Source: Ignavibacteriota bacterium
GTDB taxonomy: Bacteria; Bacteroidota; Ignavibacteria; UBA10030; UBA6906
Length of the DNA: 64,000 nt
Assembly (NCBI GenBank): GCA_963801355.1
Contig: CAWDEM010000008.1
Span: 1,056,001 to 1,120,000 of the forward strand
Direction of reading: 5' to 3'
Part shown: piece by piece, positions 1-64,000 of the stretch
How the letters are laid out: every line of letters begins with the position of its first letter
How positions within the stretch are numbered: the first letter of the stretch is position 1
Notes under the pieces: model-generated
What the model saw: the letters and a program-made list of their open reading frames with translations, nothing else
Database searches by the model: none
Told to the model about the DNA's origin: nothing
Made by a program: the position numbers and the translations under genes

Positions 1-1964
1 AGAGCCGCCGTGCTCTGCAGCGTGATCGAGTGGGCGGCAGGGTTCTGAATGGTGATCGTGCGCATCGCGGAGTCCCCACGGGCCACCTTACCGAAATCCA
101 ACGCAGATGGAGTGAACACGAGCTTCGCAGGTGCGGAATGCCCGGTCAGGATGACGCTCTGCATAATCCCGATCGTGGTGTCCACGCTCCAGATCTCCAG
201 TGTGTCACTGAACGCGCCGAGGACCTGAGGATGGAATGTCAGCGTAAGTGCGACGCTGTCATACGCCGGCAGCATGACGGGCGTCGCTGTGCCCGCAGAA
301 AAAGAGGCGGACCCGAGCTCGAGCGAGGTAAGAATGATTTCCTGGTCAGTAGGATTCCGCAGGGCAAGGGAAACCGAGCAGGAGTCACCGAGGAAACAGT
401 CCGGAAATGCGAGTGTGTCAAGAGCAGGAACAAATGCCGTCGTCTTCCAGGGAAAACTGTAGATACGGTACGTGTAGACGATTTCGGGGAGGTCCATTTC
501 AAACTGCACATCCCCTTGTGCGGTCACTTCGGTTGCTGTCGGATTGGCCGAGCCCCACCCTATCAGCGTATTCCCGTCCGGAAGCCTTTGTGAATACCCC
601 AGGGCCCACCCCTCGATGTCCGGCGTCGGACGGTACTGCCACACCAGCGTTGCGATCTTGTTCTCCTCGTCGAGCGCGTACTCCACGGCGCGCGAGAACA
701 TCCGGAACGTGCCGTTGTCAAAGAGCAGCACATTCCCGTTTGGAAGCCGGCGGATAGCATGCTGGTACTCGAAACCGATCGGATCGTTGACAATGGTGAA
801 CTGATTGTTCTTTCCGCCCCATCGCCAGATGATATCGCCGGTCTCGCGATTGATTTTCGTGATCTCATTCATATTGCGCGAAGAGATCATGAGGTTTCCG
901 TCGGGATCGATTTCGATGGCATTGCCATGGACGTAGTCGATATCGGCTGCTGTCAGGTCTTCCGTGGTGGCATCGGTGATGAGGAAATGATCCCAGCTGC
1001 GCCATTCAAACACCACATTCTTCTCCCGGTCAAGCTCCTGGACGATCAACCCGGTGACAAACGCCTCGGGGTTCCCTCCCGGGACGATCGTATCCATTCT
1101 GACAAACTGGCGATCATAGCTCATAAGGAATGCGTGGCCGTCCGGCATCACGCGCAGTTCATGCTCATTGGTGTAGTAGCCGTTGCCACACGAGTAATCG
1201 TTCACGCCCTTGTAGCAACTGTCCATCGCCACGAAGTAAGCGAGGTCCTCGTCGTAGTATGTGAGAGTGCCGTTGGGTTGGACCTTGAAATCCCACCCGT
1301 GCACGCGTTTGTAGAACTGCGGTGTCCCGTTCCGGTTCAGGATCACTATGTAGGGCGCGCTGCTGTCGGGGCCCCAGGGGAAGGTTCCCAGAAAAACCGG
1401 GTCGCGTGAGGCACCCAGATCCTTGAGAATGCGGATGGCTGGAAAATCCTGTGGCAGATGGTGGGGACGCGCGGAGAGGAATGGGGAGACCGGGGTTGCC
1501 TTGCGCGGTACAGGTGTTCCGGGAGGCCGCCCATCCGTTGATGCCAGCGGTGAAGCATGTACCGCCGGCGGCGCATGGGATCCCCGTATGGTAAAGCTGA
1601 ACAGCCAGGGGGGCACCGCAGCTCCCGTGATCGCCTGCATCCCGGCTCGGATCTCGACTTCGATCCGCTCCCCCTCCAGAAACTCCACATCCGGTCTGAA
1701 GATCACGGTCCGCTGATCGTCAGAGAGCACAACAGTCCCGCGGTGAACGCCGCTGAGTGAGCCCACAACCCGGAAGCAGTTGCTGGTCAGCGACCGGATA
1801 TCCAACAGTTCTGCGCAGAAGCGGATCGCGATTGTTGTCCGGGGGTTGACCATCGTTGCGTTCGGACGCGGGGACACATACAGATAGGGGGACGAAGCAT
1901 CTGACTGTGCACAAAACACAGCGACGGTACAGAGCAGCGAAGGGAGCGAGCGTCGGAGGTCCAT
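1..1964 (-). CDS. Arylsulfate sulfotransferase (ASST)-family secreted protein with C-terminal Ig-like (ASH/choice-of-anchor D-like) domains; 3' end lies outside the window
   Basis: Missing from the ORF track because it runs off position 1. Manual translation from ATG 1964 gives MDLRRSLPSLLCTVAVFCAQSDASSPYLYVSPRPNATMV...HGNAIEIDPDGNLMISSRNMNEITKINRETGDIIWRWGG...FEYQHAIRRLPNGNVLLFDNG...SRAVEY...GYSQRLPDGNTLIGWG (ASST propeller motifs), then ...ALDFGKV...RTITIQN. Confidence 0.85.
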   Translation of the reverse strand, partial: MDLRRSLPSLLCTVAVFCAQSDASSPYLYVSPRPNATMVNPRTTIAIRFCAELLDIRSLTSNCFRVVGSLSGVHRGTVVLSDDQRTVIFRPDVEFLEGERIEVEIRAGMQAITGAAVPPWLFSFTIRGSHAPPAVHASPLASTDGRPPGTPVPRKATPVSPFLSARPHHLPQDFPAIRILKDLGASRDPVFLGTFPWGPDSSAPYIVILNRNGTPQFYKRVHGWDFKVQPNGTLTYYDEDLAYFVAMDSCYKGVNDYSCGNGYYTNEHELRVMPDGHAFLMSYDRQFVRMDTIVPGGNPEAFVTGLIVQELDREKNVVFEWRSWDHFLITDATTEDLTAADIDYVHGNAIEIDPDGNLMISSRNMNEITKINRETGDIIWRWGGKNNQFTIVNDPIGFEYQHAIRRLPNGNVLLFDNGTFRMFSRAVEYALDEENKIATLVWQYRPTPDIEGWALGYSQRLPDGNTLIGWGSANPTATEVTAQGDVQFEMDLPEIVYTYRIYSFPWKTTAFVPALDTLAFPDCFLGDSCSVSLALRNPTDQEIILTSLELGSASFSAGTATPVMLPAYDSVALTLTFHPQVLGAFSDTLEIWSVDTTIGIMQSVILTGHSAPAKLVFTPSALDFGKVARGDSAMRTITIQNPAAHSITLQSTAA

Positions 1965-2069
1965 TTATGGGGGGCATTCTAAGATAAGGTTCGATCCAAT
2001 ATACGATGCAGTCCAGAGATTTGCCAGGGGGTAGTCTATGCGACAGATCCCTTCAATTACACACATAGG

Positions 2070-2417
2070 TCACACGGGCTTGTGCAATTGCAAAAGCGTC
2101 ACTGCGCTGATCAGTGGAGTCAGCGCCATCAACGCAACGTATGCCACTAATCCCTCTTCTTTGGGATGCGAAGGATATCGTTCAATGATCATCCAACTAG
2201 CGAGTCCCAGCCATATTATATTGCCGACCAATGCAGTAAGTTTCATGCCACGGCTGGGGGAAGACAACACGCTAATCACCACAACGTTGAATATTGGTAT
2301 CAAAAAGGGGATCAACGACAGATAAATATCGGTGCCCTCTGGAGGTCCATCGGTCACCATGACCATGCAAAAGAATCCCCAAAACAGGACGTTGCAGACA
2401 ACTGCCACAATTTTCAT
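2070..2417 (-). CDS. Hypothetical membrane protein (about 4 TM)
   Basis: ATG 2417 (MKIVAVV) preceded by GAGGAGG; four hydrophobic segments. Confidence 0.7.
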   Translation of the reverse strand: MKIVAVVCNVLFWGFFCMVMVTDGPPEGTDIYLSLIPFLIPIFNVVVISVLSSPSRGMKLTALVGNIIWLGLASWMIIERYPSHPKEEGLVAYVALMALTPLISAVTLLQLHKPV

Positions 2418-2494
2418 GAGAGTCCTCCTCGCAGAAATTGTGCGCCAAACGCATGATTGCAGTCGCCACTTACCATCGGTGGTCGCCAGAAATT

Positions 2495-2983
2495 TCAATC
2501 AAACAGTCTCTGAGGAGCCGCCTGATCCGGACCAACGCGTCCAATGCTGATGTTTGCTTTGAAGTAATTCTCACCCCTGATTGGAGATCCAAAGAGATGC
2601 CTGAGCATGGCAAGTTGTCCCACATGCGTCAACGCATCGGCAACAGGGCCTTGCAACAATTTCTCCAGGGAGCATGCGATCGTCAGCGACTCTGCCAGCG
2701 TACTGTCGAATTCTTTAAGGCAACCGTGGAAACGGGAAACCTCAGCGTCCCAGTCCATGGGAGGAGAGTCCCTCCAGACTTCCTTCCCCAGTGCCATCGA
2801 GCACGCCCAATCGAAAAGATCGCCCATGTGAGCCAGGATTTCAACAGGAGTCCTGGAACCCACCTTGATTCGAAACGTCCCAAAACCAACTGGGGCATCT
2901 TGAAGTATCTTGGATCCCCGATAGGCTACGGTCGCCACAGCATGGCGAAGCATTGCTATTTCAGAGTTCACTCCGGATGACAT
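2495..2983 (-). CDS. DinB/YfiT-like four-helix bundle protein
   Basis: RTPVEILAHMGD and DALTHVGQLAMLR motifs; GGAGG upstream. Confidence 0.7.
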   Translation of the reverse strand: MSSGVNSEIAMLRHAVATVAYRGSKILQDAPVGFGTFRIKVGSRTPVEILAHMGDLFDWACSMALGKEVWRDSPPMDWDAEVSRFHGCLKEFDSTLAESLTIACSLEKLLQGPVADALTHVGQLAMLRHLFGSPIRGENYFKANISIGRVGPDQAAPQRLFD

Positions 2984-3010
2984 ATTCCTCCCTGATACGC
3001 GTTCAAATCT

Positions 3011-3445
3011 CTAAATCACTTCCACGAGTGCCCGGACCACGCCATAGATGATCCAGGCAGCTGTACCGCCCCACAGCACACGCCGCCACCAACGCCTTTG
3101 TGCGAGCAATACAATGCGTCTTCCGGTACCTGCCTCCGCCGCTAGTGCAACGCACGACACGATCATTCCGGCAAGAACAAACGGGCCAAGCAGGTGGAAA
3201 TGCACCGATGCCAGAATGTCGCCATGAGCTGCCGCCTCAAGGGAGCGGGTAATCCCGCAGGTCAGACAATCGACGCCTGTGAGCTCCCGAAACAGACAAG
3301 TGGGCAACAGAGCCTCGGCTCGCGGCAACAGGAGAATTGCTCCCACTGCAGCCGCGAGGGCGAGACCTACACCGGCTCTGAACAGACGGGCGTCACGAGG
3401 AAGCACACTCGAAGGCGATGTCATGAATATTTCGTCCTTGATCAC
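3011..3445 (-). CDS. DUF2752-family membrane protein
   Basis: CLFRELTGVDCLTCGITRS signature. Confidence 0.8.
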   Translation of the reverse strand: MIKDEIFMTSPSSVLPRDARLFRAGVGLALAAAVGAILLLPRAEALLPTCLFRELTGVDCLTCGITRSLEAAAHGDILASVHFHLLGPFVLAGMIVSCVALAAEAGTGRRIVLLAQRRWWRRVLWGGTAAWIIYGVVRALVEVI

Positions 3446-4386
3446 GGCAATGGAAGTCCTGTGATGACACCGCCCTGATCAGTCTTTGGAAAGAGCTGGT
3501 ATTCCGCACCGAATTGCTCCAGGAACTCGACGCTCAGAGCACGCAGTGTATACGACACCGGAAGCAAGACGACCGATGATATGTAAGGAATGAGCACGAA
3601 GATGAATCCAATGCAGCACGTAAAGATACCCACGATGATGACTCCCAGCACTATGAGGATTTTCAGCACAAGAATAAACAACCCGTATCCGACGAATGTC
3701 AGAATATGCCTGCCGAAGAGCGGAAGAAACACGCCCCAACCGGCCAGCACTTTGATCCTGGAGCGATACATGATTGGAACGACGAAGTCCAGCAGGAGCA
3801 AATTCAGGTATTTGAACAGAACGAAAATCGCAATCAACCCGAGTACCATGAACACAACGGGGGGAATGAGGGCTGACCAGTCCCACGTCTGCTCATACAC
3901 CGCGACGAGCGCCGAATAGCAGTACATCAGGTATGGAAGAACAGCAACAAGCACGAGGAGACCGAGTACGATTCGCCAGAGAAAGAGCGAGTTCGCTTCC
4001 CTTCTGTATTCATACCATGGTTTTGCGACCTGTGCGCGATCGTGCACAACGTTATCCAGGAACATGAATTTTCCTCTGGAACTCAGCCACGTGAAGATGA
4101 CTGCGAGGACCAAGATCAGGGCACTTCCGACAATGATCAGAGGAATCCATTGCGGGTGATCGAAAAGCCATTGCATGGCGTACCGGGGCAAATAGAGCAA
4201 ATCTTCCCAATCGCCATTCCCCGCGCGTCCTTGTCCACCCCCTCCACCTTTATCGAAATCCATCAGATTGGCGAGAAAGGCGGTGAACCCCACGACGAAC
4301 CATTTTCTTAGGTCGAAGGGATCGAAGAGCGCCTTCTTCATCCGTTTGTACGCACGGGAGAGAGGTTCGAAGAAGCGGATGTCCAT
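3442..4386 (-). CDS. Conserved multi-pass membrane protein of unknown function
   Basis: ATG 4386 (MDIRFFEPL) with AAGGAGG; RGKFMFLDNV and TCCIG motifs; stop overlaps the next start. Confidence 0.7.
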   Translation of the reverse strand: MDIRFFEPLSRAYKRMKKALFDPFDLRKWFVVGFTAFLANLMDFDKGGGGGQGRAGNGDWEDLLYLPRYAMQWLFDHPQWIPLIIVGSALILVLAVIFTWLSSRGKFMFLDNVVHDRAQVAKPWYEYRREANSLFLWRIVLGLLVLVAVLPYLMYCYSALVAVYEQTWDWSALIPPVVFMVLGLIAIFVLFKYLNLLLLDFVVPIMYRSRIKVLAGWGVFLPLFGRHILTFVGYGLFILVLKILIVLGVIIVGIFTCCIGFIFVLIPYISSVVLLPVSYTLRALSVEFLEQFGAEYQLFPKTDQGGVITGLPLP

Positions 4387-4517
4387 TGGATCCTCCTTTT
4401 GACTATCCATGAGCTGAAGAATATTTCCCGCAGATGCCGGCCGATTGTCCTCATTGAAGCTGAATCGAACAACAATGATTGCCTCGAGGATCCGGAGTCT
4501 GGGCGAGCGCCACTCGA

Positions 4518-5465
4518 CTACTGTCCGCCGAATTTGATTGTGGTTCCACTGGCTGGCCATCGGCAGCGACCCGGAAAAACACCAGCCAACTCAGAGTAAG
4601 CTTTCACACCAGTGCAGTGCGACAGCATAATCTTCTGCACATCATACTTTCGCAGGGCCTCCACTGTCTTCTGCATTCGCGCGGGAGATGCACCCAGCAA
4701 ATGCGTGCCACCCATGACCGCATAGATCCGCTGCTCGCCGGTCAGCTCACTAACGTAAGCCATCGTGTTGACCAACCCGGCGTGACCGCACCCGAGCAGT
4801 ATCACTACGCCCTCGGGAACACGGAAGAACAAAGCCTGATCGTCCAATATCGGATCCGGGGTTGTCATTTTCTCGTCCAGGAAGGCATACTCGCGAACGC
4901 CAGTATCTTCAAAGTCGGTCACACGGGGGATCTGTCCGGTGACCATCAGACCCCCGGGAATGCGAGTTGGTGCGATTGTTTCGGTGAGTTTGCGGACTCG
5001 TGGAAGCAGTTGCTCCCGGGAAAACGGCAAGCGATGGGCCAGTGCACCGGTCTGTAGCTTCCAGTACCTCGTCTCGAAGCCGGCTGGATGGACGAACAGA
5101 TCCACAGGGCCGCAGGCATTCAGGGCGTCCCCCAATCCTCCTGTGTGGTCTCCGTGCTCATGGCTGATGACGATGGCATCTGTCTTACCCAGGTTCACAT
5201 CCAGGGCGCGGGCGTTCCCAAGGAAGACTTGTCCTCCCCCGGCGTCAAGGAGGATCTGATGCTGGTCGGTCTCGATCAGGAAGGAGAGACCCCACTCGCC
5301 AAGCACGGAGTCCCCACCAGCCATGTTGTCCACGAGCACGGTGACACTCACACGGGGAAGCACTTCCAGAGCTTCCCTTGCCCCTGAAACCCCATGCAGC
5401 GATTGCGCCTGTGCTGAGCTGGCGAAAATAAGCGCAAACATGCCAAGTTTCCAGTGCCTGTTCAT
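4518..5465 (-). CDS. MBL-fold metallo-hydrolase (DHPS-like/MJ0448-type), with signal peptide
   Basis: GEWGLSFLIE, SHEHGDHTGG, GCGHAG, GGTHL and HCTG motifs. Confidence 0.85.
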   Translation of the reverse strand: MNRHWKLGMFALIFASSAQAQSLHGVSGAREALEVLPRVSVTVLVDNMAGGDSVLGEWGLSFLIETDQHQILLDAGGGQVFLGNARALDVNLGKTDAIVISHEHGDHTGGLGDALNACGPVDLFVHPAGFETRYWKLQTGALAHRLPFSREQLLPRVRKLTETIAPTRIPGGLMVTGQIPRVTDFEDTGVREYAFLDEKMTTPDPILDDQALFFRVPEGVVILLGCGHAGLVNTMAYVSELTGEQRIYAVMGGTHLLGASPARMQKTVEALRKYDVQKIMLSHCTGVKAYSELAGVFPGRCRWPASGTTIKFGGQ

Positions 5466-5687
5466 GATTCTCCTCGCTAGAGCTGCACCTGATATACGGC
5501 GGGGGAAGAAGATTGTTCCCAGGACAATTGGGACCTGCCGGGCTTGACCTGTAGAAGCACACTTGCTCAAACGATTGGCGCCACCCCGACGAATCATCCG
5601 TCGACGAGATCGCATGATTTCCCTTGTGGGAGTGAAGGTGGGAACAAGATAGCGCAGTCATCCAGGATAGTCAAGGTGATCACCCCT

Positions 5688-5818
5688 GGCGATTCCTGTC
5701 TGGCGATTCCTGTCGATTCCTGATTCGCGATTCCAGCCGACATTACGGCCGGTATCGGCCTTTTGGGGGTTATCCCGTGAGCAAGATGCTGTTTGGGGTG
5801 ATCCCGTGATCAAGATGC
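5688..5818. repeat. Intergenic short GATTCC repeats plus a degenerate 2x ~29 bp direct repeat
   Basis: ggcgattcctgtc-tggcgattcctgtc-gattcctgattc...; tttgggggttatcccgtgagcaagatgc versus tttggggtgatcccgtgatcaagatgc. Confidence 0.7.
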
Positions 5819-5846
5819 AGAAAGAGTATGATCCCCACTCGGAACG

Positions 5847-5878
5847 GAGAGGACCCGGCAGCAATCCCGGGCCCTCTG
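5847..5878 (-). terminator. Hairpin downstream of the T9SS gene, probable terminator
   Basis: agaggacccgg-cagcaatc-ccgggccctct inverted repeat about 40 bp after the stop. Confidence 0.5.
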
Positions 5879-5916
5879 GCCACCAGTTCATGTCCTCTTG
5901 AGAAGTGGGTATAGAG

Positions 5917-7218
5917 CTATTTCAACAAAGTCATTTTCTTCGTGAGCACTGTGCTCCCCGCCTGAATCCTGTAGAAGTAGGTACCGGCAGCCACACCATT
6001 CGCATCCCATGTGGCAACATAACGGCCGGCAGTCATGTTGTCGTCCACCAGCGTCGCGATCTCCTGGCCCAGATTGTTGTACACCTTCAGTGTCACCCGG
6101 CTGTCTGCGGGGACTGCATAGGAGATGTTGGTTGTGGGGTTGAAGGGGTTTGGATAGTTCTGGTCGAGAGCGAACTCGGTAGGAGCTCCTGTTAAAGCGT
6201 TGAGTTCGGCGAGCTCGTCATCCGTAGCTCCGTCCTTCCAGAAGGCAAATATCGGACCGGCAGGCGGCGGACCGTTCTTCATGTTCTTCCCGGACGTTAC
6301 ACAGGGTTAGCATGAGCTGTCTGCGGTAGACTGGTTCCACCTGCTTGATCGCAAGCCTGATGAATCCTGCAATCTTCTCGGGATCGAAGTTGGGAGATTT
6401 CTGCGGTATTCCATGCCAAGACATCATGAAGGAACATTTGGGCAAGGCCTATCGTCTGGGTCGAGAGTTGCTCGATAAGCTGCGGCTCTGGCAAGAGGAA
6501 GAGCTGACCGTACTGCATCATCTGCTGTCTGTATGATTTTTCAGCTTTAACAAACTCTCTTGGTTTGGGACAACCCTGGATGGAGCCAAAGACTCCGGCC
6601 AATACCAGAGGCACTTCATCGCTACGATTGTTCGCCGCAAGGTACAGGCGCGCTCCAGCCAACGGGTCCACACATCGTCTAACAAGTATATCTACTGCTG
6701 TCTCTATTAGAGTATGTCCCACGACCGGCAGAAAAGCAGCGCCAGCCTCGGGGCCTAGGAGATCGTAGACGTAGCCTTCAATCATCCGGATTCCCAACCA
6801 ATGTGGCTCCCTGATCAATAACCCAACCTGTAGGATCAGGTTGATCGCCCGGAATCGGATAGATTCCGTGGGCATACGAATCGGCGCCCCTCAGACTTGC
6901 ATCGATGTTGTTGTGCGTGAAGGCCCCGTAGAACGCAGCTTTCGCGTTGCGGGTTGACGCCGATTGCCAGAGCCCCCAGTAGACATCTGCGTTCGTGTGG
7001 AACAAGTAGTCTGCCGTGAATCCGGCCTCAGTGAAATTGTAGCCGAATAGGTCCGGCAGAACTGCACCGTACATCTCGTTCTGGTTCATTGGACCGAGCA
7101 TCACGCCAAGGTTGTTGGCGAAGTACACGTGAGTCAACGACCCCCATCCAAACCCAGCCGACACCCCTACGATAAGGAGGAGACTCACGCAAGCAAGTTT
7201 GAAGACCGAAGTGCGCAT
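5917..7218 (-). CDS. Secreted Zn-dependent phospholipase C/S1-P1-like protein with T9SS type-A CTD, split by three +1 frameshifts
   Basis: Signal peptide then WGSLTH; pieces lie in ORFs 6778-7218, 6297-6875, 6218-6445 and 5917-6282 (QNYPNPFNPTT...KKMTLLK). Shifts near 6786, 6413 and 6290. Confidence 0.65.
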
Positions 7219-7541
7219 GATATACCTCCGCTATTGAATGTGTTATGGATACGGTGCCCCAGCAGGATCTTAATTGCCCCCCGCGGGGCGTCTTGAAATC
7301 AGTTGTGCTCAACGTGACGCTTGAGTGTCGAGCACCTGTGTGTGCATCCAATATCCGAAATGACCCGGTGCTCCGTGTCATCGAAATGTCAAAGTTCGGT
7401 TCAGAATTTGTAACCGATAGATTCTGCCACAGCGATGGTCAGCCAGCGGGTCGTCTTGGTGAGCTCTACGACGAAGAAATCAGAACAGGGTCCCCTGCGG
7501 TGGCCCGATGGCCGATAAAGCCATCGAACTCTCCGGTGTCG

Positions 7542-7573
7542 CAAATATAACGTGCAACCCCGAGAGAGTCAAA
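7542..7573 (-). promoter_or_regulatory. Bacteroidota-type housekeeping sigma promoter (-33 TTTG / -7 TAnnTTTG)
   Basis: Minus strand reads TTTG-actctctcggggttgcacgt (20 nt)-TATATTTG. Confidence 0.65.
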
Positions 7574-7776
7574 TTGCTTTTTCGGAAAATCATCCACCGA
7601 AGGCTTAGGCCCTGGTAGATTCCGAGCTGCATGTTACCTATGTGTCTATCGCGAACAGGAGAAGCCGCAAGCTCGAAGGTATTCGACTGTTTCCCTTTAG
7701 TCTAGTCGGGAAACGCGGAAGGAACCTACAATAAACAATCGCGTGAATCATCTCTTTATAAGATCCGGGAAGCGGG

Positions 7777-8226
7777 CTACCAGATGGGTTTCCGGTACTC
7801 CCAGGGAGGAATGGGGTCATCCATCGACCAGAGGCCCCTTTTTGCTTTCCGGGCGGCTTCTTCGAGGCTCTTGAGTTTCTTGTCCCGCGGGGCGTACTTC
7901 TGAAACCACCAGGCTAGGCCTTCTTCCACGAGCAATTGGTTGAGGTTCCGTCCGTCAGCAAGGAATACTATACCCAGTGTCCGTCCGTACACATCCTTGC
8001 CCTTGGGTTGCACCTTCACATCTGTGCGGTAGCACAGAACTGAAACGCGCTTTCTCGCCGTCCTGTAGTAGTCCTGCCCACGCTCCGGAGAGTCAATGCC
8101 GAAGAATCTCACCCGAACCGGCCGTGAATCGACCAGTATGGTAATCGTGTCTCCATCTTCGATGCTGATGACACGACCGTTGATGTCCCCGGACACGAGG
8201 AAAAGGATCAAGAGTAATGTAGTCAT
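7777..8226 (-). CDS. Thermonuclease (SNase) family protein
   Basis: DGDTI, RFFGIDSPE, DVYGRTLG, LVEEGLAW and AKRGLW motifs. Confidence 0.9.
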   Translation of the reverse strand: MTTLLLILFLVSGDINGRVISIEDGDTITILVDSRPVRVRFFGIDSPERGQDYYRTARKRVSVLCYRTDVKVQPKGKDVYGRTLGIVFLADGRNLNQLLVEEGLAWWFQKYAPRDKKLKSLEEAARKAKRGLWSMDDPIPPWEYRKPIW

Positions 8227-8297
8227 GTCTCTTCAGGATATGGACCGCCAACAGCCCACCGGCCGCCCGGCCGTTCACGAAGGCTTATTCCTGCCGG

Positions 8298-8708
8298 CTA
8301 CAGCCACGTACGGCTTCTGTAGGCCTCATAGTCGGCGCCGAAAGCAGCAGCCAGCACGGCTTCCTCCCGCCGGACTTGCGCCACCTGCACTATGACAAGT
8401 ATCCCCCAGACCACCAGGAGAATGGGCATGCCAAGGAGTACGATTATTGCAGCGAGGAATAGATCAAGGAACAGATACATAGGATGCTGGATCTTTGCAT
8501 ATAAACCGGTCGTGACGAGGGCTTTCGCTTCAGGCGCTACTGAGAACGACTTCCCAAGGTGACTTCGGCTGATGATCATCAGGGCGAATGACGGCAGGCC
8601 AACAAGAATCCCGGCTACAAGTCGTTGATTTTCGCCCATTAAGGTGGCCGCATAGGCGAGAGCGGCAACAACTGCGGCCCCCGCGAGTCGGATTACTGTT
8701 CTGTCCAC
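8298..8708 (-). CDS. Isoprenylcysteine carboxylmethyltransferase/PEMT-family membrane protein
   Basis: LVTTGLYAKIQHPMY and REEAVLAAAFGADYEAY motifs. Confidence 0.85.
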   Translation of the reverse strand: MDRTVIRLAGAAVVAALAYAATLMGENQRLVAGILVGLPSFALMIISRSHLGKSFSVAPEAKALVTTGLYAKIQHPMYLFLDLFLAAIIVLLGMPILLVVWGILVIVQVAQVRREEAVLAAAFGADYEAYRSRTWL

Positions 8709-8885
8709 GGCTCGTTCTTGCCTCCTCTGTCATTCCGCATTGGTGGCGCGTGCTCTCTGTTTATTATCACTTCGCTACTGACTTGGGAACAGAATCAAAG
8801 CGATATTCGTTCTTGTGAAGTATGAGAAGAGACGGAAAAAGGCTCTCCAACTCACCCTTATCCCCACATCTACTGGAGGTACTCC

Positions 8886-9455
8886 ATGAAACACCCGGCG
8901 TTCGTCCTGGGCGCTTCGTTGCTTGTATCCGCGGCGTTGCTGTCGAATTTATCCGGCTGTACAGCGAAGGCTCCTGCGACTTCGCAAGTCGAACGCGGAA
9001 AGTATCTTGTCATGGCCGGGGGCTGCAACGATTGTCACACACCGAAGGTCTTCACTCAGGCAGGTCCCATGTTCGACACGACCCGCCTACTCTCCGGCTA
9101 TCGCTCGGGTACTGAGCTTCCTCCTTTTCCGAAGGGTGTGATCGGGCCTGACAAGTGGGGCGCCGTCACGAATAACGAACTCACCGCATGGTATGGACCC
9201 TGGGGTGTCAGTTTCGCATACAATCTGACCCCGGACATGCAGACCGGAATCGGCGGCTGGACAGAGGATATGTTCATCCGGACCCTCCGGGATGGCAAAT
9301 TCATGGGAATGTCGCGACCCATTCTTCCGCCGATGCCATGGCAGACAATCGGACAGATGACCGACGATGATCTGAAAGCCATGTTCGCGTATTTGAAGTC
9401 TCTGCCGCCCATCACCAACAAGATACCCGATCCTATACCACCGGTGCAGGAGTAG
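8886..9455 (+). CDS. c-type cytochrome, probably a lipoprotein (single CxxCH)
   Basis: ERGKYLVMAGGCNDCHTP, NLTPD...GIGGWT and PPMPW motifs; LSGC lipobox-like. Confidence 0.85.
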   Translation: MKHPAFVLGASLLVSAALLSNLSGCTAKAPATSQVERGKYLVMAGGCNDCHTPKVFTQAGPMFDTTRLLSGYRSGTELPPFPKGVIGPDKWGAVTNNELTAWYGPWGVSFAYNLTPDMQTGIGGWTEDMFIRTLRDGKFMGMSRPILPPMPWQTIGQMTDDDLKAMFAYLKSLPPITNKIPDPIPPVQE

Positions 9456-9541
9456 CGACTCTCCACGAGGTCGTGCAGCTATCAGGGACGCCCGGACGGT
9501 CGGCGAACGTCACATGCCCCCGACCACCCGGGCCCTCTATC

Positions 9542-10408
9542 CTACTTTGGATCTGTACGAATCCTCCTGGAAATATCTCTGATCGAACCAGTGCTTTGCA
9601 GAAGCTCAGGCAGGTACTCCGTGGATGCCACAAAAGTCCAGAGGTACGCAACAATTGAGTAGATATTGCCGGTGGTGAAATCATCGAGGTCGATGGCAAT
9701 ATAAAGAACAACGAGAAAGATAGCCAGCAAACAGACCCGTATGGCGCCGAAATTGAGGGCTCCCCAGTTTGCGATCGCCTGCTCGTTGGCTGCGGCCTTT
9801 GTGTAGTGCTGACGTATCGCATCCACATTCTGCGTGGAAAAGATCTCGTAGGTTTCCTCGCGTCCATCATGCAAATCTTGTTGCCGGACAGAAACCCTCC
9901 GATTGTAGAGGAGTGACATCCCGATGAGGGGCGGGATAACGAGTGCGCATGTAAGTGCAATCCGCCAATCGAAGAAAAAGAGGGCAATGACCGCTCCACC
10001 AATAGCTATGGCCTGTTCGATGATTTCAGGTAGACGGTACTGCAGGAATGTCATATACTCACGGGAGAGTTCTGCACGTGCCGCAGTCCGTGAGACGCTC
10101 AGATTCCGTTCGATGCCGATGCGGGCCACTTCAGTGGCGATGTTGGTGAACATGCGCAGGTAGATTCGCTGATCAAGTGACCGTCGCAGCGCGCCCACGC
10201 CGGAGTTCACCAGAAAGACCCCGATCCAGATGGAAAGCGGAAGAACGAATGCTGCCGCACCTGGCGAAATTGACTTATCTATGAACGCATCGATGACGTT
10301 ACCGAACACTGTCGGCTCGATGATCCAGGCGACATTCTCAATTGCGACGAGGGCAATCGAGAGGAGGATGCCTTTCCGGTGCTTGAGAAACAGTTTTGTA
10401 AGGTCCAT
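9542..10408 (-). CDS. ABC transporter six-transmembrane domain protein with no NBD
   Basis: Six TM segments, GNVIDA and GNIYSIVAYLWTF motifs; no Walker motifs. Confidence 0.75.
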   Translation of the reverse strand: MDLTKLFLKHRKGILLSIALVAIENVAWIIEPTVFGNVIDAFIDKSISPGAAAFVLPLSIWIGVFLVNSGVGALRRSLDQRIYLRMFTNIATEVARIGIERNLSVSRTAARAELSREYMTFLQYRLPEIIEQAIAIGGAVIALFFFDWRIALTCALVIPPLIGMSLLYNRRVSVRQQDLHDGREETYEIFSTQNVDAIRQHYTKAAANEQAIANWGALNFGAIRVCLLAIFLVVLYIAIDLDDFTTGNIYSIVAYLWTFVASTEYLPELLQSTGSIRDISRRIRTDPK

Positions 10409-10424
10409 AGTTTGCTTCCCCTAC

Positions 10425-10624
10425 GTGCCGGGGGAACCGCCCGCCGTCAGATCATCTCACTTGAGTGCCGGGGGAACCACCCGCCGTCAGATCATCTCAC
10501 TTGGGTGCCAAGGGAACCGCCCGCCGTCAGACCATCTCAATTGAGCGCCGTGGGAACCGCCCGCGGTCAGATCATCTCACTTGGGTGCCAAGGGAACCGC
10601 CCGCCGTCAGATCATCTCACTGGT
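10425..10624. repeat. Intergenic tandem repeat, 5 x 40 bp
   Basis: Unit gtgccRRgggaaccgcccgccgtcagatcatctcacttgR at 10425, 10465, 10505, 10545 and 10585. Confidence 0.95.
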
Positions 10625-10654
10625 GCGAAGGGACTCGCATGCCCGGCCCTCATG

Positions 10655-11635
10655 TCACTGCTTGAACGATGCAATCTCCTCCTCGAGCGCGGCGCGGACC
10701 GGGGTGTAGCTGATGCCCAATTCCCTCTCCGCTTTGTGTCCGTCTGCACTGAAGCCCACCTGCATAGTTCTCATTTTGTCGGTGGACAGCCCCCACAATG
10801 GTTCCCTTTTCAAAACATTTGCCACTCCCGTCAGAATCGCTGCATTCAGTATCGTCAATGAGTCGGGGAGATGCATCCGAGGCGGGGGTACACCTGAGAT
10901 CTCACGGACCATCTGGTTGACCTCCGCGAAGCTAATTCGCTCGTTGCCCGCGAGATACTTTTCACCGATGTTCCCCGGTTTCTCCGCTGCCCGGACAATG
11001 ACTTCAGCGACGTCTTTTACATGCACAAAAGTCAGATACGAGTCATTGAATACGGTGGCAGGCATACGCCGGTGGATCAAATCGTTGATATACCTGCCTG
11101 TGGCCTTGTGATCGCCGGCCCCGAGTACTGCGGCCGGATACACGACCACCACGGGCAAGCCCCTGGTCCTGTAAAGCTCCCACACGATCTGCTCTCCGTC
11201 ATATTTTGTTCTGGCATAGTCGCTGTAGCGGACCTTCCCCACCTTGCTCTCCTCCGTAAACGGACAGTCCTCCGGCTTGCCATAAGTCACTACCGTACTC
11301 ACATGAATGACTTTCACCACCTTGCTGTCCAGAGCACATTCCATCACGTTGCGCGTGCCATCGACGTTGACCACTTTGAACAGATGGGCATCCGGTGCCC
11401 AGAAATCGTACAGACCGGCCAGATGAAAGACCCAATCGCAACCTTTCATCCCTTCGAGAAGTGATGCCTTATCAGTAATATCGCCCCTGACCAGGGTAGC
11501 ACCCAGCGACTTTAGATGTTCGGTCGCGGTCGAGGTTTTTCTGACCAGGCAGCGCATCGTATGTTCGGTCTCCGACAACCGTTTCACGAGATTGGTGCCG
11601 ACAAATCCGGTCGCACCGGTGATGAATATTTTCAT
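10655..11635 (-). CDS. NAD-dependent epimerase/dehydratase (dihydroflavonol reductase/HpnA-like extended SDR)
   Basis: TGATGFVG, VFHLAG and YARTK motifs. Confidence 0.9.
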   Translation of the reverse strand: MKIFITGATGFVGTNLVKRLSETEHTMRCLVRKTSTATEHLKSLGATLVRGDITDKASLLEGMKGCDWVFHLAGLYDFWAPDAHLFKVVNVDGTRNVMECALDSKVVKVIHVSTVVTYGKPEDCPFTEESKVGKVRYSDYARTKYDGEQIVWELYRTRGLPVVVVYPAAVLGAGDHKATGRYINDLIHRRMPATVFNDSYLTFVHVKDVAEVIVRAAEKPGNIGEKYLAGNERISFAEVNQMVREISGVPPPRMHLPDSLTILNAAILTGVANVLKREPLWGLSTDKMRTMQVGFSADGHKAERELGISYTPVRAALEEEIASFKQ

Positions 11636-11883
11636 GGTAGACCTCCTTCCGATTGTGCGCCGTCACGTACCCACTCGAGTTTTACCTCCGCCTCTGCTAG
11701 AGCCGGACGGTTTCAATGCCTTGATACCATGGCTGCCTATGCTGACTGACAAGTTTGCAGTAAACTCCGATTGATGAGGTCGTTGTCAGTTCGCGTTGAG
11801 GAGATCATCGCGAATTGATTTCTGCACTCGATACGAGATGTCGCCGGCGACATCTCTGGAGCAGGGGGGAGAACGGCCGGCCA

Positions 11884-12234
11884 TCAGGCGTTCTTCTTCT
11901 CGTCCCAGTGAAACAGATGCATCATCCGGTGCAGGGACGGTGCGAGGATGAGACCTACCGCCACGAGAAATACCAGTCCTGCATACAGTGCATACAGACC
12001 CGCAAAGAGTTTTCCGCCGGCCGTCTGTGGAGATTCCACGGGCCCCATTCCGCCAAGCAGCATGGCGGCGTTGAGAAAAGCATCACGCCACTCCAGACCC
12101 TCGTAATGGTGGTAGCCAACCATTCCAAGGAACAAGGAGGCAGCAATCAACGCTACGGAAATCAACGCATGCATGAAGAGGCGTCGCACAAAGTGGCGCC
12201 GTGGGATGGGCTTTTGATAACGCGATTCGTACAT
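11884..12234 (-). CDS. Small membrane protein with a two-TM ion-channel-like region
   Basis: DAFLNAAMLLGGMGPV...T.GGKLFAGLYALY. Confidence 0.7.
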   Translation of the reverse strand: MYESRYQKPIPRRHFVRRLFMHALISVALIAASLFLGMVGYHHYEGLEWRDAFLNAAMLLGGMGPVESPQTAGGKLFAGLYALYAGLVFLVAVGLILAPSLHRMMHLFHWDEKKNA

Positions 12235-12346
12235 GTGTTAGCTTCCGGATAATGTGTCGCCAGTGAACTGCGGGGAGTCCGGCTCACCATCGGAGCCGTC
12301 TTCAGACAGCAGCAGCAAGCACGCTCACGTCCAGCGGAATCCCCTT

Positions 12347-13765
12347 TTACGATGCCAGCGCCTTGAGAAGTCTGTACATGAATTCCACGCCCTCATAGAA
12401 TTCCTTCACACCAAGGCGTTCATCTTTCCCATGGGCCCGCACATCATTCATGTCCGCAAACATCCCCGAGATACCATACACCGGGATACCCGCGCCGCGA
12501 AGCTGCCGTCCATCCGAGGCGCCGGCGGACATCGTTGGCGTGACCACAACGCCGGGCCACATCGAAGCTACGAGTCGATCAACCGTGTCCAGAATATCTT
12601 TGCGCAGAGGTGAGCGGGGGCTGAGAATCGAAGCATGGGTACGGGTGATGGTGATCTGCGTATCCGCGACAACGGATTTCAGCGTGGCCATGACGTTTTC
12701 CGGCGTATCGTCGGGAAGCATCCGGCAATTCACATTTGCACGCGCCATCTGCGGCAGTGCATTCTCAGCATGCCCGGCACTTAACATTGTCGCAACACAG
12801 GTTGTGCGCATCAGCGCGTTGTAGTTCGGTGAGGCGTTTGCCAGGCGATTGGCAGCGTCTGTGTCGACCGGCACATTCCTCATTGCCAGCATGTCGGCTT
12901 TCATCTGACCGGTTTCCCGGATCGCGGATCGTTCGAAATACAGCCGAGTGGTTTCGTTCAGGCGTATCGGAAAGTCAAGCCTGGCCAGGCGCATTAGTGC
13001 ACCGGCGAGCCGGTAGATTGCATTGTCCTTCACGGGGAGAGCACTGTGACCGCCTTTGTTTCGTGCTTCCAGCGTGTAGTCCATGTAGATTTTCTCGCTG
13101 GTCTGGATCCCCATCATGATGTGCTTCCCGTTCTTGATGTCGCCTCCCCCTCCGTCGGGGTTAATGCAGTACTCCGCATCGATGAGGTCCCGCCGGTTGG
13201 CAATCAGCCATTGAATGCCGTTTGCATCGCCGTTCTCCTCGTCTTCCGTGAGTGCAACGATGATGTCGCGGTTCGGGATGAACCCTTCCTGTTTGAGCCG
13301 GATCAGATTCGCGACGAGATCCGCATCCTCGCATTTCATGTCGGTTGTGCCACGCCCATAGAAGTAGCCGCCGGTTTCGAGGAATGTAAAGGGATCGCTC
13401 GACCAATCCTTCCGAAGGGCTTCCACCACATCGAGGTGTCCGATAAAAAGAAGCGGACGGTAGATGCCTTTGCCCCGGTAGCGCACGACCAGGTTCATAT
13501 GTTGCGGTTGAGGTCCGACGACATGCACGTCGCTCTCAGGAAAACCGGCCGATCTCAACCGTGCGGCCATTGCCTCCGCGGCCTTCGTGCTCCCGGCATT
13601 CACCGTTGTGTTGATCTCGATCAATTCGCGGAAGATGTCGCGGGCGAGCAGTTGATGGGCGGTGAGGCCCTGGGGGTCTTTCGAGGTCTGCGCAGAGAGG
13701 TTTGCGGGGCCGGCGGTGGCGGCCATGGCCGCCAGGCACGATAGAGTGAACAGAATCCTTTTCAT
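12347..13765 (-). CDS. M20/M25/M40 metallo-hydrolase, secreted
   Basis: GHLDVV, GRGTTDMK, DEE and AHGKDE motifs; signal peptide. Confidence 0.9.
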   Translation of the reverse strand: MKRILFTLSCLAAMAATAGPANLSAQTSKDPQGLTAHQLLARDIFRELIEINTTVNAGSTKAAEAMAARLRSAGFPESDVHVVGPQPQHMNLVVRYRGKGIYRPLLFIGHLDVVEALRKDWSSDPFTFLETGGYFYGRGTTDMKCEDADLVANLIRLKQEGFIPNRDIIVALTEDEENGDANGIQWLIANRRDLIDAEYCINPDGGGGDIKNGKHIMMGIQTSEKIYMDYTLEARNKGGHSALPVKDNAIYRLAGALMRLARLDFPIRLNETTRLYFERSAIRETGQMKADMLAMRNVPVDTDAANRLANASPNYNALMRTTCVATMLSAGHAENALPQMARANVNCRMLPDDTPENVMATLKSVVADTQITITRTHASILSPRSPLRKDILDTVDRLVASMWPGVVVTPTMSAGASDGRQLRGAGIPVYGISGMFADMNDVRAHGKDERLGVKEFYEGVEFMYRLLKALAS

Positions 13766-13827
13766 TGTACTCGACCTCCAGGCGGGTCATCCCGGCCAAC
13801 TGAAGGAATCATAATCGACCGGCATTC

Positions 13828-14640
13828 TCACATAAACCACTTTTTCTGGCCGTACACCGCATCGCCAAAATCACGCATAAACTTCATGTCGTCTTCGCTG
13901 AGCGGGCCCTGTTGCACTGCGGCGACGTTTTCCCGCAGCTGGCGTTCGCTCCGTGGAGCTGTCCAAGTGGAATGCACGTGTGGATTCGAGAGGACGAACC
14001 TGTAGCATTCCCCCGCCGTCGGGATGCGGCCCTCTTTGGGCCAGCCTTTCGGACGACGCAGAAGAGCGGTCCACCGGGTAGCTGTGTAACTGATGACGCC
14101 CGGGTTATGTGCCGCGAGATGCGGGAAAATATCCCGTTCGGCTCCTCGATGTGCGGCGTTGTAGCGCAGCATCAAGGCATCCACAGCGCCCTCTTCGGCC
14201 AGCGTGCCGAGGAACGTACGGTTGTGGCAGCTGAGACCGATCGCGCGCACCTTTCCTTCTTCCTTCAGTTTCAACAGATCATGGCGCACGGCAGGCGTGA
14301 ATTCAGCCGGCTTCATCACACCAAGGAAGAGGAATACATCGATGTAGTCGGTGCCGAACTGTCTGAGGCGCTTCTCGAACGTTTTTCGAACATCCTGTGC
14401 GCGCCAGATATAGTTGTAGGCGCCGGTCACGAGAACGATCTTGTCGCGCCGCGACGACATCAGATCCCGCAGTGCACGGGTCATTTGCAGATCGAAGCCG
14501 TATGCGAAAAAGAGGTTGATGCCCTCATCGGCGGCGGCGTACACGGTTTTCTTGCCGGGCCAATAGGAGGCGGAGAGGCCGAGCGGGGTTACGTGGAGAC
14601 CGGTATTGCCCAACGGCCGGAGCTGGAATGCGGATGGCAT
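13828..14640 (-). CDS. Aldo/keto reductase-fold protein
   Basis: RPLGNTGLHVTPLGL, LRQFGTDYID and EGKVRAIGLSCH motifs. Confidence 0.85.
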   Translation of the reverse strand: MPSAFQLRPLGNTGLHVTPLGLSASYWPGKKTVYAAADEGINLFFAYGFDLQMTRALRDLMSSRRDKIVLVTGAYNYIWRAQDVRKTFEKRLRQFGTDYIDVFLFLGVMKPAEFTPAVRHDLLKLKEEGKVRAIGLSCHNRTFLGTLAEEGAVDALMLRYNAAHRGAERDIFPHLAAHNPGVISYTATRWTALLRRPKGWPKEGRIPTAGECYRFVLSNPHVHSTWTAPRSERQLRENVAAVQQGPLSEDDMKFMRDFGDAVYGQKKWFM

Positions 14641-14704
14641 GGTGCACTCCCTTTGCCTGGTGATCAGTGCCGCCGTAAGTTACGCGAAATCTTGTGAAAA
14701 TCCA

Positions 14705-17623
14705 TCAACGTCCCGGTCTGGACGCGTGTGCAACGCGTGCCACCGACTCAATGGCAATAGCTGCAACCGCAGATCCATAGTCCAGATCGATATTAGACAT
14801 GTTGTCTTTAGTATCGTGGTAGCCGGTCCGGCTGATGTCATAGTTTTCCATGAAGAGCACAACGGGCACGCCCACATCGGAGAAGATCTGTCCGTCGGTA
14901 TTGAAGAGCGAGCTCCGGGGGTCGCGCGGAACACGGACTTCATCGTGGAGTGAAGGGTGCCTGGCTATTTTCGGCAGTGTGGTGCCATCGGGGCTTCGCC
15001 GGCCGCGTTTGAGGCCACGGCGCTCAGGACTCCGATTCCATTCCTTCGATTTGCTGTTCCAGATCATTGTGGCGAGGTGAGCCTTATGTGCCAGCCAGTA
15101 GGAGCCACGGCTCAGGCCGGGAGAAATTTGAAACACATCGCGGTTACTGGGACGGTTGTGGGCAATCATGTCAAGTACAAAGGCGCCCTCGATCTTCACA
15201 TTGGAGAGATCCAATGACTTTTTACCGGTGATCTTGAATTTCAAGGTTCCCGTCACCAGCCTCTCTGCGAGGTTCCGCGCCCCCATGCAGTCCGAAGGGA
15301 ATTCCTCGCCCGTGAGGTGCACCAGCCAGATGTCTGACTCAAGCTGGCCGGCCTTGCTCATTTCCATGAATATCGGTGCGGCAAGCATGAGGGCTGCGGT
15401 GGCCGAATGGTTGTCATCAGCACCGGCAGCGGCGATGCGGGCCAGTTTTCCTCCACGCTCCTTGTAGTACACATCCTCCATATAGGCAGTGTCATAGTGA
15501 TCAGCCATGATGACCGCCCTGCTATGGTCTTTGCCGGGAATAACAACGAGGAGATTGCGTTCACGGGCCTTACCAGGTTGATTGGCCAGCCACCCTTTCA
15601 TCCAGGGGAAATCGAAATCGGTGCTCCATTGAAACGGGAGTTCACCCGCAAGAGCCTTGCCTTCCAGTCCATGCCGCGCAATGATCCTCCGGTAATATGC
15701 GAGGAGCCAGTCGCCAAGCGCTTCCAGATCACGCTTCCGGTGTTTTCGCATCTTCCGTGAGGGTGGGTCGTCCACGCAATCAGCGTTGTCCTTGTTGAGA
15801 AAACGTCCGGTTGCCAGCCGCTCGATGGTCTTCCAGTATTCGGTCTCGAATTTGCGGGTGGCGGTTTTCTGATACGTCAGCGGTTCGGGGAGAGGGTCCA
15901 GGGAAACATCGCTTGCAGGAAGAATGATTTTTCTTAGTGTATCGTGAACAAGGGTCCCGTATCCTCCCCGGGCATTCCACTCAGCGGACTGTTGAAGCCA
16001 CTCATCAAGGCTTTGATCCTTCGGGAGGTTCACGATACTCCTCGCAAAATCCGGGAACAGGATCTTGTGACCGAGGAAATCCCAGACTTCGATCAGCTTG
16101 TGCGCGTTGAGTGCCAGCTGGTAATCGCGATGCTCATAGACCTCGTTGTAGCCGCGTGAGGTCGCAATCATTTCGGGACGGCAGCGGAGTTCGGGCCAGA
16201 GCTCAACCGGTGGTGTTGGGCGCGCGGCGCGCGGATTGGTTCCCGTCAGATATCCGAGCGGCGGATTAGAAAGGAGTTGCGGCTTCTTCGATTTCCTATC
16301 GAGGTATGCCACCAATGGCATATGCCAGAACACTTCGTACTTTCCGACCACCATGGGTGGAAAGTAGAAGCGGTAGCCAAACGTGCCCCCGGCTGCGATT
16401 GTTTCAGCCGCCCGCATCAATTCTTTCCGCCCGGCTCGAGGGCCATCGAGGAGCAGTTCATAACGGTCCGTCCAGACATGTGCGTTGCGGGCCATCGGTT
16501 TGTTATAGAGGTCAACGTCAACCGGATCACAGCTGAACAGCACGCGGGCAACCCGGTCTTCCCGGCCGAACACAGCCAGATCGTCCATGTGCCGTTCCAC
16601 CCTTTCCCAGCGGTGTGTCCGTCTGTAGGTGTTTCCCGGTTCAACCTTTGCCGGGGGTGCGCCTTCCCGGGGCTCGTGCATCCATCCCGATTGCGGGATG
16701 CGCAGGCCTCGCGTTGCCTCATGTCGTTCGCACACCCTGAGGAGCGGGATCTGTGTTGCCAGCGGAAGATCATGCTCCAGACCGATAATTGGCGGTACCC
16801 CCCAGAATATCAAGCTCCCCGGGAACGGCAAGAGGTGAAGGCCTCCTGTCGTATATGCCTTCCGGATTGCCTCTGGCAGTGAACCGAACGGACGGAAGGT
16901 CAGGATGTACTTCACTCCGTCAAGTGTGTCACCGTCGCGCATCACGAAGGGCTTTGTCCAGGACGGCAGCGGATCCTGTCGCCAGCGTTCGTAGATAGTG
17001 TGACCCGAGCCTGGCAATATGCGGAACCCGGCGCGACGCAGGTCTGTCAGCCGCTCCGGTGACTCATCATAGACGGTTCGAAGCAGGCGGCGGATGAAAT
17101 CAACAGCGTACTCGCGGGGTCGTTCGCGGCCCGGTGCCTCATAGAAGCTTTTCCAGAAGGCGCGGTCCGGCCCCTGGTCACTCCCACCGAAGAATGTCCA
17201 ACGCACGCGGCCTTTGTCGTCCTGTGTGCGCGACAGCGCCAGGGGGAGGAATGTCACAAACCGTTCATGCCTCCGGGCGCCCGGGAGTGCAGCGAGCTCC
17301 TCCGGCCAGTACTGGTTCCCCTGCACCATGGTCTTGCTGACTCCCTCGGTGGACTGATTCCGGTCGAGGCGCTGCAGAGCAGAGAGCACCTGCTGGGCGA
17401 CAATTTCCATTCCGGGACGCAATTCCGATGTTTGCTCCCGCTCACTCACCAGCCAGGCGTAGGGGTTCCCCGGATCTCGTGGTGCAGGGTGGTCTGCGTC
17501 ATACGGCCGCCATCCGATCCTTGGTGACGGCATGAACTCGGAGTAGGCCGGAATGGAAAAGTTAAAATCTCTTCGATCCCTGGGAAGGTCAGTGAGTAGT
17601 CGTTGCCAGCCGTGCCTGGTCAT
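14705..17623 (-). CDS. M28-family metallopeptidase with a ~600 aa uncharacterised N-terminal region
   Basis: C-terminal ADHYDTA, GADDNHS, TGEEFP, LDMI and GYHD motifs; no signal peptide. Confidence 0.8.
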   Translation of the reverse strand: MTRHGWQRLLTDLPRDRRDFNFSIPAYSEFMPSPRIGWRPYDADHPAPRDPGNPYAWLVSEREQTSELRPGMEIVAQQVLSALQRLDRNQSTEGVSKTMVQGNQYWPEELAALPGARRHERFVTFLPLALSRTQDDKGRVRWTFFGGSDQGPDRAFWKSFYEAPGRERPREYAVDFIRRLLRTVYDESPERLTDLRRAGFRILPGSGHTIYERWRQDPLPSWTKPFVMRDGDTLDGVKYILTFRPFGSLPEAIRKAYTTGGLHLLPFPGSLIFWGVPPIIGLEHDLPLATQIPLLRVCERHEATRGLRIPQSGWMHEPREGAPPAKVEPGNTYRRTHRWERVERHMDDLAVFGREDRVARVLFSCDPVDVDLYNKPMARNAHVWTDRYELLLDGPRAGRKELMRAAETIAAGGTFGYRFYFPPMVVGKYEVFWHMPLVAYLDRKSKKPQLLSNPPLGYLTGTNPRAARPTPPVELWPELRCRPEMIATSRGYNEVYEHRDYQLALNAHKLIEVWDFLGHKILFPDFARSIVNLPKDQSLDEWLQQSAEWNARGGYGTLVHDTLRKIILPASDVSLDPLPEPLTYQKTATRKFETEYWKTIERLATGRFLNKDNADCVDDPPSRKMRKHRKRDLEALGDWLLAYYRRIIARHGLEGKALAGELPFQWSTDFDFPWMKGWLANQPGKARERNLLVVIPGKDHSRAVIMADHYDTAYMEDVYYKERGGKLARIAAAGADDNHSATAALMLAAPIFMEMSKAGQLESDIWLVHLTGEEFPSDCMGARNLAERLVTGTLKFKITGKKSLDLSNVKIEGAFVLDMIAHNRPSNRDVFQISPGLSRGSYWLAHKAHLATMIWNSKSKEWNRSPERRGLKRGRRSPDGTTLPKIARHPSLHDEVRVPRDPRSSLFNTDGQIFSDVGVPVVLFMENYDISRTGYHDTKDNMSNIDLDYGSAVAAIAIESVARVAHASRPGR

Positions 17624-17766
17624 AGCGAGATCTCCCGAACAGTTTGCTAAACTTAGCAGATCGGCGTGGGAAACACAACCCCACCCGCGCTGCTTGGAAA
17701 TCCATCGGATTGCATTGAATCGGCTCGACTCCGTCTCAGATCACAGAGATACGGCTGGATTCCCCC

Positions 17767-17958
17767 TCACTTCAGCAAACCCAACTCCCCTTCCAATCGC
17801 TTGATCTCAACTGTGATCGGATCGAGCTGTTTCTCCCGCATTTTCACAAGATCCTCCCGCTTTGTACCTTTTTCCATCATCGAGAGCATGCTGAAGACCT
17901 TGCGGTATTCCAGACGCAATTCCGCAATGCGTTTTTCGATATCGCTCCTGGTTGTCAT
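17767..17958 (-). CDS. Small helical/coiled-coil hypothetical protein
   Basis: ATG 17958 with AGGAGGAG; charged amphipathic sequence. Confidence 0.6.
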   Translation of the reverse strand: MTTRSDIEKRIAELRLEYRKVFSMLSMMEKGTKREDLVKMREKQLDPITVEIKRLEGELGLLK

Positions 17959-17980
17959 GGCCGCTCCTCCTTGCCGGAGT

Positions 17981-18000
17981 ATACGACATATTTGTCGTAT
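17981..18000. promoter_or_regulatory. Perfect 8-4-8 palindrome between divergent genes (operator candidate)
   Basis: ATACGACA-tatt-TGTCGTAT. Confidence 0.5.
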
Positions 18001-18073
18001 TGGCAAGAGCCGTTCCCTTGACTCTGAGCGGGAACCTGTTTTAATGGAGAGAAATCAACCGCGAAGGCACATC

Positions 18074-18670
18074 ATGCTACAAGAGATCTGGGAACCTGAC
18101 CTGACGGTTCTGTTCGTTGGCAGTGCTGTGGAGGAGGTCTCGGACACGCTTGGCTTCCACTACCTTCACCCCAGAAATCGCTTCTGGGAGCTGCTTGAGA
18201 TTGGCGGAATCACGCCCGAACGAATTATCACCGCTTCGGAGCGCAAGGCTCTGACAGTCGGTCACGCGCGCGGAAACCTGAGCGATCCCATTCGTTCGAT
18301 GTTCATACAAAAGAAGACGTCCCAGCTGTTGAAACTTGGAATCGGGCTCACGTACTTGAACTGTCGTGTGATTGCCGCCAATGACAAAGACAAGGCCGCC
18401 AGACCTACTGAAGAAGACATCCAACAATTCGCCGGCAGGGTCGTAAAGCTAAACTCGAAGATACTGGCATTCGTGACCAATACCGATCTTTTTGTCGAAT
18501 TGTTCCAGAGTCGCTTTCCTGACGTCACACCCACACTTGGCCTGCAGTCATTCAAGATGGGCAACTCCGAGGTATGGCTTCTTGGTGCACCGGGCACGAT
18601 GCTTCGCGGGGAGACGCTCACCAAGCAAGAAGATGCATTCTTTGCCCTGGGGGAACGGATGGGAACCTAA
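18074..18670 (+). CDS. Mismatch-specific uracil-DNA glycosylase (MUG/TDG)-like protein, divergent
   Basis: PDLTVLFVG...FHYLHPRNRFWELL, LGIGLT; alternative start at 18044. Confidence 0.7.
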   Translation: MLQEIWEPDLTVLFVGSAVEEVSDTLGFHYLHPRNRFWELLEIGGITPERIITASERKALTVGHARGNLSDPIRSMFIQKKTSQLLKLGIGLTYLNCRVIAANDKDKAARPTEEDIQQFAGRVVKLNSKILAFVTNTDLFVELFQSRFPDVTPTLGLQSFKMGNSEVWLLGAPGTMLRGETLTKQEDAFFALGERMGT

Positions 18671-18844
18671 AGGAAGGAACCGCGAAGGAGTAGCTCCCCT
18701 TGATCCAGTATTTCGGAGACCGCCGCACTCGTGCCTCTTCAACATGTTGATTCAGTGCAACGAGGGGCACAGTGCTCGTTCCAGCTGCCGGAGTCGTGAT
18801 GCTCTTTACCATTAGTCTGTCAGAACGGCACTACTCCCTTCTGT

Positions 18845-19519
18845 TCATCTACTCTGAAAGTACTTCACGCATTCATTCTCTCTTCCCCGTACAACGCGTT
18901 TGCCCTTCAACGCACCGCGTGATTCCGTGACGACGGTGCACTGGTTTTCGCCTTTCCCCTTTTCATAATACACCACAACCCAATCGTCCGTCTTGCCAAG
19001 CTTATGAGCTGTTTCGGTATTGGAAAACATCACGGTGAACTTGTACCCTTTGTGCTCTTTGGCCATGAGCGGCAGCCATGCCTTGCCCTCGGGATTCAGC
19101 TTTTTCGGGGCAATCTTTTTGAGCTTGCCGGCTGCGGCTTTGCTGCGATACTCCTCATCGATCTCCAGCACCAGCTCAAGGGGGATGTCAATCGGTTTTT
19201 CAAACGTGTGTTTGATATCCTTCACCGCTTCAGCCGGTACTTCCTTCTCGAGCGTCTGAAGAAGTTCCACTTCGCCCTTCTCGACGTACTCCCCGATGAG
19301 GCCAGCGATCTTCTCACCTATCCCCTTGATGCCGGTGAGGGCACTCACGTCGTTGCCGAAAATCAGCTTCGCAATGGATTGTTTCGCATCGCGGGCGGAT
19401 TGTGCGGCGGTACGATAGCTGCGTATGCGGAAGGGATTGTCCTGCTTGGCCGCCAATAGATCGGCTATACGGTCGAGAAGATCGCCGATCTCTTTGTTCG
19501 TGGCGGGTTTTCGTGGCAT
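18845..19519 (-). CDS. Helix-hairpin-helix protein with a PolX-type N-terminal 8-kDa domain
   Basis: NKEIGDLLDRIADLL...NPFRIRSYRTAA...IKGIGEKIA; C-terminal FSNTETAHKLGKTDDWVV; no polymerase core. Confidence 0.75.
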   Translation of the reverse strand: MPRKPATNKEIGDLLDRIADLLAAKQDNPFRIRSYRTAAQSARDAKQSIAKLIFGNDVSALTGIKGIGEKIAGLIGEYVEKGEVELLQTLEKEVPAEAVKDIKHTFEKPIDIPLELVLEIDEEYRSKAAAGKLKKIAPKKLNPEGKAWLPLMAKEHKGYKFTVMFSNTETAHKLGKTDDWVVVYYEKGKGENQCTVVTESRGALKGKRVVRGRENECVKYFQSR

Positions 19520-19553
19520 GGTTGCCTCCGGGGTTAGTTCACACCCGCTTGCA

Positions 19554-20159
19554 TCATCTTATCGGTTGATGAAATGCGCTGGACAAATTCAGATGGAGGG
19601 GGCCAAACACACCAGAAGCCAAGACCGCGACAATCGCAACAGGTACCGCGATCGCAACAATGGTACTGCCTGTATCGAATTGTTCCACGTTTACCTGATT
19701 GAGATCATCGTCCCAAACCATACCGTCGAAAGCCTCGCCTGACATATCCTTTCGACGTTCCCCCTTGACCTCGTAACCCGTACCCAGCCAATGATGATTA
19801 CCAGCAGAGGATGTTTCCTTCGAACCATCCTGGAGAAGGAACGTGACTGCAGCATTATCAGGTGCTGAGCCATCTCCGCCTATGCTGCTCCCATTCAGGA
19901 TGTAGAGAGTGGAAATATCTGTCATCTTGAGCGTATCTACCGACACTTGCGGCGTTCCACGCACAAACTCTCCCTTGACCTGATATCCTCCTTCTTTTCG
20001 CTGATAGTCACCGACCTCTGACTTGATGCACGATCCGTCACGAAGGCAGAAGAACATAGTTTCCTCGCAAAACGCCGCTTCGTCTCGTGAAATCGGTCCC
20101 TGGGTATAGCACCCAATCGAGATCAGGGAAATCGATATGACGACGCAAATGAGCTTCAT
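19554..20159 (-). CDS. Hypothetical lipoprotein with a C-terminal TM
   Basis: MKLICVVISISLISIGC lipobox-like N-terminus. Confidence 0.55.
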   Translation of the reverse strand: MKLICVVISISLISIGCYTQGPISRDEAAFCEETMFFCLRDGSCIKSEVGDYQRKEGGYQVKGEFVRGTPQVSVDTLKMTDISTLYILNGSSIGGDGSAPDNAAVTFLLQDGSKETSSAGNHHWLGTGYEVKGERRKDMSGEAFDGMVWDDDLNQVNVEQFDTGSTIVAIAVPVAIVAVLASGVFGPLHLNLSSAFHQPIR

Positions 20160-20288
20160 GGCACGTCCTCCGTTGCTTTTCTGAGGTTTCGAGTGCAAGC
20201 AACTGCCGGACGCAATATCGCCTTATCAGAGGAGATGGCTGTCACGGTTCTGTCATGAAGCTATCACAGATTCGCCATTCCCTTCGCT

Positions 20289-20687
20289 CTAGTCTGCCAC
20301 TTTGTCTTTGAGCAACCACGTAAGGATGAGTATGACAATAGCCACTGCCGCTGTTGTGGGCTGCATCCAGGACACGTAGCCGATGATTGACAGCTGCACC
20401 GCGAGCCACACGAACACGATTATGACTGAGGCAAAGGCTGCTGTCCGGGCAATACGGAGACGGGCAAATACAGCGATACATGCGAAGAGAAAGGATCCAC
20501 CCACAGCGACGAAAAGGACAAGGCCGGGAATGAAGTAGCTGTGGAAAGGACTCCCTTCAAGCCACTCGAGGGGGACGCCTTCAGCACCCGACAGCCCGAA
20601 GTAACCGCCTGCGAAACCATTCAAAGCGGCGAAAGCAAGCAGAGAGCCCAGCACATTGCGCGTAAGCTTCTGGGGAGAATTTGACAT
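20289..20687 (-). CDS. Hypothetical membrane protein
   Basis: WLEGSPFHSYFIPGLVLF motif; four hydrophobic segments. Confidence 0.7.
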   Translation of the reverse strand: MSNSPQKLTRNVLGSLLAFAALNGFAGGYFGLSGAEGVPLEWLEGSPFHSYFIPGLVLFVAVGGSFLFACIAVFARLRIARTAAFASVIIVFVWLAVQLSIIGYVSWMQPTTAAVAIVILILTWLLKDKVAD

Positions 20688-20700
20688 GAGATCGCTTTCC

Positions 20701-21412
20701 CTACCTTCCTGGGATTCGGTGATCTGGCGTTGTGGCACTGCCGCCCGATCGCCTTCCGGCAAGCTGAATGATATCGGGGACCTCCAGTATCTTCTTCGGA
20801 TATCCCACCGTGACTGTATGAATCATCGCAAGTCCCATTTCCTCCAATGTGCAGGCATTCTTTGGAGACAGCGCCTTCACCAGGGGGTATAGGAATCCCA
20901 CCGCTTTAAAGAGTCTCTGTCAAATTCTTCTGACCGGAATTCGGTTTCAGCAGTCCCGGCCTGAACAGATAGACTGCTTTGAACGGAAGTCTTGCGAGAT
21001 GGTTCTCTGTTCTCCCTTTCACACGTGCCCACATAAGGCGTCCATGCTCGGAGCTATCGGTGCCCGCACCCGACACGTAGCAGAATGTCATTTCGGGATT
21101 CAGTCGAGAAAGCGTCGTAGCCACATGCATCGTGAGGTCGTATGTGGTCCGGGTATAATCCTGCTCATTCATTCCCACGGAAGAAACCCCAAGGCAGAAG
21201 AAGCATGCATGATACCCCGTGAGTTGTCCTTCAATCGAAGCGAAGTCAAAGAAATCCTGGTGTATCAGTTCCTTCAATTTGCTATGTACAATTCCGCAGG
21301 GTTTCCGACCTACAACCAGCACAGATTCCACGTCATCGTGTTTGAGGGCTTCGATGAGAACACCCTCCCCGACCATCCCCGAAGCACCGAGTACTACTGT
21401 CCTGATCTTCAT
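20701..21412 (-). CDS. NAD(P)H-binding atypical SDR (TIP30/YraR-like), one +1 frameshift near 20920
   Basis: LGASGMVGEG, ACFFCLG and WARVKG motifs; TTG-A-CAG shift joins ORF 20701-20901 (GYPKKILEVPDI). Confidence 0.8.
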
Positions 21413-21567
21413 CTGTTATTTCATCCTCACTTTATCCATTTACTCAATACGTTGAGTAAATTTACTCAATGCAATGAGTAAAGTCAGGGAAAAAAACCGT
21501 CGGGAAATCGCCAGCAAATGGGGTTTTCGATTGCTCGAAGTGGGGCCGGAGGTGGTCTCGTGTTCAT

Positions 21568-21608
21568 GTCAGGCAAGAGACCGCGAGTTCGAGTCTCGTC
21601 CACACCGC
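21568..21608 (+). pseudogene. 3'-half remnant of tRNA-Asp(GTC), att-like scar
   Basis: GTC-A-ggcaag-agacc-GCGAG-TTCGAGT-CTCGT-CCACACC-G: T-arm, acceptor 3' strand and G discriminator are present; no matching 5' half or D-arm. Confidence 0.6.
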
Positions 21609-21735
21609 GGTTTTGAAGTGAAAAACGGCAATTTCCCTCCGCCGACTCTCCAGCGGGCGCATACACTTGACCGTTAGTGACAATTTAGTGAGAAGTTGGA
21701 TATATTTATCTGAAACAACAAGAAAGACCAAGATC

Positions 21736-22605
21736 ATGGTTTCAAATATTCAAACTGAAAAAGCTGAAATGTTCTTGAAATTTCACCAAGACAAAGAAAT
21801 TTTAGTTCTGTTAAACTCATGGGACATCGGAAGTTCTAAATTGATAGAAGCATGTGGCTATAAAGCAATCGCAACAACAAGCATGGGAATAGCTGCCTCT
21901 TTAGGTTATCCTGACTGCCAGGTAATACAATTGTCAGAAATGATTGAAGCTATAACGGGGATCGTGAATGGAGTACAAGTTCCGGTAACCGTGGATATAG
22001 AAGCCGGATATGGAAATAACTTAAATGAAATAATTGATTCGGTTACAAAGATCATTGCAACAGGAATTGTCGGAATAAACATTGAAGACAGTATTGATGT
22101 GAATCCAGTATTAATTGACGAGATGGAATTTTGTGAAAGAATATCAGCTATTCGTGCATTGTCAGATTCACTGGGCTTTCATTTGGTAATTAATGCGAGG
22201 ACTGATTCATTCTATACTTCATCAGGTTCGCCACGAGAAAAATTATCTGAATCAATAAAGCGTGGCAATAAATACCGGGAAGCAGGCGCAGACTGCATAT
22301 TTGTTCAGCCTGTATGGGAAAGAGAAACGATTTCAACACTGGTTAAGGAAATCAATGCCCCAATCAACATTCTTTCAAACCCTGGGATTGGGGCAGGACT
22401 ACCTCCATCTGTTCGAGAACTGCAGGATTTAGGTGTCGCCCGTTTAAGCCTAGGTTCAAGTTTGATGAAAGCTACTTTAGCTTTAATCAAGAAAGTTGCT
22501 GACGAACTATCAGAAAAAGGAACTTACAATATTTTGCTAGATACTCTAACACCGCTCCCCGATGCAGCATTGGCCTACAAAATGGCAATAGGGTTAAATA
22601 AATGA
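21736..22605 (+). CDS. Isocitrate lyase/PEP mutase family protein (visibly AT-rich)
   Basis: NSWDIGSS, DIEAGYG, GINIED, INARTD and AGADCIF motifs. Confidence 0.9.
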   Translation: MVSNIQTEKAEMFLKFHQDKEILVLLNSWDIGSSKLIEACGYKAIATTSMGIAASLGYPDCQVIQLSEMIEAITGIVNGVQVPVTVDIEAGYGNNLNEIIDSVTKIIATGIVGINIEDSIDVNPVLIDEMEFCERISAIRALSDSLGFHLVINARTDSFYTSSGSPREKLSESIKRGNKYREAGADCIFVQPVWERETISTLVKEINAPINILSNPGIGAGLPPSVRELQDLGVARLSLGSSLMKATLALIKKVADELSEKGTYNILLDTLTPLPDAALAYKMAIGLNK

Positions 22606-22696
22606 AGAACAGCCTGTTCCCGTCCCACAATTCGCGTTTGACAATCTGCTTGTTTTGTACTACTATGTCGCCGACTCCTTACTTACAGCAACTGTC

Positions 22697-25315
22697 ATGT
22701 CCACACTCGTTGGTCAGACGGTTTCTCATTACAAGATCCTCGAGCACCTCGGCGGCGGAGGCATGGGCGTCGTCTACAAAGCCCAGGACCTTAAGCTCGA
22801 CCGTCTGGTAGCCCTCAAGTTTCTCCCTCCCGATCTCACGCGCGACCCTGAGGCCAAGGAGCGTTTCGTCCACGAGGCCAAAGCCGCTTCCGCACTCCAG
22901 CATAACAATATCTGCACCGTCCACGACATCGACGAATCCACCGACGGGCAGCTATTCATCGTCATGGACTTCTACGAGGGAGAGACGCTCAAGAAGAGGA
23001 TAGGGCGAGGCCCTCTATCGATCCGCGACGCCGTTGATATCGCCATCCAGCTCGCCCAGGGCCTCACGAAAGCCCATGAGCACGGGATTGTCCACCGGGA
23101 CATCAAGCCGGCGAACGTCATGATCACCTCCGACGGCGTGGCCAAGATCGTCGACTTTGGGCTGGCGAAACTCTCCGGGCGGACGATGCTCACGAAAACG
23201 GGCTCCACGCTCGGCACTGCGGCATACATGTCGCCCGAGCAGACCCGGGGTGAACCAGCCGATCAGAGAACCGACATCTGGTCCTTGGGAGTTGTTCTCT
23301 ATGAGATGCTCACCGGCAAGCGGCCGTTCGATGCGGAATACGAGAACGCCCTTATGTACTCGATCGTCAATGCCGAGCCTGAACATATCACGGCACTCCG
23401 GACCGGCGTCCCAATGGAGCTCGAACGCATTATCGGCAAGTGCATGGCGAAAACTCCGAAAGACCGTTACCAGCACGCCGACGAGCTCATCGTTGACCTC
23501 CGTACCAGTTGCCCCACTGCCACGTCGTCGCCTTCGGGATCGCCGGGAGCAGCAGTTGCCCGAGGTCGACGGATGCGGACGCGTCTGATCCTCAGTGTCA
23601 CAGCCCTGATTGTGGTGGCTGTCTGCGCGTGGTTCTTCCTGACAAAGCCCTCCGGCGAGATGAGGGAGCTCCGCAGGAAATCGATCGCGGTGCTTCCTTT
23701 CAGTCCGTTCGGCCGAACGTTCGATGACACAGTCTTCGCTGATGGAATCCACGACGATATCCTCACGCAGCTCTCCAAGATCAGCGGGCTGCGCGTTATT
23801 GCCCGGACCTCCATGGTACTCTACCGGGATTCGAAGAAGACACCGCGCCAGATCGGAGACGATCTCGACGTTGGGTATCTGCTCGAGGGAAGCACACGCC
23901 GCTCCGGAGGTAAGATCCGCATCACGGCCCAGCTGATCAAGACAGCGGACGAGGGGCACCTATGGGCGGAGACCTACGACAGAAATGATGCGGACGTGTT
24001 TGCCGTGCAAAGTGACATTGCCCAGCGGATCTCCTCATCGATGGAGGCAGTCCTTTCACCGGCTGAGAAGGCAGCGGTGGAAGAGATCCCCACACGGAGC
24101 ACAGAGGCCTACAACTACTATCTTCAGGGAAAACATTACTGGGAAAACTACTATGATAGCGCGGGGAATGCGAAAGCCGCTGAGTTCTTTGAGAAGGCGG
24201 CAGAGAAGGATCCCACATTTACGCAGGCGTTCGCGATGGCTGCGGTAGCCAACGACGCAGTGCATGCTTTCTTCGGGGATCATACCACTGGGCGAATCGC
24301 GAGGATCACCTCAGCGCTCAAGAGCGCACGCCTCCTCAACCCTGATGATCCAGTCGTTCATTACGCACAAGGCCTATACATCCTTGACCTCGACACTGCT
24401 CGAGGAAAGATGGAGCGCGCCAGGTTGGCAATGGCGGAATTCCAAGAAGGACTGAAGACCCGTCCCAATTGGTATGACCTCCATTACAGTGTGGCCGATC
24501 TCCAGCGGCTCGAAGGGGCATGGCCGGAGGCGCGCGAATCAATCAGAAAGGCCTTCTCGCTGAATCCGCTGGGCCTGGCTCCGGAATGGGGTCCATGGAG
24601 TGCGTCCCGCTGGCTCCGGGACTGGGACGTTGCCAGGGAAGAGATTGACGAATACATTGCACGGCATCCCGATGATCTGGAAGGCTATTGGGACAAGATG
24701 CGCATACTCATTGGTGGATTTGGAGATCTTGAGGGCGCACGGGCCGTTCTTGAATATGGAATGAAGTTGCCTCTGAATCAGGGTCGAGATCGACGTTTTC
24801 TTATCACACCCAACGATCTCTGGATCGTGAAATACTATCAAGGGAAATACCAGGAGGCTCTTGCGTGTCTGGCGGCACAGCCCGGCGATGATATCACCGC
24901 GCACTGGACCCGTTGGATCCGGAAAGGCATGACCTATGTTGCCCTAAATCAGCGTGCGACTGCGATGGCCTGTTTTGACTCAGCACTCTCATATACAGAC
25001 CTACTTCCGGCAGGATTTCGGAAGTATTATCGCACTGGAATCGCGCTGGCATGGCGTGGCCATCATGAGAGGGCGGCGCTGGAGTTTGAGAAAGCAAGCA
25101 AGGGCGAGCTTTGGTGGCCTCAAAGAAAAGAGCTTGAAGAAGCACAGGCGCAGGCAGCCGTATTGGCCGCCGATACCGACCAGGCGCTAAACCTGCTTGA
25201 ACAACTCATCCCGATGCCTGGATATCTGACCGTCTGGGATCTTCGACTCGACCCTTTGTACAACCCCCTCGGGAGCAATCGCCGGTTTCAAGCACTTCTT
25301 GCCAAGTACAAGTGA
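22697..25315 (+). CDS. Hanks-type Ser/Thr kinase with TM, TolB-N-like domain and TPRs
   Basis: [25 protein letters not shown] and SIAVLPF motifs; TPR-like C-terminus. Confidence 0.9.
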   Translation: MSTLVGQTVSHYKILEHLGGGGMGVVYKAQDLKLDRLVALKFLPPDLTRDPEAKERFVHEAKAASALQHNNICTVHDIDESTDGQLFIVMDFYEGETLKKRIGRGPLSIRDAVDIAIQLAQGLTKAHEHGIVHRDIKPANVMITSDGVAKIVDFGLAKLSGRTMLTKTGSTLGTAAYMSPEQTRGEPADQRTDIWSLGVVLYEMLTGKRPFDAEYENALMYSIVNAEPEHITALRTGVPMELERIIGKCMAKTPKDRYQHADELIVDLRTSCPTATSSPSGSPGAAVARGRRMRTRLILSVTALIVVAVCAWFFLTKPSGEMRELRRKSIAVLPFSPFGRTFDDTVFADGIHDDILTQLSKISGLRVIARTSMVLYRDSKKTPRQIGDDLDVGYLLEGSTRRSGGKIRITAQLIKTADEGHLWAETYDRNDADVFAVQSDIAQRISSSMEAVLSPAEKAAVEEIPTRSTEAYNYYLQGKHYWENYYDSAGNAKAAEFFEKAAEKDPTFTQAFAMAAVANDAVHAFFGDHTTGRIARITSALKSARLLNPDDPVVHYAQGLYILDLDTARGKMERARLAMAEFQEGLKTRPNWYDLHYSVADLQRLEGAWPEARESIRKAFSLNPLGLAPEWGPWSASRWLRDWDVAREEIDEYIARHPDDLEGYWDKMRILIGGFGDLEGARAVLEYGMKLPLNQGRDRRFLITPNDLWIVKYYQGKYQEALACLAAQPGDDITAHWTRWIRKGMTYVALNQRATAMACFDSALSYTDLLPAGFRKYYRTGIALAWRGHHERAALEFEKASKGELWWPQRKELEEAQAQAAVLAADTDQALNLLEQLIPMPGYLTVWDLRLDPLYNPLGSNRRFQALLAKYK

Positions 25316-25375
25316 ATTCCATCACGATAAGGGTTCTGCGGGACCCCCGTCCGCCCCGCACCAATTGAATGTGCA

Positions 25376-25406
25376 ACGAAGCCCGGCACCGTCGGGCCTT
25401 TTCGTT
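25376..25406 (+). terminator. Rho-independent terminator candidate
   Basis: aacgaa-gcccg-gcaccgt-cgggc-cttttcgtt. Confidence 0.55.
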
Positions 25407-25514
25407 TCTTGCGGGGCAAACCCGGACCTCGCCCAGTCCCTCCCGTCAATCGCGTTTGACTATCCACTTGTTATGAGCTAACTTACCTCCGTCACTCTTC
25501 CTGAAGGAACTGTC

Positions 25515-27866
25515 ATGGCTACACTCGTTGGTCAGACGGTTTCTCACTACAAGATCCTGGAGCACCTCGGCGGCGGAGGAATGGGCGTTGTCTACAAAGC
25601 CCAGGACCTCAAGCTCGACCGCCCCGTCGCGCTGAAGTTCCTCCCTCCCGACCTTACGCGCGACCCCGAAGCAAAGCAGCGATTTGTTCAAGAGGCCAAG
25701 GCCGCCTCAACCCTACAACAGAGTAACATTTGCGTCGTTTACGATATCGATGAAACTGCTGATGAGCAGATGTTCATCAGCATGGAGTACCTCGAAGGTG
25801 AGACGCTCAAGAAGAAGATCGAGCGCGGACCGCTGAAGATCGAAGAAGCGATCGATATCGCCACCCAAATTGCGCAGGGTCTCACCAAGGCCCACGGACA
25901 CGGCATCATCCACCGCGATATCAAGCCCGCCAACATCATGATGACGAACGATGGCGTGGCCAAGATCGTCGATTTCGGGCTGGCGAAACTCTCCGGGCAA
26001 TGCAGACTGACGCGGACTGGATCGACAGTCGGGACAGTGGCGTACATGTCGCCAGAGCAGTTCCGCACCGGGGAGGTTGATCACCGGAGTGACATCTTCT
26101 CCCTCGGAGTGGTCTTGTACGAATTGGTAACATCCCGCCTCCCCTTCCGCGGAGAGTTCGAGGCCGCAGTGAGCTATTCTGTCCTCAACGACCGACCGTT
26201 GCCGGTCTCGTCGTTTAGAGAGGGTGTGCCGCCGGCGCTCGAGCAGGTTATTGCCCGCTGTCTTGAGAAGGAGACGATTAGGCGCTACCAATCAACCGAA
26301 GAGATCACAGCAGACCTCAGAAGCGTGGCGCGGGATCTAGCAGGCCCGGTTGAGAGACGCCCGGTGAAGTCCGGCGTGTGGAGGGCTCTCGCGAGACCTT
26401 CGATCTGGGTGCCGACCGCTCTCGGCATAATAGCCATTGCTGTACTGCTGTATGTTCTTTTCCCCCGATCACCTTCTCCCTCTCTGTCGGGCAAATCCAT
26501 CGCCGTGCTCCCATTCCAGAATCTGAGCGACAGCAAGGAGGATGAGTATTTCAGCGATGGCATCACCGACGACATCATTGCACAGCTCTCCAAAATCACC
26601 GATCTAAAGGTCATTTCGCGTACCTCGGTCATGCAGTATAAGGGCAGCACAAAGAGCGTTCGCGAAATCGGGAAGGACCTCGGCGTTGCCACGGTGCTTG
26701 AAGGCAGCGTAAGACGCTCGGGCAACGACCTCCGCATCGTGGCACAGCTTATCGATGCCAACAATGAAGGACATCTCTGGGTCGAGACCTATAACCGAAC
26801 GCTGACCGAGGTGTTTGCCATACAGAGTGACGTCGCCCAGCAGATCGCCGCCGCACTGCAGGCGAAGCTTTCTCCTGTTGAGAAGAGCCGCATCGAAAAG
26901 CAACAGACGGAGAACACGGAGGCGTATCAGCTATACCTCAAAGGGAGGTTCTACTGGAACAAGAGGCGCGTCGATCACATTGAAACTGCCATTGAGTACT
27001 TCACGCAGGCAATCGAGAAGGATCCCGGCTACGGGCTGGCGTACGCAGGACTGGCATCCTCCTACGTGCTCTTCCCGTCATACGGGCTCTCCCCCGTGGA
27101 ATGGTACACCAAGGCCCGCACCGCAGCTCAAAGGGCACTGGAGATCGATCCCACGCTGGTAGAGGCGCATGCGGTGCTGGGACTCCTTGCCGAAGATAGT
27201 GACTTCGACTGGCGGGGGGCGGAGCATCATTTCCGAAGGGCAATTGAGCTCGACCCAAATTACCCCACAGCACGCCAGTGGTACGCCGGCATGCTCATGT
27301 ACACCGGCAGGCTTGATGAAGCGCTCGCCGAGGTCAACCGAGCACAGGAACTGGATCCGCTTTCACTCATCATCAACATGGCGCTCGGTGATGCCCTGTA
27401 TCTGATGCGCCACTACGATAGGGCACTGGCGCAATACCAGAACACACTCGCCCTGGACCAGACCTTCGCGTGGGCCTACATCGGCCTGGGGGAAGTGTAT
27501 GTAGCCCTGGGAAGATCTCACGAGGCGATCGCGGCGTTCAGGAAGTCAGACAGCCTCGGCAGCGGATCCCCAGTGGGACTTGCCTACCTCGGCCGCGCGT
27601 ACATCAGCGCCGGGAGGAGGGATGACGCCCGGAGGATACTCGACTCGCTTCTGCAGTTCGAACGGCAAGGGTATGCTGTCTCTACAGGGATTGGATATCT
27701 TTACTTCCAGCTCGGGGAAAAGGAGAAGGGACTTGCGTGGCTCGAGAAGGCGTACCAGGCACGGGAGCCCGAACTCCTCTATCTCGCGGTGGATCCATCC
27801 CTGGAGAGTGTTCGCTCGGACTCGAGATGTGTTGCCTTGCTGAAGAAGATGGGTCTTCGTGACTGA
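25515..27866 (+). CDS. Hanks-type Ser/Thr kinase with TM, TolB-N-like domain and TPRs (paralog)
   Basis: Same kinase motifs; [11 protein letters not shown]...[10 protein letters not shown]; [13 protein letters not shown]. Confidence 0.9.
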
Positions 27867-28054
27867 ACATCACACTTTTCCGGCGGTGGCGCAGTGCTCC
27901 AGCAGCCTGGTCTAGAGTGTGCTTGACCAATATCGCTATGGAAGATGGTTCACCGGGAGATGACAGGGGTCGAGGCATTTCGGCAAAGGCCAACGTCCAG
28001 GCACGGTCGTAACTCATTGAGGTCAACTGGGGTCCTTGCTATTCCGTTTCCAGA

Positions 28055-30161
28055 CTACTTCATGACAACCATTTGTTTTGTCTGAACACACCCTCCGGAC
28101 TGAATGGTGTAGAAATAGACTGCGCTTGGGAGAGCGCTTGCATCAAAATGTATTTCGTGATAGCCAGCTTCCAGTTCTCTATTGATGAGTGTCTTTACAG
28201 CTCTACCAAGAAGATCGTAAAGAGTTAGTGTTGTTCGTCCCCGTTGCGCCAAAGCAAACGCTATTGTTGTCGTCGGGTTGAAGGGGTTAGGATAGTTCTG
28301 ACTTATAGAAAATTCTTCTGGCGTTCCCGCTTCTTCTTGTGACATCCGTTGTAGCAAAAGTGAAACTCGACACATCGCTCCACGGCCCGGATCCAGCAAC
28401 ATTGCTGGCCTGAACCTGCCAGTAGTACTGTCCTCCTTCCGAATGCCCCGAAAAGATCTCGACTGTGTCTGATGTTGTAGCTGACCTGAATACCCTGTTG
28501 GGTGTTTGCATTGCGGTTACCCGGATGAAGTATTGATCAGCGTCCTGTACTCTGTTCCATGTATATCTTGCACCGCCGGGTTGATCTTGAATCGGTGCGG
28601 CGTTGACTAACTGCGGTTTCGCCGGTGCAGCTACTGTGATGAATCTCCATACATTGCTCCAGAGACCCACACCGGCAATACTTTTCACTTTGACACGCCA
28701 GAAGTATTGTTTGCCTTTGACGAGGCCGGTGAAAGTCTTTACTGTATCACTGCCTGTCGAATCACTTCTCGCAAGGGCTTTGAATTCCGAATCCGAGGAT
28801 ACCTGGATAAGATACTGTGTGACGCCTTGTACCTTGCTCCACCGAAACGTAATAGTTGTATCCAGGCCTGATTGAAGATCCGCAGGATAGCGCAATGATG
28901 TCCATTCAATGAGAGATGTACCGGCAGAAAGTGTCGGAGTGGTCCACGTAATCCATGGGGAAAGGTCGGTACCATACGGAGTGGTAGCGATGTTCGTATT
29001 CACCGCGGCATTCCCAAGAAGAAACTTTTCCACAAAAGCCTCAACGTCCGGCATCTGGCTGCTCGGAACAACGCAGTGCGCGTGTCCCCCAACAATGGAA
29101 AAACCGAACCTCTCGGGGACGCCAAGAGTATTATAGATTTGCTGCACGGCCCTACTATTGACGTAACACGACGGATTTGACAGCCATGTATAGTCCGGGT
29201 TTGCCGTAACGTACAAGGCACGAGGCGCGCACATTGCACATAACTCATGATGATCCAGCGGCAGCTTTGAAACATTGGTGCCGGAAAATTGGAACATCCC
29301 CTCACTGAACCACTGATGACTGGTGGCACCTAGAGTTTCCACGCTTCCCGCTGGTTCGGTCTGCGAGTAACGCCACGAGGTGGCGCCACCGCCACCCGAC
29401 TCCTGGGCAATGGTGAGCGCAATACGCTCGTCGAACGCCCCCGCAAAGAGTGCCATTTTGCCTGCATAGGAGCAACCAGTGACCGCTATGTGCTTCAGAT
29501 CTATGGGGAGATCATTTTGAACCAGCTCCAAACCATCAATTATGCGACTGACCCCCCAGGCCCAAGCGCTGTATTGTCCCGTATTGTCAATCGTAAGCTG
29601 AGGCCCATAAAGTACGTAGTAGGGGTCCGAATCTTGCGGGCTGTTGTACGTCGTTACCTGATTATGGCTGAAGGTGATTTGTGCAATATTGCGACTGCTA
29701 AATATAGTAGATGGTATACTGCCACTGGGACTATTCATACCGATCACTGCAGCGAAGGGTCCCCTCCCCGCCGGGAGGGTGACCTGTGAAGTCAGCGTGA
29801 GCGTTTTGCCGTTCACAGTCACATTCACTGTGAGCACGCCCCCGGAATAATTTGCTGTTATGGTATCCGGACGAACCGGCTTTGGACCGATCTCATAATG
29901 CTGGATCTGGGCGCCGATCTCAGCACGCCGGTACCGCCAATCGGAGAAGTGCGAAATGCGACCTCTGCCATCGAACCATGCAAATGGGTCGGGCAGTGCC
30001 TGGATGAAAGGGAGTTGGCTGAACGAAGGGAAAGCCGGCGTCGGGTAGTCAGCACCCGTATTCTCAAATTGATAGACGAACGGCATTATTCCTTGAGCTA
30101 ATGCATCAACGAACGCATAGCTGCTCAATAGAACTGTCAATAGGACTATTCTTGTTCTCAT
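28055..30161 (-). CDS. CE15 glucuronoyl-esterase-like protein with Fn3-like domains and T9SS CTD, one +1 frameshift near 28340
   Basis: ALPDPF, AWAWGVSRIIDGL, TGCSYAGK, QESGGGG and DHHEL motifs; the CTD lies in ORF 28055-28402 (GTC-A-CAA shift). Confidence 0.85.
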
Positions 30162-30168
30162 CACCGCG

Positions 30169-32310
30169 TCAATATTTGAACTCAAGCCCGAGCTGTTGGA
30201 AGACGAAAGCGTAGACATCCGCCTGTTGCGCCACGTAGTCATTCAGGCTTGTCCCGATCCCGTGCCCGGCATTCGAACTGGTGCGGAGAAGAATGGGTAG
30301 GCCGGAAGCGGTGGCGGCCTGCAGCCGGGCCGTCATCTTACGCGAATTGGCCGGATCCACACGGCCGTCATTATCACCGGTCAGTAACAGAACCGCCGGG
30401 TACTTCGTCCCGTCAACCACGTGGTGGTACGGGGAATATGCATACAGCGCCTTGAACTGGTCGGGGTTCTTGACGCTCCCGTACTCGGTGACGTTGAACT
30501 CGCCGTTTGGGAAGAGCTCGACGCGCAGCATGTCATAGATCCCCACGTAACTCACGACTGCCCGGAACAGTTCCGGGTGCTGCGTGAGGGCAGCACCCAT
30601 CAGAAGCCCTCCATTGCTTCCACCCATGATCACAAGGCGTGATGGACTTGTATACTTCTGATCGATGAGCCATTTGGCGCACGCGGTGAAGTCATCGAAG
30701 ACGGTCTGCTTCTTCGTCAGGTTGGCCGACCTGTGCCACTCCTCCCCGTATTCTCCCCCTCCCCGAAGATTTGTTGTGACATAGATCCCGCCGTTGTCGA
30801 ACCAGAATCTCATGTCCGACTCATAGGAGGGATCCTCATTGATCCCGTACCCTCCGTACCCGTAGAGGATCGTGGGATTGTTGCCGTCTAGCGGTGTCCC
30901 CCTCTTCTTCAGGATATTCATCGGAACGCGGATACCGTCCTTCGAAACAGCGAAATCCCTCGACACTTCGATGTCACTCATGTCGACGCGCACAGGTCTG
31001 GCAAGAGCGGTCTTTGCGGCCCGGTGGTTGACCGCATCATACCGATAATACGTCAGGGGTGTTGTGTAGGTCTGGACACTGTAGAGAATGTCATCCCCGT
31101 CGAGCCCGACCATCCCTCCGACTGAAGCGATCGAATCGGCAGGGAGCACATCGAGAATGTTCCCCCGGAGATCGAACGCCACCACGCGTTCCGGCCCCCC
31201 GAGGATCTGCTGCACATAGATCCTGCTTTTTGTGGGAAGCAAGGAGAGCATCGACCACTCCCCTTCTTTCACAAGCGGAGCCGGCTGCGCGGAGCGCCTG
31301 CCGTCGATCCGTACAGCCACGATCTGACCCCTGGGAGCATTCTTGCGCGACAGCATGTACAGCGTCCCATCGGGACCGAATGCGGTTGCCTTGACCTGGT
31401 CGGCGTACGTCGTGAGCTGAGTCCATTTTCCCCCGGGGCCCATGAGGTAGTGGGCAAAATCACCGCCATCCCCGTTGGCCACGGTAGCGAGGAGGAACTT
31501 CCCATCATCTGTGGAAGAGAGACGGATCTCGGCGATCCGCGGAAACTCCTTGCCGATGACATATGTGTCTCTACTGGCTGGAGTCCCGATCTTATGGAAG
31601 TACACCTGCTGGCAGAAGTTTGCATCTTCCTTTGGGCGCTCATTTCCCTGGGGGTAACGGGTGTAGTAGAAGCCCGAATTATCGGCATTCCACTCAATGG
31701 ATCCGCCTCCAGTCGGATACTGCACGCGCGGAACGACATCATCCAGTCGCCTCCCGGTTTCGACATCGAAAATTGCGGCTGTTCCGTCTTCGCTCCCTTT
31801 CTCCGAGAGGGAAACCACGACCAGTTTGGCATCCCGTGAGGGGACGTACCAATCAATCGACGTTGTGCCTTCGGGATTCAAGACGTTCGGGTCGACGATG
31901 ACTTTCTCCGTCGATGCATCCATGTACGACGGAAGCACGACCAGGAAGCGCTGGTTCTTCGGAGGCTGGCGCTTCATGGCGAAGAGTTTGCCGCGCCGGG
32001 TGAGCGAAGAATAGCTTGCGGAGGTATCAGCCAGAAGACTATTCAGTCTTTTGTAGAGCGGCTCCCAGGAGGGAAACTTGTCCAGAACGGAGCGGGTGTA
32101 CGCATTCTGTGCGTCGTTCCATTTCCGCACTTCGGAATTCCCGAGGTCATCCAACCAACGGTAGTCATCGATGACGCTGGTCCCGTAGTACTCATCCGTA
32201 ACCGGGTGTCTTTCGGTGGGCGGGAACGAGGGATGCCGGTCGCCCGTGCAGGCGAACCCGAAAAGCATCACTGCCGCCGAGAGACTGATCAGACTTATGC
32301 GAGGGTTCAT
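30169..32310 (-). CDS. Prolyl oligopeptidase (S9A)
   Basis: GGSNGG, GDNDGRV and AGHG triad motifs; N-terminal signal with Cys. Confidence 0.92.
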   Translation of the reverse strand: MNPRISLISLSAAVMLFGFACTGDRHPSFPPTERHPVTDEYYGTSVIDDYRWLDDLGNSEVRKWNDAQNAYTRSVLDKFPSWEPLYKRLNSLLADTSASYSSLTRRGKLFAMKRQPPKNQRFLVVLPSYMDASTEKVIVDPNVLNPEGTTSIDWYVPSRDAKLVVVSLSEKGSEDGTAAIFDVETGRRLDDVVPRVQYPTGGGSIEWNADNSGFYYTRYPQGNERPKEDANFCQQVYFHKIGTPASRDTYVIGKEFPRIAEIRLSSTDDGKFLLATVANGDGGDFAHYLMGPGGKWTQLTTYADQVKATAFGPDGTLYMLSRKNAPRGQIVAVRIDGRRSAQPAPLVKEGEWSMLSLLPTKSRIYVQQILGGPERVVAFDLRGNILDVLPADSIASVGGMVGLDGDDILYSVQTYTTPLTYYRYDAVNHRAAKTALARPVRVDMSDIEVSRDFAVSKDGIRVPMNILKKRGTPLDGNNPTILYGYGGYGINEDPSYESDMRFWFDNGGIYVTTNLRGGGEYGEEWHRSANLTKKQTVFDDFTACAKWLIDQKYTSPSRLVIMGGSNGGLLMGAALTQHPELFRAVVSYVGIYDMLRVELFPNGEFNVTEYGSVKNPDQFKALYAYSPYHHVVDGTKYPAVLLLTGDNDGRVDPANSRKMTARLQAATASGLPILLRTSSNAGHGIGTSLNDYVAQQADVYAFVFQQLGLEFKY

Positions 32311-32448
32311 ACTTGCCTCACTGGACTTGAGAATGCGGTGAGATGCTGTGCCGGGTAACAATTACGGGAAATGGAGGAAAAAAGCAATATATCCCGCGTT
32401 TACCTTCGACCCACTTGCACATTACCTGTTAAAGCGGTATCTTGTTGT

Positions 32449-32739
32449 ATGATTCTCGACTTCGGCGACCAGACGACGGAAGACCTCTTTAATGGCAGTG
32501 CTTCGAAGGCGGCTCGTCGCATCCCTGTCAGCCTATGGCCGATTGCCGTCCGAAAACTGGATATGCTGAATGCGGCGAGGGAGCTTCGAGACCTTCAGTC
32601 TCCACCAGGCAACCGCCTGGAGAAATTGAAGCGCTCGTTCGCCGGATTCCATAGTATCCGGGTCAATGACCAGTTTCGCATCGTTTTCCGATGGGTCGAT
32701 GGAAATGCCCGGGACGTCAGAATCACAGACTATCATTGA
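32449..32739 (+). CDS. higB: HigB-family (RelE/ParE superfamily) toxin
   Basis: RKLDMLNAA...PPGNRLEKL...HSIRVNDQFRIVFRW...ITDYH. Confidence 0.9.
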   Translation: MILDFGDQTTEDLFNGSASKAARRIPVSLWPIAVRKLDMLNAARELRDLQSPPGNRLEKLKRSFAGFHSIRVNDQFRIVFRWVDGNARDVRITDYH

Positions 32740-32749
32740 GGACACGGCT

Positions 32750-33022
32750 ATGATTCCGAACAAGCGAAGGCCAACACACCCGGGAAAGATTCTCCTCGAG
32801 GAGTTCCTTCTCCCCATGGGAATGACACAGGTTGAGCTTGCTGAGAAGATGGGGGTTCCCATCCAGCGCGTCAACACACTCATCAATGCCCGGCGGGATG
32901 TGACTGCTGAGACTGCAATTCTCCTTGGACGCGTCCTCAACACCTCGTCTGAGTTCTGGATGAACCTGCAAGTCGCATGCGATCTCTATGATGCACAGAC
33001 CACGCTGACGCATGCCGCGTGA
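32750..33022 (+). CDS. higA: HigA-family addiction module antidote
   Basis: PTHPGKILLEEFL, HTH, FWMNLQ; lies directly after the toxin. Confidence 0.9.
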   Translation: MIPNKRRPTHPGKILLEEFLLPMGMTQVELAEKMGVPIQRVNTLINARRDVTAETAILLGRVLNTSSEFWMNLQVACDLYDAQTTLTHAA

Positions 33023-33121
33023 CCTGACAGCCCGTGCTCCATGGTACCGCCCCTCCCCTTCCGCATGTCCAGCAGAATTCCAGAACGAAAATCGCCTCAG
33101 CAATGATCGTCGGGAAGAAGA

Positions 33122-33325
33122 CTAAACCTGCCGATTTCTTCGGGTGCCGTCAAGGAGCTCTTGCAGATCAACACCGATGCAAAGATCGATCGCTTCACGA
33201 ACACGCCGCATGAGCACGTGAAGTGATTTGGCCTGTGTGTGGCAACCTGGGAGTTCCGGAACGCTGGCCACATAGAAGCCTTCTGCGTCGCGTTCGATAA
33301 CCACGGCAAACTCGCGTCTTTTCAT
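33122..33325 (-). CDS. hicB: HicB-family antitoxin-like protein, orphan and possibly decaying
   Basis: FAVVIERDAEGFYVASVPELPGCHTQA...VREAIDL. Confidence 0.7.
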   Translation of the reverse strand: MKRREFAVVIERDAEGFYVASVPELPGCHTQAKSLHVLMRRVREAIDLCIGVDLQELLDGTRRNRQV

Positions 33326-33412
33326 CTTTGGCCTCCACACAAATGTAGTCCATTCCTGACTCTCGTGCGACACGGGCTCCGGGAGAGTCACTTCTGCAAG
33401 GCGTTGAAGGAT

Positions 33413-35509
33413 CTACTTCAGCAACAAAGCTTTTCTCGTCTTGATATAGTCCCCCACCTGCAGCCTGTACAGATACACTCCACTTGCCATTCCGATCGCG
33501 TTCCAGGTAACCGTGTAGGTTCCGGGGTCCCTCATTTCGTTCACCAGCGTCGCCACCTCGCAGCCGAGGATGTCGTATACGCCGAGCTGCACCCACCTAT
33601 TGCCTATTGCCTCGTGCCTACTGCCTATTCCCGGTACTGTGTAGCCTATCGTTGTACTCGGGTTGAAGGGATTGGGATAGTTCTGGGAGAGACTAAAGCT
33701 TTCAGGCGTTGTGCCGGCAACCTGCGGGACGCCGCTGGCCGTCCCGGGATCAGTGGCGAATTTCAGCCCCCAGACTCTGTTCCCTCTGTACAGCGCATTC
33801 GACTCGACATCGCAAATATTCACACTGAAATTGTACGCGGCATACTTTTGTAGTGCCTTGACGAGCAGTGGGTTTCTTCCCTTCTTGAGAATGACCGTTA
33901 CGGTATCTTTGTAATTCTCTGTTCCCGCGAATGTCCTTGTCCCCGAGTAATTGTACACGACGACGCCATTCAGGTAGATCCTCAAAGCCTCATCAGAGCC
34001 CACCCAGAGCTCAGCCCCCCGATCCGCCGGAGCCAGGATATACGTAAACGCGTAACTCAGTACGTTGCTGGTGCTTGTGCCCGCGGCAGCGTAATAATCA
34101 TTGAGCATGATCTGATCATTTATGAAATACACGGGTTGACTCCAACCGCCCCCTCCCGCTACAGGCGCTGCTGATGTTTCATTGGCAATGAACCCGCTGT
34201 CCATAGGATTCGCAATGCCGTCCGTCGAATAGGGGCCGTTCAAGAGCCATGTGCGATTGCTCTGTCCGTAGAGCCCACTCCATGTCTGGGGCTTCTTGAA
34301 AAGCCGCTTGGTCTGTTCGATGCTCGAACCCAGCACCGTGATGCTATCCGGGTTGTTTGTTCCCAATCCGACGCGCTCGGCAAGGGTGATGTGTTCAATA
34401 TCGTCCGGGTTGAGCCCCATGACCCGGCAGCACACATGATCGACCGCCACTGGATCGTACCCGGCAATAATCGTGTTCATCTTCACCCGGTTCTTGATAT
34501 TGATGTTGCTCGAATCGGACGTGTAGCTGGGCGACTTGTCGGTTTCAAGACACGCAAGCGCGTCCACAACCACGAACTTAATCCTGGCAAGCGTCGACAA
34601 ATCTACAATTTCTTTGTCCTGCCAGTTGTATGGCGCCTGCACAAGGTGATGAAGCTTGTGTACACGGTTTTCCTGAAGCACACCGGTGGTCTTGTTGAAC
34701 CCATAGCGTGTGCTGGGAGCGATACCTATCTGGTTCTTCAGCGCACAGGTGAATCCGGGTTCCTTGTGGATCTTCATAACGGGCACCGAGATGTATACGC
34801 TCGCGTGTGTGACGTCGCGGTGGAGGAAGTACTTCCCTGCCTGCAGCTGGGCGGATCCCCCTCCCGGCACAGTCACGGTGTCCAGTTCTGGCCACGGATC
34901 GGTGTCGGAATTGCCGTTGAGATTCGTAATCCGGAAGTTGATCCCCGCGGCAAGCGCTTCCGTTTTGAGAAGCTGATAGCCTGACACACCGAACAATTCC
35001 TTCCAGGCTCTCTGGCTCGTGCCAGAGGCCTTCTCAAAAGTTGTGAAGGGTCTGGGGGATCCGTCGCCGACGACAATGGCAATCTTTCCGTGATCGATCT
35101 CATCGATCAAATACACCAACGCCTTCACGACCCGGACATCGGTAACACCACCGCTCCCGCTTGAGTCAGCCTGGACAAGGTTGGGTTTGATCAGCACCGT
35201 GTCGCCACTCTTAACGACCCCGCTCAATCCTCCGGCGAGATCGACTGCCCGCCGGACCATCTGGGCTACTGTCTGGTAGGTTAGAGTTTCAGCGGTTACA
35301 GGACACGGATCGGCCAACACCGGATCATTCGACCGCACAATTGCGACTTTCGTTGCGGCGGGTGATTTCAGTGTCTCATCACGTGCGTCGAGGAACGACA
35401 GATGGCCCTCATGCTTCGTGTTATGTGCCCGGGTGAGATCCCACCAGATCCAAGCCGTCAAGGCAAGCACATAAAGCAGATATCGATAGTAGTGTCTTAA
35501 GAAATGCAT
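33413..35509 (-). CDS. DUF362-domain protein with a PA14-like region and T9SS CTD
   Basis: VLIKPNLV, TDVRVVKA, PVMKIH...CALKN and DPVAVD motifs; GSDEALRIYLNG; YPNPFNP...KALLLK. Confidence 0.8.
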   Translation of the reverse strand: MHFLRHYYRYLLYVLALTAWIWWDLTRAHNTKHEGHLSFLDARDETLKSPAATKVAIVRSNDPVLADPCPVTAETLTYQTVAQMVRRAVDLAGGLSGVVKSGDTVLIKPNLVQADSSGSGGVTDVRVVKALVYLIDEIDHGKIAIVVGDGSPRPFTTFEKASGTSQRAWKELFGVSGYQLLKTEALAAGINFRITNLNGNSDTDPWPELDTVTVPGGGSAQLQAGKYFLHRDVTHASVYISVPVMKIHKEPGFTCALKNQIGIAPSTRYGFNKTTGVLQENRVHKLHHLVQAPYNWQDKEIVDLSTLARIKFVVVDALACLETDKSPSYTSDSSNINIKNRVKMNTIIAGYDPVAVDHVCCRVMGLNPDDIEHITLAERVGLGTNNPDSITVLGSSIEQTKRLFKKPQTWSGLYGQSNRTWLLNGPYSTDGIANPMDSGFIANETSAAPVAGGGGWSQPVYFINDQIMLNDYYAAAGTSTSNVLSYAFTYILAPADRGAELWVGSDEALRIYLNGVVVYNYSGTRTFAGTENYKDTVTVILKKGRNPLLVKALQKYAAYNFSVNICDVESNALYRGNRVWGLKFATDPGTASGVPQVAGTTPESFSLSQNYPNPFNPSTTIGYTVPGIGSRHEAIGNRWVQLGVYDILGCEVATLVNEMRDPGTYTVTWNAIGMASGVYLYRLQVGDYIKTRKALLLK

Positions 35510-35526
35510 AATAGTCGTTCACTCTC

Positions 35527-36420
35527 TTAAAAAAGAGAATACACGGCCCCCGCGAAGCAGGAGAAAAAGAATGTCAGGAGGACGTAGAAGAGAAGCACTT
35601 TCCCGCCCAGAAGGGATTTGAAGGCGTACAGGGTCTCCAATTTCGTGGCCGGACCTGCAATGAAGAAGGCCAGCATCGCCCCTTTGCTCATCCCCATCTC
35701 CATGAGCGTCTGGACGAAGGGAATCGCAGCCCCACCGCATGAATAGAACGGCACGCCAAGTGCAATGGCCATAAGTGTCCCCATCCGCGCATGCTCGCCC
35801 AGAAGATCCGCGACAACCTGGGGAGGGACGAGGGCCTTGACTGCCGCACTCAATAAAATTGACACGGAGAACACTTTCGCCGTGTATCGCGCGCTACTCC
35901 AGAAATCAGCAGCTATGGTCTTTGGGGGAGAGTGTGGCGTGTCCGCAACGTCGGCGCGCGGGTGAGGGAGCAACTTGAAACTATACATCACGGCCAGCCC
36001 AGCCGTGCCGCCGAGGATGACTGCAGTCACTGTTCTCACGACAGCCAATTCGATGCCAAGCTGTGTGGCCGTAAGAAAGAACACGCTCGGATTCATTAAA
36101 GGTGATGCAATGGCGAATGCCAGCACTGCACTGAAGGGAATGCCCGCCGGCATCAACGAAAGCCCGACCGGGATCGCGGCATAGGTCGGCAGCGGGGAGA
36201 CTACTCCAATGATAGCAGCGGAAACAATGGTGAGAAGTTCACTGCGCGGGGAGAACGCCGGCTTCTTGCTTCTGAAATAACGTGTTGCCGCAACGCCAAT
36301 GATGATGCTGATGACCAGGTAAGGACCGATCGTCAATAGAAGGTCAACCGCCTCTTTCAGGATCCTGAGAGTGTAGGTCCCTTCCAGCAAGTCCAGGATA
36401 TAGTAATAGGCTTCGGACAC
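35527..36420 (-). CDS. Predicted permease (DUF318/ArsP_1-like)
   Basis: AFAIASPLMNP, GVPFYSCGGAAIP and AFFIAGPAT motifs. Confidence 0.85.
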   Translation of the reverse strand: MSEAYYYILDLLEGTYTLRILKEAVDLLLTIGPYLVISIIIGVAATRYFRSKKPAFSPRSELLTIVSAAIIGVVSPLPTYAAIPVGLSLMPAGIPFSAVLAFAIASPLMNPSVFFLTATQLGIELAVVRTVTAVILGGTAGLAVMYSFKLLPHPRADVADTPHSPPKTIAADFWSSARYTAKVFSVSILLSAAVKALVPPQVVADLLGEHARMGTLMAIALGVPFYSCGGAAIPFVQTLMEMGMSKGAMLAFFIAGPATKLETLYAFKSLLGGKVLLFYVLLTFFFSCFAGAVYSLF

Positions 36421-36482
36421 GAATATAGTTCCTCCGCCTAAGATATGCAGAAATTACTCGCATTCAAACGTTCGATCAGATC

Positions 36483-37586
36483 TCACCGGAGAAGCAACAT
36501 CTTTCGCACATCCGTCTTCTGGTCAGTCGCCAAACGGTAGAAGTAGATCCCCGACGCAATGTCTACCGCATCGAATTTTATCACGTAGTATCGTCCCGCC
36601 TCCGCCGTACCGTCAAACATCGTCGCGACCTCTGCCCCCAGCATATTGTACGCCTTCAGCACCGCCTTGCCCGTCGTCTCTACCGAAAACTTCAACTGTG
36701 TACTCGGATTGAACGGATTCGGATAATTCTGCAAGAGCTGTAGTACCCGCGGCGCCACTTCCGCAACATCCGTCAACGTCACCTGCACAATCACACCCTC
36801 AGTGTAGTGAATCGGCCCGTCCATGTCCTGTTGTTTCAACCGGTAGGTGTAAATGCCCGCCTTGGGGATGCTCCTGTCCACGTAACTGTACACCTGGGAC
36901 TCGGATGTCGTGTTATGACCTTCAATGAAGGCACCGACCAGGTCGGCAAAGTCCGCGTCACCCTCCCCCTTGCGCTGCACAGTGTAGCCGAGGTTGTTCA
37001 CCTCGCTCGATGTCTTCCACTCCAGCACCACGCCCCCCTTGCTTGCGTTGGCACTTCCCGCAAATGACACAAGAGTTACCGGGAGCGGATTGTTGTCCGG
37101 ATTTATCCACGTGAAACTGCTCTTGATGGCCACCCCTGCGAAGTTGTAGGGCGAGCTGAACGTGGTGTTCCACGTAATCCCGGGACGCCCCGTCGGATTC
37201 ACAATTGTGAAATTCAGCCGTCCGATGTGTGTCGCTGTTCCGGGAATATCCGAGCCTGTGCCCGAGGAGCTCTTTACAATGTCCAGACTCGCTCTCGGCA
37301 CTACATTGCTCGCGCTCAGATCACTGTAGCTTGCGTTGCTCCCGTCGTCCCACCGCCCGTCCATCGCCGCATCCTTGCCGATAAACGTCAGCACAGCCGG
37401 GTCGTAATCGATGGCAAACACCGCATCTCCTAGTAAGGCCGTCGGTCCCGTGCTCGTCACTATGTACAGATCAACATGGAGCATTGCATAGTCCGGAATT
37501 AGTTGGACTGTGGCGACATACTCCTGACCGAACCCCAAACCACTAGCCAGAGACATTGTCATCAACATTAATCCTAATCGTCGCAT
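36483..37586 (-). CDS. Secreted cohesin-like domain protein with PLPV-Ig linker domain and T9SS CTD
   Basis: ATG 37586 with AAGGAG; FAIDYDPAVLTF...IGRLNFTI; PLPVTLVSF...LEWKTSSEVNNLGY; QNYPNPFNP...KMLLLR. Confidence 0.65.
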   Translation of the reverse strand: MRRLGLMLMTMSLASGLGFGQEYVATVQLIPDYAMLHVDLYIVTSTGPTALLGDAVFAIDYDPAVLTFIGKDAAMDGRWDDGSNASYSDLSASNVVPRASLDIVKSSSGTGSDIPGTATHIGRLNFTIVNPTGRPGITWNTTFSSPYNFAGVAIKSSFTWINPDNNPLPVTLVSFAGSANASKGGVVLEWKTSSEVNNLGYTVQRKGEGDADFADLVGAFIEGHNTTSESQVYSYVDRSIPKAGIYTYRLKQQDMDGPIHYTEGVIVQVTLTDVAEVAPRVLQLLQNYPNPFNPSTQLKFSVETTGKAVLKAYNMLGAEVATMFDGTAEAGRYYVIKFDAVDIASGIYFYRLATDQKTDVRKMLLLR

Positions 37587-37626
37587 TGCTATCTCCTTCG
37601 TCATGCCGGCAAGTGATGCTACGGTA

Positions 37627-40317
37627 TTACGGAACATTTGTGCCGCGCAGATTATTCGCGCGAACAATCGTCAACTCATCCGACAGCACCACCGCATCGT
37701 CCATATTGACATCCGCTTTGTTGTACCCAGCCTGAAGGTTGTTCGTACGTATCACCGTCAGTTCGTCCGACAGCACAATGGCGCCTTCCGGCGTTACATC
37801 CCCCGCATACATCGCGTATATGCCCGGTGTCACCTCCACCATGGAAGCCAGGCCGTAAGCCATGCCAGCCGCCCTGAAGTCAGCCAGCCCGTTGACCGGG
37901 GTCAACCCGAAGTGATTCGCACTCATCACTGCCAGATGATTTCGATGTCTGAGCACAATATAGTAGAGCCCCTCCGCAACCCCCGGAAATCCCACGGGAC
38001 TCAGCCCATCCAAGTCGACAATGAATCCATCCCTTTTCACGAAAGCAGCCCGTGTCGCAGTTGTGCTCGACGCGGCCGTGCCTGTACGTAGTTGCACCAG
38101 TACCCAGTCGACAACGTCTGCGGGGATGCTCGACACCGATTCCGTCCCGGCATAGTTCCACGGGGCAATGTTGTACGGCTGGGTCAACGGAATCGATCCT
38201 GCCGTCCGCAGTGCTGTCGACATCATCCCGGCGGCGAACGGGCCCTGCAGCAGGACCCGCGCATTGCAGCTCACCGGAGTTCTGCGGAATACTGCGCGAA
38301 CGGCAATATCCAAGTCCACCAAATTGTCAAAAGTTGTACCATTCGTTGAAGAGTATGAATTTCCAGTGGCCGGAAGGGTGATGTCGACAGGAACTGTATA
38401 TCCGTCTGACGCTCTCTGGAAGACCATTTTCACGTAGATGGGCACGTTTTGCGTTACATCAATTGCAGGTGAGAAATTCAACTCTACGAAACTCGTTATC
38501 CCCGGGGAAGCTCCTCCTACCGGACTACCTAATTGCCCTGACAACGTCTTTGAGGTGAAATTGGCATACGCAGTTGCAGTGATATTTGTATACCATCCCC
38601 CGTAGCTGAACACCCTCAGTCCTTCAAGTTTACCTGTAAAAGCAGGAGTACACCTCACCATCGCATATCCGGTAGGTGATATTGAAGACCCAATGAACCA
38701 ACCGTTGAATGTTCTATAGAACTGCAGGGGATAGCCATAGTAAGTGGGGAGAACAGCCGCGGCTGTCATTGTAGCTCCAGATGCAGAGATGCTGGTTATT
38801 TCCACACCGCTCGCATTCGTATTCCAGAGCCTCGAGTTAGGTGTGGATGTTTGAGTCAAAGATGTATTACCTGTTGAACCAGGATAAGGATCTCCTGCGT
38901 CACCTCTGTTTGTATTTCCTGCCATTTGCTCCAAACCGTCAGCCTCATAAACCTTAACACCCAAGTGCGTATTGGTCACATTCACCCCATTAGAAGCCGG
39001 CCAGATATCAGCCAGATTCTTGTCCACATGATAAATCAACAACCCTGAGGTCGGCAGATTGAGATCAAATCCGGTCTGTTGTCTGTTCTCAATGAGCATA
39101 TACTCATCGGACTTGTTGTTGTCCATCCAGATTTTGTAGGAAAATGAATTCGTTTCAGCCCTAGGGATACTCAATGCTTGACTTGACGCAACGACAGTTG
39201 GGTTTGTATATCCCAGAAGTTCTTTGCAGTAAGCAGACATGTGTGACGGCCTTTCGGGAGTGTATCCATTTCCGCCCCAGCTTCCGCCGGCCATCAAACA
39301 CCAGTTACCTACACCTTGAGAACTTCCGTGTGAAGCGCCATCCGTATCATAAAGGTCAGGTAACCCAAGCATGTGTCCGTACTCGTGGCAAAACACTCCA
39401 ATATCAACATGATTTGACCCGTACAGTTCCGGCATGATAATATACATGTTTATGGTTTTTCCATCGTACGTCCTCGAATACGGCGTGCTCAGACCACCTG
39501 TATGGGACCAAATGTACTGCGTCTGGCTGCCTTCTTCGGCGCCTCTACCGGAATGCACTATGAAGAGTCCGTCGACAGCACCGTCGCCATCGTTATCGTA
39601 GAGCGAGAAATCAACTCCGTTTGCTTCTGCTGCATCAACACATTGGCTTACAAGTTCCCTCACATGTGTCGAGTAATTCGCATTACTATATGCATAATAG
39701 GACGATGGCTGTGCAGCGGTAATCCAATCTTTGTAGTCTGCCTGTATCGAGACAGCCTCATATGACACGTCCTTATAGTACTTGCTCATGCCGCCAATCC
39801 CGTCTTTCCAACTGTCATTGTTTACCATATCTTGAAAGCTCGCGCTCGTTTGAGTCGCAACGAGATCCGAATACTGCACACACAAAATGAGGACATGCAT
39901 TACCGCACTCTGCGGTTGCATCAACCCCTGAATACTCTTGTGAAGAGTATTGTCATCAACATATTTCTCCGTGCGGAAAGCCTGTTGTTTTTCGGCGATC
40001 ACCTGTTGTGACTCTGTCAGATGCTTGGGGATACTCATCATCGTTTGATTCGGGGGCAGTTTGCTGCCGCCCTGCACTTTGTACGCACTCGGAATGAACC
40101 TGCCTTCGGGACTTAGTGTCGCATAGTACCAGTACTCATCGCTCCCTCTAATTACGACGTAGCCGTCCAGGGTCTCGGCATAGTTGTAGCGCTCATCGCC
40201 AAAGCCCACCACGCTGAAGGTTGTTCCGTCAGGTTGTGAGACGACAGTTGGTGTGCGCTTCGCCGGCATGGAAAAAAGGGAGGCGCTGCATAACATCAGG
40301 AGAAGTACTTTCTTCAT
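37627..40317 (-). CDS. M6 (immune inhibitor A-like) metalloprotease with a C-terminal dockerin-like tail and no T9SS CTD
   Basis: QPDGT propeptide, YDNDGDGAVD, HEYGHMLGLPDLYD and WCLMAGGSW motifs; tail GDVTPEGAIVLSDELTVIRTNN...ADVNMDDAVVLSDELTIVRANN. Confidence 0.85.
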   Translation of the reverse strand: MKKVLLLMLCSASLFSMPAKRTPTVVSQPDGTTFSVVGFGDERYNYAETLDGYVVIRGSDEYWYYATLSPEGRFIPSAYKVQGGSKLPPNQTMMSIPKHLTESQQVIAEKQQAFRTEKYVDDNTLHKSIQGLMQPQSAVMHVLILCVQYSDLVATQTSASFQDMVNNDSWKDGIGGMSKYYKDVSYEAVSIQADYKDWITAAQPSSYYAYSNANYSTHVRELVSQCVDAAEANGVDFSLYDNDGDGAVDGLFIVHSGRGAEEGSQTQYIWSHTGGLSTPYSRTYDGKTINMYIIMPELYGSNHVDIGVFCHEYGHMLGLPDLYDTDGASHGSSQGVGNWCLMAGGSWGGNGYTPERPSHMSAYCKELLGYTNPTVVASSQALSIPRAETNSFSYKIWMDNNKSDEYMLIENRQQTGFDLNLPTSGLLIYHVDKNLADIWPASNGVNVTNTHLGVKVYEADGLEQMAGNTNRGDAGDPYPGSTGNTSLTQTSTPNSRLWNTNASGVEITSISASGATMTAAAVLPTYYGYPLQFYRTFNGWFIGSSISPTGYAMVRCTPAFTGKLEGLRVFSYGGWYTNITATAYANFTSKTLSGQLGSPVGGASPGITSFVELNFSPAIDVTQNVPIYVKMVFQRASDGYTVPVDITLPATGNSYSSTNGTTFDNLVDLDIAVRAVFRRTPVSCNARVLLQGPFAAGMMSTALRTAGSIPLTQPYNIAPWNYAGTESVSSIPADVVDWVLVQLRTGTAASSTTATRAAFVKRDGFIVDLDGLSPVGFPGVAEGLYYIVLRHRNHLAVMSANHFGLTPVNGLADFRAAGMAYGLASMVEVTPGIYAMYAGDVTPEGAIVLSDELTVIRTNNLQAGYNKADVNMDDAVVLSDELTIVRANNLRGTNVP

Positions 40318-40662
40318 GGCGGACAATCCTCAATTGGACCTGGTGCGATGGCCAATTGTAGGGAACCCGCCAGTCAATGTCAAATTGTCGCTTGGTGAAT
40401 TGATTCCGTACCGAAAGGAGAAAATTTTAGGGCTGGCGTTGGATCAGATGGCAGCAGACATTTCGACCTACGGCTATCGGCCAGTTGCCCAGGTCATGGG
40501 ACCCTCGTGAAGATCAGCCGGCCGGATGGGTTGTGATGACGGTGACATTCTTGATCTCTTCAATACCATAGGATGTGACAACTCCATCATCTGAACAGGA
40601 CAGAGGAGAGCGAGCATAGCAGCCGTGGCAGGCAAAAGTCTCAAGGCAACTTCCCTCCCGTC

Positions 40663-41430
40663 CTAGCGACTCCTATCAATCCAAAACACAATTGTCCCGT
40701 TTGAAAGGCCCCAGGTCGACGGCCTTCCGAAAAACCGTCCGCTCATAACCCCGGATGTGTCCCAATCCTGAACCTTCAGGAGGCCTGTACGAATTGTGTC
40801 AATCCTCGTTCCGGGATAGTCCGGTTTGCTAACGATCCATGCATTTGTCAGAAAGGGAAGCTGGTTTGTCCCCCTGTTCACCAGACTAAAATGGCACTGA
40901 AAGACCATACCGCCGGTTGCGAAGTCCCGCCTGAGGTGGACTGTATCGCCGGATATGTCAGCCGTCCAGGTCCGGCGGAACCCCATGTAGTCGACAACGC
41001 TGGAGTCTTCCGCTGTAATGGGAGGCGTGATGTCATAGTTACGGACGGAGAGTGTCAGTGTGTCCGTTACCTCCGTCACTGTGAATGCCGGAGTCACACC
41101 GAACGGATCTGACCCAAGCGACACTGAAATGGGACCCGACACCGCGCCAAACGGGACTAAGGCATTGATGGTGGTTCCTGTGTCGCAGTTGGCCATCAAC
41201 GCCCAATCGGCACCCCGGAAATAGACCAGATACGAATAGGTCGCCACGAAATGAGCATCCAGGATTGTGATGCGACTTCCGATTTTCCCATCGTTTGGCT
41301 TGACCGTTGGAGAAAACAGCTTTGAGATCTCTTCCGGGGGCACAACGGCGGAGCCATCGTCCGAACAACTCATTAGAACGAGTGCACACGTCAGGGCAAC
41401 GCCGAATGCAAACCGAGAGGTCTTATTCAT
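40663..41430 (-). CDS. Lipoprotein with an IPT/TIG-like domain
   Basis: LMSC lipobox; GKIGSRITI...VPFGAVSGPISV. Confidence 0.6.
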   Translation of the reverse strand: MNKTSRFAFGVALTCALVLMSCSDDGSAVVPPEEISKLFSPTVKPNDGKIGSRITILDAHFVATYSYLVYFRGADWALMANCDTGTTINALVPFGAVSGPISVSLGSDPFGVTPAFTVTEVTDTLTLSVRNYDITPPITAEDSSVVDYMGFRRTWTADISGDTVHLRRDFATGGMVFQCHFSLVNRGTNQLPFLTNAWIVSKPDYPGTRIDTIRTGLLKVQDWDTSGVMSGRFFGRPSTWGLSNGTIVFWIDRSR

Positions 41431-41525
41431 GTCCGAGTTCACTACGAAATCCAAAGAAGCACATCTTTGACCTTGCCCCTATTGATCTCGCTCATGGAGT
41501 CGATCTAGAAAAGAACCCCTTACCC

Positions 41526-41939
41526 TCAACGGGACACTGTCACGCTGAACCACACGGAATTCCTGGGTGGATCATTCGGCAACCAACCTTGTCGCTCGAC
41601 CAGTTCAACGGCGCACTGACCTGGTTTTGTTCCTCGGAAATAAAACGTCTCGACAGTCATGCCCCCACACAAGTTCCAGTTGCCGCTTTTCGGCCGATAG
41701 CTCGTGCTGTCCAATTGAAAGACGGCTGGATCGCTGATCTTGTGATACCAGGAGTATCCGGCATCGGCATTCAAGTCCAACTCCAACACAAATGAACCGT
41801 TGGGTTTGAGGAAGATACTTTTGCCATTGACAGATGAGCCCGACGGTGCTTCAGAATCCACGGGCACGCCAAGATCGCAACCGGAGAATAGCAGGACGAG
41901 CAACAGCAGAGTGTGGATGGTTTCCGATGAATGTCTCAT
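41526..41939 (-). CDS. Protease inhibitor I42 (chagasin) family lipoprotein
   Basis: LELDLNADAGYSW...CGGMTVETFYF...RQGW; FSGC lipobox. Confidence 0.7.
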   Translation of the reverse strand: MRHSSETIHTLLLLVLLFSGCDLGVPVDSEAPSGSSVNGKSIFLKPNGSFVLELDLNADAGYSWYHKISDPAVFQLDSTSYRPKSGNWNLCGGMTVETFYFRGTKPGQCAVELVERQGWLPNDPPRNSVWFSVTVSR

Positions 41940-42017
41940 ATCAAGACGCCCCCCTTTCCTCCGCAATCTTCGCTTTGTGCAGCCGGTCAAATCGACCCGG
42001 CGAGAACCCCGGGGTTC

Positions 42018-43058
42018 TCATATGATGTCAAATCGATATATTCGTCCTGTAAAGGTTAGAGCCCAGCAGGTGGACTGATCAACCAAACAGATGTCCACAA
42101 ATAGGGCATGAGGTAATGCGAGCTGATAGGTCCAGTGTTCCCCTCCGTCTTCCGTGTAGAGAATCCCAGCAGAACTCGCCCCCCATCCAACGCGGTCATT
42201 CAAAAATGCGACTGCCCTGATGAACTCATTCTCGGGAGTTCGTTGAACAGTCCATGTCTTCCCCGCATCCGTTGTGCAGATCACAGGCGTCGGATGGACG
42301 ACAGTCCCGCCGAGGCCCGTAGTCCCCGCAATCCATCCCTTGAATCGGTTGACGAAACAGATATCATCAAAAATTGCAACGACCTGGGAACCGTAGTCGA
42401 GAGAGTCGAGCAATAGTGACTTCCAGTTGTTCCCGGCATCTGTCGTATGCAATACCACCCTGTTCGTAGCGGTTGCCCATCCTTCCTGAGAATCCAGGAA
42501 CTGAACCGATGTGATGCCCCAGCTTGTACCGCTGACTTGCGGGACCCATGTCGAGCCCCCGTTTTCGGTGTGCAGTATCCCACCGAAATTGTCCACCACC
42601 CATCCCGCATTTTCGTCGACGAATGACATGGCCATGAATGTTCTGCGAGATTCGCCGGCGGGTCGATGCCACGTCCATGTAGCTCCGCCATCCGTGCTGA
42701 CTCCGAGCGAGTTGTCCGCCCCTCCAATCCAACCTTTTTGCGGACCAGGATAGTCTACCCAACCTTTCCGCGGATTCGGGAAGTTGACACACTTCAGAGA
42801 GACAAGCGTTCCACTTTGTTGAGCGTGCCATGAATTCCCGCCATCGCTCGTGATGAGAACTCTCCCGGAGTCGCCGACGGCCCATCCGTTGTTCCGGTCA
42901 GCAAACCACAGGCCGTTGAAATAGCCCGTTTGAGCTTCGCGAACCAGCTTCCACTCGCTCAGTGTCGGATCCGGCCCCGTAAGACGCGAGCATCCTGCGC
43001 TCAGCACCAACAGGCCGATACACAGAAGGATCTTCGTCGTGTGATTCACTTGCGACAT
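42018..43058 (-). CDS. YCF48-like/BNR-repeat beta-propeller lipoprotein
   Basis: Repeated GW...TxDGGxxW units; SAGC lipobox. Confidence 0.85.
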   Translation of the reverse strand: MSQVNHTTKILLCIGLLVLSAGCSRLTGPDPTLSEWKLVREAQTGYFNGLWFADRNNGWAVGDSGRVLITSDGGNSWHAQQSGTLVSLKCVNFPNPRKGWVDYPGPQKGWIGGADNSLGVSTDGGATWTWHRPAGESRRTFMAMSFVDENAGWVVDNFGGILHTENGGSTWVPQVSGTSWGITSVQFLDSQEGWATATNRVVLHTTDAGNNWKSLLLDSLDYGSQVVAIFDDICFVNRFKGWIAGTTGLGGTVVHPTPVICTTDAGKTWTVQRTPENEFIRAVAFLNDRVGWGASSAGILYTEDGGEHWTYQLALPHALFVDICLVDQSTCWALTFTGRIYRFDII

Positions 43059-43072
43059 GACGTCAAATACCC

Positions 43073-43564
43073 CTATCTGGTCTGAAAAAGGTAAAGTGTG
43101 TCCAGATTAGGGATGGAGAACGCCAAACACTTGTATCGCCCGAATGAGGGGACGCCCAAACCGTATGTGAATTGAACAAGCCAGGCATCTCTCCCATTGA
43201 ATGTCGCTCTCTCGGCATAGGTAGGCAAGATATACTCCCCGGGATTCTTGCAGCCGGCCCGCGTCAGTATTTTATCCATGATCGACACATCTTCGCGCAG
43301 CGCGGTAATCCTGGCGAGCATGTTGTCGACGAGATGCGTCCTTCGCTGCTCGGTATAGTTCTTGCTGAACGCCGAAGCGATATTGTGCAATGAGACGGTG
43401 TCCGGGAAGAGTTTTCGAAGGCTTTCGTGGTCGTAATTCGTAGTCGACACCCTGACGGTCACTTCAACGCCGTCTGCGACATCTATCGGACCGAGGTCAT
43501 TGCACCTCACGGAAATAAAGAGGAGGAAAGTCAAGACACCCAGGATGCCGGCAGACGGTTTCAA
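43073..43564 (-). CDS. Hypothetical lipoprotein
   Basis: Signal peptide ending in Cys; same orientation as its neighbours. Confidence 0.55.
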   Translation of the reverse strand: MKPSAGILGVLTFLLFISVRCNDLGPIDVADGVEVTVRVSTTNYDHESLRKLFPDTVSLHNIASAFSKNYTEQRRTHLVDNMLARITALREDVSIMDKILTRAGCKNPGEYILPTYAERATFNGRDAWLVQFTYGLGVPSFGRYKCLAFSIPNLDTLYLFQTR

Positions 43565-43609
43565 TGAATTAGGCTCCTACTATCAAAACGCACAAGTCGG
43601 CCCTATCCC

Positions 43610-44119
43610 CTAATCCACGCCGAGGTCCTTTGTCGTTTTCCGAACCCAGCGTGGAGCCGAATCGGTCTTCTGCCTGAGTATCAGATTCAGCTGGCCGGTA
43701 TGATGCTGGACGTGCCGCATGTTGTAGAGCAGAAGCTCCGCCACACTGAGTTCCAGCCAGCTGAAGCCGCAACGTCGGTTCGCTAGCTCTTCTGTCAGGG
43801 CTGCAATAGTTGCACGACATTTTTCGCGCCCATGCTCCAGGTACTTCTGCAGCTCGTCTTTCGTGTACACCCGGTCGGGTAACAATCCGCGCTCATCGAG
43901 TTCGTCGAGCGTGAAGGGAGAGGGAGGTGAAAACCCAGTCTCAGATTCGGATAAGTAGCAGTCCAGATAGAAGAGTGTGTGGAACGCCACGTACCAGAAC
44001 TCCGGCTGCTTGGAACGATCCCCCCAGACCGCTTCGGGGCATACGCGCATTGCGTTTTCCAGCATATCGATCGCTGCCCCGAATTGCTGCCAGATCAGTG
44101 TCTTCCAGGTCGTGTCCAC
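43610..44119 (-). CDS. DinB family protein
   Basis: GTG 44119 with AAGGAG; QFGAAIDML, FWYVAFH and YNMRHVQHHTGQL motifs. Confidence 0.85.
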   Translation of the reverse strand: MDTTWKTLIWQQFGAAIDMLENAMRVCPEAVWGDRSKQPEFWYVAFHTLFYLDCYLSESETGFSPPSPFTLDELDERGLLPDRVYTKDELQKYLEHGREKCRATIAALTEELANRRCGFSWLELSVAELLLYNMRHVQHHTGQLNLILRQKTDSAPRWVRKTTKDLGVD

Positions 44120-44171
44120 TTGAGGCTCCTTTTTAGCGTGCTCAGAACCACCGATGTCAGAAAGGTTTCCG

Positions 44172-44564
44172 TCACGTCGGATGAGTGACGGCTTTCCGCT
44201 CAGTGAGGAGTACTCCGATGAATCCCAGCGCAAGAAGGAACTCGATCGCTGCGGTCACAAGAATACCCGATCCTGCGCGCCCAGCGGTGAATTCGTAGAC
44301 TCCAAGTACGACCAAGAATGACAATGCGACCAGCGTTCCGGCACTAAGAGCCTTGCGGGCAACCGACACGGGCGCGGACCTGGCAAGGAAATACATGAGC
44401 GAAAGACCAAGATAAACTCCCCCTATTCGTCTCCCAACCAGTAGAACGCTGTCCGTAGGCTCGAGTTGCCAGCGTCCCAACACGAGCGATCCGGCGAACA
44501 GGTACCCAACACCGAGCACCAAAGTAACAATGCCTGTAATGACTGCCATGGTCTTGAAGTTCAT
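44172..44564 (-). CDS. Hypothetical membrane protein (4 TM)
   Basis: ATG 44564 with AAGGAG; four hydrophobic segments. Confidence 0.65.
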   Translation of the reverse strand: MNFKTMAVITGIVTLVLGVGYLFAGSLVLGRWQLEPTDSVLLVGRRIGGVYLGLSLMYFLARSAPVSVARKALSAGTLVALSFLVVLGVYEFTAGRAGSGILVTAAIEFLLALGFIGVLLTERKAVTHPT

Positions 44565-44689
44565 GGCGTCTCCTTTCGATTCTGCTTTGACGGCTGACCT
44601 GTGCTGACGTCTGAGAGTACTCACAAACTACGAGATTGTCAATTCCGTGAATGGCAGTCCTTCACCGTTTGTCCTTTACCGATCCTCAG

Positions 44690-44744
44690 GGGGGCATCTC
44701 AGGGGGGCATCTCGGGGGATGGCATCTCGGGGGATGGCATCCCC
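44690..44744. repeat. Short degenerate tandem repeat (ggcatctc-ggggg x4) between divergent genes
   Basis: ggggcatctcaggggggcatctcgggggatggcatctcgggggatggcatcccc. Confidence 0.75.
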
Positions 44745-44833
44745 GCAGAGCGTTTCTTGCATTTCACGATCCCGATGCATATTATTTCCGCATAGGCACT
44801 CCACACTCGACTCACAATCCGCGCCGGATCCCC

Positions 44834-45778
44834 ATGAAAACCCTCATCTGTTTCACTGCCCTACTGCTCATCTCGGCACCATTACAGGCCCAGTCACCGG
44901 TCAAAAAGGACCTCATGAAGCTCCTGGGCGAGGTTCCAACTCCTCCCCCCAATGCAAAGGAAGCCTATCGCGGGGTGACCTGTGAAGAATCGGCCATGAA
45001 CACTCTGACGTGCACCGCCGCAAAGAAATTTGAGGCTGTCGACGCCCAGCTCAAAGAAATCGAGGCCAAATACAAGGCACAGGAGGCTGAGCTAAAGGGC
45101 GCCGTGCCCCCGGGCATGTCACCGGACCTTGCGAAGCGGGCACAGGATCCGGAGTTCAAGAAGAAAATGAAGGGCATGAGCAAGGAAGAGAAGATGAAGA
45201 TGGCGATGGAGATGATGGGCTCCGGGCAGGTGGCCGCCCCCACCGTGGAACCAGAACCTCCTGCAGTGAAAAGCGCGGTTGACGAGTTGTTCAAAATAAA
45301 TGCCGGAACCCAGGAGGAGTACAATCGGTCGGTCGCTGAACAGGAGGCTGACCGGAAAGCGGAACAGGAGTACCTCGCGGCGCATCAGCAGGTCGGCACC
45401 TGGGAAGCCGATGCGATTGCCAAGCTCCCCAGAATCAGCAGCGGAGAAATGAGCGCCCCTGACCCCGCCCAGGTGAAGGTAGTCCGCCTGAAGGCCAACG
45501 ATCGTCACATCAGCGTAGTGGACCGGCGTCTCGCGCAACTCAGCAAAGAGTGGCCCGCGCGGAAGGCGCACATCACCGCCCGCTACGGCGTATTCCACGA
45601 AAAACTCGTTGCGGCGGACTATGCTGCAGGGGCAAAGAATTTCTCGACCAGGAAGACCCTCTCCGACGTACAGATAACTTTGTTGACGTCCATCGGCGGG
45701 ATCGCGCAGCAGTCACGCCATGCCTATGAGGAAGCAGCACACTGGGTGGCTCTTCGCAAGCAGATCGAAAAGGAATGA
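44834..45778 (+). CDS. Exported alpha-helical hypothetical protein
   Basis: MKTLICFTALLLISAPLQA signal peptide; Met/Lys-rich helix. Confidence 0.7.
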   Translation: MKTLICFTALLLISAPLQAQSPVKKDLMKLLGEVPTPPPNAKEAYRGVTCEESAMNTLTCTAAKKFEAVDAQLKEIEAKYKAQEAELKGAVPPGMSPDLAKRAQDPEFKKKMKGMSKEEKMKMAMEMMGSGQVAAPTVEPEPPAVKSAVDELFKINAGTQEEYNRSVAEQEADRKAEQEYLAAHQQVGTWEADAIAKLPRISSGEMSAPDPAQVKVVRLKANDRHISVVDRRLAQLSKEWPARKAHITARYGVFHEKLVAADYAAGAKNFSTRKTLSDVQITLLTSIGGIAQQSRHAYEEAAHWVALRKQIEKE

Positions 45779-46114
45779 TCCTCAGGGTCCGGTGATGAAT
45801 ACCGGGCCCTTCTGTTCAACTTCATCAACCAGCGTCTATCGGACGAGGAGGAGCTTCTTCGTGTCAATATATGGGCCTGCTCCGTTCTTGGAGTCTCGCC
45901 CGACGGCGGAGTCCAGAGGGCGGATCTGCATCCTACACAGGTAGACGCCGCTTGCGAGCCCCGACGCATCGAACTTCAACTTGTGCACCCCCGCCTCCTT
46001 GCTCTCATCCACCAACACCGAGACCTCCCGACCGAGAATGTCGTAAACGACGAGCCGCACCATGCCGGCCACCGGCAACTGATAGCTGATGACTGTCGTC
46101 GGATTGAACGGGTT
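45727..46114. repeat. ~390 bp direct repeat, copy 1 (copy 2 at 50055-50442)
   Basis: Near-identical sequence at offset 4328, covering the upstream gene's 3' end, the terminator and the T9SS CTD. Confidence 0.9.
45784..45810. terminator. Bidirectional terminator hairpin between convergent genes (copy at 50112-50138)
   Basis: agggtccggt-gatgaat-accgggccct. Confidence 0.65.
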
Positions 46115-49100
46115 GGGGTAGTTCTGTGCCAGCATGTACTCTGAAGGCGTGCCCGCAACGCCCCCCGGGGCCGAGGAAAGTGGGCTGGACCATCCCTGCC
46201 GCCATTGGACATCTTTCTGGTTGCCGTTGTTCTTGTTGGGTGACCTGTCCGCCACCAGGCTCCCGCTACCCTCATCGAAACGCCAGTTACCTACGAGGCC
46301 GGCTTCGTCTCCACGAAGTGTATCATGCATTGCGGCTTGTATTTCCGACTGCGTTCTGGCTATGTTCCAGATTCTCAGCTCGTCGATCATTCCATCAAAC
46401 GTCCGCGTGCGGTCGCTGTTGTTTCCGATGACGAGCGGACTGGAAGAACTGCTAATCAGGGGTCCATTGATTGGATCGGGCACATTGAGATTCTGTGGAA
46501 TTCCGTTGACGTAGACCTTCAGATCGCTCGTGGTCCCGGAGTAGCTGGCGGCAATGTGCTGCCAGTCGTTGAGCGTGATCGAGCCGAGTGAGGTGTTCGT
46601 TCTTGAGCTGGTGCCATTGGAGTGATCGATGCTGACCACCAGCATTCCGCCGGTCTCGAGGAAAACGAGAAGATTGTTCTTGTTGATGACCCTGCCGAAG
46701 CCGCTCCCCGCTTCTCCCCATCCGATGGGATGGATCCAGGCTTCGACCGTGAATGCGCTCGTCACATTAAGGCTCGCGGCCGCCGGGACATCAACATAAC
46801 TGTTCTTGCCGTCGAACTTGAGCGAGCTGTTGCCGTCGAAGACATGTACAAAACCATCCCTCGTCCGCTCCGAAAAGGAAGCCCCTCCCCCTGACCGCAG
46901 TTTCACGGTGTAGGTGCCCGGTGATGCGTAAAGGTGGTTGGGGTTCTGAGTCGTTGCGTCCATCATTCCGTCGTTCTCAAAGTCCCATTCCCAGGCTGTC
47001 ACAGGAAGGTTTGACACTGTCCCGTCATTGAACGTGACAGAGAGCGGCGCATGCCCTGTAGCCACGGCAGAACGGAAATCCGCGACCAGGTAGTCGAGAT
47101 CGACCTGCAGGCCAAAAAACCGGGCTACTTTAAGCAGGAGTCCGTACCGGTTGCTCAACGTGTCTTTGTCGACGAGTTCCGCGAGCGCGTAGGAAGAATA
47201 GAAGGTCTTTTGCCCGAAGCTCCCCTCATTCTGCACTGCAACTGTCCCGTAGCCTGTCTCTACAAATGCAGCGACCGCGGTTCCGGTGGGGGTGAATCGT
47301 CCAATGTAACTAAACGCGGTCTGGTTCGACGCAGTGAACGTCATGCCCGCTGTCAGCGCGTTCGGCTGGCCTACGAGGGCCGACAAGGGCGATTTCGCAG
47401 CCGTTCCCACGTTCAGTCCGGTGAGTCCGAAGAGTCCCACCAGAGTGGGGTCGTCGTCCTGATCGGCGGTCAACGAACCGCTCCCTTCCAGATAGACTTT
47501 TCCTCCACCCTGCAGGTAGCTCTTCACGGTGACGGCCATGCTATCGTCGAACAGGCGCAGAAAGCTCCCGACTGTTCCGTAGGAGAGGAACGCCGCGCTG
47601 AATCCTTCGAGAGTTGTGGGGAACGAGTTGGAGTACACCACCGGTACTCCCTTCGATTCGAAGAGGTCGGCTGTGAATCGCCCGCTGAAGTCTCGAGCCT
47701 CGGGAATGGCCTCCCAAACGAAGACCCCTGGACCTGAAACAAACACAGGTACCTCAAGCGAGCTCCCGTAAGCGACAGGCACATCCGAGGCCACCTGAAG
47801 GATCAATGAGGATGTGTGAGAGTGGGCCGTAGGCGAGACGAGCACTTGAAACGTATGTTCCAATTGGGAATTCCCATCAGGGGCGATGGAATCGACGGCC
47901 ACCGGGTTCAGGATCTGGAACGCAGAATCAGCGGACGTAAGAGTGAACGTCGCATTGTTCGTGGAAACGAGATGCGCGAAGTTCCTGATCGTGAATTGGA
48001 ACGAAGCCGTGTCACCCGGAATTAAGGTTCGAACGTACCTAATGTTGAAGTACTGAGGGCCCGGGACAAGATCCAACCTCAACGCTTGCTGCATTGTGGC
48101 CGTTGTTTCGCTCAGCGCCCGAAAGGCATTGATTCGCCCGGCACCGAGGGGGACACTGTTGACGGATGATATATCATCTGCAGTGGCAAGGAGCTGCCGG
48201 ATGATGCGATCATTGTCCCACGTCGGCCGGTACGATTTGATCAGCCCCAGCAGGCCCGCTACGAGGGGACCTGCCATTGATGTTCCCTGTTCGCGAATAT
48301 ATGTGCCATTCGGTCCCGCACTCAGGATCCCACCGTCATTCATCGATGAAAGCATCCCCCCCGGAGCGGCGATGTCTACAGCGATCCCGTAGGTTGAGTA
48401 TGTGGCCCTTCGGTCATCAACTCCTACGCTTGCGACTGAGATGACATGTGGATAGGCTGAAGGATATTGGAGGAATGCGTTGTTCTCGTTGCCGGCGGAG
48501 GCCACGAAGATGGCTCCCAGACCATGCACGTATGCGACCACATCTTCTCCGAATCGCGTATAGGTCGGACTCCCCCAGCTGTTATTGATGATGTGCGCTC
48601 CGTTTTCCACGGCATATACGACCCCGTCGTACGGGTTGGGCAGATTGCTGCCATTCCACGAGCTGATCGGCATCACCTTCACGTTCCAGCTGATGCTCGC
48701 AATGCCGCTTCCATTATTCGTTACACCGGCAGCAATGCCTGCGACATGAGTTCCGTGGGCCTGACCGGTGTTGGGATCATTGTCATCGCCGTAGACATCC
48801 CAACCTATCAGATCATCGCGGCGCCCGTTGCCATCGTCATCTACGCCGTTCAGATCCCCCGGGTCCATTATCCATCTCGTTCCGTTGAATTCCAGCGTCC
48901 GGCCGTCGTGATCTGCATCCTCCCCTTTGTTCTGCCAAATATTCTCCGCGAGGTCCGGATGATACCATTCCGTGCCGGCATCAACTACGGCAACGACGAT
49001 CACGGAGTCGCCGAGGTCCCCTTTGTGAATAGCCCAGGCCTGTTCGGCCTGAATTTGCGGGAGATGCTGAAGTTGCGCGTAGAGTGAGTCGTTCGGGATG

Positions 49101-49519
49101 TCATCAGGATAAAAACACGGGATCGGTTCCGCATACTCGATTCCTGGATCGGCTCCGAAGGCTTCCACAACTTCACGAAGGTTTTGTACAGGAGGGAACG
49201 ATATGCGGCTGATGCGGGAGAGGTCCGGGAGGTTGGGTCCGGTCCGGACGCGCGATTGGTGAAACATCCGCTCAACCGCTGTCACCCGGTAGCGCGCGCA
49301 CAGCGCATCGACAGAGGGAACGCCAGTCAGTGCAATACTCCCCGGTTTTGCCAGGCCGCCTATCACCTGCCTGAACTTGACGGCAATGACGCCACTCTGG
49401 TAGAGCGGCCTTCCCCTCTCGTCTTTCGCAACAGAGTTATCCTGAGAGAGGGCAGGCCCATCCGCCAGAAAGAACAGAAAGCCACAGAAGACTCCCCATC
49501 GACAGTTCACGTGCAGCAT
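45836..49519 (-). CDS. S8 subtilase with PKD, LamG-like domain and T9SS CTD
   Basis: VAVVDAG, HGTHVAG, SAGN and GTSMAGP motifs; WEWDFENDG...Y..PGTYTV; FDGMIDELRIWN. Confidence 0.92.
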   Translation of the reverse strand: MLHVNCRWGVFCGFLFFLADGPALSQDNSVAKDERGRPLYQSGVIAVKFRQVIGGLAKPGSIALTGVPSVDALCARYRVTAVERMFHQSRVRTGPNLPDLSRISRISFPPVQNLREVVEAFGADPGIEYAEPIPCFYPDDIPNDSLYAQLQHLPQIQAEQAWAIHKGDLGDSVIVVAVVDAGTEWYHPDLAENIWQNKGEDADHDGRTLEFNGTRWIMDPGDLNGVDDDGNGRRDDLIGWDVYGDDNDPNTGQAHGTHVAGIAAGVTNNGSGIASISWNVKVMPISSWNGSNLPNPYDGVVYAVENGAHIINNSWGSPTYTRFGEDVVAYVHGLGAIFVASAGNENNAFLQYPSAYPHVISVASVGVDDRRATYSTYGIAVDIAAPGGMLSSMNDGGILSAGPNGTYIREQGTSMAGPLVAGLLGLIKSYRPTWDNDRIIRQLLATADDISSVNSVPLGAGRINAFRALSETTATMQQALRLDLVPGPQYFNIRYVRTLIPGDTASFQFTIRNFAHLVSTNNATFTLTSADSAFQILNPVAVDSIAPDGNSQLEHTFQVLVSPTAHSHTSSLILQVASDVPVAYGSSLEVPVFVSGPGVFVWEAIPEARDFSGRFTADLFESKGVPVVYSNSFPTTLEGFSAAFLSYGTVGSFLRLFDDSMAVTVKSYLQGGGKVYLEGSGSLTADQDDDPTLVGLFGLTGLNVGTAAKSPLSALVGQPNALTAGMTFTASNQTAFSYIGRFTPTGTAVAAFVETGYGTVAVQNEGSFGQKTFYSSYALAELVDKDTLSNRYGLLLKVARFFGLQVDLDYLVADFRSAVATGHAPLSVTFNDGTVSNLPVTAWEWDFENDGMMDATTQNPNHLYASPGTYTVKLRSGGGASFSERTRDGFVHVFDGNSSLKFDGKNSYVDVPAAASLNVTSAFTVEAWIHPIGWGEAGSGFGRVINKNNLLVFLETGGMLVVSIDHSNGTSSRTNTSLGSITLNDWQHIAASYSGTTSDLKVYVNGIPQNLNVPDPINGPLISSSSSPLVIGNNSDRTRTFDGMIDELRIWNIARTQSEIQAAMHDTLRGDEAGLVGNWRFDEGSGSLVADRSPNKNNGNQKDVQWRQGWSSPLSSAPGGVAGTPSEYMLAQNYPNPFNPTTVISYQLPVAGMVRLVVYDILGREVSVLVDESKEAGVHKLKFDASGLASGVYLCRMQIRPLDSAVGRDSKNGAGPYIDTKKLLLVR

Positions 49520-49929
49520 GACACACCTCCTTTGGAAATCCGCGGAAATTGGGAGTGAGTTCTGCCATCGATGACAGTGGCAAGAGTGAGGAGATCGGAA
49601 CAAGAAATCGGGATGAAGGCGTTCGTGAACCGACGAATATATAGAGAAGACGGACGCAGAACGATTTCTTGAGGGACAGCTGGGGAAACGGTATTGCCCG
49701 CGCGGTAAGACCTTCTTTTCGGCTACCCCTTGTGGAGGTACGATTCGTCAAGAACGATAGCCCGTTGAGCACAGATCCTTTCGAGATTGCCTGTGAAGAC
49801 CTCTCAGGGAAGCCGGGAGAGGCTCGTCAGCAATCGCCCTGCAAAGAACAGCAACAGAATAAACCGCAGACTCACAATAGTATGTACAACCGCTAACAGA
49901 TCATATTTGTTCCCCGAGGGAAGAAAGCC

Positions 49930-50106
49930 GACCAAATACAAGGAACAGGAGGCTGACCGGAAATCGGAGCAGGAGTACCTCACCGCGCATCAGCAGGTCG
50001 ACACCTGGGAAGCCGATGCGATTGCCAAGCTCCCCAGCATCAGCAGCGGAGATTTGAGGAAGCAGCACACTGGGTGGCTCTTCGCAAGCAGATCGAAAAG
50101 GAATGA
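49930..50106 (+). pseudogene. Deleted remnant of a duplicate of the 44834-45778 gene
   Basis: Contains KYK / EQEADRK.EQEYL.AHQQV.TWEADAIAKLP.ISSG / 3'-end blocks of that gene, joined by internal deletions. Confidence 0.8.
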
Positions 50107-50442
50107 TCCTAAGGGTCCGGTGATGAATACCGGGCCCTTCTGTTCAACTTCATCAACCAGCGTCTATCGGACGAGGAGGAACTTCTTCGTGTCAATATAT
50201 GGGCCTGCTCCGTTCTTGGAGTCTCGCCCGGCGGCGGAGGCCAGAGGGCGGACCTGCATCCTACAGAGGTAGACGCCGCTTGCGAGCCCTGACGCATCGA
50301 ACTTCAACTTGTGCACCCCCGCCTCCTTGCTCTCATCCACCAACACCGAGACCTCCCGACCGAGAATGTCGTAAACGACGAGCCGTACCATGCCGGCCGC
50401 CGGCAACTGAAAGCTGATGACTGTCGTCGGATTGAACGGGTT
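50055..50442. repeat. ~390 bp direct repeat, copy 2
   Basis: Matches 45727-46114. Confidence 0.9.
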
Positions 50443-52668
50443 CGGATAATTCTGGTTCAGCGCGTATGTCATCGGCCCGGGTTCGCCCGGCTCCACGGAA
50501 ACCAGCGCCTCGGTCGGCCAATTCATCACCAAACGCGCATCAGCGCCAAGTCCCAGTTTTGCAGTCGCGGGGAGCACCGTGGCCGAGAATGCCGGACCTT
50601 TCTTCTGGGCGTTTGCGGGAAAACTATCCTGCGCAACATAGTAGAGATAGATCTTTGTCGCTCCGGGTAGCAGCGTAACCCCTCTCCACTCCCAGTAGAG
50701 ATCGTCTCCCAGAATCGATACAGAATCCACTCTGTCTGCCCCTCCCATGCCGTCAAAAATGTGCTGTAGATTTGGCGCTGAAGCGGAGGGGTACTTGTCA
50801 TCGGTCCACAGCCAGGTATCTGCCGTCGTGAAGAGCGTGTCCCCGGTGGAAGTCGCAATGACCTTGGAGGGATTTGCTCCCAAATCAGAGTACACACCAA
50901 CATTCACTGTGATCGGCGCCGCTGTTGGATTTGTCAGAATATCCTGGATGCGCATGAAGCCGAGCGTGTCACCCTGAGTCGCTGTTGGAACAAAGAACTT
51001 GCGTGTGACGGAAAGCCCATTGACGATCGCCGGTCCGAACACAAACTGCCTGCCGTCAAGTTCAGTCAGAGAGTAGTCGGGTTTGCTGGAAAAGGTCGTG
51101 CCGTTAATCGTCAAGAGGTACGCGTAGGTGTACGCAGAGTTCATCCCGGAGCGGAGCTCTGTTCCACGCCCGATGGTGGCAGGATCATAGAGCATTTCAT
51201 GAATATCGGCGAGTCCTTTGAAGCCTCCCCAGTAGTACACATATGTCGCCTCATTGGGTCTTATCCGCACATAGTACGTTCCGGCAGTTGGAAACCGGTA
51301 ATTGGGATAATAATTCTTGAAGGTGTTGGAGAGTTCGCTGGTGGCGTTGTGTAGAGATATGTTTCCGCTTCCACAACCATGCCCCTCGATTGAGTAGACG
51401 AAGAATCCAATCTCATTTGCCTCCGCAGTGTATGCGTAGAAGTCGGTATCAGGTGCCACAACACCTGCATCCAGACCGGGAAAGAGTGTGGCAATGCCGG
51501 TTTCTCCCCAGGCCCGCGGTGTTGCCTGAGCCTTTGTGTTGTTCGGCTCGTATTCGTCGGGCACAATTGTCTCACCCGTGTAATGTGCTTCCAGAGTATA
51601 AGATCCGCCGGCACCACTCCTGTTGACGACCTGTATGTAGCGGTAGCCCGGCACTGATGCAGCCGAGTAGAAGCCCGGGTATCCGCCGGAATGGGACGTA
51701 ATATGTGTGACGGAATCGGAGCCGTACATGCTGATTGTCATGTCGCCTGGATCACCGGCATTCTTGGCCCTGCTCTCGACCACGAAAATATCCCCGGGCC
51801 ATGTCCAGACTTTGAAATAGTCTGTATCGGCCGGAGCGATTGAGGCCTCAAGCAACTTGCTTTCGTAGTTCACGGGGGTTGCGGCGGCGAAGCAGCTGTT
51901 GGATTCGTTCTCATTGATGAACGCGTCGGGCCGTTCTGCGAGGGCAACGAGTTTCTTCGCACTGAATGTTCCGTGCAATCCGCCGGAGGCGGCGCGGTTC
52001 CACGCAACGGTATCACGTTCATCTTCAAAATGGTACACAGCCACAAGACCGGGCTCGTTGCCTTTGGCTTCATGTTTCCAGAGCGCGGCTATCTCGGATG
52101 CTGAACGGACGACGTTCCAGATCCGGATCTCATCGAGCAGGCCGGAGAACTGATCACCATATGCACTAGCGCCGATTCGGAGATCCACGTTGTTGTTCAC
52201 GAACCGAACGCCGGCAAATGCAATAGACCTCACTTCGCTACCATTAACGTAGAGAGCGTAGCGGTGCGCGATAGTGTCAATGCTTAGTGCGAGATGCATC
52301 CACGTGAGCGTATCGAGAGCAACGCGCGGCTTCCAAGCTTGGTAGTTCGAAAAGGCCAATGTCAGGTCAACACTATCGGTCCGGCCTGTAAGCGACTGGA
52401 TGCCCAGAGAAAAGCCGGCTTTGTAGCCCTTGTCAATAACCGCGCCATATGCGTGTGTGGGCATCGCCAACTTCACCCAGGCCTCGATGGTCAGTTGTGG
52501 TGCAAGATTGAGCGGGGCCGCGTGGGGAATAACCACGTACCCCTTTCCCGCATCGAGAACGGCATTGGAGTTAACCTGTGCGGCCAGTGGTGAAGCGAAG
52601 AGAATGAACACCGGCGCTAAGAACAGAAGGCGCCATCCTTGGAGAGTGCGGGTACTAGAAGAGTTCAT
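50164..52668 (-). CDS. Secreted LamG-like plus PPC-like repeat protein with T9SS CTD
   Basis: TIEAWVK...FSGLLDEIRIWN; EPNNT and DTDYF/DTDFY repeats; YPNPFNP. Confidence 0.75.
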   Translation of the reverse strand: MNSSSTRTLQGWRLLFLAPVFILFASPLAAQVNSNAVLDAGKGYVVIPHAAPLNLAPQLTIEAWVKLAMPTHAYGAVIDKGYKAGFSLGIQSLTGRTDSVDLTLAFSNYQAWKPRVALDTLTWMHLALSIDTIAHRYALYVNGSEVRSIAFAGVRFVNNNVDLRIGASAYGDQFSGLLDEIRIWNVVRSASEIAALWKHEAKGNEPGLVAVYHFEDERDTVAWNRAASGGLHGTFSAKKLVALAERPDAFINENESNSCFAAATPVNYESKLLEASIAPADTDYFKVWTWPGDIFVVESRAKNAGDPGDMTISMYGSDSVTHITSHSGGYPGFYSAASVPGYRYIQVVNRSGAGGSYTLEAHYTGETIVPDEYEPNNTKAQATPRAWGETGIATLFPGLDAGVVAPDTDFYAYTAEANEIGFFVYSIEGHGCGSGNISLHNATSELSNTFKNYYPNYRFPTAGTYYVRIRPNEATYVYYWGGFKGLADIHEMLYDPATIGRGTELRSGMNSAYTYAYLLTINGTTFSSKPDYSLTELDGRQFVFGPAIVNGLSVTRKFFVPTATQGDTLGFMRIQDILTNPTAAPITVNVGVYSDLGANPSKVIATSTGDTLFTTADTWLWTDDKYPSASAPNLQHIFDGMGGADRVDSVSILGDDLYWEWRGVTLLPGATKIYLYYVAQDSFPANAQKKGPAFSATVLPATAKLGLGADARLVMNWPTEALVSVEPGEPGPMTYALNQNYPNPFNPTTVISFQLPAAGMVRLVVYDILGREVSVLVDESKEAGVHKLKFDASGLASGVYLCRMQVRPLASAAGRDSKNGAGPYIDTKKFLLVR

Positions 52669-52907
52669 AGGACCTCCGTGTGAGTCGCTGCCTTGCGCCC
52701 CCTTCCACTCCCACTGGGCTGCTGTGGTGCTTTTCAAAGGGGGGGAAGAGGCCCGTCCTCTCAGGCGGCCCTTTGTTGCACCGCTCTCCGGTGGGAGGGG
52801 CGGCTGAGAAGGGGGATATTCAGCGATGAGTGAATTCTAGGCAGGAACCGGAAGTAGTGCAATCCCGCAAACACGGTATTATTGACAGAATTCTGATTTC
52901 GTGCGTT

Positions 52908-53678
52908 CTAGGCCGTCCGTGCCGCGCCGAAACTGCGAGAGGTCAGGACCACATACGCATCCACAGACATGTCTTCGCTCGTCGCGGCTGTGATCCCCGG
53001 GTCGCCCTCTTGTTTCAACTTCCACTGGTACAGTGCCGATAGGGTCGGCTGCAGGATTTCCCTCAGCGCTCCGAACCGTCCCGATGTCTCGTACCGCTCT
53101 GCGGCCTCCCGACTCTCCCAGATGGTGAAGCTGATGAATTCGAGCGGATCCGAGACGCTCTGCGCGAGCTGGATGGAACAGCAACCCGGCTCCTCTCGAA
53201 GCTCAGGCAGCACGCTGTCCCGGTAGAGGCTGGTGAGTCTTTCCGCCTGCCCCGGCTGGACCAGCATGGACACGATGCGCAGGTAACCGCAGGTCGGCCT
53301 GATGGGTGCTCCGGCGGTCCCGTATTCGGCGGCACCGACGTAGGCCTGGACGACAGGCTCCTCCTTCACGGGAACGTATTCCAGGCGCAGGTCCTCGGAA
53401 AGACGCAAGTCCCAGTTCGTGGAGTCCGAGAAGTAGGGACGGGACACGTCGACAAGTTCGGTGAATAGTCCGCTCTTTTCATATGCGTCCGCGTCGTCCT
53501 TCGATTTCCAGAGGCTCAGGCTTACGGCACAACTCTTTTTGATGGTATTCAACACCAGAGCCGCGTACAAACACCCCGGGGTCCGCGCGAGCGCAGGGAT
53601 GATTTTCGCTGTGTACTCCGCGCTGAATTCCGCGGCGCGATCGGAGTCAACTTGCGTCTGAACGAGCCGTAGATACAT
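52908..53678 (-). CDS. Tandem ABM (antibiotic biosynthesis monooxygenase) domain protein
   Basis: Two repeats of PGC...S.SLW.S...A..YE.SG.F. Confidence 0.8.
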   Translation of the reverse strand: MYLRLVQTQVDSDRAAEFSAEYTAKIIPALARTPGCLYAALVLNTIKKSCAVSLSLWKSKDDADAYEKSGLFTELVDVSRPYFSDSTNWDLRLSEDLRLEYVPVKEEPVVQAYVGAAEYGTAGAPIRPTCGYLRIVSMLVQPGQAERLTSLYRDSVLPELREEPGCCSIQLAQSVSDPLEFISFTIWESREAAERYETSGRFGALREILQPTLSALYQWKLKQEGDPGITAATSEDMSVDAYVVLTSRSFGAARTA

Positions 53679-53730
53679 ACATCACCTCCATGTGCCATGA
53701 GGGGCGCGCCGCTGAGAGCCCAGAGCAACT

Positions 53731-53787
53731 GCCGCCTTCGCCGAGTTTCGAGAGGATCTTGTAGTGGGAAATGACTTTGCCGATCAT
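53731..53787 (-). pseudogene. 19-codon 5' remnant of a Ser/Thr kinase gene
   Basis: Translates MIGKVISHYKILSKLGEGG, nearly identical to the start of the kinase at 58631 ([19 protein letters not shown]). Confidence 0.8.
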
Positions 53788-53794
53788 GGGCTGA

Positions 53795-56020
53795 TTACTT
53801 CAAGATGATTCGTTGCATGGACACATTGGCGGCTATCCCGCCTATCACCGCGCCATAGCTCAACAGAACCCACCACCACAGCTTCCGCCAGGGTGCCGTG
53901 GTCACTTCACCCTCCTCCCAAGCCAGGATGGACCAGGCCAGATGGCCGCGGTGCACGCTCCAGGCATTATAGATAAGGAGCAAGAGCATCGATACCAGCG
54001 CACCCATGACAGTGAAGGCCCACCAGGCTATCACAAGCCAGGGTGGCAAAGGAAGTTGAACGCTCATACTTAGAAGAGATGTAGTGAGTGCGAAGATGCC
54101 CGCTATTCCCAAGTTGGCGGTCACCCAGGTATGCGGGAGCCGCTCAAGGAGAGTGTGCAGGTACCCTTTTTTTGTCGCGAAAGTCAGCAGCAACCCCTGG
54201 AACACGAACCATCCAATGAACAAAGGTAAGCCGAAGAAGAACAAAAGCTGCAAAAGTTCTGAGCCTGATGCCCCTGGGATCAGAATCAACCCGATTGCCG
54301 CCGCAATAAATGCCACGATCGTAGGGATCACATCCCCCGTCGCTTCCACCAGGACCGCCTGCCAGCTACCCGCTTTCCGCTTACGCCCGGCAATCAGCCA
54401 GATCAGAAGACCCAGCGGACCGAGGATGCTGACGACCGGGATCCAAAAGATCAAGCCCTTTTTCTGTTTGATCGAGAAGATGAGCAGCGCTGCCAGGCTG
54501 GCAACCACCAAGCCAAGCCACACTTTGCCAAGCATCTCATAGCGGTCTCTTTGTGCCTGGATACGTTGATGGCGCCGGGCTGCCTCCTGCTGAACGTCTT
54601 CAGGGAACAGCTTGCTCAACGGTCCACCGGCACGCGCGCTGGCGATTTCCTCCGCCACGTTCAAGACGACCGGCCTGTCGAACTGGTAGAAGTAGTAAAG
54701 GTAGACGACCCCGCCCGGCAGGTCGGCGACCAGCGATTCGATCGTCCAACTTCCTCTACCCTCTTGGTGGACCGCATCCAGCACATTGGCGGCATCCTGG
54801 AAGGTCAGCACGCCCCCTTGATTCACCAACTTGCCAAGAAGTCCCTGCGCAGTCTCGTAGCGCGAACAGGGGTAGAAGCCGTTAGCGTGATTGGCGATGT
54901 TGAAATTGGTGGACACCAGGTACCCGTCGCCCTGCGGCTTCCGGGTAAAGACCACCTCGCCGTCTGCTCCGGCGCTGATGATTACCGCGTCGCCGGTGGC
55001 ATCCGCAAACTGCATCTGGTCGTGCATGTACGAATGCCACTGGTGCATCTTGACCCAGGAGATCACATCCTCCACAGTGACGCACTCATGCAAGATGTGG
55101 ATGGGGTAGCTGGAGTAGCCACCTGAGACAGGCTTGCGCTCGAGATGCGGATTCACATCCACGCGTGGCAGACCATTCGCATCATAGGCCAGGCCTTTTT
55201 CGCTTACCCCCTGCTGCACATCGTCGGGTGTGCCGACCCAGATAGCCCCATACGATTGAGCACCGCCTGGATCGACCCAATAGTAGCTGTCGGGGTTGAT
55301 ATAGTCGTCATTACCACCGAAAAAGACCTGCCCTCCCTTCGAAACGGTGAATACTGTACAGCGAGTGGGCAGATCCCCACCACAGGCACTTCCGGCGACG
55401 AGGACGCACAAGGCCAGAGTGGTCACTACCGTCTCTTTAGCCGACCGATTTGCTTTCACGTTGGGCGGCTGAGAACGCACGAGCCAGACAAGACCAACTC
55501 CGGTCACAACGCCGTACACGATAGCATCCAACCCATCGCCGGCACGGAAGTTCATCCAGGCCACCCCGGTCAGCATCCATGCTATCATGCTAAACAATAT
55601 CCAGAGGCTCGCGCGTTGCATGTGCCGGCGGAGTATCCACCACTGCGGCACACCCAGAAACAACCCGAATGTGGCAAGCACCGATCCATATCCCCACATC
55701 CAGTTCAAGTTCGATTCCGACAGCATGGTGGCCTGAACGGTCTGTCCAAAAGGATATCCGACTGCAAATCCAACAGCGCTTGCCACAACGAACCATACCG
55801 GGAGGACACCAACAGCTCGAACGATAGGCCATTGCAGTCCACCCATGACTGCACCCCAGATAAATCCCTTACCTATACGAGCCCAAATTCCTGGCTCACC
55901 CCCCAATAGTCTGGCTGTCCCACTCCCCAAATCATATCCCAGGAACATTGCAGCTATTGAGAGCAGGACGCCGACCAGCCATGGCTTCATTATCATCCAG
56001 GTGTTTGACTGCGTTGCCAT
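53795..56020 (-). CDS. Membrane domain + Ntn-hydrolase (C45/choloylglycine hydrolase-like) + membrane domain fusion
   Basis: CTVFTV...FFGGNDD, GVSEKGL, FADATGDAVII, STNF and RYETA motifs, flanked by multi-TM regions. Confidence 0.7.
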   Translation of the reverse strand: MATQSNTWMIMKPWLVGVLLSIAAMFLGYDLGSGTARLLGGEPGIWARIGKGFIWGAVMGGLQWPIVRAVGVLPVWFVVASAVGFAVGYPFGQTVQATMLSESNLNWMWGYGSVLATFGLFLGVPQWWILRRHMQRASLWILFSMIAWMLTGVAWMNFRAGDGLDAIVYGVVTGVGLVWLVRSQPPNVKANRSAKETVVTTLALCVLVAGSACGGDLPTRCTVFTVSKGGQVFFGGNDDYINPDSYYWVDPGGAQSYGAIWVGTPDDVQQGVSEKGLAYDANGLPRVDVNPHLERKPVSGGYSSYPIHILHECVTVEDVISWVKMHQWHSYMHDQMQFADATGDAVIISAGADGEVVFTRKPQGDGYLVSTNFNIANHANGFYPCSRYETAQGLLGKLVNQGGVLTFQDAANVLDAVHQEGRGSWTIESLVADLPGGVVYLYYFYQFDRPVVLNVAEEIASARAGGPLSKLFPEDVQQEAARRHQRIQAQRDRYEMLGKVWLGLVVASLAALLIFSIKQKKGLIFWIPVVSILGPLGLLIWLIAGRKRKAGSWQAVLVEATGDVIPTIVAFIAAAIGLILIPGASGSELLQLLFFFGLPLFIGWFVFQGLLLTFATKKGYLHTLLERLPHTWVTANLGIAGIFALTTSLLSMSVQLPLPPWLVIAWWAFTVMGALVSMLLLLIYNAWSVHRGHLAWSILAWEEGEVTTAPWRKLWWWVLLSYGAVIGGIAANVSMQRIILK

Positions 56021-56039
56021 TTTTGTCAGTCCTCACTGC

Positions 56040-58631
56040 CTAATGGAATACGTTCTCGATGAACACAAACCTCATTTTCCGATAATTCTCGGTGTAGGCA
56101 ATTTCCTTGCCGTCTCTACTGATACTGAAGAACATGCCGAGACCCGGGAACTTCCTCACCGCGTGGTCAGCACCATCCGGCAGCGATATGCGGTGAAGCT
56201 CCGAGGAACCAAAAGGCACATAGAACATGTCGCGCATGCCCCGAGGAATTTGGGCGTACGAGATCCCTTTGGTCAACCTTCTTGCTCTCTCCATCCCTGA
56301 TGTACTGGATGATGCAGTCGTGGTGATCCACCATCCCTCCCGCCCCGTGCGCCAATCAATCCCGACCACCCAGTTCCCATTCAGCACGGGGATAGCAAAG
56401 ATGGAGTCTTTCGATATTCTCACGCGATCAGGTTGATCGATTGAGATCTTGTGCGTCCCCCCGAATCCCCAAGTGAGGAACTCTTTCTCATTGATCCACG
56501 GGGCGAAAATCCCTCTGCCCATGATTCTTGGCTGTTCCGGTCTGTCAGTCTGAATCAAATAGACCCATGAGGAATCCTGAGGCTCGGTACTGGGACGAGC
56601 AGAGTACGTTATCCACTTTTCATCGGGAGACCAGTAGGGGAATGATTTATAGCTCATGTCATCTGTGAGCTCCCTGATATTCCCTCCGTTTCTGTCCACA
56701 ATGCATATGACCCTTCCGGAGGCTGCGGCATCGGTTCCCTGAGCGGGAAACGCGACATACCTCCCGCTCGGCGAGATCGAAGACATCCCCCTCTGCTGCT
56801 CATCCACGGTAAGCTGTCTGACGCTTCCATCACTGATGCTGGCAATCTTCACTTGTCCGATATCCTGAACTTCAGAGTACATCAGTCTCCTGCCATCCCC
56901 GGCCATCCCCATCGGGGCGTCGGGTCCGCTCCCCCGTGTCACCTGAACGGGCTCTCCACCGCTTGCCGGAATCATCCACAGGTTGATGTTGCCCCCCCTG
57001 TTGGAGGAATAGAAAATGTGGCCTGTCGGACTCCAAAGCGGGTCGTCCGCGATTTGTTGGTCAAATGTCAGCTGACGGTCTGTACCTTTTTGTATGTCAC
57101 GAACCATGATCTCGGAGTATCCCTGAGGGAAGTTCTTTGTCCATACTATGGCTTTCCCATCCGGCGAGAATCTGAAGGCAAAACGAATACCGGTTCTTGC
57201 CTTCATGGTGTCGGCAATAAGGATACTCCGATCCGTTCCGTCCGGATTGCACCCCCACAACTGAATAATCCTCAGGTCTTGCGGATACGTTTGCACAACG
57301 TAACCAAATCGCTGCCCACCCGGCATCCAGGCCGGATTATGCCCATCGCGCACGATCACCCGTCCTGTTCCCCCTAGCGAAGAAATGCTGACAATCTCAT
57401 AGGTGTCCCACGGAGAGGAACGACGGCGCGAATACAAGATCGTGCTCGCATCCGGCGATATTGAGACATTGTCTATGCGAAAGCAGGAATCGTGTGTGAT
57501 TCTCCGCGGTTGACCTTGCGCTACATTCATCATGTAGACATCGAATTTCCCGCGATCATCAGAGGCGGGGAAAATAATCCAGTTACCGTCCTGTGACAAG
57601 TCGGCATAGTCAACATCGTGAAAGGGGAGCTGGACGACACGGGATTTCATATCCGGGTTCAATTCAGGTCCGCGGTGAAGAAGGACAGCCAATACCCCTG
57701 CGCATACAAGAGCACCTATCGCCACGAGCAGAATCGTAAGCCGCTTCTTCGATCGCTGAGGCGTTCCTTGTGAAGGGACCGTCCCCATCTCGTTTGATAG
57801 GTCAGGTGATCTCACAACCCTCGTGGTCTCTTTCTTCAGCCTTCGCAGGTCGATCAGCATCTCGTGAACCGTCTGATACCGTTCTTCGGGATCCTTCTCC
57901 AACGCCCGGCTGAGCACATGCATCAGTTCTGAAGGCGCGTCTGGAACATAGTGTTGCAGGGGCGCGGGCTCCTCGTTCACAATCGAGTACATAATTGCCG
58001 CCTCGTGCTCCCCACGGAACGGGAGATGACCAGTGAGCATTTCATACAGCACAACGCCAAACGAGAAAATGTCCGACCGCGCGTCGACCTCTCCCCCCTG
58101 GATCTGCTCGGGAGCCATGTAGGCCAGTGTCCCGAGGGTGCTCGACGTCTTGGTCAACTTCAGTGATCCCTTCAGCTTGGCCAACCCGAAGTCCATCACC
58201 TTCGCCTGGTTCTTCGTGTTGACCATGATGTTCTCGGCCTTTATATCCCGGTGCACTATTCCGTGCGCGTGGGCTTCCTGGAGGGCTTCCGCAATTTGCA
58301 CCGCATAGGCAATCGCGTCCTGGATCTTCTGCAGGGGGATGATCTCACGGAGCGTTTTCCCCTCTACATATTCCATCACGATGAACTGCTGACCTTCGTG
58401 TTCGGAAATATCATGTATGGTGCAAATATTGGGATGGTTGAGGATGGCGGCGGCCCGAGCTTCCTGAAGAAACCGTGCGCGTTCAGGCGCATCGGCAGCG
58501 AGGCCGAAAGGGAGAAACTTCAGGGCGACGGTACGTGTAAGCTTCAGATCCTCGGCCTTGTAGACCACCCCCATACCACCTTCGCCGAGCTTTTCGAGGA
58601 TCTTGTAGTGGGAAACAACTTTGCCGATCAT
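56040..58631 (-). CDS. Hanks-type Ser/Thr kinase with TM and TolB-like/PD40 beta-propeller
   Basis: HRDIKAEN and DFG motifs; SPDG and WSP repeats. Confidence 0.9.
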   Translation of the reverse strand: MIGKVVSHYKILEKLGEGGMGVVYKAEDLKLTRTVALKFLPFGLAADAPERARFLQEARAAAILNHPNICTIHDISEHEGQQFIVMEYVEGKTLREIIPLQKIQDAIAYAVQIAEALQEAHAHGIVHRDIKAENIMVNTKNQAKVMDFGLAKLKGSLKLTKTSSTLGTLAYMAPEQIQGGEVDARSDIFSFGVVLYEMLTGHLPFRGEHEAAIMYSIVNEEPAPLQHYVPDAPSELMHVLSRALEKDPEERYQTVHEMLIDLRRLKKETTRVVRSPDLSNEMGTVPSQGTPQRSKKRLTILLVAIGALVCAGVLAVLLHRGPELNPDMKSRVVQLPFHDVDYADLSQDGNWIIFPASDDRGKFDVYMMNVAQGQPRRITHDSCFRIDNVSISPDASTILYSRRRSSPWDTYEIVSISSLGGTGRVIVRDGHNPAWMPGGQRFGYVVQTYPQDLRIIQLWGCNPDGTDRSILIADTMKARTGIRFAFRFSPDGKAIVWTKNFPQGYSEIMVRDIQKGTDRQLTFDQQIADDPLWSPTGHIFYSSNRGGNINLWMIPASGGEPVQVTRGSGPDAPMGMAGDGRRLMYSEVQDIGQVKIASISDGSVRQLTVDEQQRGMSSISPSGRYVAFPAQGTDAAASGRVICIVDRNGGNIRELTDDMSYKSFPYWSPDEKWITYSARPSTEPQDSSWVYLIQTDRPEQPRIMGRGIFAPWINEKEFLTWGFGGTHKISIDQPDRVRISKDSIFAIPVLNGNWVVGIDWRTGREGWWITTTASSSTSGMERARRLTKGISYAQIPRGMRDMFYVPFGSSELHRISLPDGADHAVRKFPGLGMFFSISRDGKEIAYTENYRKMRFVFIENVFH

Positions 58632-58853
58632 GGGAATCTCCACGGGCGTGAATGATCCATGCGGCACAGGGAAGCCAACCGGACGCCGGTAATGTACAGA
58701 GGGGTGGCTCCAGAGTCAACTGTCCGGGGCTTCATCTTGGGCACTTCATCTTGGGCACAGCAGTCCGACGGCACACAGAGCGACCTGGGATTTCCTTGCT
58801 TTTCACCTACTGGAGAAGTCCTTAAGGGCGTCTCCGTGACCTCGCAGCCCGTA

Positions 58854-59780
58854 TCATTTCGTCAAGCGCTTGATATAGGCAGGCACTGCCGGGTCGTTTT
58901 TGAAGAAGCTTCCTGGCTTGCCTTGAGACAATGCCCATCGATCCAGCCACGATATTCCGTAATTTCCATACACCGTAACAGGCGTCAGGTACGCTCCGTC
59001 CTCAAGAGCTGCCTCGATACCTACAAAACGATAGCCGTTGCTTCTGCACACAACCGCCAGCGAATCGAGATAATCCGCGTTGAGCCAGCTTGCATGAATT
59101 AGCAGAATCTGGCTGATAGCGCGCCCGAAGAGCTCTTGTGCCTGATGCTCGAAGTAACGCAATTTATCTTGCATGTAAGCGACGTAGTCCCGGCCGATTT
59201 GTGCAGCGAGGCTCGAATCCCCTCTGAGTTTTGCCCGCTGGTATGCAACTGCAAACAGGTAATCATCATTGTCGATGGTGACTGGAGCAGCGGTGTAGCC
59301 CCGTTCTGCAATGAAGTCGTTCAGCGAGTCCGATCTCGTCTTCGTACTGCCGGTGTGCAAATATGGATGCCGGAAATACTGCAACCGCCTGCCGGTTTTC
59401 TGCAGCAATGCTTTTGTTACAGATTCGCCTTTGATGATGTCCTCAAAGTACTCTCCGCAGGAAACAGTATTGAAATCCGGATGAGAGAATGTATGATTTC
59501 CGATCTCCAAACCGCACTCTATCCAGCGATCCAGAAGCGACACCTGAAAACTGATCAGGCCGGTCCTGCTGTACAGCTTCCTTTCGTTGACGAAACCTAT
59601 CGCGGGGATATGATTGCTGACCAGCGAACGAACCAATTTGTCGACAATGCCCTTTTGAAAACTCGTGTCATTCTTTCCATAGCTCACAATCGGCAAATCG
59701 TCAATCGACACACAGAGTTGCTTCGTCTGGCCGATCGCCATGGCAGAAATGACAATGACCAGTGCAATAACCTTCTTCAT
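58854..59780 (-). CDS. Polysaccharide deacetylase (CE4/NodB)
   Basis: SIDDLP, GNHTFSHP, YFRHPYL and ILLIH motifs. Confidence 0.9.
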   Translation of the reverse strand: MKKVIALVIVISAMAIGQTKQLCVSIDDLPIVSYGKNDTSFQKGIVDKLVRSLVSNHIPAIGFVNERKLYSRTGLISFQVSLLDRWIECGLEIGNHTFSHPDFNTVSCGEYFEDIIKGESVTKALLQKTGRRLQYFRHPYLHTGSTKTRSDSLNDFIAERGYTAAPVTIDNDDYLFAVAYQRAKLRGDSSLAAQIGRDYVAYMQDKLRYFEHQAQELFGRAISQILLIHASWLNADYLDSLAVVCRSNGYRFVGIEAALEDGAYLTPVTVYGNYGISWLDRWALSQGKPGSFFKNDPAVPAYIKRLTK

Positions 59781-60066
59781 TGTGCAGCATCCTGGGTGCT
59801 GCCGTGCAAGAGGGTGCCTCTGCATAAATGCTGCCAGATGACTGATGGTTTTGTCAATTGTCTCCTTGGATCCCGTGCGAGGCACAAATGGACTTCCGGA
59901 TTCGCACGAAGAGGCCGCCTGCACGCAGTTTCTGCCATGGGATTCGTAGGAAATGTAGCAGAGAATTCCGGAATCTGCAAGCACGTCATGATACCGTATT
60001 AGCGGCAACACCGGCTTGGCGGAGCGTCATTGCACACTCCAATCGGCGGAGTGTGTCGTGATACAC

Positions 60067-60096
60067 AAAAGGCCCAGTGTGATGCTGAGCCTTCTG
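60067..60096 (-). terminator. Rho-independent terminator candidate
   Basis: Minus strand aaggctcag-catcaca-ctgggccttttg, just after the stop at 60116. Confidence 0.6.
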
Positions 60097-60115
60097 CATA
60101 TCGATGGTGCAAAGT

Positions 60116-62344
60116 CTACTTGAGCAATAGGAGCTTGCGCGATTGGACGAAGTCTCCTGCTCCGCCTTTGGAGTCACCCCCTTGGGCGGAATCCAAAGGG
60201 CGGACCTGCATGCGATAGAAGTACACGCCGCTGGGCAGACGTGAGCCGTCGAACTTGACTTCGTGGTAGCCTGCATCCTCTTCCCCATTGTGCAGAAGGG
60301 CGACCAGCTCGCCAAGGGTGTTGAAGACTGTCAGGGTCACCTGAGAACGAGCGGGCAGACCGTAGCGGATTGTCGTCGAAGGGTTGAAGGGGTTGGGGTA
60401 GTTCTGTTGAAGCAAGAATTCCTGCGGCAACACGCTTGCCACGGGGTCAATCGAGGTAATCATTTCCGACAAGGGGCGTCGCCACACGCCGCTACCAGAA
60501 GTTCCGGCATAAAGGTTCGTCCCACTGACAACGAGAGACCAGACACTCGTGATTGTCAGACCTGAGCTAGCATCAGTCCAACTTGTGCCGTTGTTGGTGG
60601 TGAGAAAGATGCCGCCGGAAGTCCCAGCGAGCAGATTCGTCCCACTGACGACGAGAGACCAGACATTCGTGTTCGTCAGACCCGCGTTGACCGCAGTCCA
60701 ACTTGTCCCGTTGTTGGTGGTAAGAAAAGCGCCTTCAAAAGTTCCAGCGAAGCGTCTCGTCCCACTGACCGCAAGAGACCGGACACTCTTATTCGACAGA
60801 CCTGAGTTAACCGCAGTCCAACCTGTGCCGTTGTCGGTGCTAAGAAAGACGCCGCCGCCAGAAGTCCCGGCAAAGAGACTCTTCCCGTCGACGACAAGAG
60901 ACTGAACATTCTTGTCTGTCAGACCTGAGTCGACAGCCGTCCAACTTGTGCCGTTGTTGGTTGAAAGAAAGACCCCGCCGCCATATGTTCCGGCTAAGAG
61001 ATTCGTGTCGGAGACGGCAAGAGCACGGACTTGCGTGTTCGTCAAGCCGGTACTTGCGAGGGTCCAGCTTGTGCCGCTGTTGGTGGTAAGAAAGACGCCA
61101 CCGCTATCATTCTGCGCAAGAAGATACGTTCCGTTGCCAACAAGAGACGTGACCCTCGTGTTTGTCACCCCTTCGTTCAACGCAATCCAGTTTGTCCCGT
61201 CATCGGTGGAAAGAAAGCCACCTCCGCCGTAATAGAAGAGAGAGCCTGTCCCCGCAAAGAGCTTTTCCCCGCCGACCGCAAGAGACCAGACTGACGTGTT
61301 GGCCAGGCCAGAGTTGAGCGAACTCCAGCTTGTGCCGCTGTCGGTGGAAAGGAATACACCCCCCCCGGCGCCAATGCCCGCAAAGAGCTTCGCTCCGCCC
61401 ATCCCGTCCGAGGCGGGGCCAACAGCAAGGCTCCGGACCCACGCATTCTTCGGTAGGCCCGAGCTGGCCGCAGTCCAGTTCTTGCCATTGTCCGTTGTGC
61501 GAAAGACGGCATCGCCAGAACCCAAACTGTATGTCCCCGCAAAGACATTCGTACCGAAGACAGCAAGAGTGCCAACCGAACAATTCGTCAAGCCGGCTTG
61601 AGTCCAGCTTGTCCCGTTGTTCGTGGAAAGAAGGACGCCGCCAGAAGTCCCAGCAAAGAGATTCGTCCCACTTGCAGCAAGAGACCCGATATTCGTGTTC
61701 GTGAGACCTGCGTTGACCGCTGTCCAGTTCCCGCCGTTGTTCGTGGAAAGAAAGACACCGCCGTTAGTCCCCGCGAAAAGACTTGTCCCGATGACGGCAA
61801 GAGAGTAGACGAGTGTGTCCGTCAGACCTGAGCTAGCCAACGTCCAGGTCGTACCATTGTCCGTTGAACGATAGACCCCACCTGGGGTCTCACCACCATA
61901 TCACGTGTGCCCTGGGGTACCCGCAAAGAGATACGTGCCACTCACAGCAAAAGACCTGACAAACGCGCTCGTTAAACCTGTAGCAATCCAGCTTTGCCCG
62001 TTATCGGTGGAACGAAAGACTCCACCGCAAAGAGTCCCTGCAAAGAGATACGTCCCGGTTATCCCATTGGAGGCCGGAAAGGCCGCAAGAGAGGAGACCA
62101 CCATATCCGCAAGCCCGGAGTTGACCGCACTCCAGCTTGCTCCATCGTTCGTGGTACGAAAGACACCTCCGGCATCATGAATGCCAAAAAGGGGAAAGCC
62201 TGTTCCCACAAACACATCCGTGCCACTCACAACAATGGCGCCAACCTCACCACCACCGGGACCGCACGTTTGGACCCATTGGGCTGACACACGGGGGCAC
62301 AGCAGAACGATGACGAGTCCGAGGCAAATACATTGAGTGTTCAT
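60116..62344 (-). CDS. BNR/VPS10-like repeat beta-propeller with T9SS CTD, interrupted by one in-frame TGA at 61901-61903
   Basis: ORFs 61901-62365 and 60116-61840 are in the same frame: LFAGTPGHT*YGGETPGGVYRSTDNGTTW; many FAGT.GGVFLSTNNGTSW repeats. Confidence 0.85.
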
Positions 62345-62809
62345 CCAATCCTCCATATAGCGCAAACGTTGTCGGAGATTTCTGACATGAAGTCGGACTC
62401 GTTGTGCCCTCGGGTAGCAGGTTATCGCAGAAACACTCGGCGGCTCGCCGACTCCTGCGCCAGGCCGAAGAAAGCAGGTCCCTCCGATGGATGAAATCCT
62501 TCGGAAATCCGTATGAGAGATGGGAGTGTAAGAGCAGAGGCAAGAATCGGACTTGCGCCCTCAGGTCTCATACGGCAACCGCCCCGTCCACCGCATAGAC
62601 CTATGTGCTATGGCGCAAACCTAAGAAAGGGCATGATCAATGTCAATGGACATCCCTTATGGGGATTCTACTTGAAAACACAAAGCCCCAAGAGATCATG
62701 AGGCTTTCGTCATGCCTATCGTTGCAGAGGGTCTATTGGATGAACATGAGCTTCTTGGTCTCCACGTACGATCCGGCGTGAAGACGAAAGTTTGCTCTCT
62801 TGAAACATT

Positions 62810-62827
62810 TATCGTATTATTACGATA
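62810..62827. promoter_or_regulatory. 7-4-7 palindromic operator upstream of hgcA (ArsR/SmtB-type candidate)
   Basis: TATCGTA-ttat-TACGATA in an AT-rich patch between TTGAAA (62800) and TATAAG (62826). Confidence 0.55.
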
Positions 62828-62840
62828 TAAGATTAAGAAT

Positions 62841-64000
62841 ATGGGAGTCTGCTCTGTGCCAATCCAACCACACATCCGACGGTGTTGTGAGATCGTGAAC
62901 TCACCTGCAATCAAACACGAAGAGTCAGCGGTGAAGCCTTCTGAAACCACTGCCATCGACCCCAGTTCCTGCGGGTGTGCGAAGTCCAAATCAGCACCAA
63001 GACATCCGACCGTGGGAGCCATTGAAACTTCCGAAAAATCGATTCCGCAGATGTCGACGCGCCTTCAAGCAACCGATCATCTCGGCGCAGTGATGGTGCG
63101 TTTGGGTATCCGAAGGGACCGCTACCGGATCGAGCCAGGATTATATGCCGTCGGAACACCCGATGAACGCTCCGATGTGCTTGTGACCGCCAACTACAAA
63201 CTGACCGTCGATTCGGTGCGAAAGAACCTCACGGGTCTAAACGTTTGGCTTCTGGTGCTTGACACAAAAGGAATCAACGTTTGGTGTGCCGCAGGGAAAG
63301 GCACTTTCGGCACCGACGAGCTTGTTAACCGCATCAAACTGACTTCGCTTGAGACAGTTGTCAGGCACAGGCGCCTCATTCTTCCCCAACTCGGTGCTGT
63401 GGGTGTCGCGGCACATCTCGTGAAGCAGCGTTCAGGATTCACTGTGCTCTACGGGCCGGTGCGGGCGACAGACATACCCGCATATATTCAGGCTTCATAT
63501 AAGGCGACAAAGGAAATGCGCCTGGTGAACTTTGGGTTGGTAGATCGCGCGAAACTTATCCCCAATGATTTCGTGTACGGCATGCGCTATCTGCTCGCGG
63601 CAGCGGGTGTGCTCCTCCTTCTCTCGGGCATCACCAAAGAAGGCTTCTCAATCCGGCAGGCACTCGAACACAGCGATTCTACGATTCGCAATCTGGGTCT
63701 GGGGTATTGCGCCGGGATAATCTTCACACCCCTGTTTCTTCCCCTCATACCCACCCGTCCGTTTGCGCTGAAGGGTGGGCTCATCGGTGTGTTCCTCTCA
63801 GCCCTGCTCCTGTTTGTCCTCCGGCCGGTGACTAATCCCGGAGAAACAATCGCCTGGGCCTTGATGATAACGAGTGTTTCATCATTCATGGCAATGAATT
63901 TCACGGGATCTTCGACATACACATCGTTGTCGGGCGTGAAGAGAGAGATGAAGGTCGCAGTTCCCATTCAACTATCTTCAGCCGTGCTTGCCGCAATTCT
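62841..64000 (+). CDS. hgcA: Mercury methylation corrinoid protein HgcA (3' end outside the window; start uncertain: 62841, 62895 or 62931)
   Basis: Missing from the ORF track. Manual translation: ...RYRIEPGLYAVG.PD..SDVLVTANYKLT...WLLVLDTKGINVWCAAGKGTFGT.EL...LILPQLGAVGV...YGPVRA.DIP..., then TM helices and MNFTGSSTYTSLSGVKREM. Confidence 0.95.
   Translation, partial: MGVCSVPIQPHIRRCCEIVNSPAIKHEESAVKPSETTAIDPSSCGCAKSKSAPRHPTVGAIETSEKSIPQMSTRLQATDHLGAVMVRLGIRRDRYRIEPGLYAVGTPDERSDVLVTANYKLTVDSVRKNLTGLNVWLLVLDTKGINVWCAAGKGTFGTDELVNRIKLTSLETVVRHRRLILPQLGAVGVAAHLVKQRSGFTVLYGPVRATDIPAYIQASYKATKEMRLVNFGLVDRAKLIPNDFVYGMRYLLAAAGVLLLLSGITKEGFSIRQALEHSDSTIRNLGLGYCAGIIFTPLFLPLIPTRPFALKGGLIGVFLSALLLFVLRPVTNPGETIAWALMITSVSSFMAMNFTGSSTYTSLSGVKREMKVAVPIQLSSAVLAAI

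Follow-up and report, generated by a model that had tools for sequence, protein, structure and literature searches.

An hgcA gene lies at the very end of the window, i.e., the whole 64,000-nt stretch of DNA that was analysed (positions 1056001-1120000 of contig C8 in the host genome), and runs past its edge; hgcB follows just outside. The features of the locus are given below, coordinates above 64000 being window-equivalent.

62792..62820, + strand: putative hgcA promoter with -35 TTGCTC (62792-62797), a 17-nt spacer and -10 TATTAT (62815-62820), from alignment with arsR promoters
62810..62827, no strand: putative ArsR operator, the 18-nt dyad TATCGTATTATTACGATA with the 16-nt core ATCGT-N6-ACGAT, from comparative footprinting
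62841..64000, + strand, then 25 nt beyond the edge: hgcA coding sequence, 394 aa, from HMM and ORF lists
62841..63041, + strand: N-terminal extension of HgcA, residues 1-67 (the HMM match begins at residue 68)
63009..63521, + strand: corrinoid-binding domain, about residues 57-227, from AlphaFold2, PF03599, PDB and Foldseek matches
63270..63311, + strand: cap-helix motif GINVWCAAGKGTFG, with NVWCAAGK at 63276-63299, from the sequence
63537..64000, + strand: predicted transmembrane domain, its last helix beyond the window end, from AlphaFold2
64034-64333, outside the window: hgcB, 99 aa, 8 nt past the hgcA stop codon, from the ORF list and NF040864

The hgcA stop codon occupies 64023-64025, which leaves 25 nt of the gene outside the window. 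The + strand frame has its preceding stop before 62712 and an ATG at 62841; the gene caller placed the start at 62712, giving 437 aa. We favour 62841, since the putative promoter and operator (62792-62827) would otherwise fall within the longer frame and since the resulting N-terminus (MGVC...) can be aligned with those of relatives, which begin with MGC... In ORF lists the frame shows up only when open ends are allowed, as it runs off the window.

HgcA matches the NCBIfam equivalog NF040863 (HgcA_corrinoid) with 417.5 bits against a cut-off of 275 bits, over model positions 1-324 of 325. Such a score, at an E-value of 3.5e-125, cannot be a chance match. An HMM search of the whole host genome found no second match to this model.

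hgcA and hgcB are two unfused reading frames with a stop codon and a gap of 8 nt between them. HgcB scores 120.3 bits with NF040864 (cut-off 99 bits). It carries two CX2CX2CX3CP motifs (Cys21/24/27/31 and Cys51/54/57/61), Cys74 within GVGCAAG, equivalent to Cys73 of ND132, and three tail cysteines, Cys90, Cys92 and Cys98, arranged as a CxC and a lone Cys. A CC or CxC within the last 25 residues is common to 92 of the 97 HgcB-like ORFs taken in at a score of at least 80 bits.

N(V/I)WCA(A/G)GK is the cap-helix motif of HgcA. Five of its positions in the host protein, W148, C149, A151, G152 and K153, are invariant in an alignment of 39 sequences, and residues 147-153 form the cap helix of the AlphaFold2 model (mean pLDDT 81.4). 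Cys149, encoded by codon 63285-63287, is predicted by analogy to be the thiolate ligand of cobalt: passages of PMC7305189 and PMC11588087 describe this role for the strictly conserved cap-helix cysteine, Cys93 in ND132. The model also predicts five transmembrane helices (residues 233-262, 278-298, 308-326, 333-352, and 363-393). In a Foldseek search it matched best to 9a0b_A, a deposited model of HgcAB, with 322 columns aligned at an E-value of 2.3e-21.

The earlier note, made from the letters of this DNA, had read hgcA at the window edge with a cap-helix motif at about 63270-63311, a transmembrane region and a tail ending in EM. Its reading is borne out: HgcA exceeds the cut-off of its own family and stays below those of the fusion and CFeSP models, GINVWCAAGKGTFG is encoded at exactly 63270-63311, and the tail NFTGSSTYTSLSGVKREM follows the predicted helices. 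The hgcB gene that it proposed to look for just downstream is there as well, with both cluster motifs, Cys74 and a Cys-bearing tail. We are almost certain that the locus is a true hgcAB pair. Given expression and a supply of corrinoid, its products are predicted to be able to methylate mercury, which we consider likely.

The N-terminal extension contains five cysteines (C4, C15, C16, C45, and C47), is rich in CxC motifs and is predicted to be disordered, residues 1-40 and 42-52 of the AlphaFold2 model having pLDDT values under 50. Extensions of at least 30 aa are found in 86 of the 119 nearest HgcA cluster representatives, and 70 of these 86 have at least three cysteines. A full-text literature search for a Cys-rich HgcA N-terminus returned only unrelated papers, and the tail may be a feature not described before. 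It may capture soft metal(loid)s, as has been proposed for the HgcB tail, and constitutes a simple, testable structural variant.

Judged by its sequences, the host is an uncultured, Ignavibacteria-like member of Bacteroidota outside Bacteroidia. Its RpoB is 62% identical to that of a Bacteroidales MAG and 66% to that of a KSB1 MAG. Among the 120 RpoB relatives listed (86-96% identical) eight are named, seven as Bacteroidota/Bacteroidetes and one as Ignavibacteriae; altogether the named relatives carry the labels Bacteroidota, Ignavibacteriae or Ignavibacteriales. Both genes flanking hgcAB encode a T9SS sorting domain (PF18962). These data agree with the earlier note, which had placed the host in an FCB lineage outside the classical methylator guilds. 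The genome (8 contigs, 4.8 Mb) is 100% complete with 0.14% contamination. It encodes a split MetH, and no match to CobS or CbiA/CobB was found in it; the host probably imports its corrinoid.

hgcA is present in 20 of the 277 species genomes of the host's order and in none of the four congeners. A search for the 16-kb locus in these congeners and in the same-family genome G017 found no collinear empty site for hgcAB; it returned scattered T9SS/BNR repeats, a gamma-glutamyltranspeptidase gene (G002, 81%) and, in G017 only, hgcA. Among 5.8 billion protein clusters, the nearest HgcA shares 76% identity with that of the host and the second nearest 65%. For species-representative genomes beyond the host's own group, the highest values, 57-59%, come from Bacteroidales MAGs. 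NCBI names of cluster members include “HgcA [Ignavibacteriales bacterium]” and “HgcA [Bacteroidota bacterium].” In a tree of 110 rows, built by a “quick” method with SH-aLRT as its only support and with four fragmentary or aberrant rows left out, the protein falls into a clade of 29 rows (support 98) made of HgcA from the host's order and unnamed metagenome proteins. This clade is nested in another of 63 rows (support 99), which holds only Bacteroidota-labelled proteins, proteins from the host's order and database entries without a label.

In the phylogeny, which had been proposed as a check along with an HgcA HMM, the protein groups with HgcA of the host's order, and none of the circumstances named as speaking against the gene (no hgcB, a fused or CdhE-like paralogue, a chimeric contig) was encountered. 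The implied novelty of hgcA in this part of Bacteroidota was overstated: passages of PMC7438021 (McDaniel et al., 2020) report hgcAB in Bacteroidetes and Ignavibacteria MAGs, monophyly of their HgcAB, flanking acr3, arsC, arsM, and arsR, and expression of hgcAB by Ignavibacteria.

The 18-nt dyad in front of hgcA ends 13 nt before the ATG. It is perfect over both 7-nt arms and has no other exact copy in 4.8 Mb. The lone near-copy (C8:185204) is located ahead of arsR-arsM and differs in central bases only. Exact cores occur six times in the genome (3.1 expected), and an all-A/T centre is found in the arsR and hgcA copies only. When at most one mismatch is allowed, 20 out of 21 arsR orthologues have the core 16-62 nt ahead of their ATG. 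The dyad also precedes hgcA in the same-family genomes G017 and G210, and the copy before the host's hgcA has exactly the sequence of the arsR operator in five f8 clusters. In G017 it is followed by a 3-codon stub, ATG-GGG-CGA-TAG. Other palindromes occur before f8-type hgcA genes, e.g., at -131 and at -381 to -387. A third dyad of the host (C4:541233, one mismatch) was dropped as a regulatory target, since the only frame behind it, situated between other genes, has just 17 codons.

The -10 box TATTAT of the putative hgcA promoter is located in the centre of the dyad. The promoter matches 19 arsR promoters base for base in layout: a TTGACA-like box, 13 nt, ATCG and a -10 box inside the dyad. 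The hgcA promoters of the host, G017 and G210 all align with the arsR promoters, and the -35/-10 register is kept across the three genera. The promoter was absent from the list returned by a generic sigma-70 consensus scan because its -35 box, TTGCTC, is weak. No RNA family was found at the 4-kb hgcA locus by Rfam at a permissive threshold, so there is no sign of a riboswitch in the 475-nt spacer upstream of hgcA.

The candidate regulator is encoded at C8:185230-185547, 933 kb from hgcA. This ArsR scores 68 bits with NF033788 (cut-off 55). Its gene is located beside arsM (339.4 bits, cut-off 263), whose product has a Cys-rich N-terminal stretch, and an arsR orthologue is present in all four congeners that lack hgcA. 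ars genes on the same strand are found at 17 of the 19 hgcA loci of relatives, and in 12-13 of these 19 loci hgcAB has arsC on one side and acr3 on the other. There are no ars genes within 6 kb of the host hgcAB, and a separate arsR-arsC-acr3 cluster elsewhere in the genome lacks hgcAB. Control of hgcAB by an ArsR protein was shown in ND132 (10.1101/2022.10.17.512643); the searched passages of that paper make no mention of an operator sequence, promoter, palindrome or inverted repeat. As the putative operator is shared with arsR-arsM, the host hgcAB would probably be kept repressed until As(III) or a similar signal induces it. Control by ArsR itself is a fairly probable reading of these sites; another factor could bind the dyad.

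Overall, we consider it highly probable that a single explanation covers these observations: a canonical hgcA-hgcB pair, intact in an Ignavibacteria-like host, working by the known mechanism and probably controlled by ArsR in trans. HgcA would be a membrane-anchored corrinoid protein, as is established for its family. The ferredoxin HgcB, which carries two [4Fe-4S] clusters, would reduce cobalt to Co(I), methylation by S-adenosylmethionine would turn this into methyl-Co(III), for which Cys149 provides the lower thiolate ligand, and Hg(II), handled by Cys74 and the C-terminal cysteines of HgcB, would receive the methyl group to give methylmercury (mechanism as in passages of PMC11588087 and PMC7305189). 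Transcription is expected to start from the promoter with its -10 box inside the operator of an ArsR/SmtB repressor, which would act in trans: its gene adjoins arsM, the gene for arsenite methyltransferase, at a distance of 933 kb. The host hgcAB would then be a detached version of the arsR-arsM-...-arsC-hgcA-hgcB-acr3 clusters of most relatives.

Constitutive low-level transcription of hgcAB has long been assumed, and a genuine pair could be expressed in this way if the dyad were an inert relic of an ancestral arsR promoter. A left-over promoter fragment is to be expected where hgcAB was once embedded in the ars clusters of relatives, the -35 box is weak, and the G017 stub resembles debris of an arsR start. 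However, the arms are perfect and identical to the arsR operator of the five f8 clusters, the host's own arsR copy departs from the dyad in central bases only, and the -35/-10 register is exact in three genomes of different genera, although a neutral relic should decay. We regard an inert dyad as somewhat unlikely.

HgcAB may have been selected for the handling of arsenic, with mercury methylation as a side reaction: hgcAB would then be a working member of an As(III)-responsive ars regulon in the host's order, kept for arsenic detoxification, and the detached pair would have kept or taken along a copy of the arsR promoter-operator to remain under control from 933 kb away. The placement of hgcAB between arsC and acr3 in relatives, the ArsR operator shared in the host, the CxC-rich tail of HgcA and the likewise Cys-rich N-terminus of ArsM are consistent with such a role, as is the greater As(V) sensitivity of ND132 without hgcAB, according to passages of 10.1101/2022.10.17.512643. 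But every residue known to be needed for mercury methylation is kept, co-regulation does not prove a common substrate, and the host has its separate arsR-arsC-acr3 cluster. Both the arsenic role and the wider reading that joins it to the regulon are doubtful in our view. If true, arsenic-driven selection would explain the persistence of hgcAB where mercury is scarce.

A non-methylating paralogue, either a fused HgcAB-like protein or CdhE/AcsC, is hardly credible: the sole Pfam match is indeed PF03599 CdhD (residues 96-214) and several database sources name the relatives “acetyl-CoA synthase subunit gamma,” but both candidates are rejected on model scores (199.8 bits for HgcA and 52.3 for HgcB with the fusion model NF043039, cut-off 285; 75.6 bits for HgcA with the CFeSP/CdhE model NF003195, cut-off 306, matching at model positions 322-447 alone), and the locus has a separate hgcB, a transmembrane domain and the cap-helix Cys, while CFeSP chains match about residues 65-210 only. 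Equally implausible is a foreign origin of hgcA by contig chimerism or mis-binning, for which its absence from the other four species of the genus and a GC3 of 0.592 against a mean of 0.668 for long ORFs could be quoted; this was rejected since hgcA is located 1.12 Mb into a 3.03-Mb contig of a complete genome with low contamination and the local GC content is ordinary, and it is further opposed by a GC3 deviation of only about 1.4 SD, by the genome's own T9SS domain family on both flanks, by a promoter that matches the one of arsR in this genome and genus, and by the grouping of HgcA within its order.

With this locus the host joins the candidate methylmercury producers; its FCB lineage, fermentative and particle-degrading, was previously known both to carry hgcAB and to express it. 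We know of no hgcAB carrier from Bacteroidota or Ignavibacteria that was shown to methylate mercury in culture. What this locus adds to the known hgcAB is the ars-gene neighbourhoods in relatives, the shared arsR-type dyad and the Cys-rich HgcA tail. A putative 16-nt operator common to arsR-arsM and an unlinked hgcAB would make the arsenic-mercury link, reported from ND132 genetics and from gene neighbourhoods in MAGs, predictable from sequence. Detached pairs of this type would escape a survey that looks only for “arsR next to hgcA.” Scanning hgcA promoters for the local ArsR operator could reveal arsenic-switched methylators with no regulator gene nearby.

Among known systems, the large subunit of CFeSP (AcsC/CdhE; PDB 4djd, 2h9a, 2ycl) shares with HgcA a Rossmann-like corrinoid domain with a cap helix (sequence E 1.5e-13, Foldseek E about 1e-6), and its C-terminal domain accounts for all PDB sequence matches of HgcA. 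HgcA has no N-terminal [4Fe-4S] or TIM-barrel domain and possesses a membrane domain and the cap-helix Cys instead. The HgcAB-like fusion (NF043039) has homologous HgcA-like and ferredoxin parts, whereas the host pair is unfused and below the cut-off of that model. The hgcAB pairs of Bacteroidetes and Ignavibacteria MAGs (passages of PMC7438021; Hg-MATE-type catalogues) belong to the same Bacteroidota-wide HgcA clade (support 99); unlike the MAG loci described in PMC7438021, the host hgcAB keeps the putative operator only, with no ars gene within 6 kb.

ND132 (Pseudodesulfovibrio mercurii/Desulfovibrio desulfuricans) provides the experimental reference for NF040863 and NF040864. Compared by features, both organisms have two separate adjacent genes, an HgcA with the NVWCAAGK cap helix, a corrinoid domain and five transmembrane helices, and an HgcB with two CX2CX2CX3CP motifs, a Cys73 equivalent (Cys74 in the host) and C-terminal cysteines. 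The host, an FCB bacterium, differs in the 67-aa Cys-rich extension of HgcA and in an HgcB tail of the C-x-C...C type in place of the vicinal Cys94/Cys95. Its ArsR-type regulator is encoded 933 kb away, while that of ND132 is directly upstream and co-transcribed. Like ArsR2 of ND132 (Gionfriddo et al., passages of 10.1101/2022.10.17.512643), the host ArsR belongs to the ArsR/SmtB family, has hgcAB as its presumed target and, compared by motif, shares a four-Cys CxC...CxC pattern with a 39-residue spacing (Cys41/43/80/82 in the host, Cys47/49/86/88 in ArsR2). Unlike ArsR2, it has an additional C-terminal CC, heads an arsR-arsM operon and would act on hgcAB in trans.

The window (G000:C8:1056001-1120000) closes with the hgcA frame, which on the + strand stays open from 62712 up to the edge and has an ATG at 62841; in the genome sequence (4.8 Mb, 8 contigs, completeness 100%, contamination 0.14%) the stop codon is found 25 nt past the window edge, giving a protein of 394 aa from the 62841 start. 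It scores 417.5 bits (cut-off 275) on the NCBIfam equivalog HgcA_corrinoid along the full length of the model, and the parent family PF03599 is its sole Pfam match. The cap-helix motif GINVWCAAGKGTFG is encoded at 63270-63311, exactly where the earlier note had read it, with the Cys149 codon at 63285-63287. Profile searches ruled out an HgcAB-like fusion protein (199.8 bits, cut-off 285) and the CFeSP gamma subunit (75.6 bits, cut-off 306). The main elements of the region are as follows.

Features of the hgcAB region (window positions)
62792-62797, inferred -35 element of hgcA, TTGCTC, from alignment with arsR promoters
62810-62827, 18-nt perfect dyad TATCGTATTATTACGATA, its end 13 nt before the hgcA ATG
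62815-62820, inferred -10 element of hgcA, TATTAT, from the same alignment
64034-64333 (window-equivalent, beyond the window; 2535-2834 of locus L001), hgcB, 8 nt 3' of the hgcA stop, coding for a 99-aa ferredoxin

HgcB scores 120.3 bits against its equivalog (cut-off 99) and has two CX2CX2CX3CP motifs (Cys21/24/27/31 and Cys51/54/57/61), Cys74 within GVGCAAG, and three cysteines (90, 92 and 98) in its tail. In ND132 (Pseudodesulfovibrio mercurii), mutagenesis showed that HgcA Cys93 and HgcB Cys73 and Cys94/95 matter (PMC11588087, PMC7305189). These residues have counterparts in the host pair, although the tail pair of host HgcB is C-x-C and not vicinal as Cys94/95 are. The hgcA that the earlier note had seen and interpreted is therefore confirmed by the equivalog score, the motif and a separate hgcB, the gene that it had proposed to look for; model scores, hgcB and key cysteines favour hgcA on all the tests by which that note would have rejected it, such as a missing hgcB or a place among fused or CdhE-like paralogues.

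In the AlphaFold2 model of HgcA, built on 39 relatives (mean pLDDT 81.4), the N-terminal residues 1-52 are disordered, residues from about 57 to 227 form an alpha/beta corrinoid-binding domain including a short helix with Cys149 (147-153), and five long helices follow within residues 233-393. The top match of this model in a search of solved or deposited structures is the HgcAB model 9a0b_A (E 2.3e-21, 45% identity, 322 columns), followed by corrinoid domains of CFeSP large subunits, which are the only matches in a sequence search of PDB.

The hgcA dyad has no other exact copy in the host genome. Its single one-mismatch copy, at C8:185204, stands in front of a gene for an ArsR/SmtB regulator (NF033788, 68 bits, cut-off 55), with 8 nt between the dyad and the ATG; an arsenite methyltransferase gene (NF008823, 339.4 bits, cut-off 263) comes next. 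The core ATCGT-N6-ACGAT occurs 6 times genome-wide against 3.1 expected from base composition, and only the hgcA and arsR copies combine an all-A/T centre with a position before a start codon. Orthologues of this ArsR are present in 21 of the 68 genomes of the host's family, counting the host and all four of its hgcA-less congeners; 20 of the 21 arsR genes have a dyad (at most one mismatch) 16-62 nt 5' of the ATG. The exception, G210, reads dyad, hgcA (322 aa, C-terminally truncated, without hgcB), arsR, dyad, arsC, acr3 (L149, G210:C29:52700-65500, 5746-8821; L107 1240-3775); this ars operon apparently contains an hgcA in decay.

With the dyad as anchor, the 5' regions of hgcA in the host, G210 and a third genome, G017, align with 19 arsR promoters in a common layout: a TTGACA-like -35, 13 nt often with GAAAC, ATCG, and a -10-like hexamer within the dyad. 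This layout, at 62792-62820 in the host, favours 62841 over 62712 as the hgcA start. In G017 (L147, G017:C112) a 3-codon stub, ATG-GGG-CGA-TAG, lies 8 nt after the dyad at 5794 before hgcA; its similarity to the arsR start (MG...) would fit the deletion of an arsR between promoter and hgcA. A near-identical dyad, ATCGTATATTTGCGAT, lies directly 5' of the ArsR gene preceding hgcA in a Bacteroidales MAG (L040, 724), so this putative operator type may extend past the host's order.

The HgcA profile core begins at residue 68. Residues 1-67 are predicted to be disordered and contain five cysteines (C4, C15, C16, C45, C47). An N-terminal extension of at least 30 aa is present in 86 of the 119 nearest HgcA cluster representatives, 70 of them with at least three Cys there, typically in the pattern MGCSDQKCGCGNS...CGCQ; none of the 33 representatives without it has two Cys in this part. 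The extension is not universal among the closest relatives: P0002, P0006 and the G017 protein lack it. By analogy with the HgcB C-terminal tail discussed in PMC7305189, it may be a flexible thiol-rich arm that captures Hg(II) or As(III). A literature search on a Cys-rich HgcA N-terminus found no description, and the tail is a modest, testable addition to a known kind of system.

From what was shown for the family, HgcB of the host would reduce the HgcA corrinoid to Co(I), SAM would methylate it to methyl-Co(III) with the cap-helix Cys as ligand, and the methyl group would move to Hg(II) (PMC11588087). Comparison of the promoters suggests that ArsR on the dyad would block the hgcA -10 box until an effector, probably As(III), frees it. 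The host uses cobalamin, as shown by its MetH, encoded in two pieces by neighbouring genes (725 and 607 bits, C4:1103242-1106732). Because neither CobS nor CbiA/CobB has a match in the 100%-complete genome, the corrinoid is probably obtained by uptake; no cobalamin riboswitch was found among 150 scored of 384 candidates. A second HgcA-profile match was not found in the genome, which therefore has no CFeSP. The host looks like a corrinoid auxotroph carrying two or more corrinoid enzymes. A possible peptide-maturation cassette lies outside the window (L002 12334-15085, G000:C8:1124334-1127085): a pair of neighbouring radical SAM genes, one of which codes for a SPASM domain, downstream of a gene for gamma-glutamyltranspeptidase.

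Both minus-strand genes flanking hgcAB end in T9SS sorting domains (PF18962), of which the genome has more than 50 DNA-level relatives. The ends of these two genes form a 273-nt direct repeat around hgcAB (window 60134-60406 and, past the window edge, G000:C8:1120444-1120716; L002 4134-4406 and 8444-8716). At 95% identity the pair is by far the closest, as the other copies reach at most about 79-88%, which points to a local duplication or to gene conversion, and the repeats are a possible substrate for hgcAB deletion by recombination. Also on the minus strand, a 154-aa ORF with a signal peptide (61901-62365) and a 574-aa BNR/sortilin-repeat T9SS protein (60116-61840) share a frame split by one TGA at 61901-61903 (...AGTPGHT*YGGETPGG...), a pattern that would fit gene breakage, an error in sequencing or a codon that is read through or recoded.

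Host RpoB is 66% identical to that of a KSB1 MAG, 62% to a Bacteroidales and a 'Bacteroidota bacterium' MAG, 58% to a Zixibacteria MAG and 52% to a Cloacimonadota MAG, so the host does not belong to Bacteroidia. The nearest 120 RpoB clusters listed are 86-96% identical; eight bear organism names (Bacteroidota/Bacteroidetes seven, Ignavibacteriae one). As NCBI 'HgcA [Ignavibacteriales bacterium]' equals, in the kept columns of the HgcA tree, the HgcA of a host-order genome, the label 'Ignavibacteria/Bacteroidota-like' chosen in the earlier note is fair.

HgcA above cut-off occurs in 20 of 277 species-representative genomes of the order, the host counted; G012, with hgcA split across two contig ends, is additional. 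Leaving out the host, matches were found in 0/4 genomes of its genus, 3/67 of its family f1 (one split, one truncated), 15/86 of family f8 (mostly one genus), 1/44 of f5, 1/3 of f9, 0/55 of f7 and 0/11 of f2. The closest protein in a 5.8-billion-cluster collection is 76% identical, the second 65%; beyond the host's own group, Bacteroidales MAGs are best (57-59%) among species-representative genomes. In a quick maximum likelihood tree (110 rows, SH-aLRT support only, fragmentary or aberrant L006, L007, L010 and L088 omitted), host HgcA falls in a 29-row clade (support 98) of f1, f8 and unnamed metagenome proteins, nested in a 63-row clade (99) of Bacteroidota-labelled, host-order and unlabelled database proteins. 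This reproduces the published clustering of Bacteroidetes and Ignavibacteria HgcAB (PMC7438021), so the kind of finding is already known; Ignavibacteria hgcA expression was seen in a fen (PMC7438021).

Physical association of hgcAB with acr3, arsC, arsM and arsR has been described (PMC7438021; PMC11984097). Among 19 relatives' hgcA loci (6 kb flank, genes on the hgcA strand), 17 have at least one ars gene: arsC immediately 5' of hgcA in 13, acr3 past hgcB in 12, an arsR orthologue with an adjoining dyad 5' of hgcA in 12, and arsM commonly (uncounted). Only the loci of G123, whose upstream side ends at a contig end, and of G017, where the dyad stands directly 5' of hgcA, as in the host, have none. 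An ArsR homologue (E <= 1e-21) lies upstream on the same strand in 16 of 33 Bacteroidota-labelled loci. In f8 ars-hgc loci (L138, 7605-8925, and equivalent places) two extra genes stand between arsM and arsC, by eye coding for a 295-aa nitroreductase-like protein and a 153-aa GNAT acetyltransferase ending in the Cys-rich tail SCCCSSAVC. The host has a second arsenic cluster without a dyad (G000:C8:1269344-1276410), with acr3, arsC and, 5 kb off, a paralogue sharing 41% identity with the first ArsR.

ArsR control of hgcAB was shown in ND132 (10.1101/2022.10.17.512643). The available text of that preprint does not mention a promoter, operator, palindrome or inverted repeat, and neither an operator sequence nor control in trans for hgcAB was found in the available main texts of the preprint, PMC7438021 and PMC11984097. 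Cys47/49/86/88 of the ND132 regulator have the same spacing as Cys41/43/80/82 of host ArsR, a four-Cys motif kept in 21/21 family ArsR orthologues. The dyad, which on sequence comparison would link hgcAB to an unlinked ArsR, is a modest and testable addition to a system of known kind.
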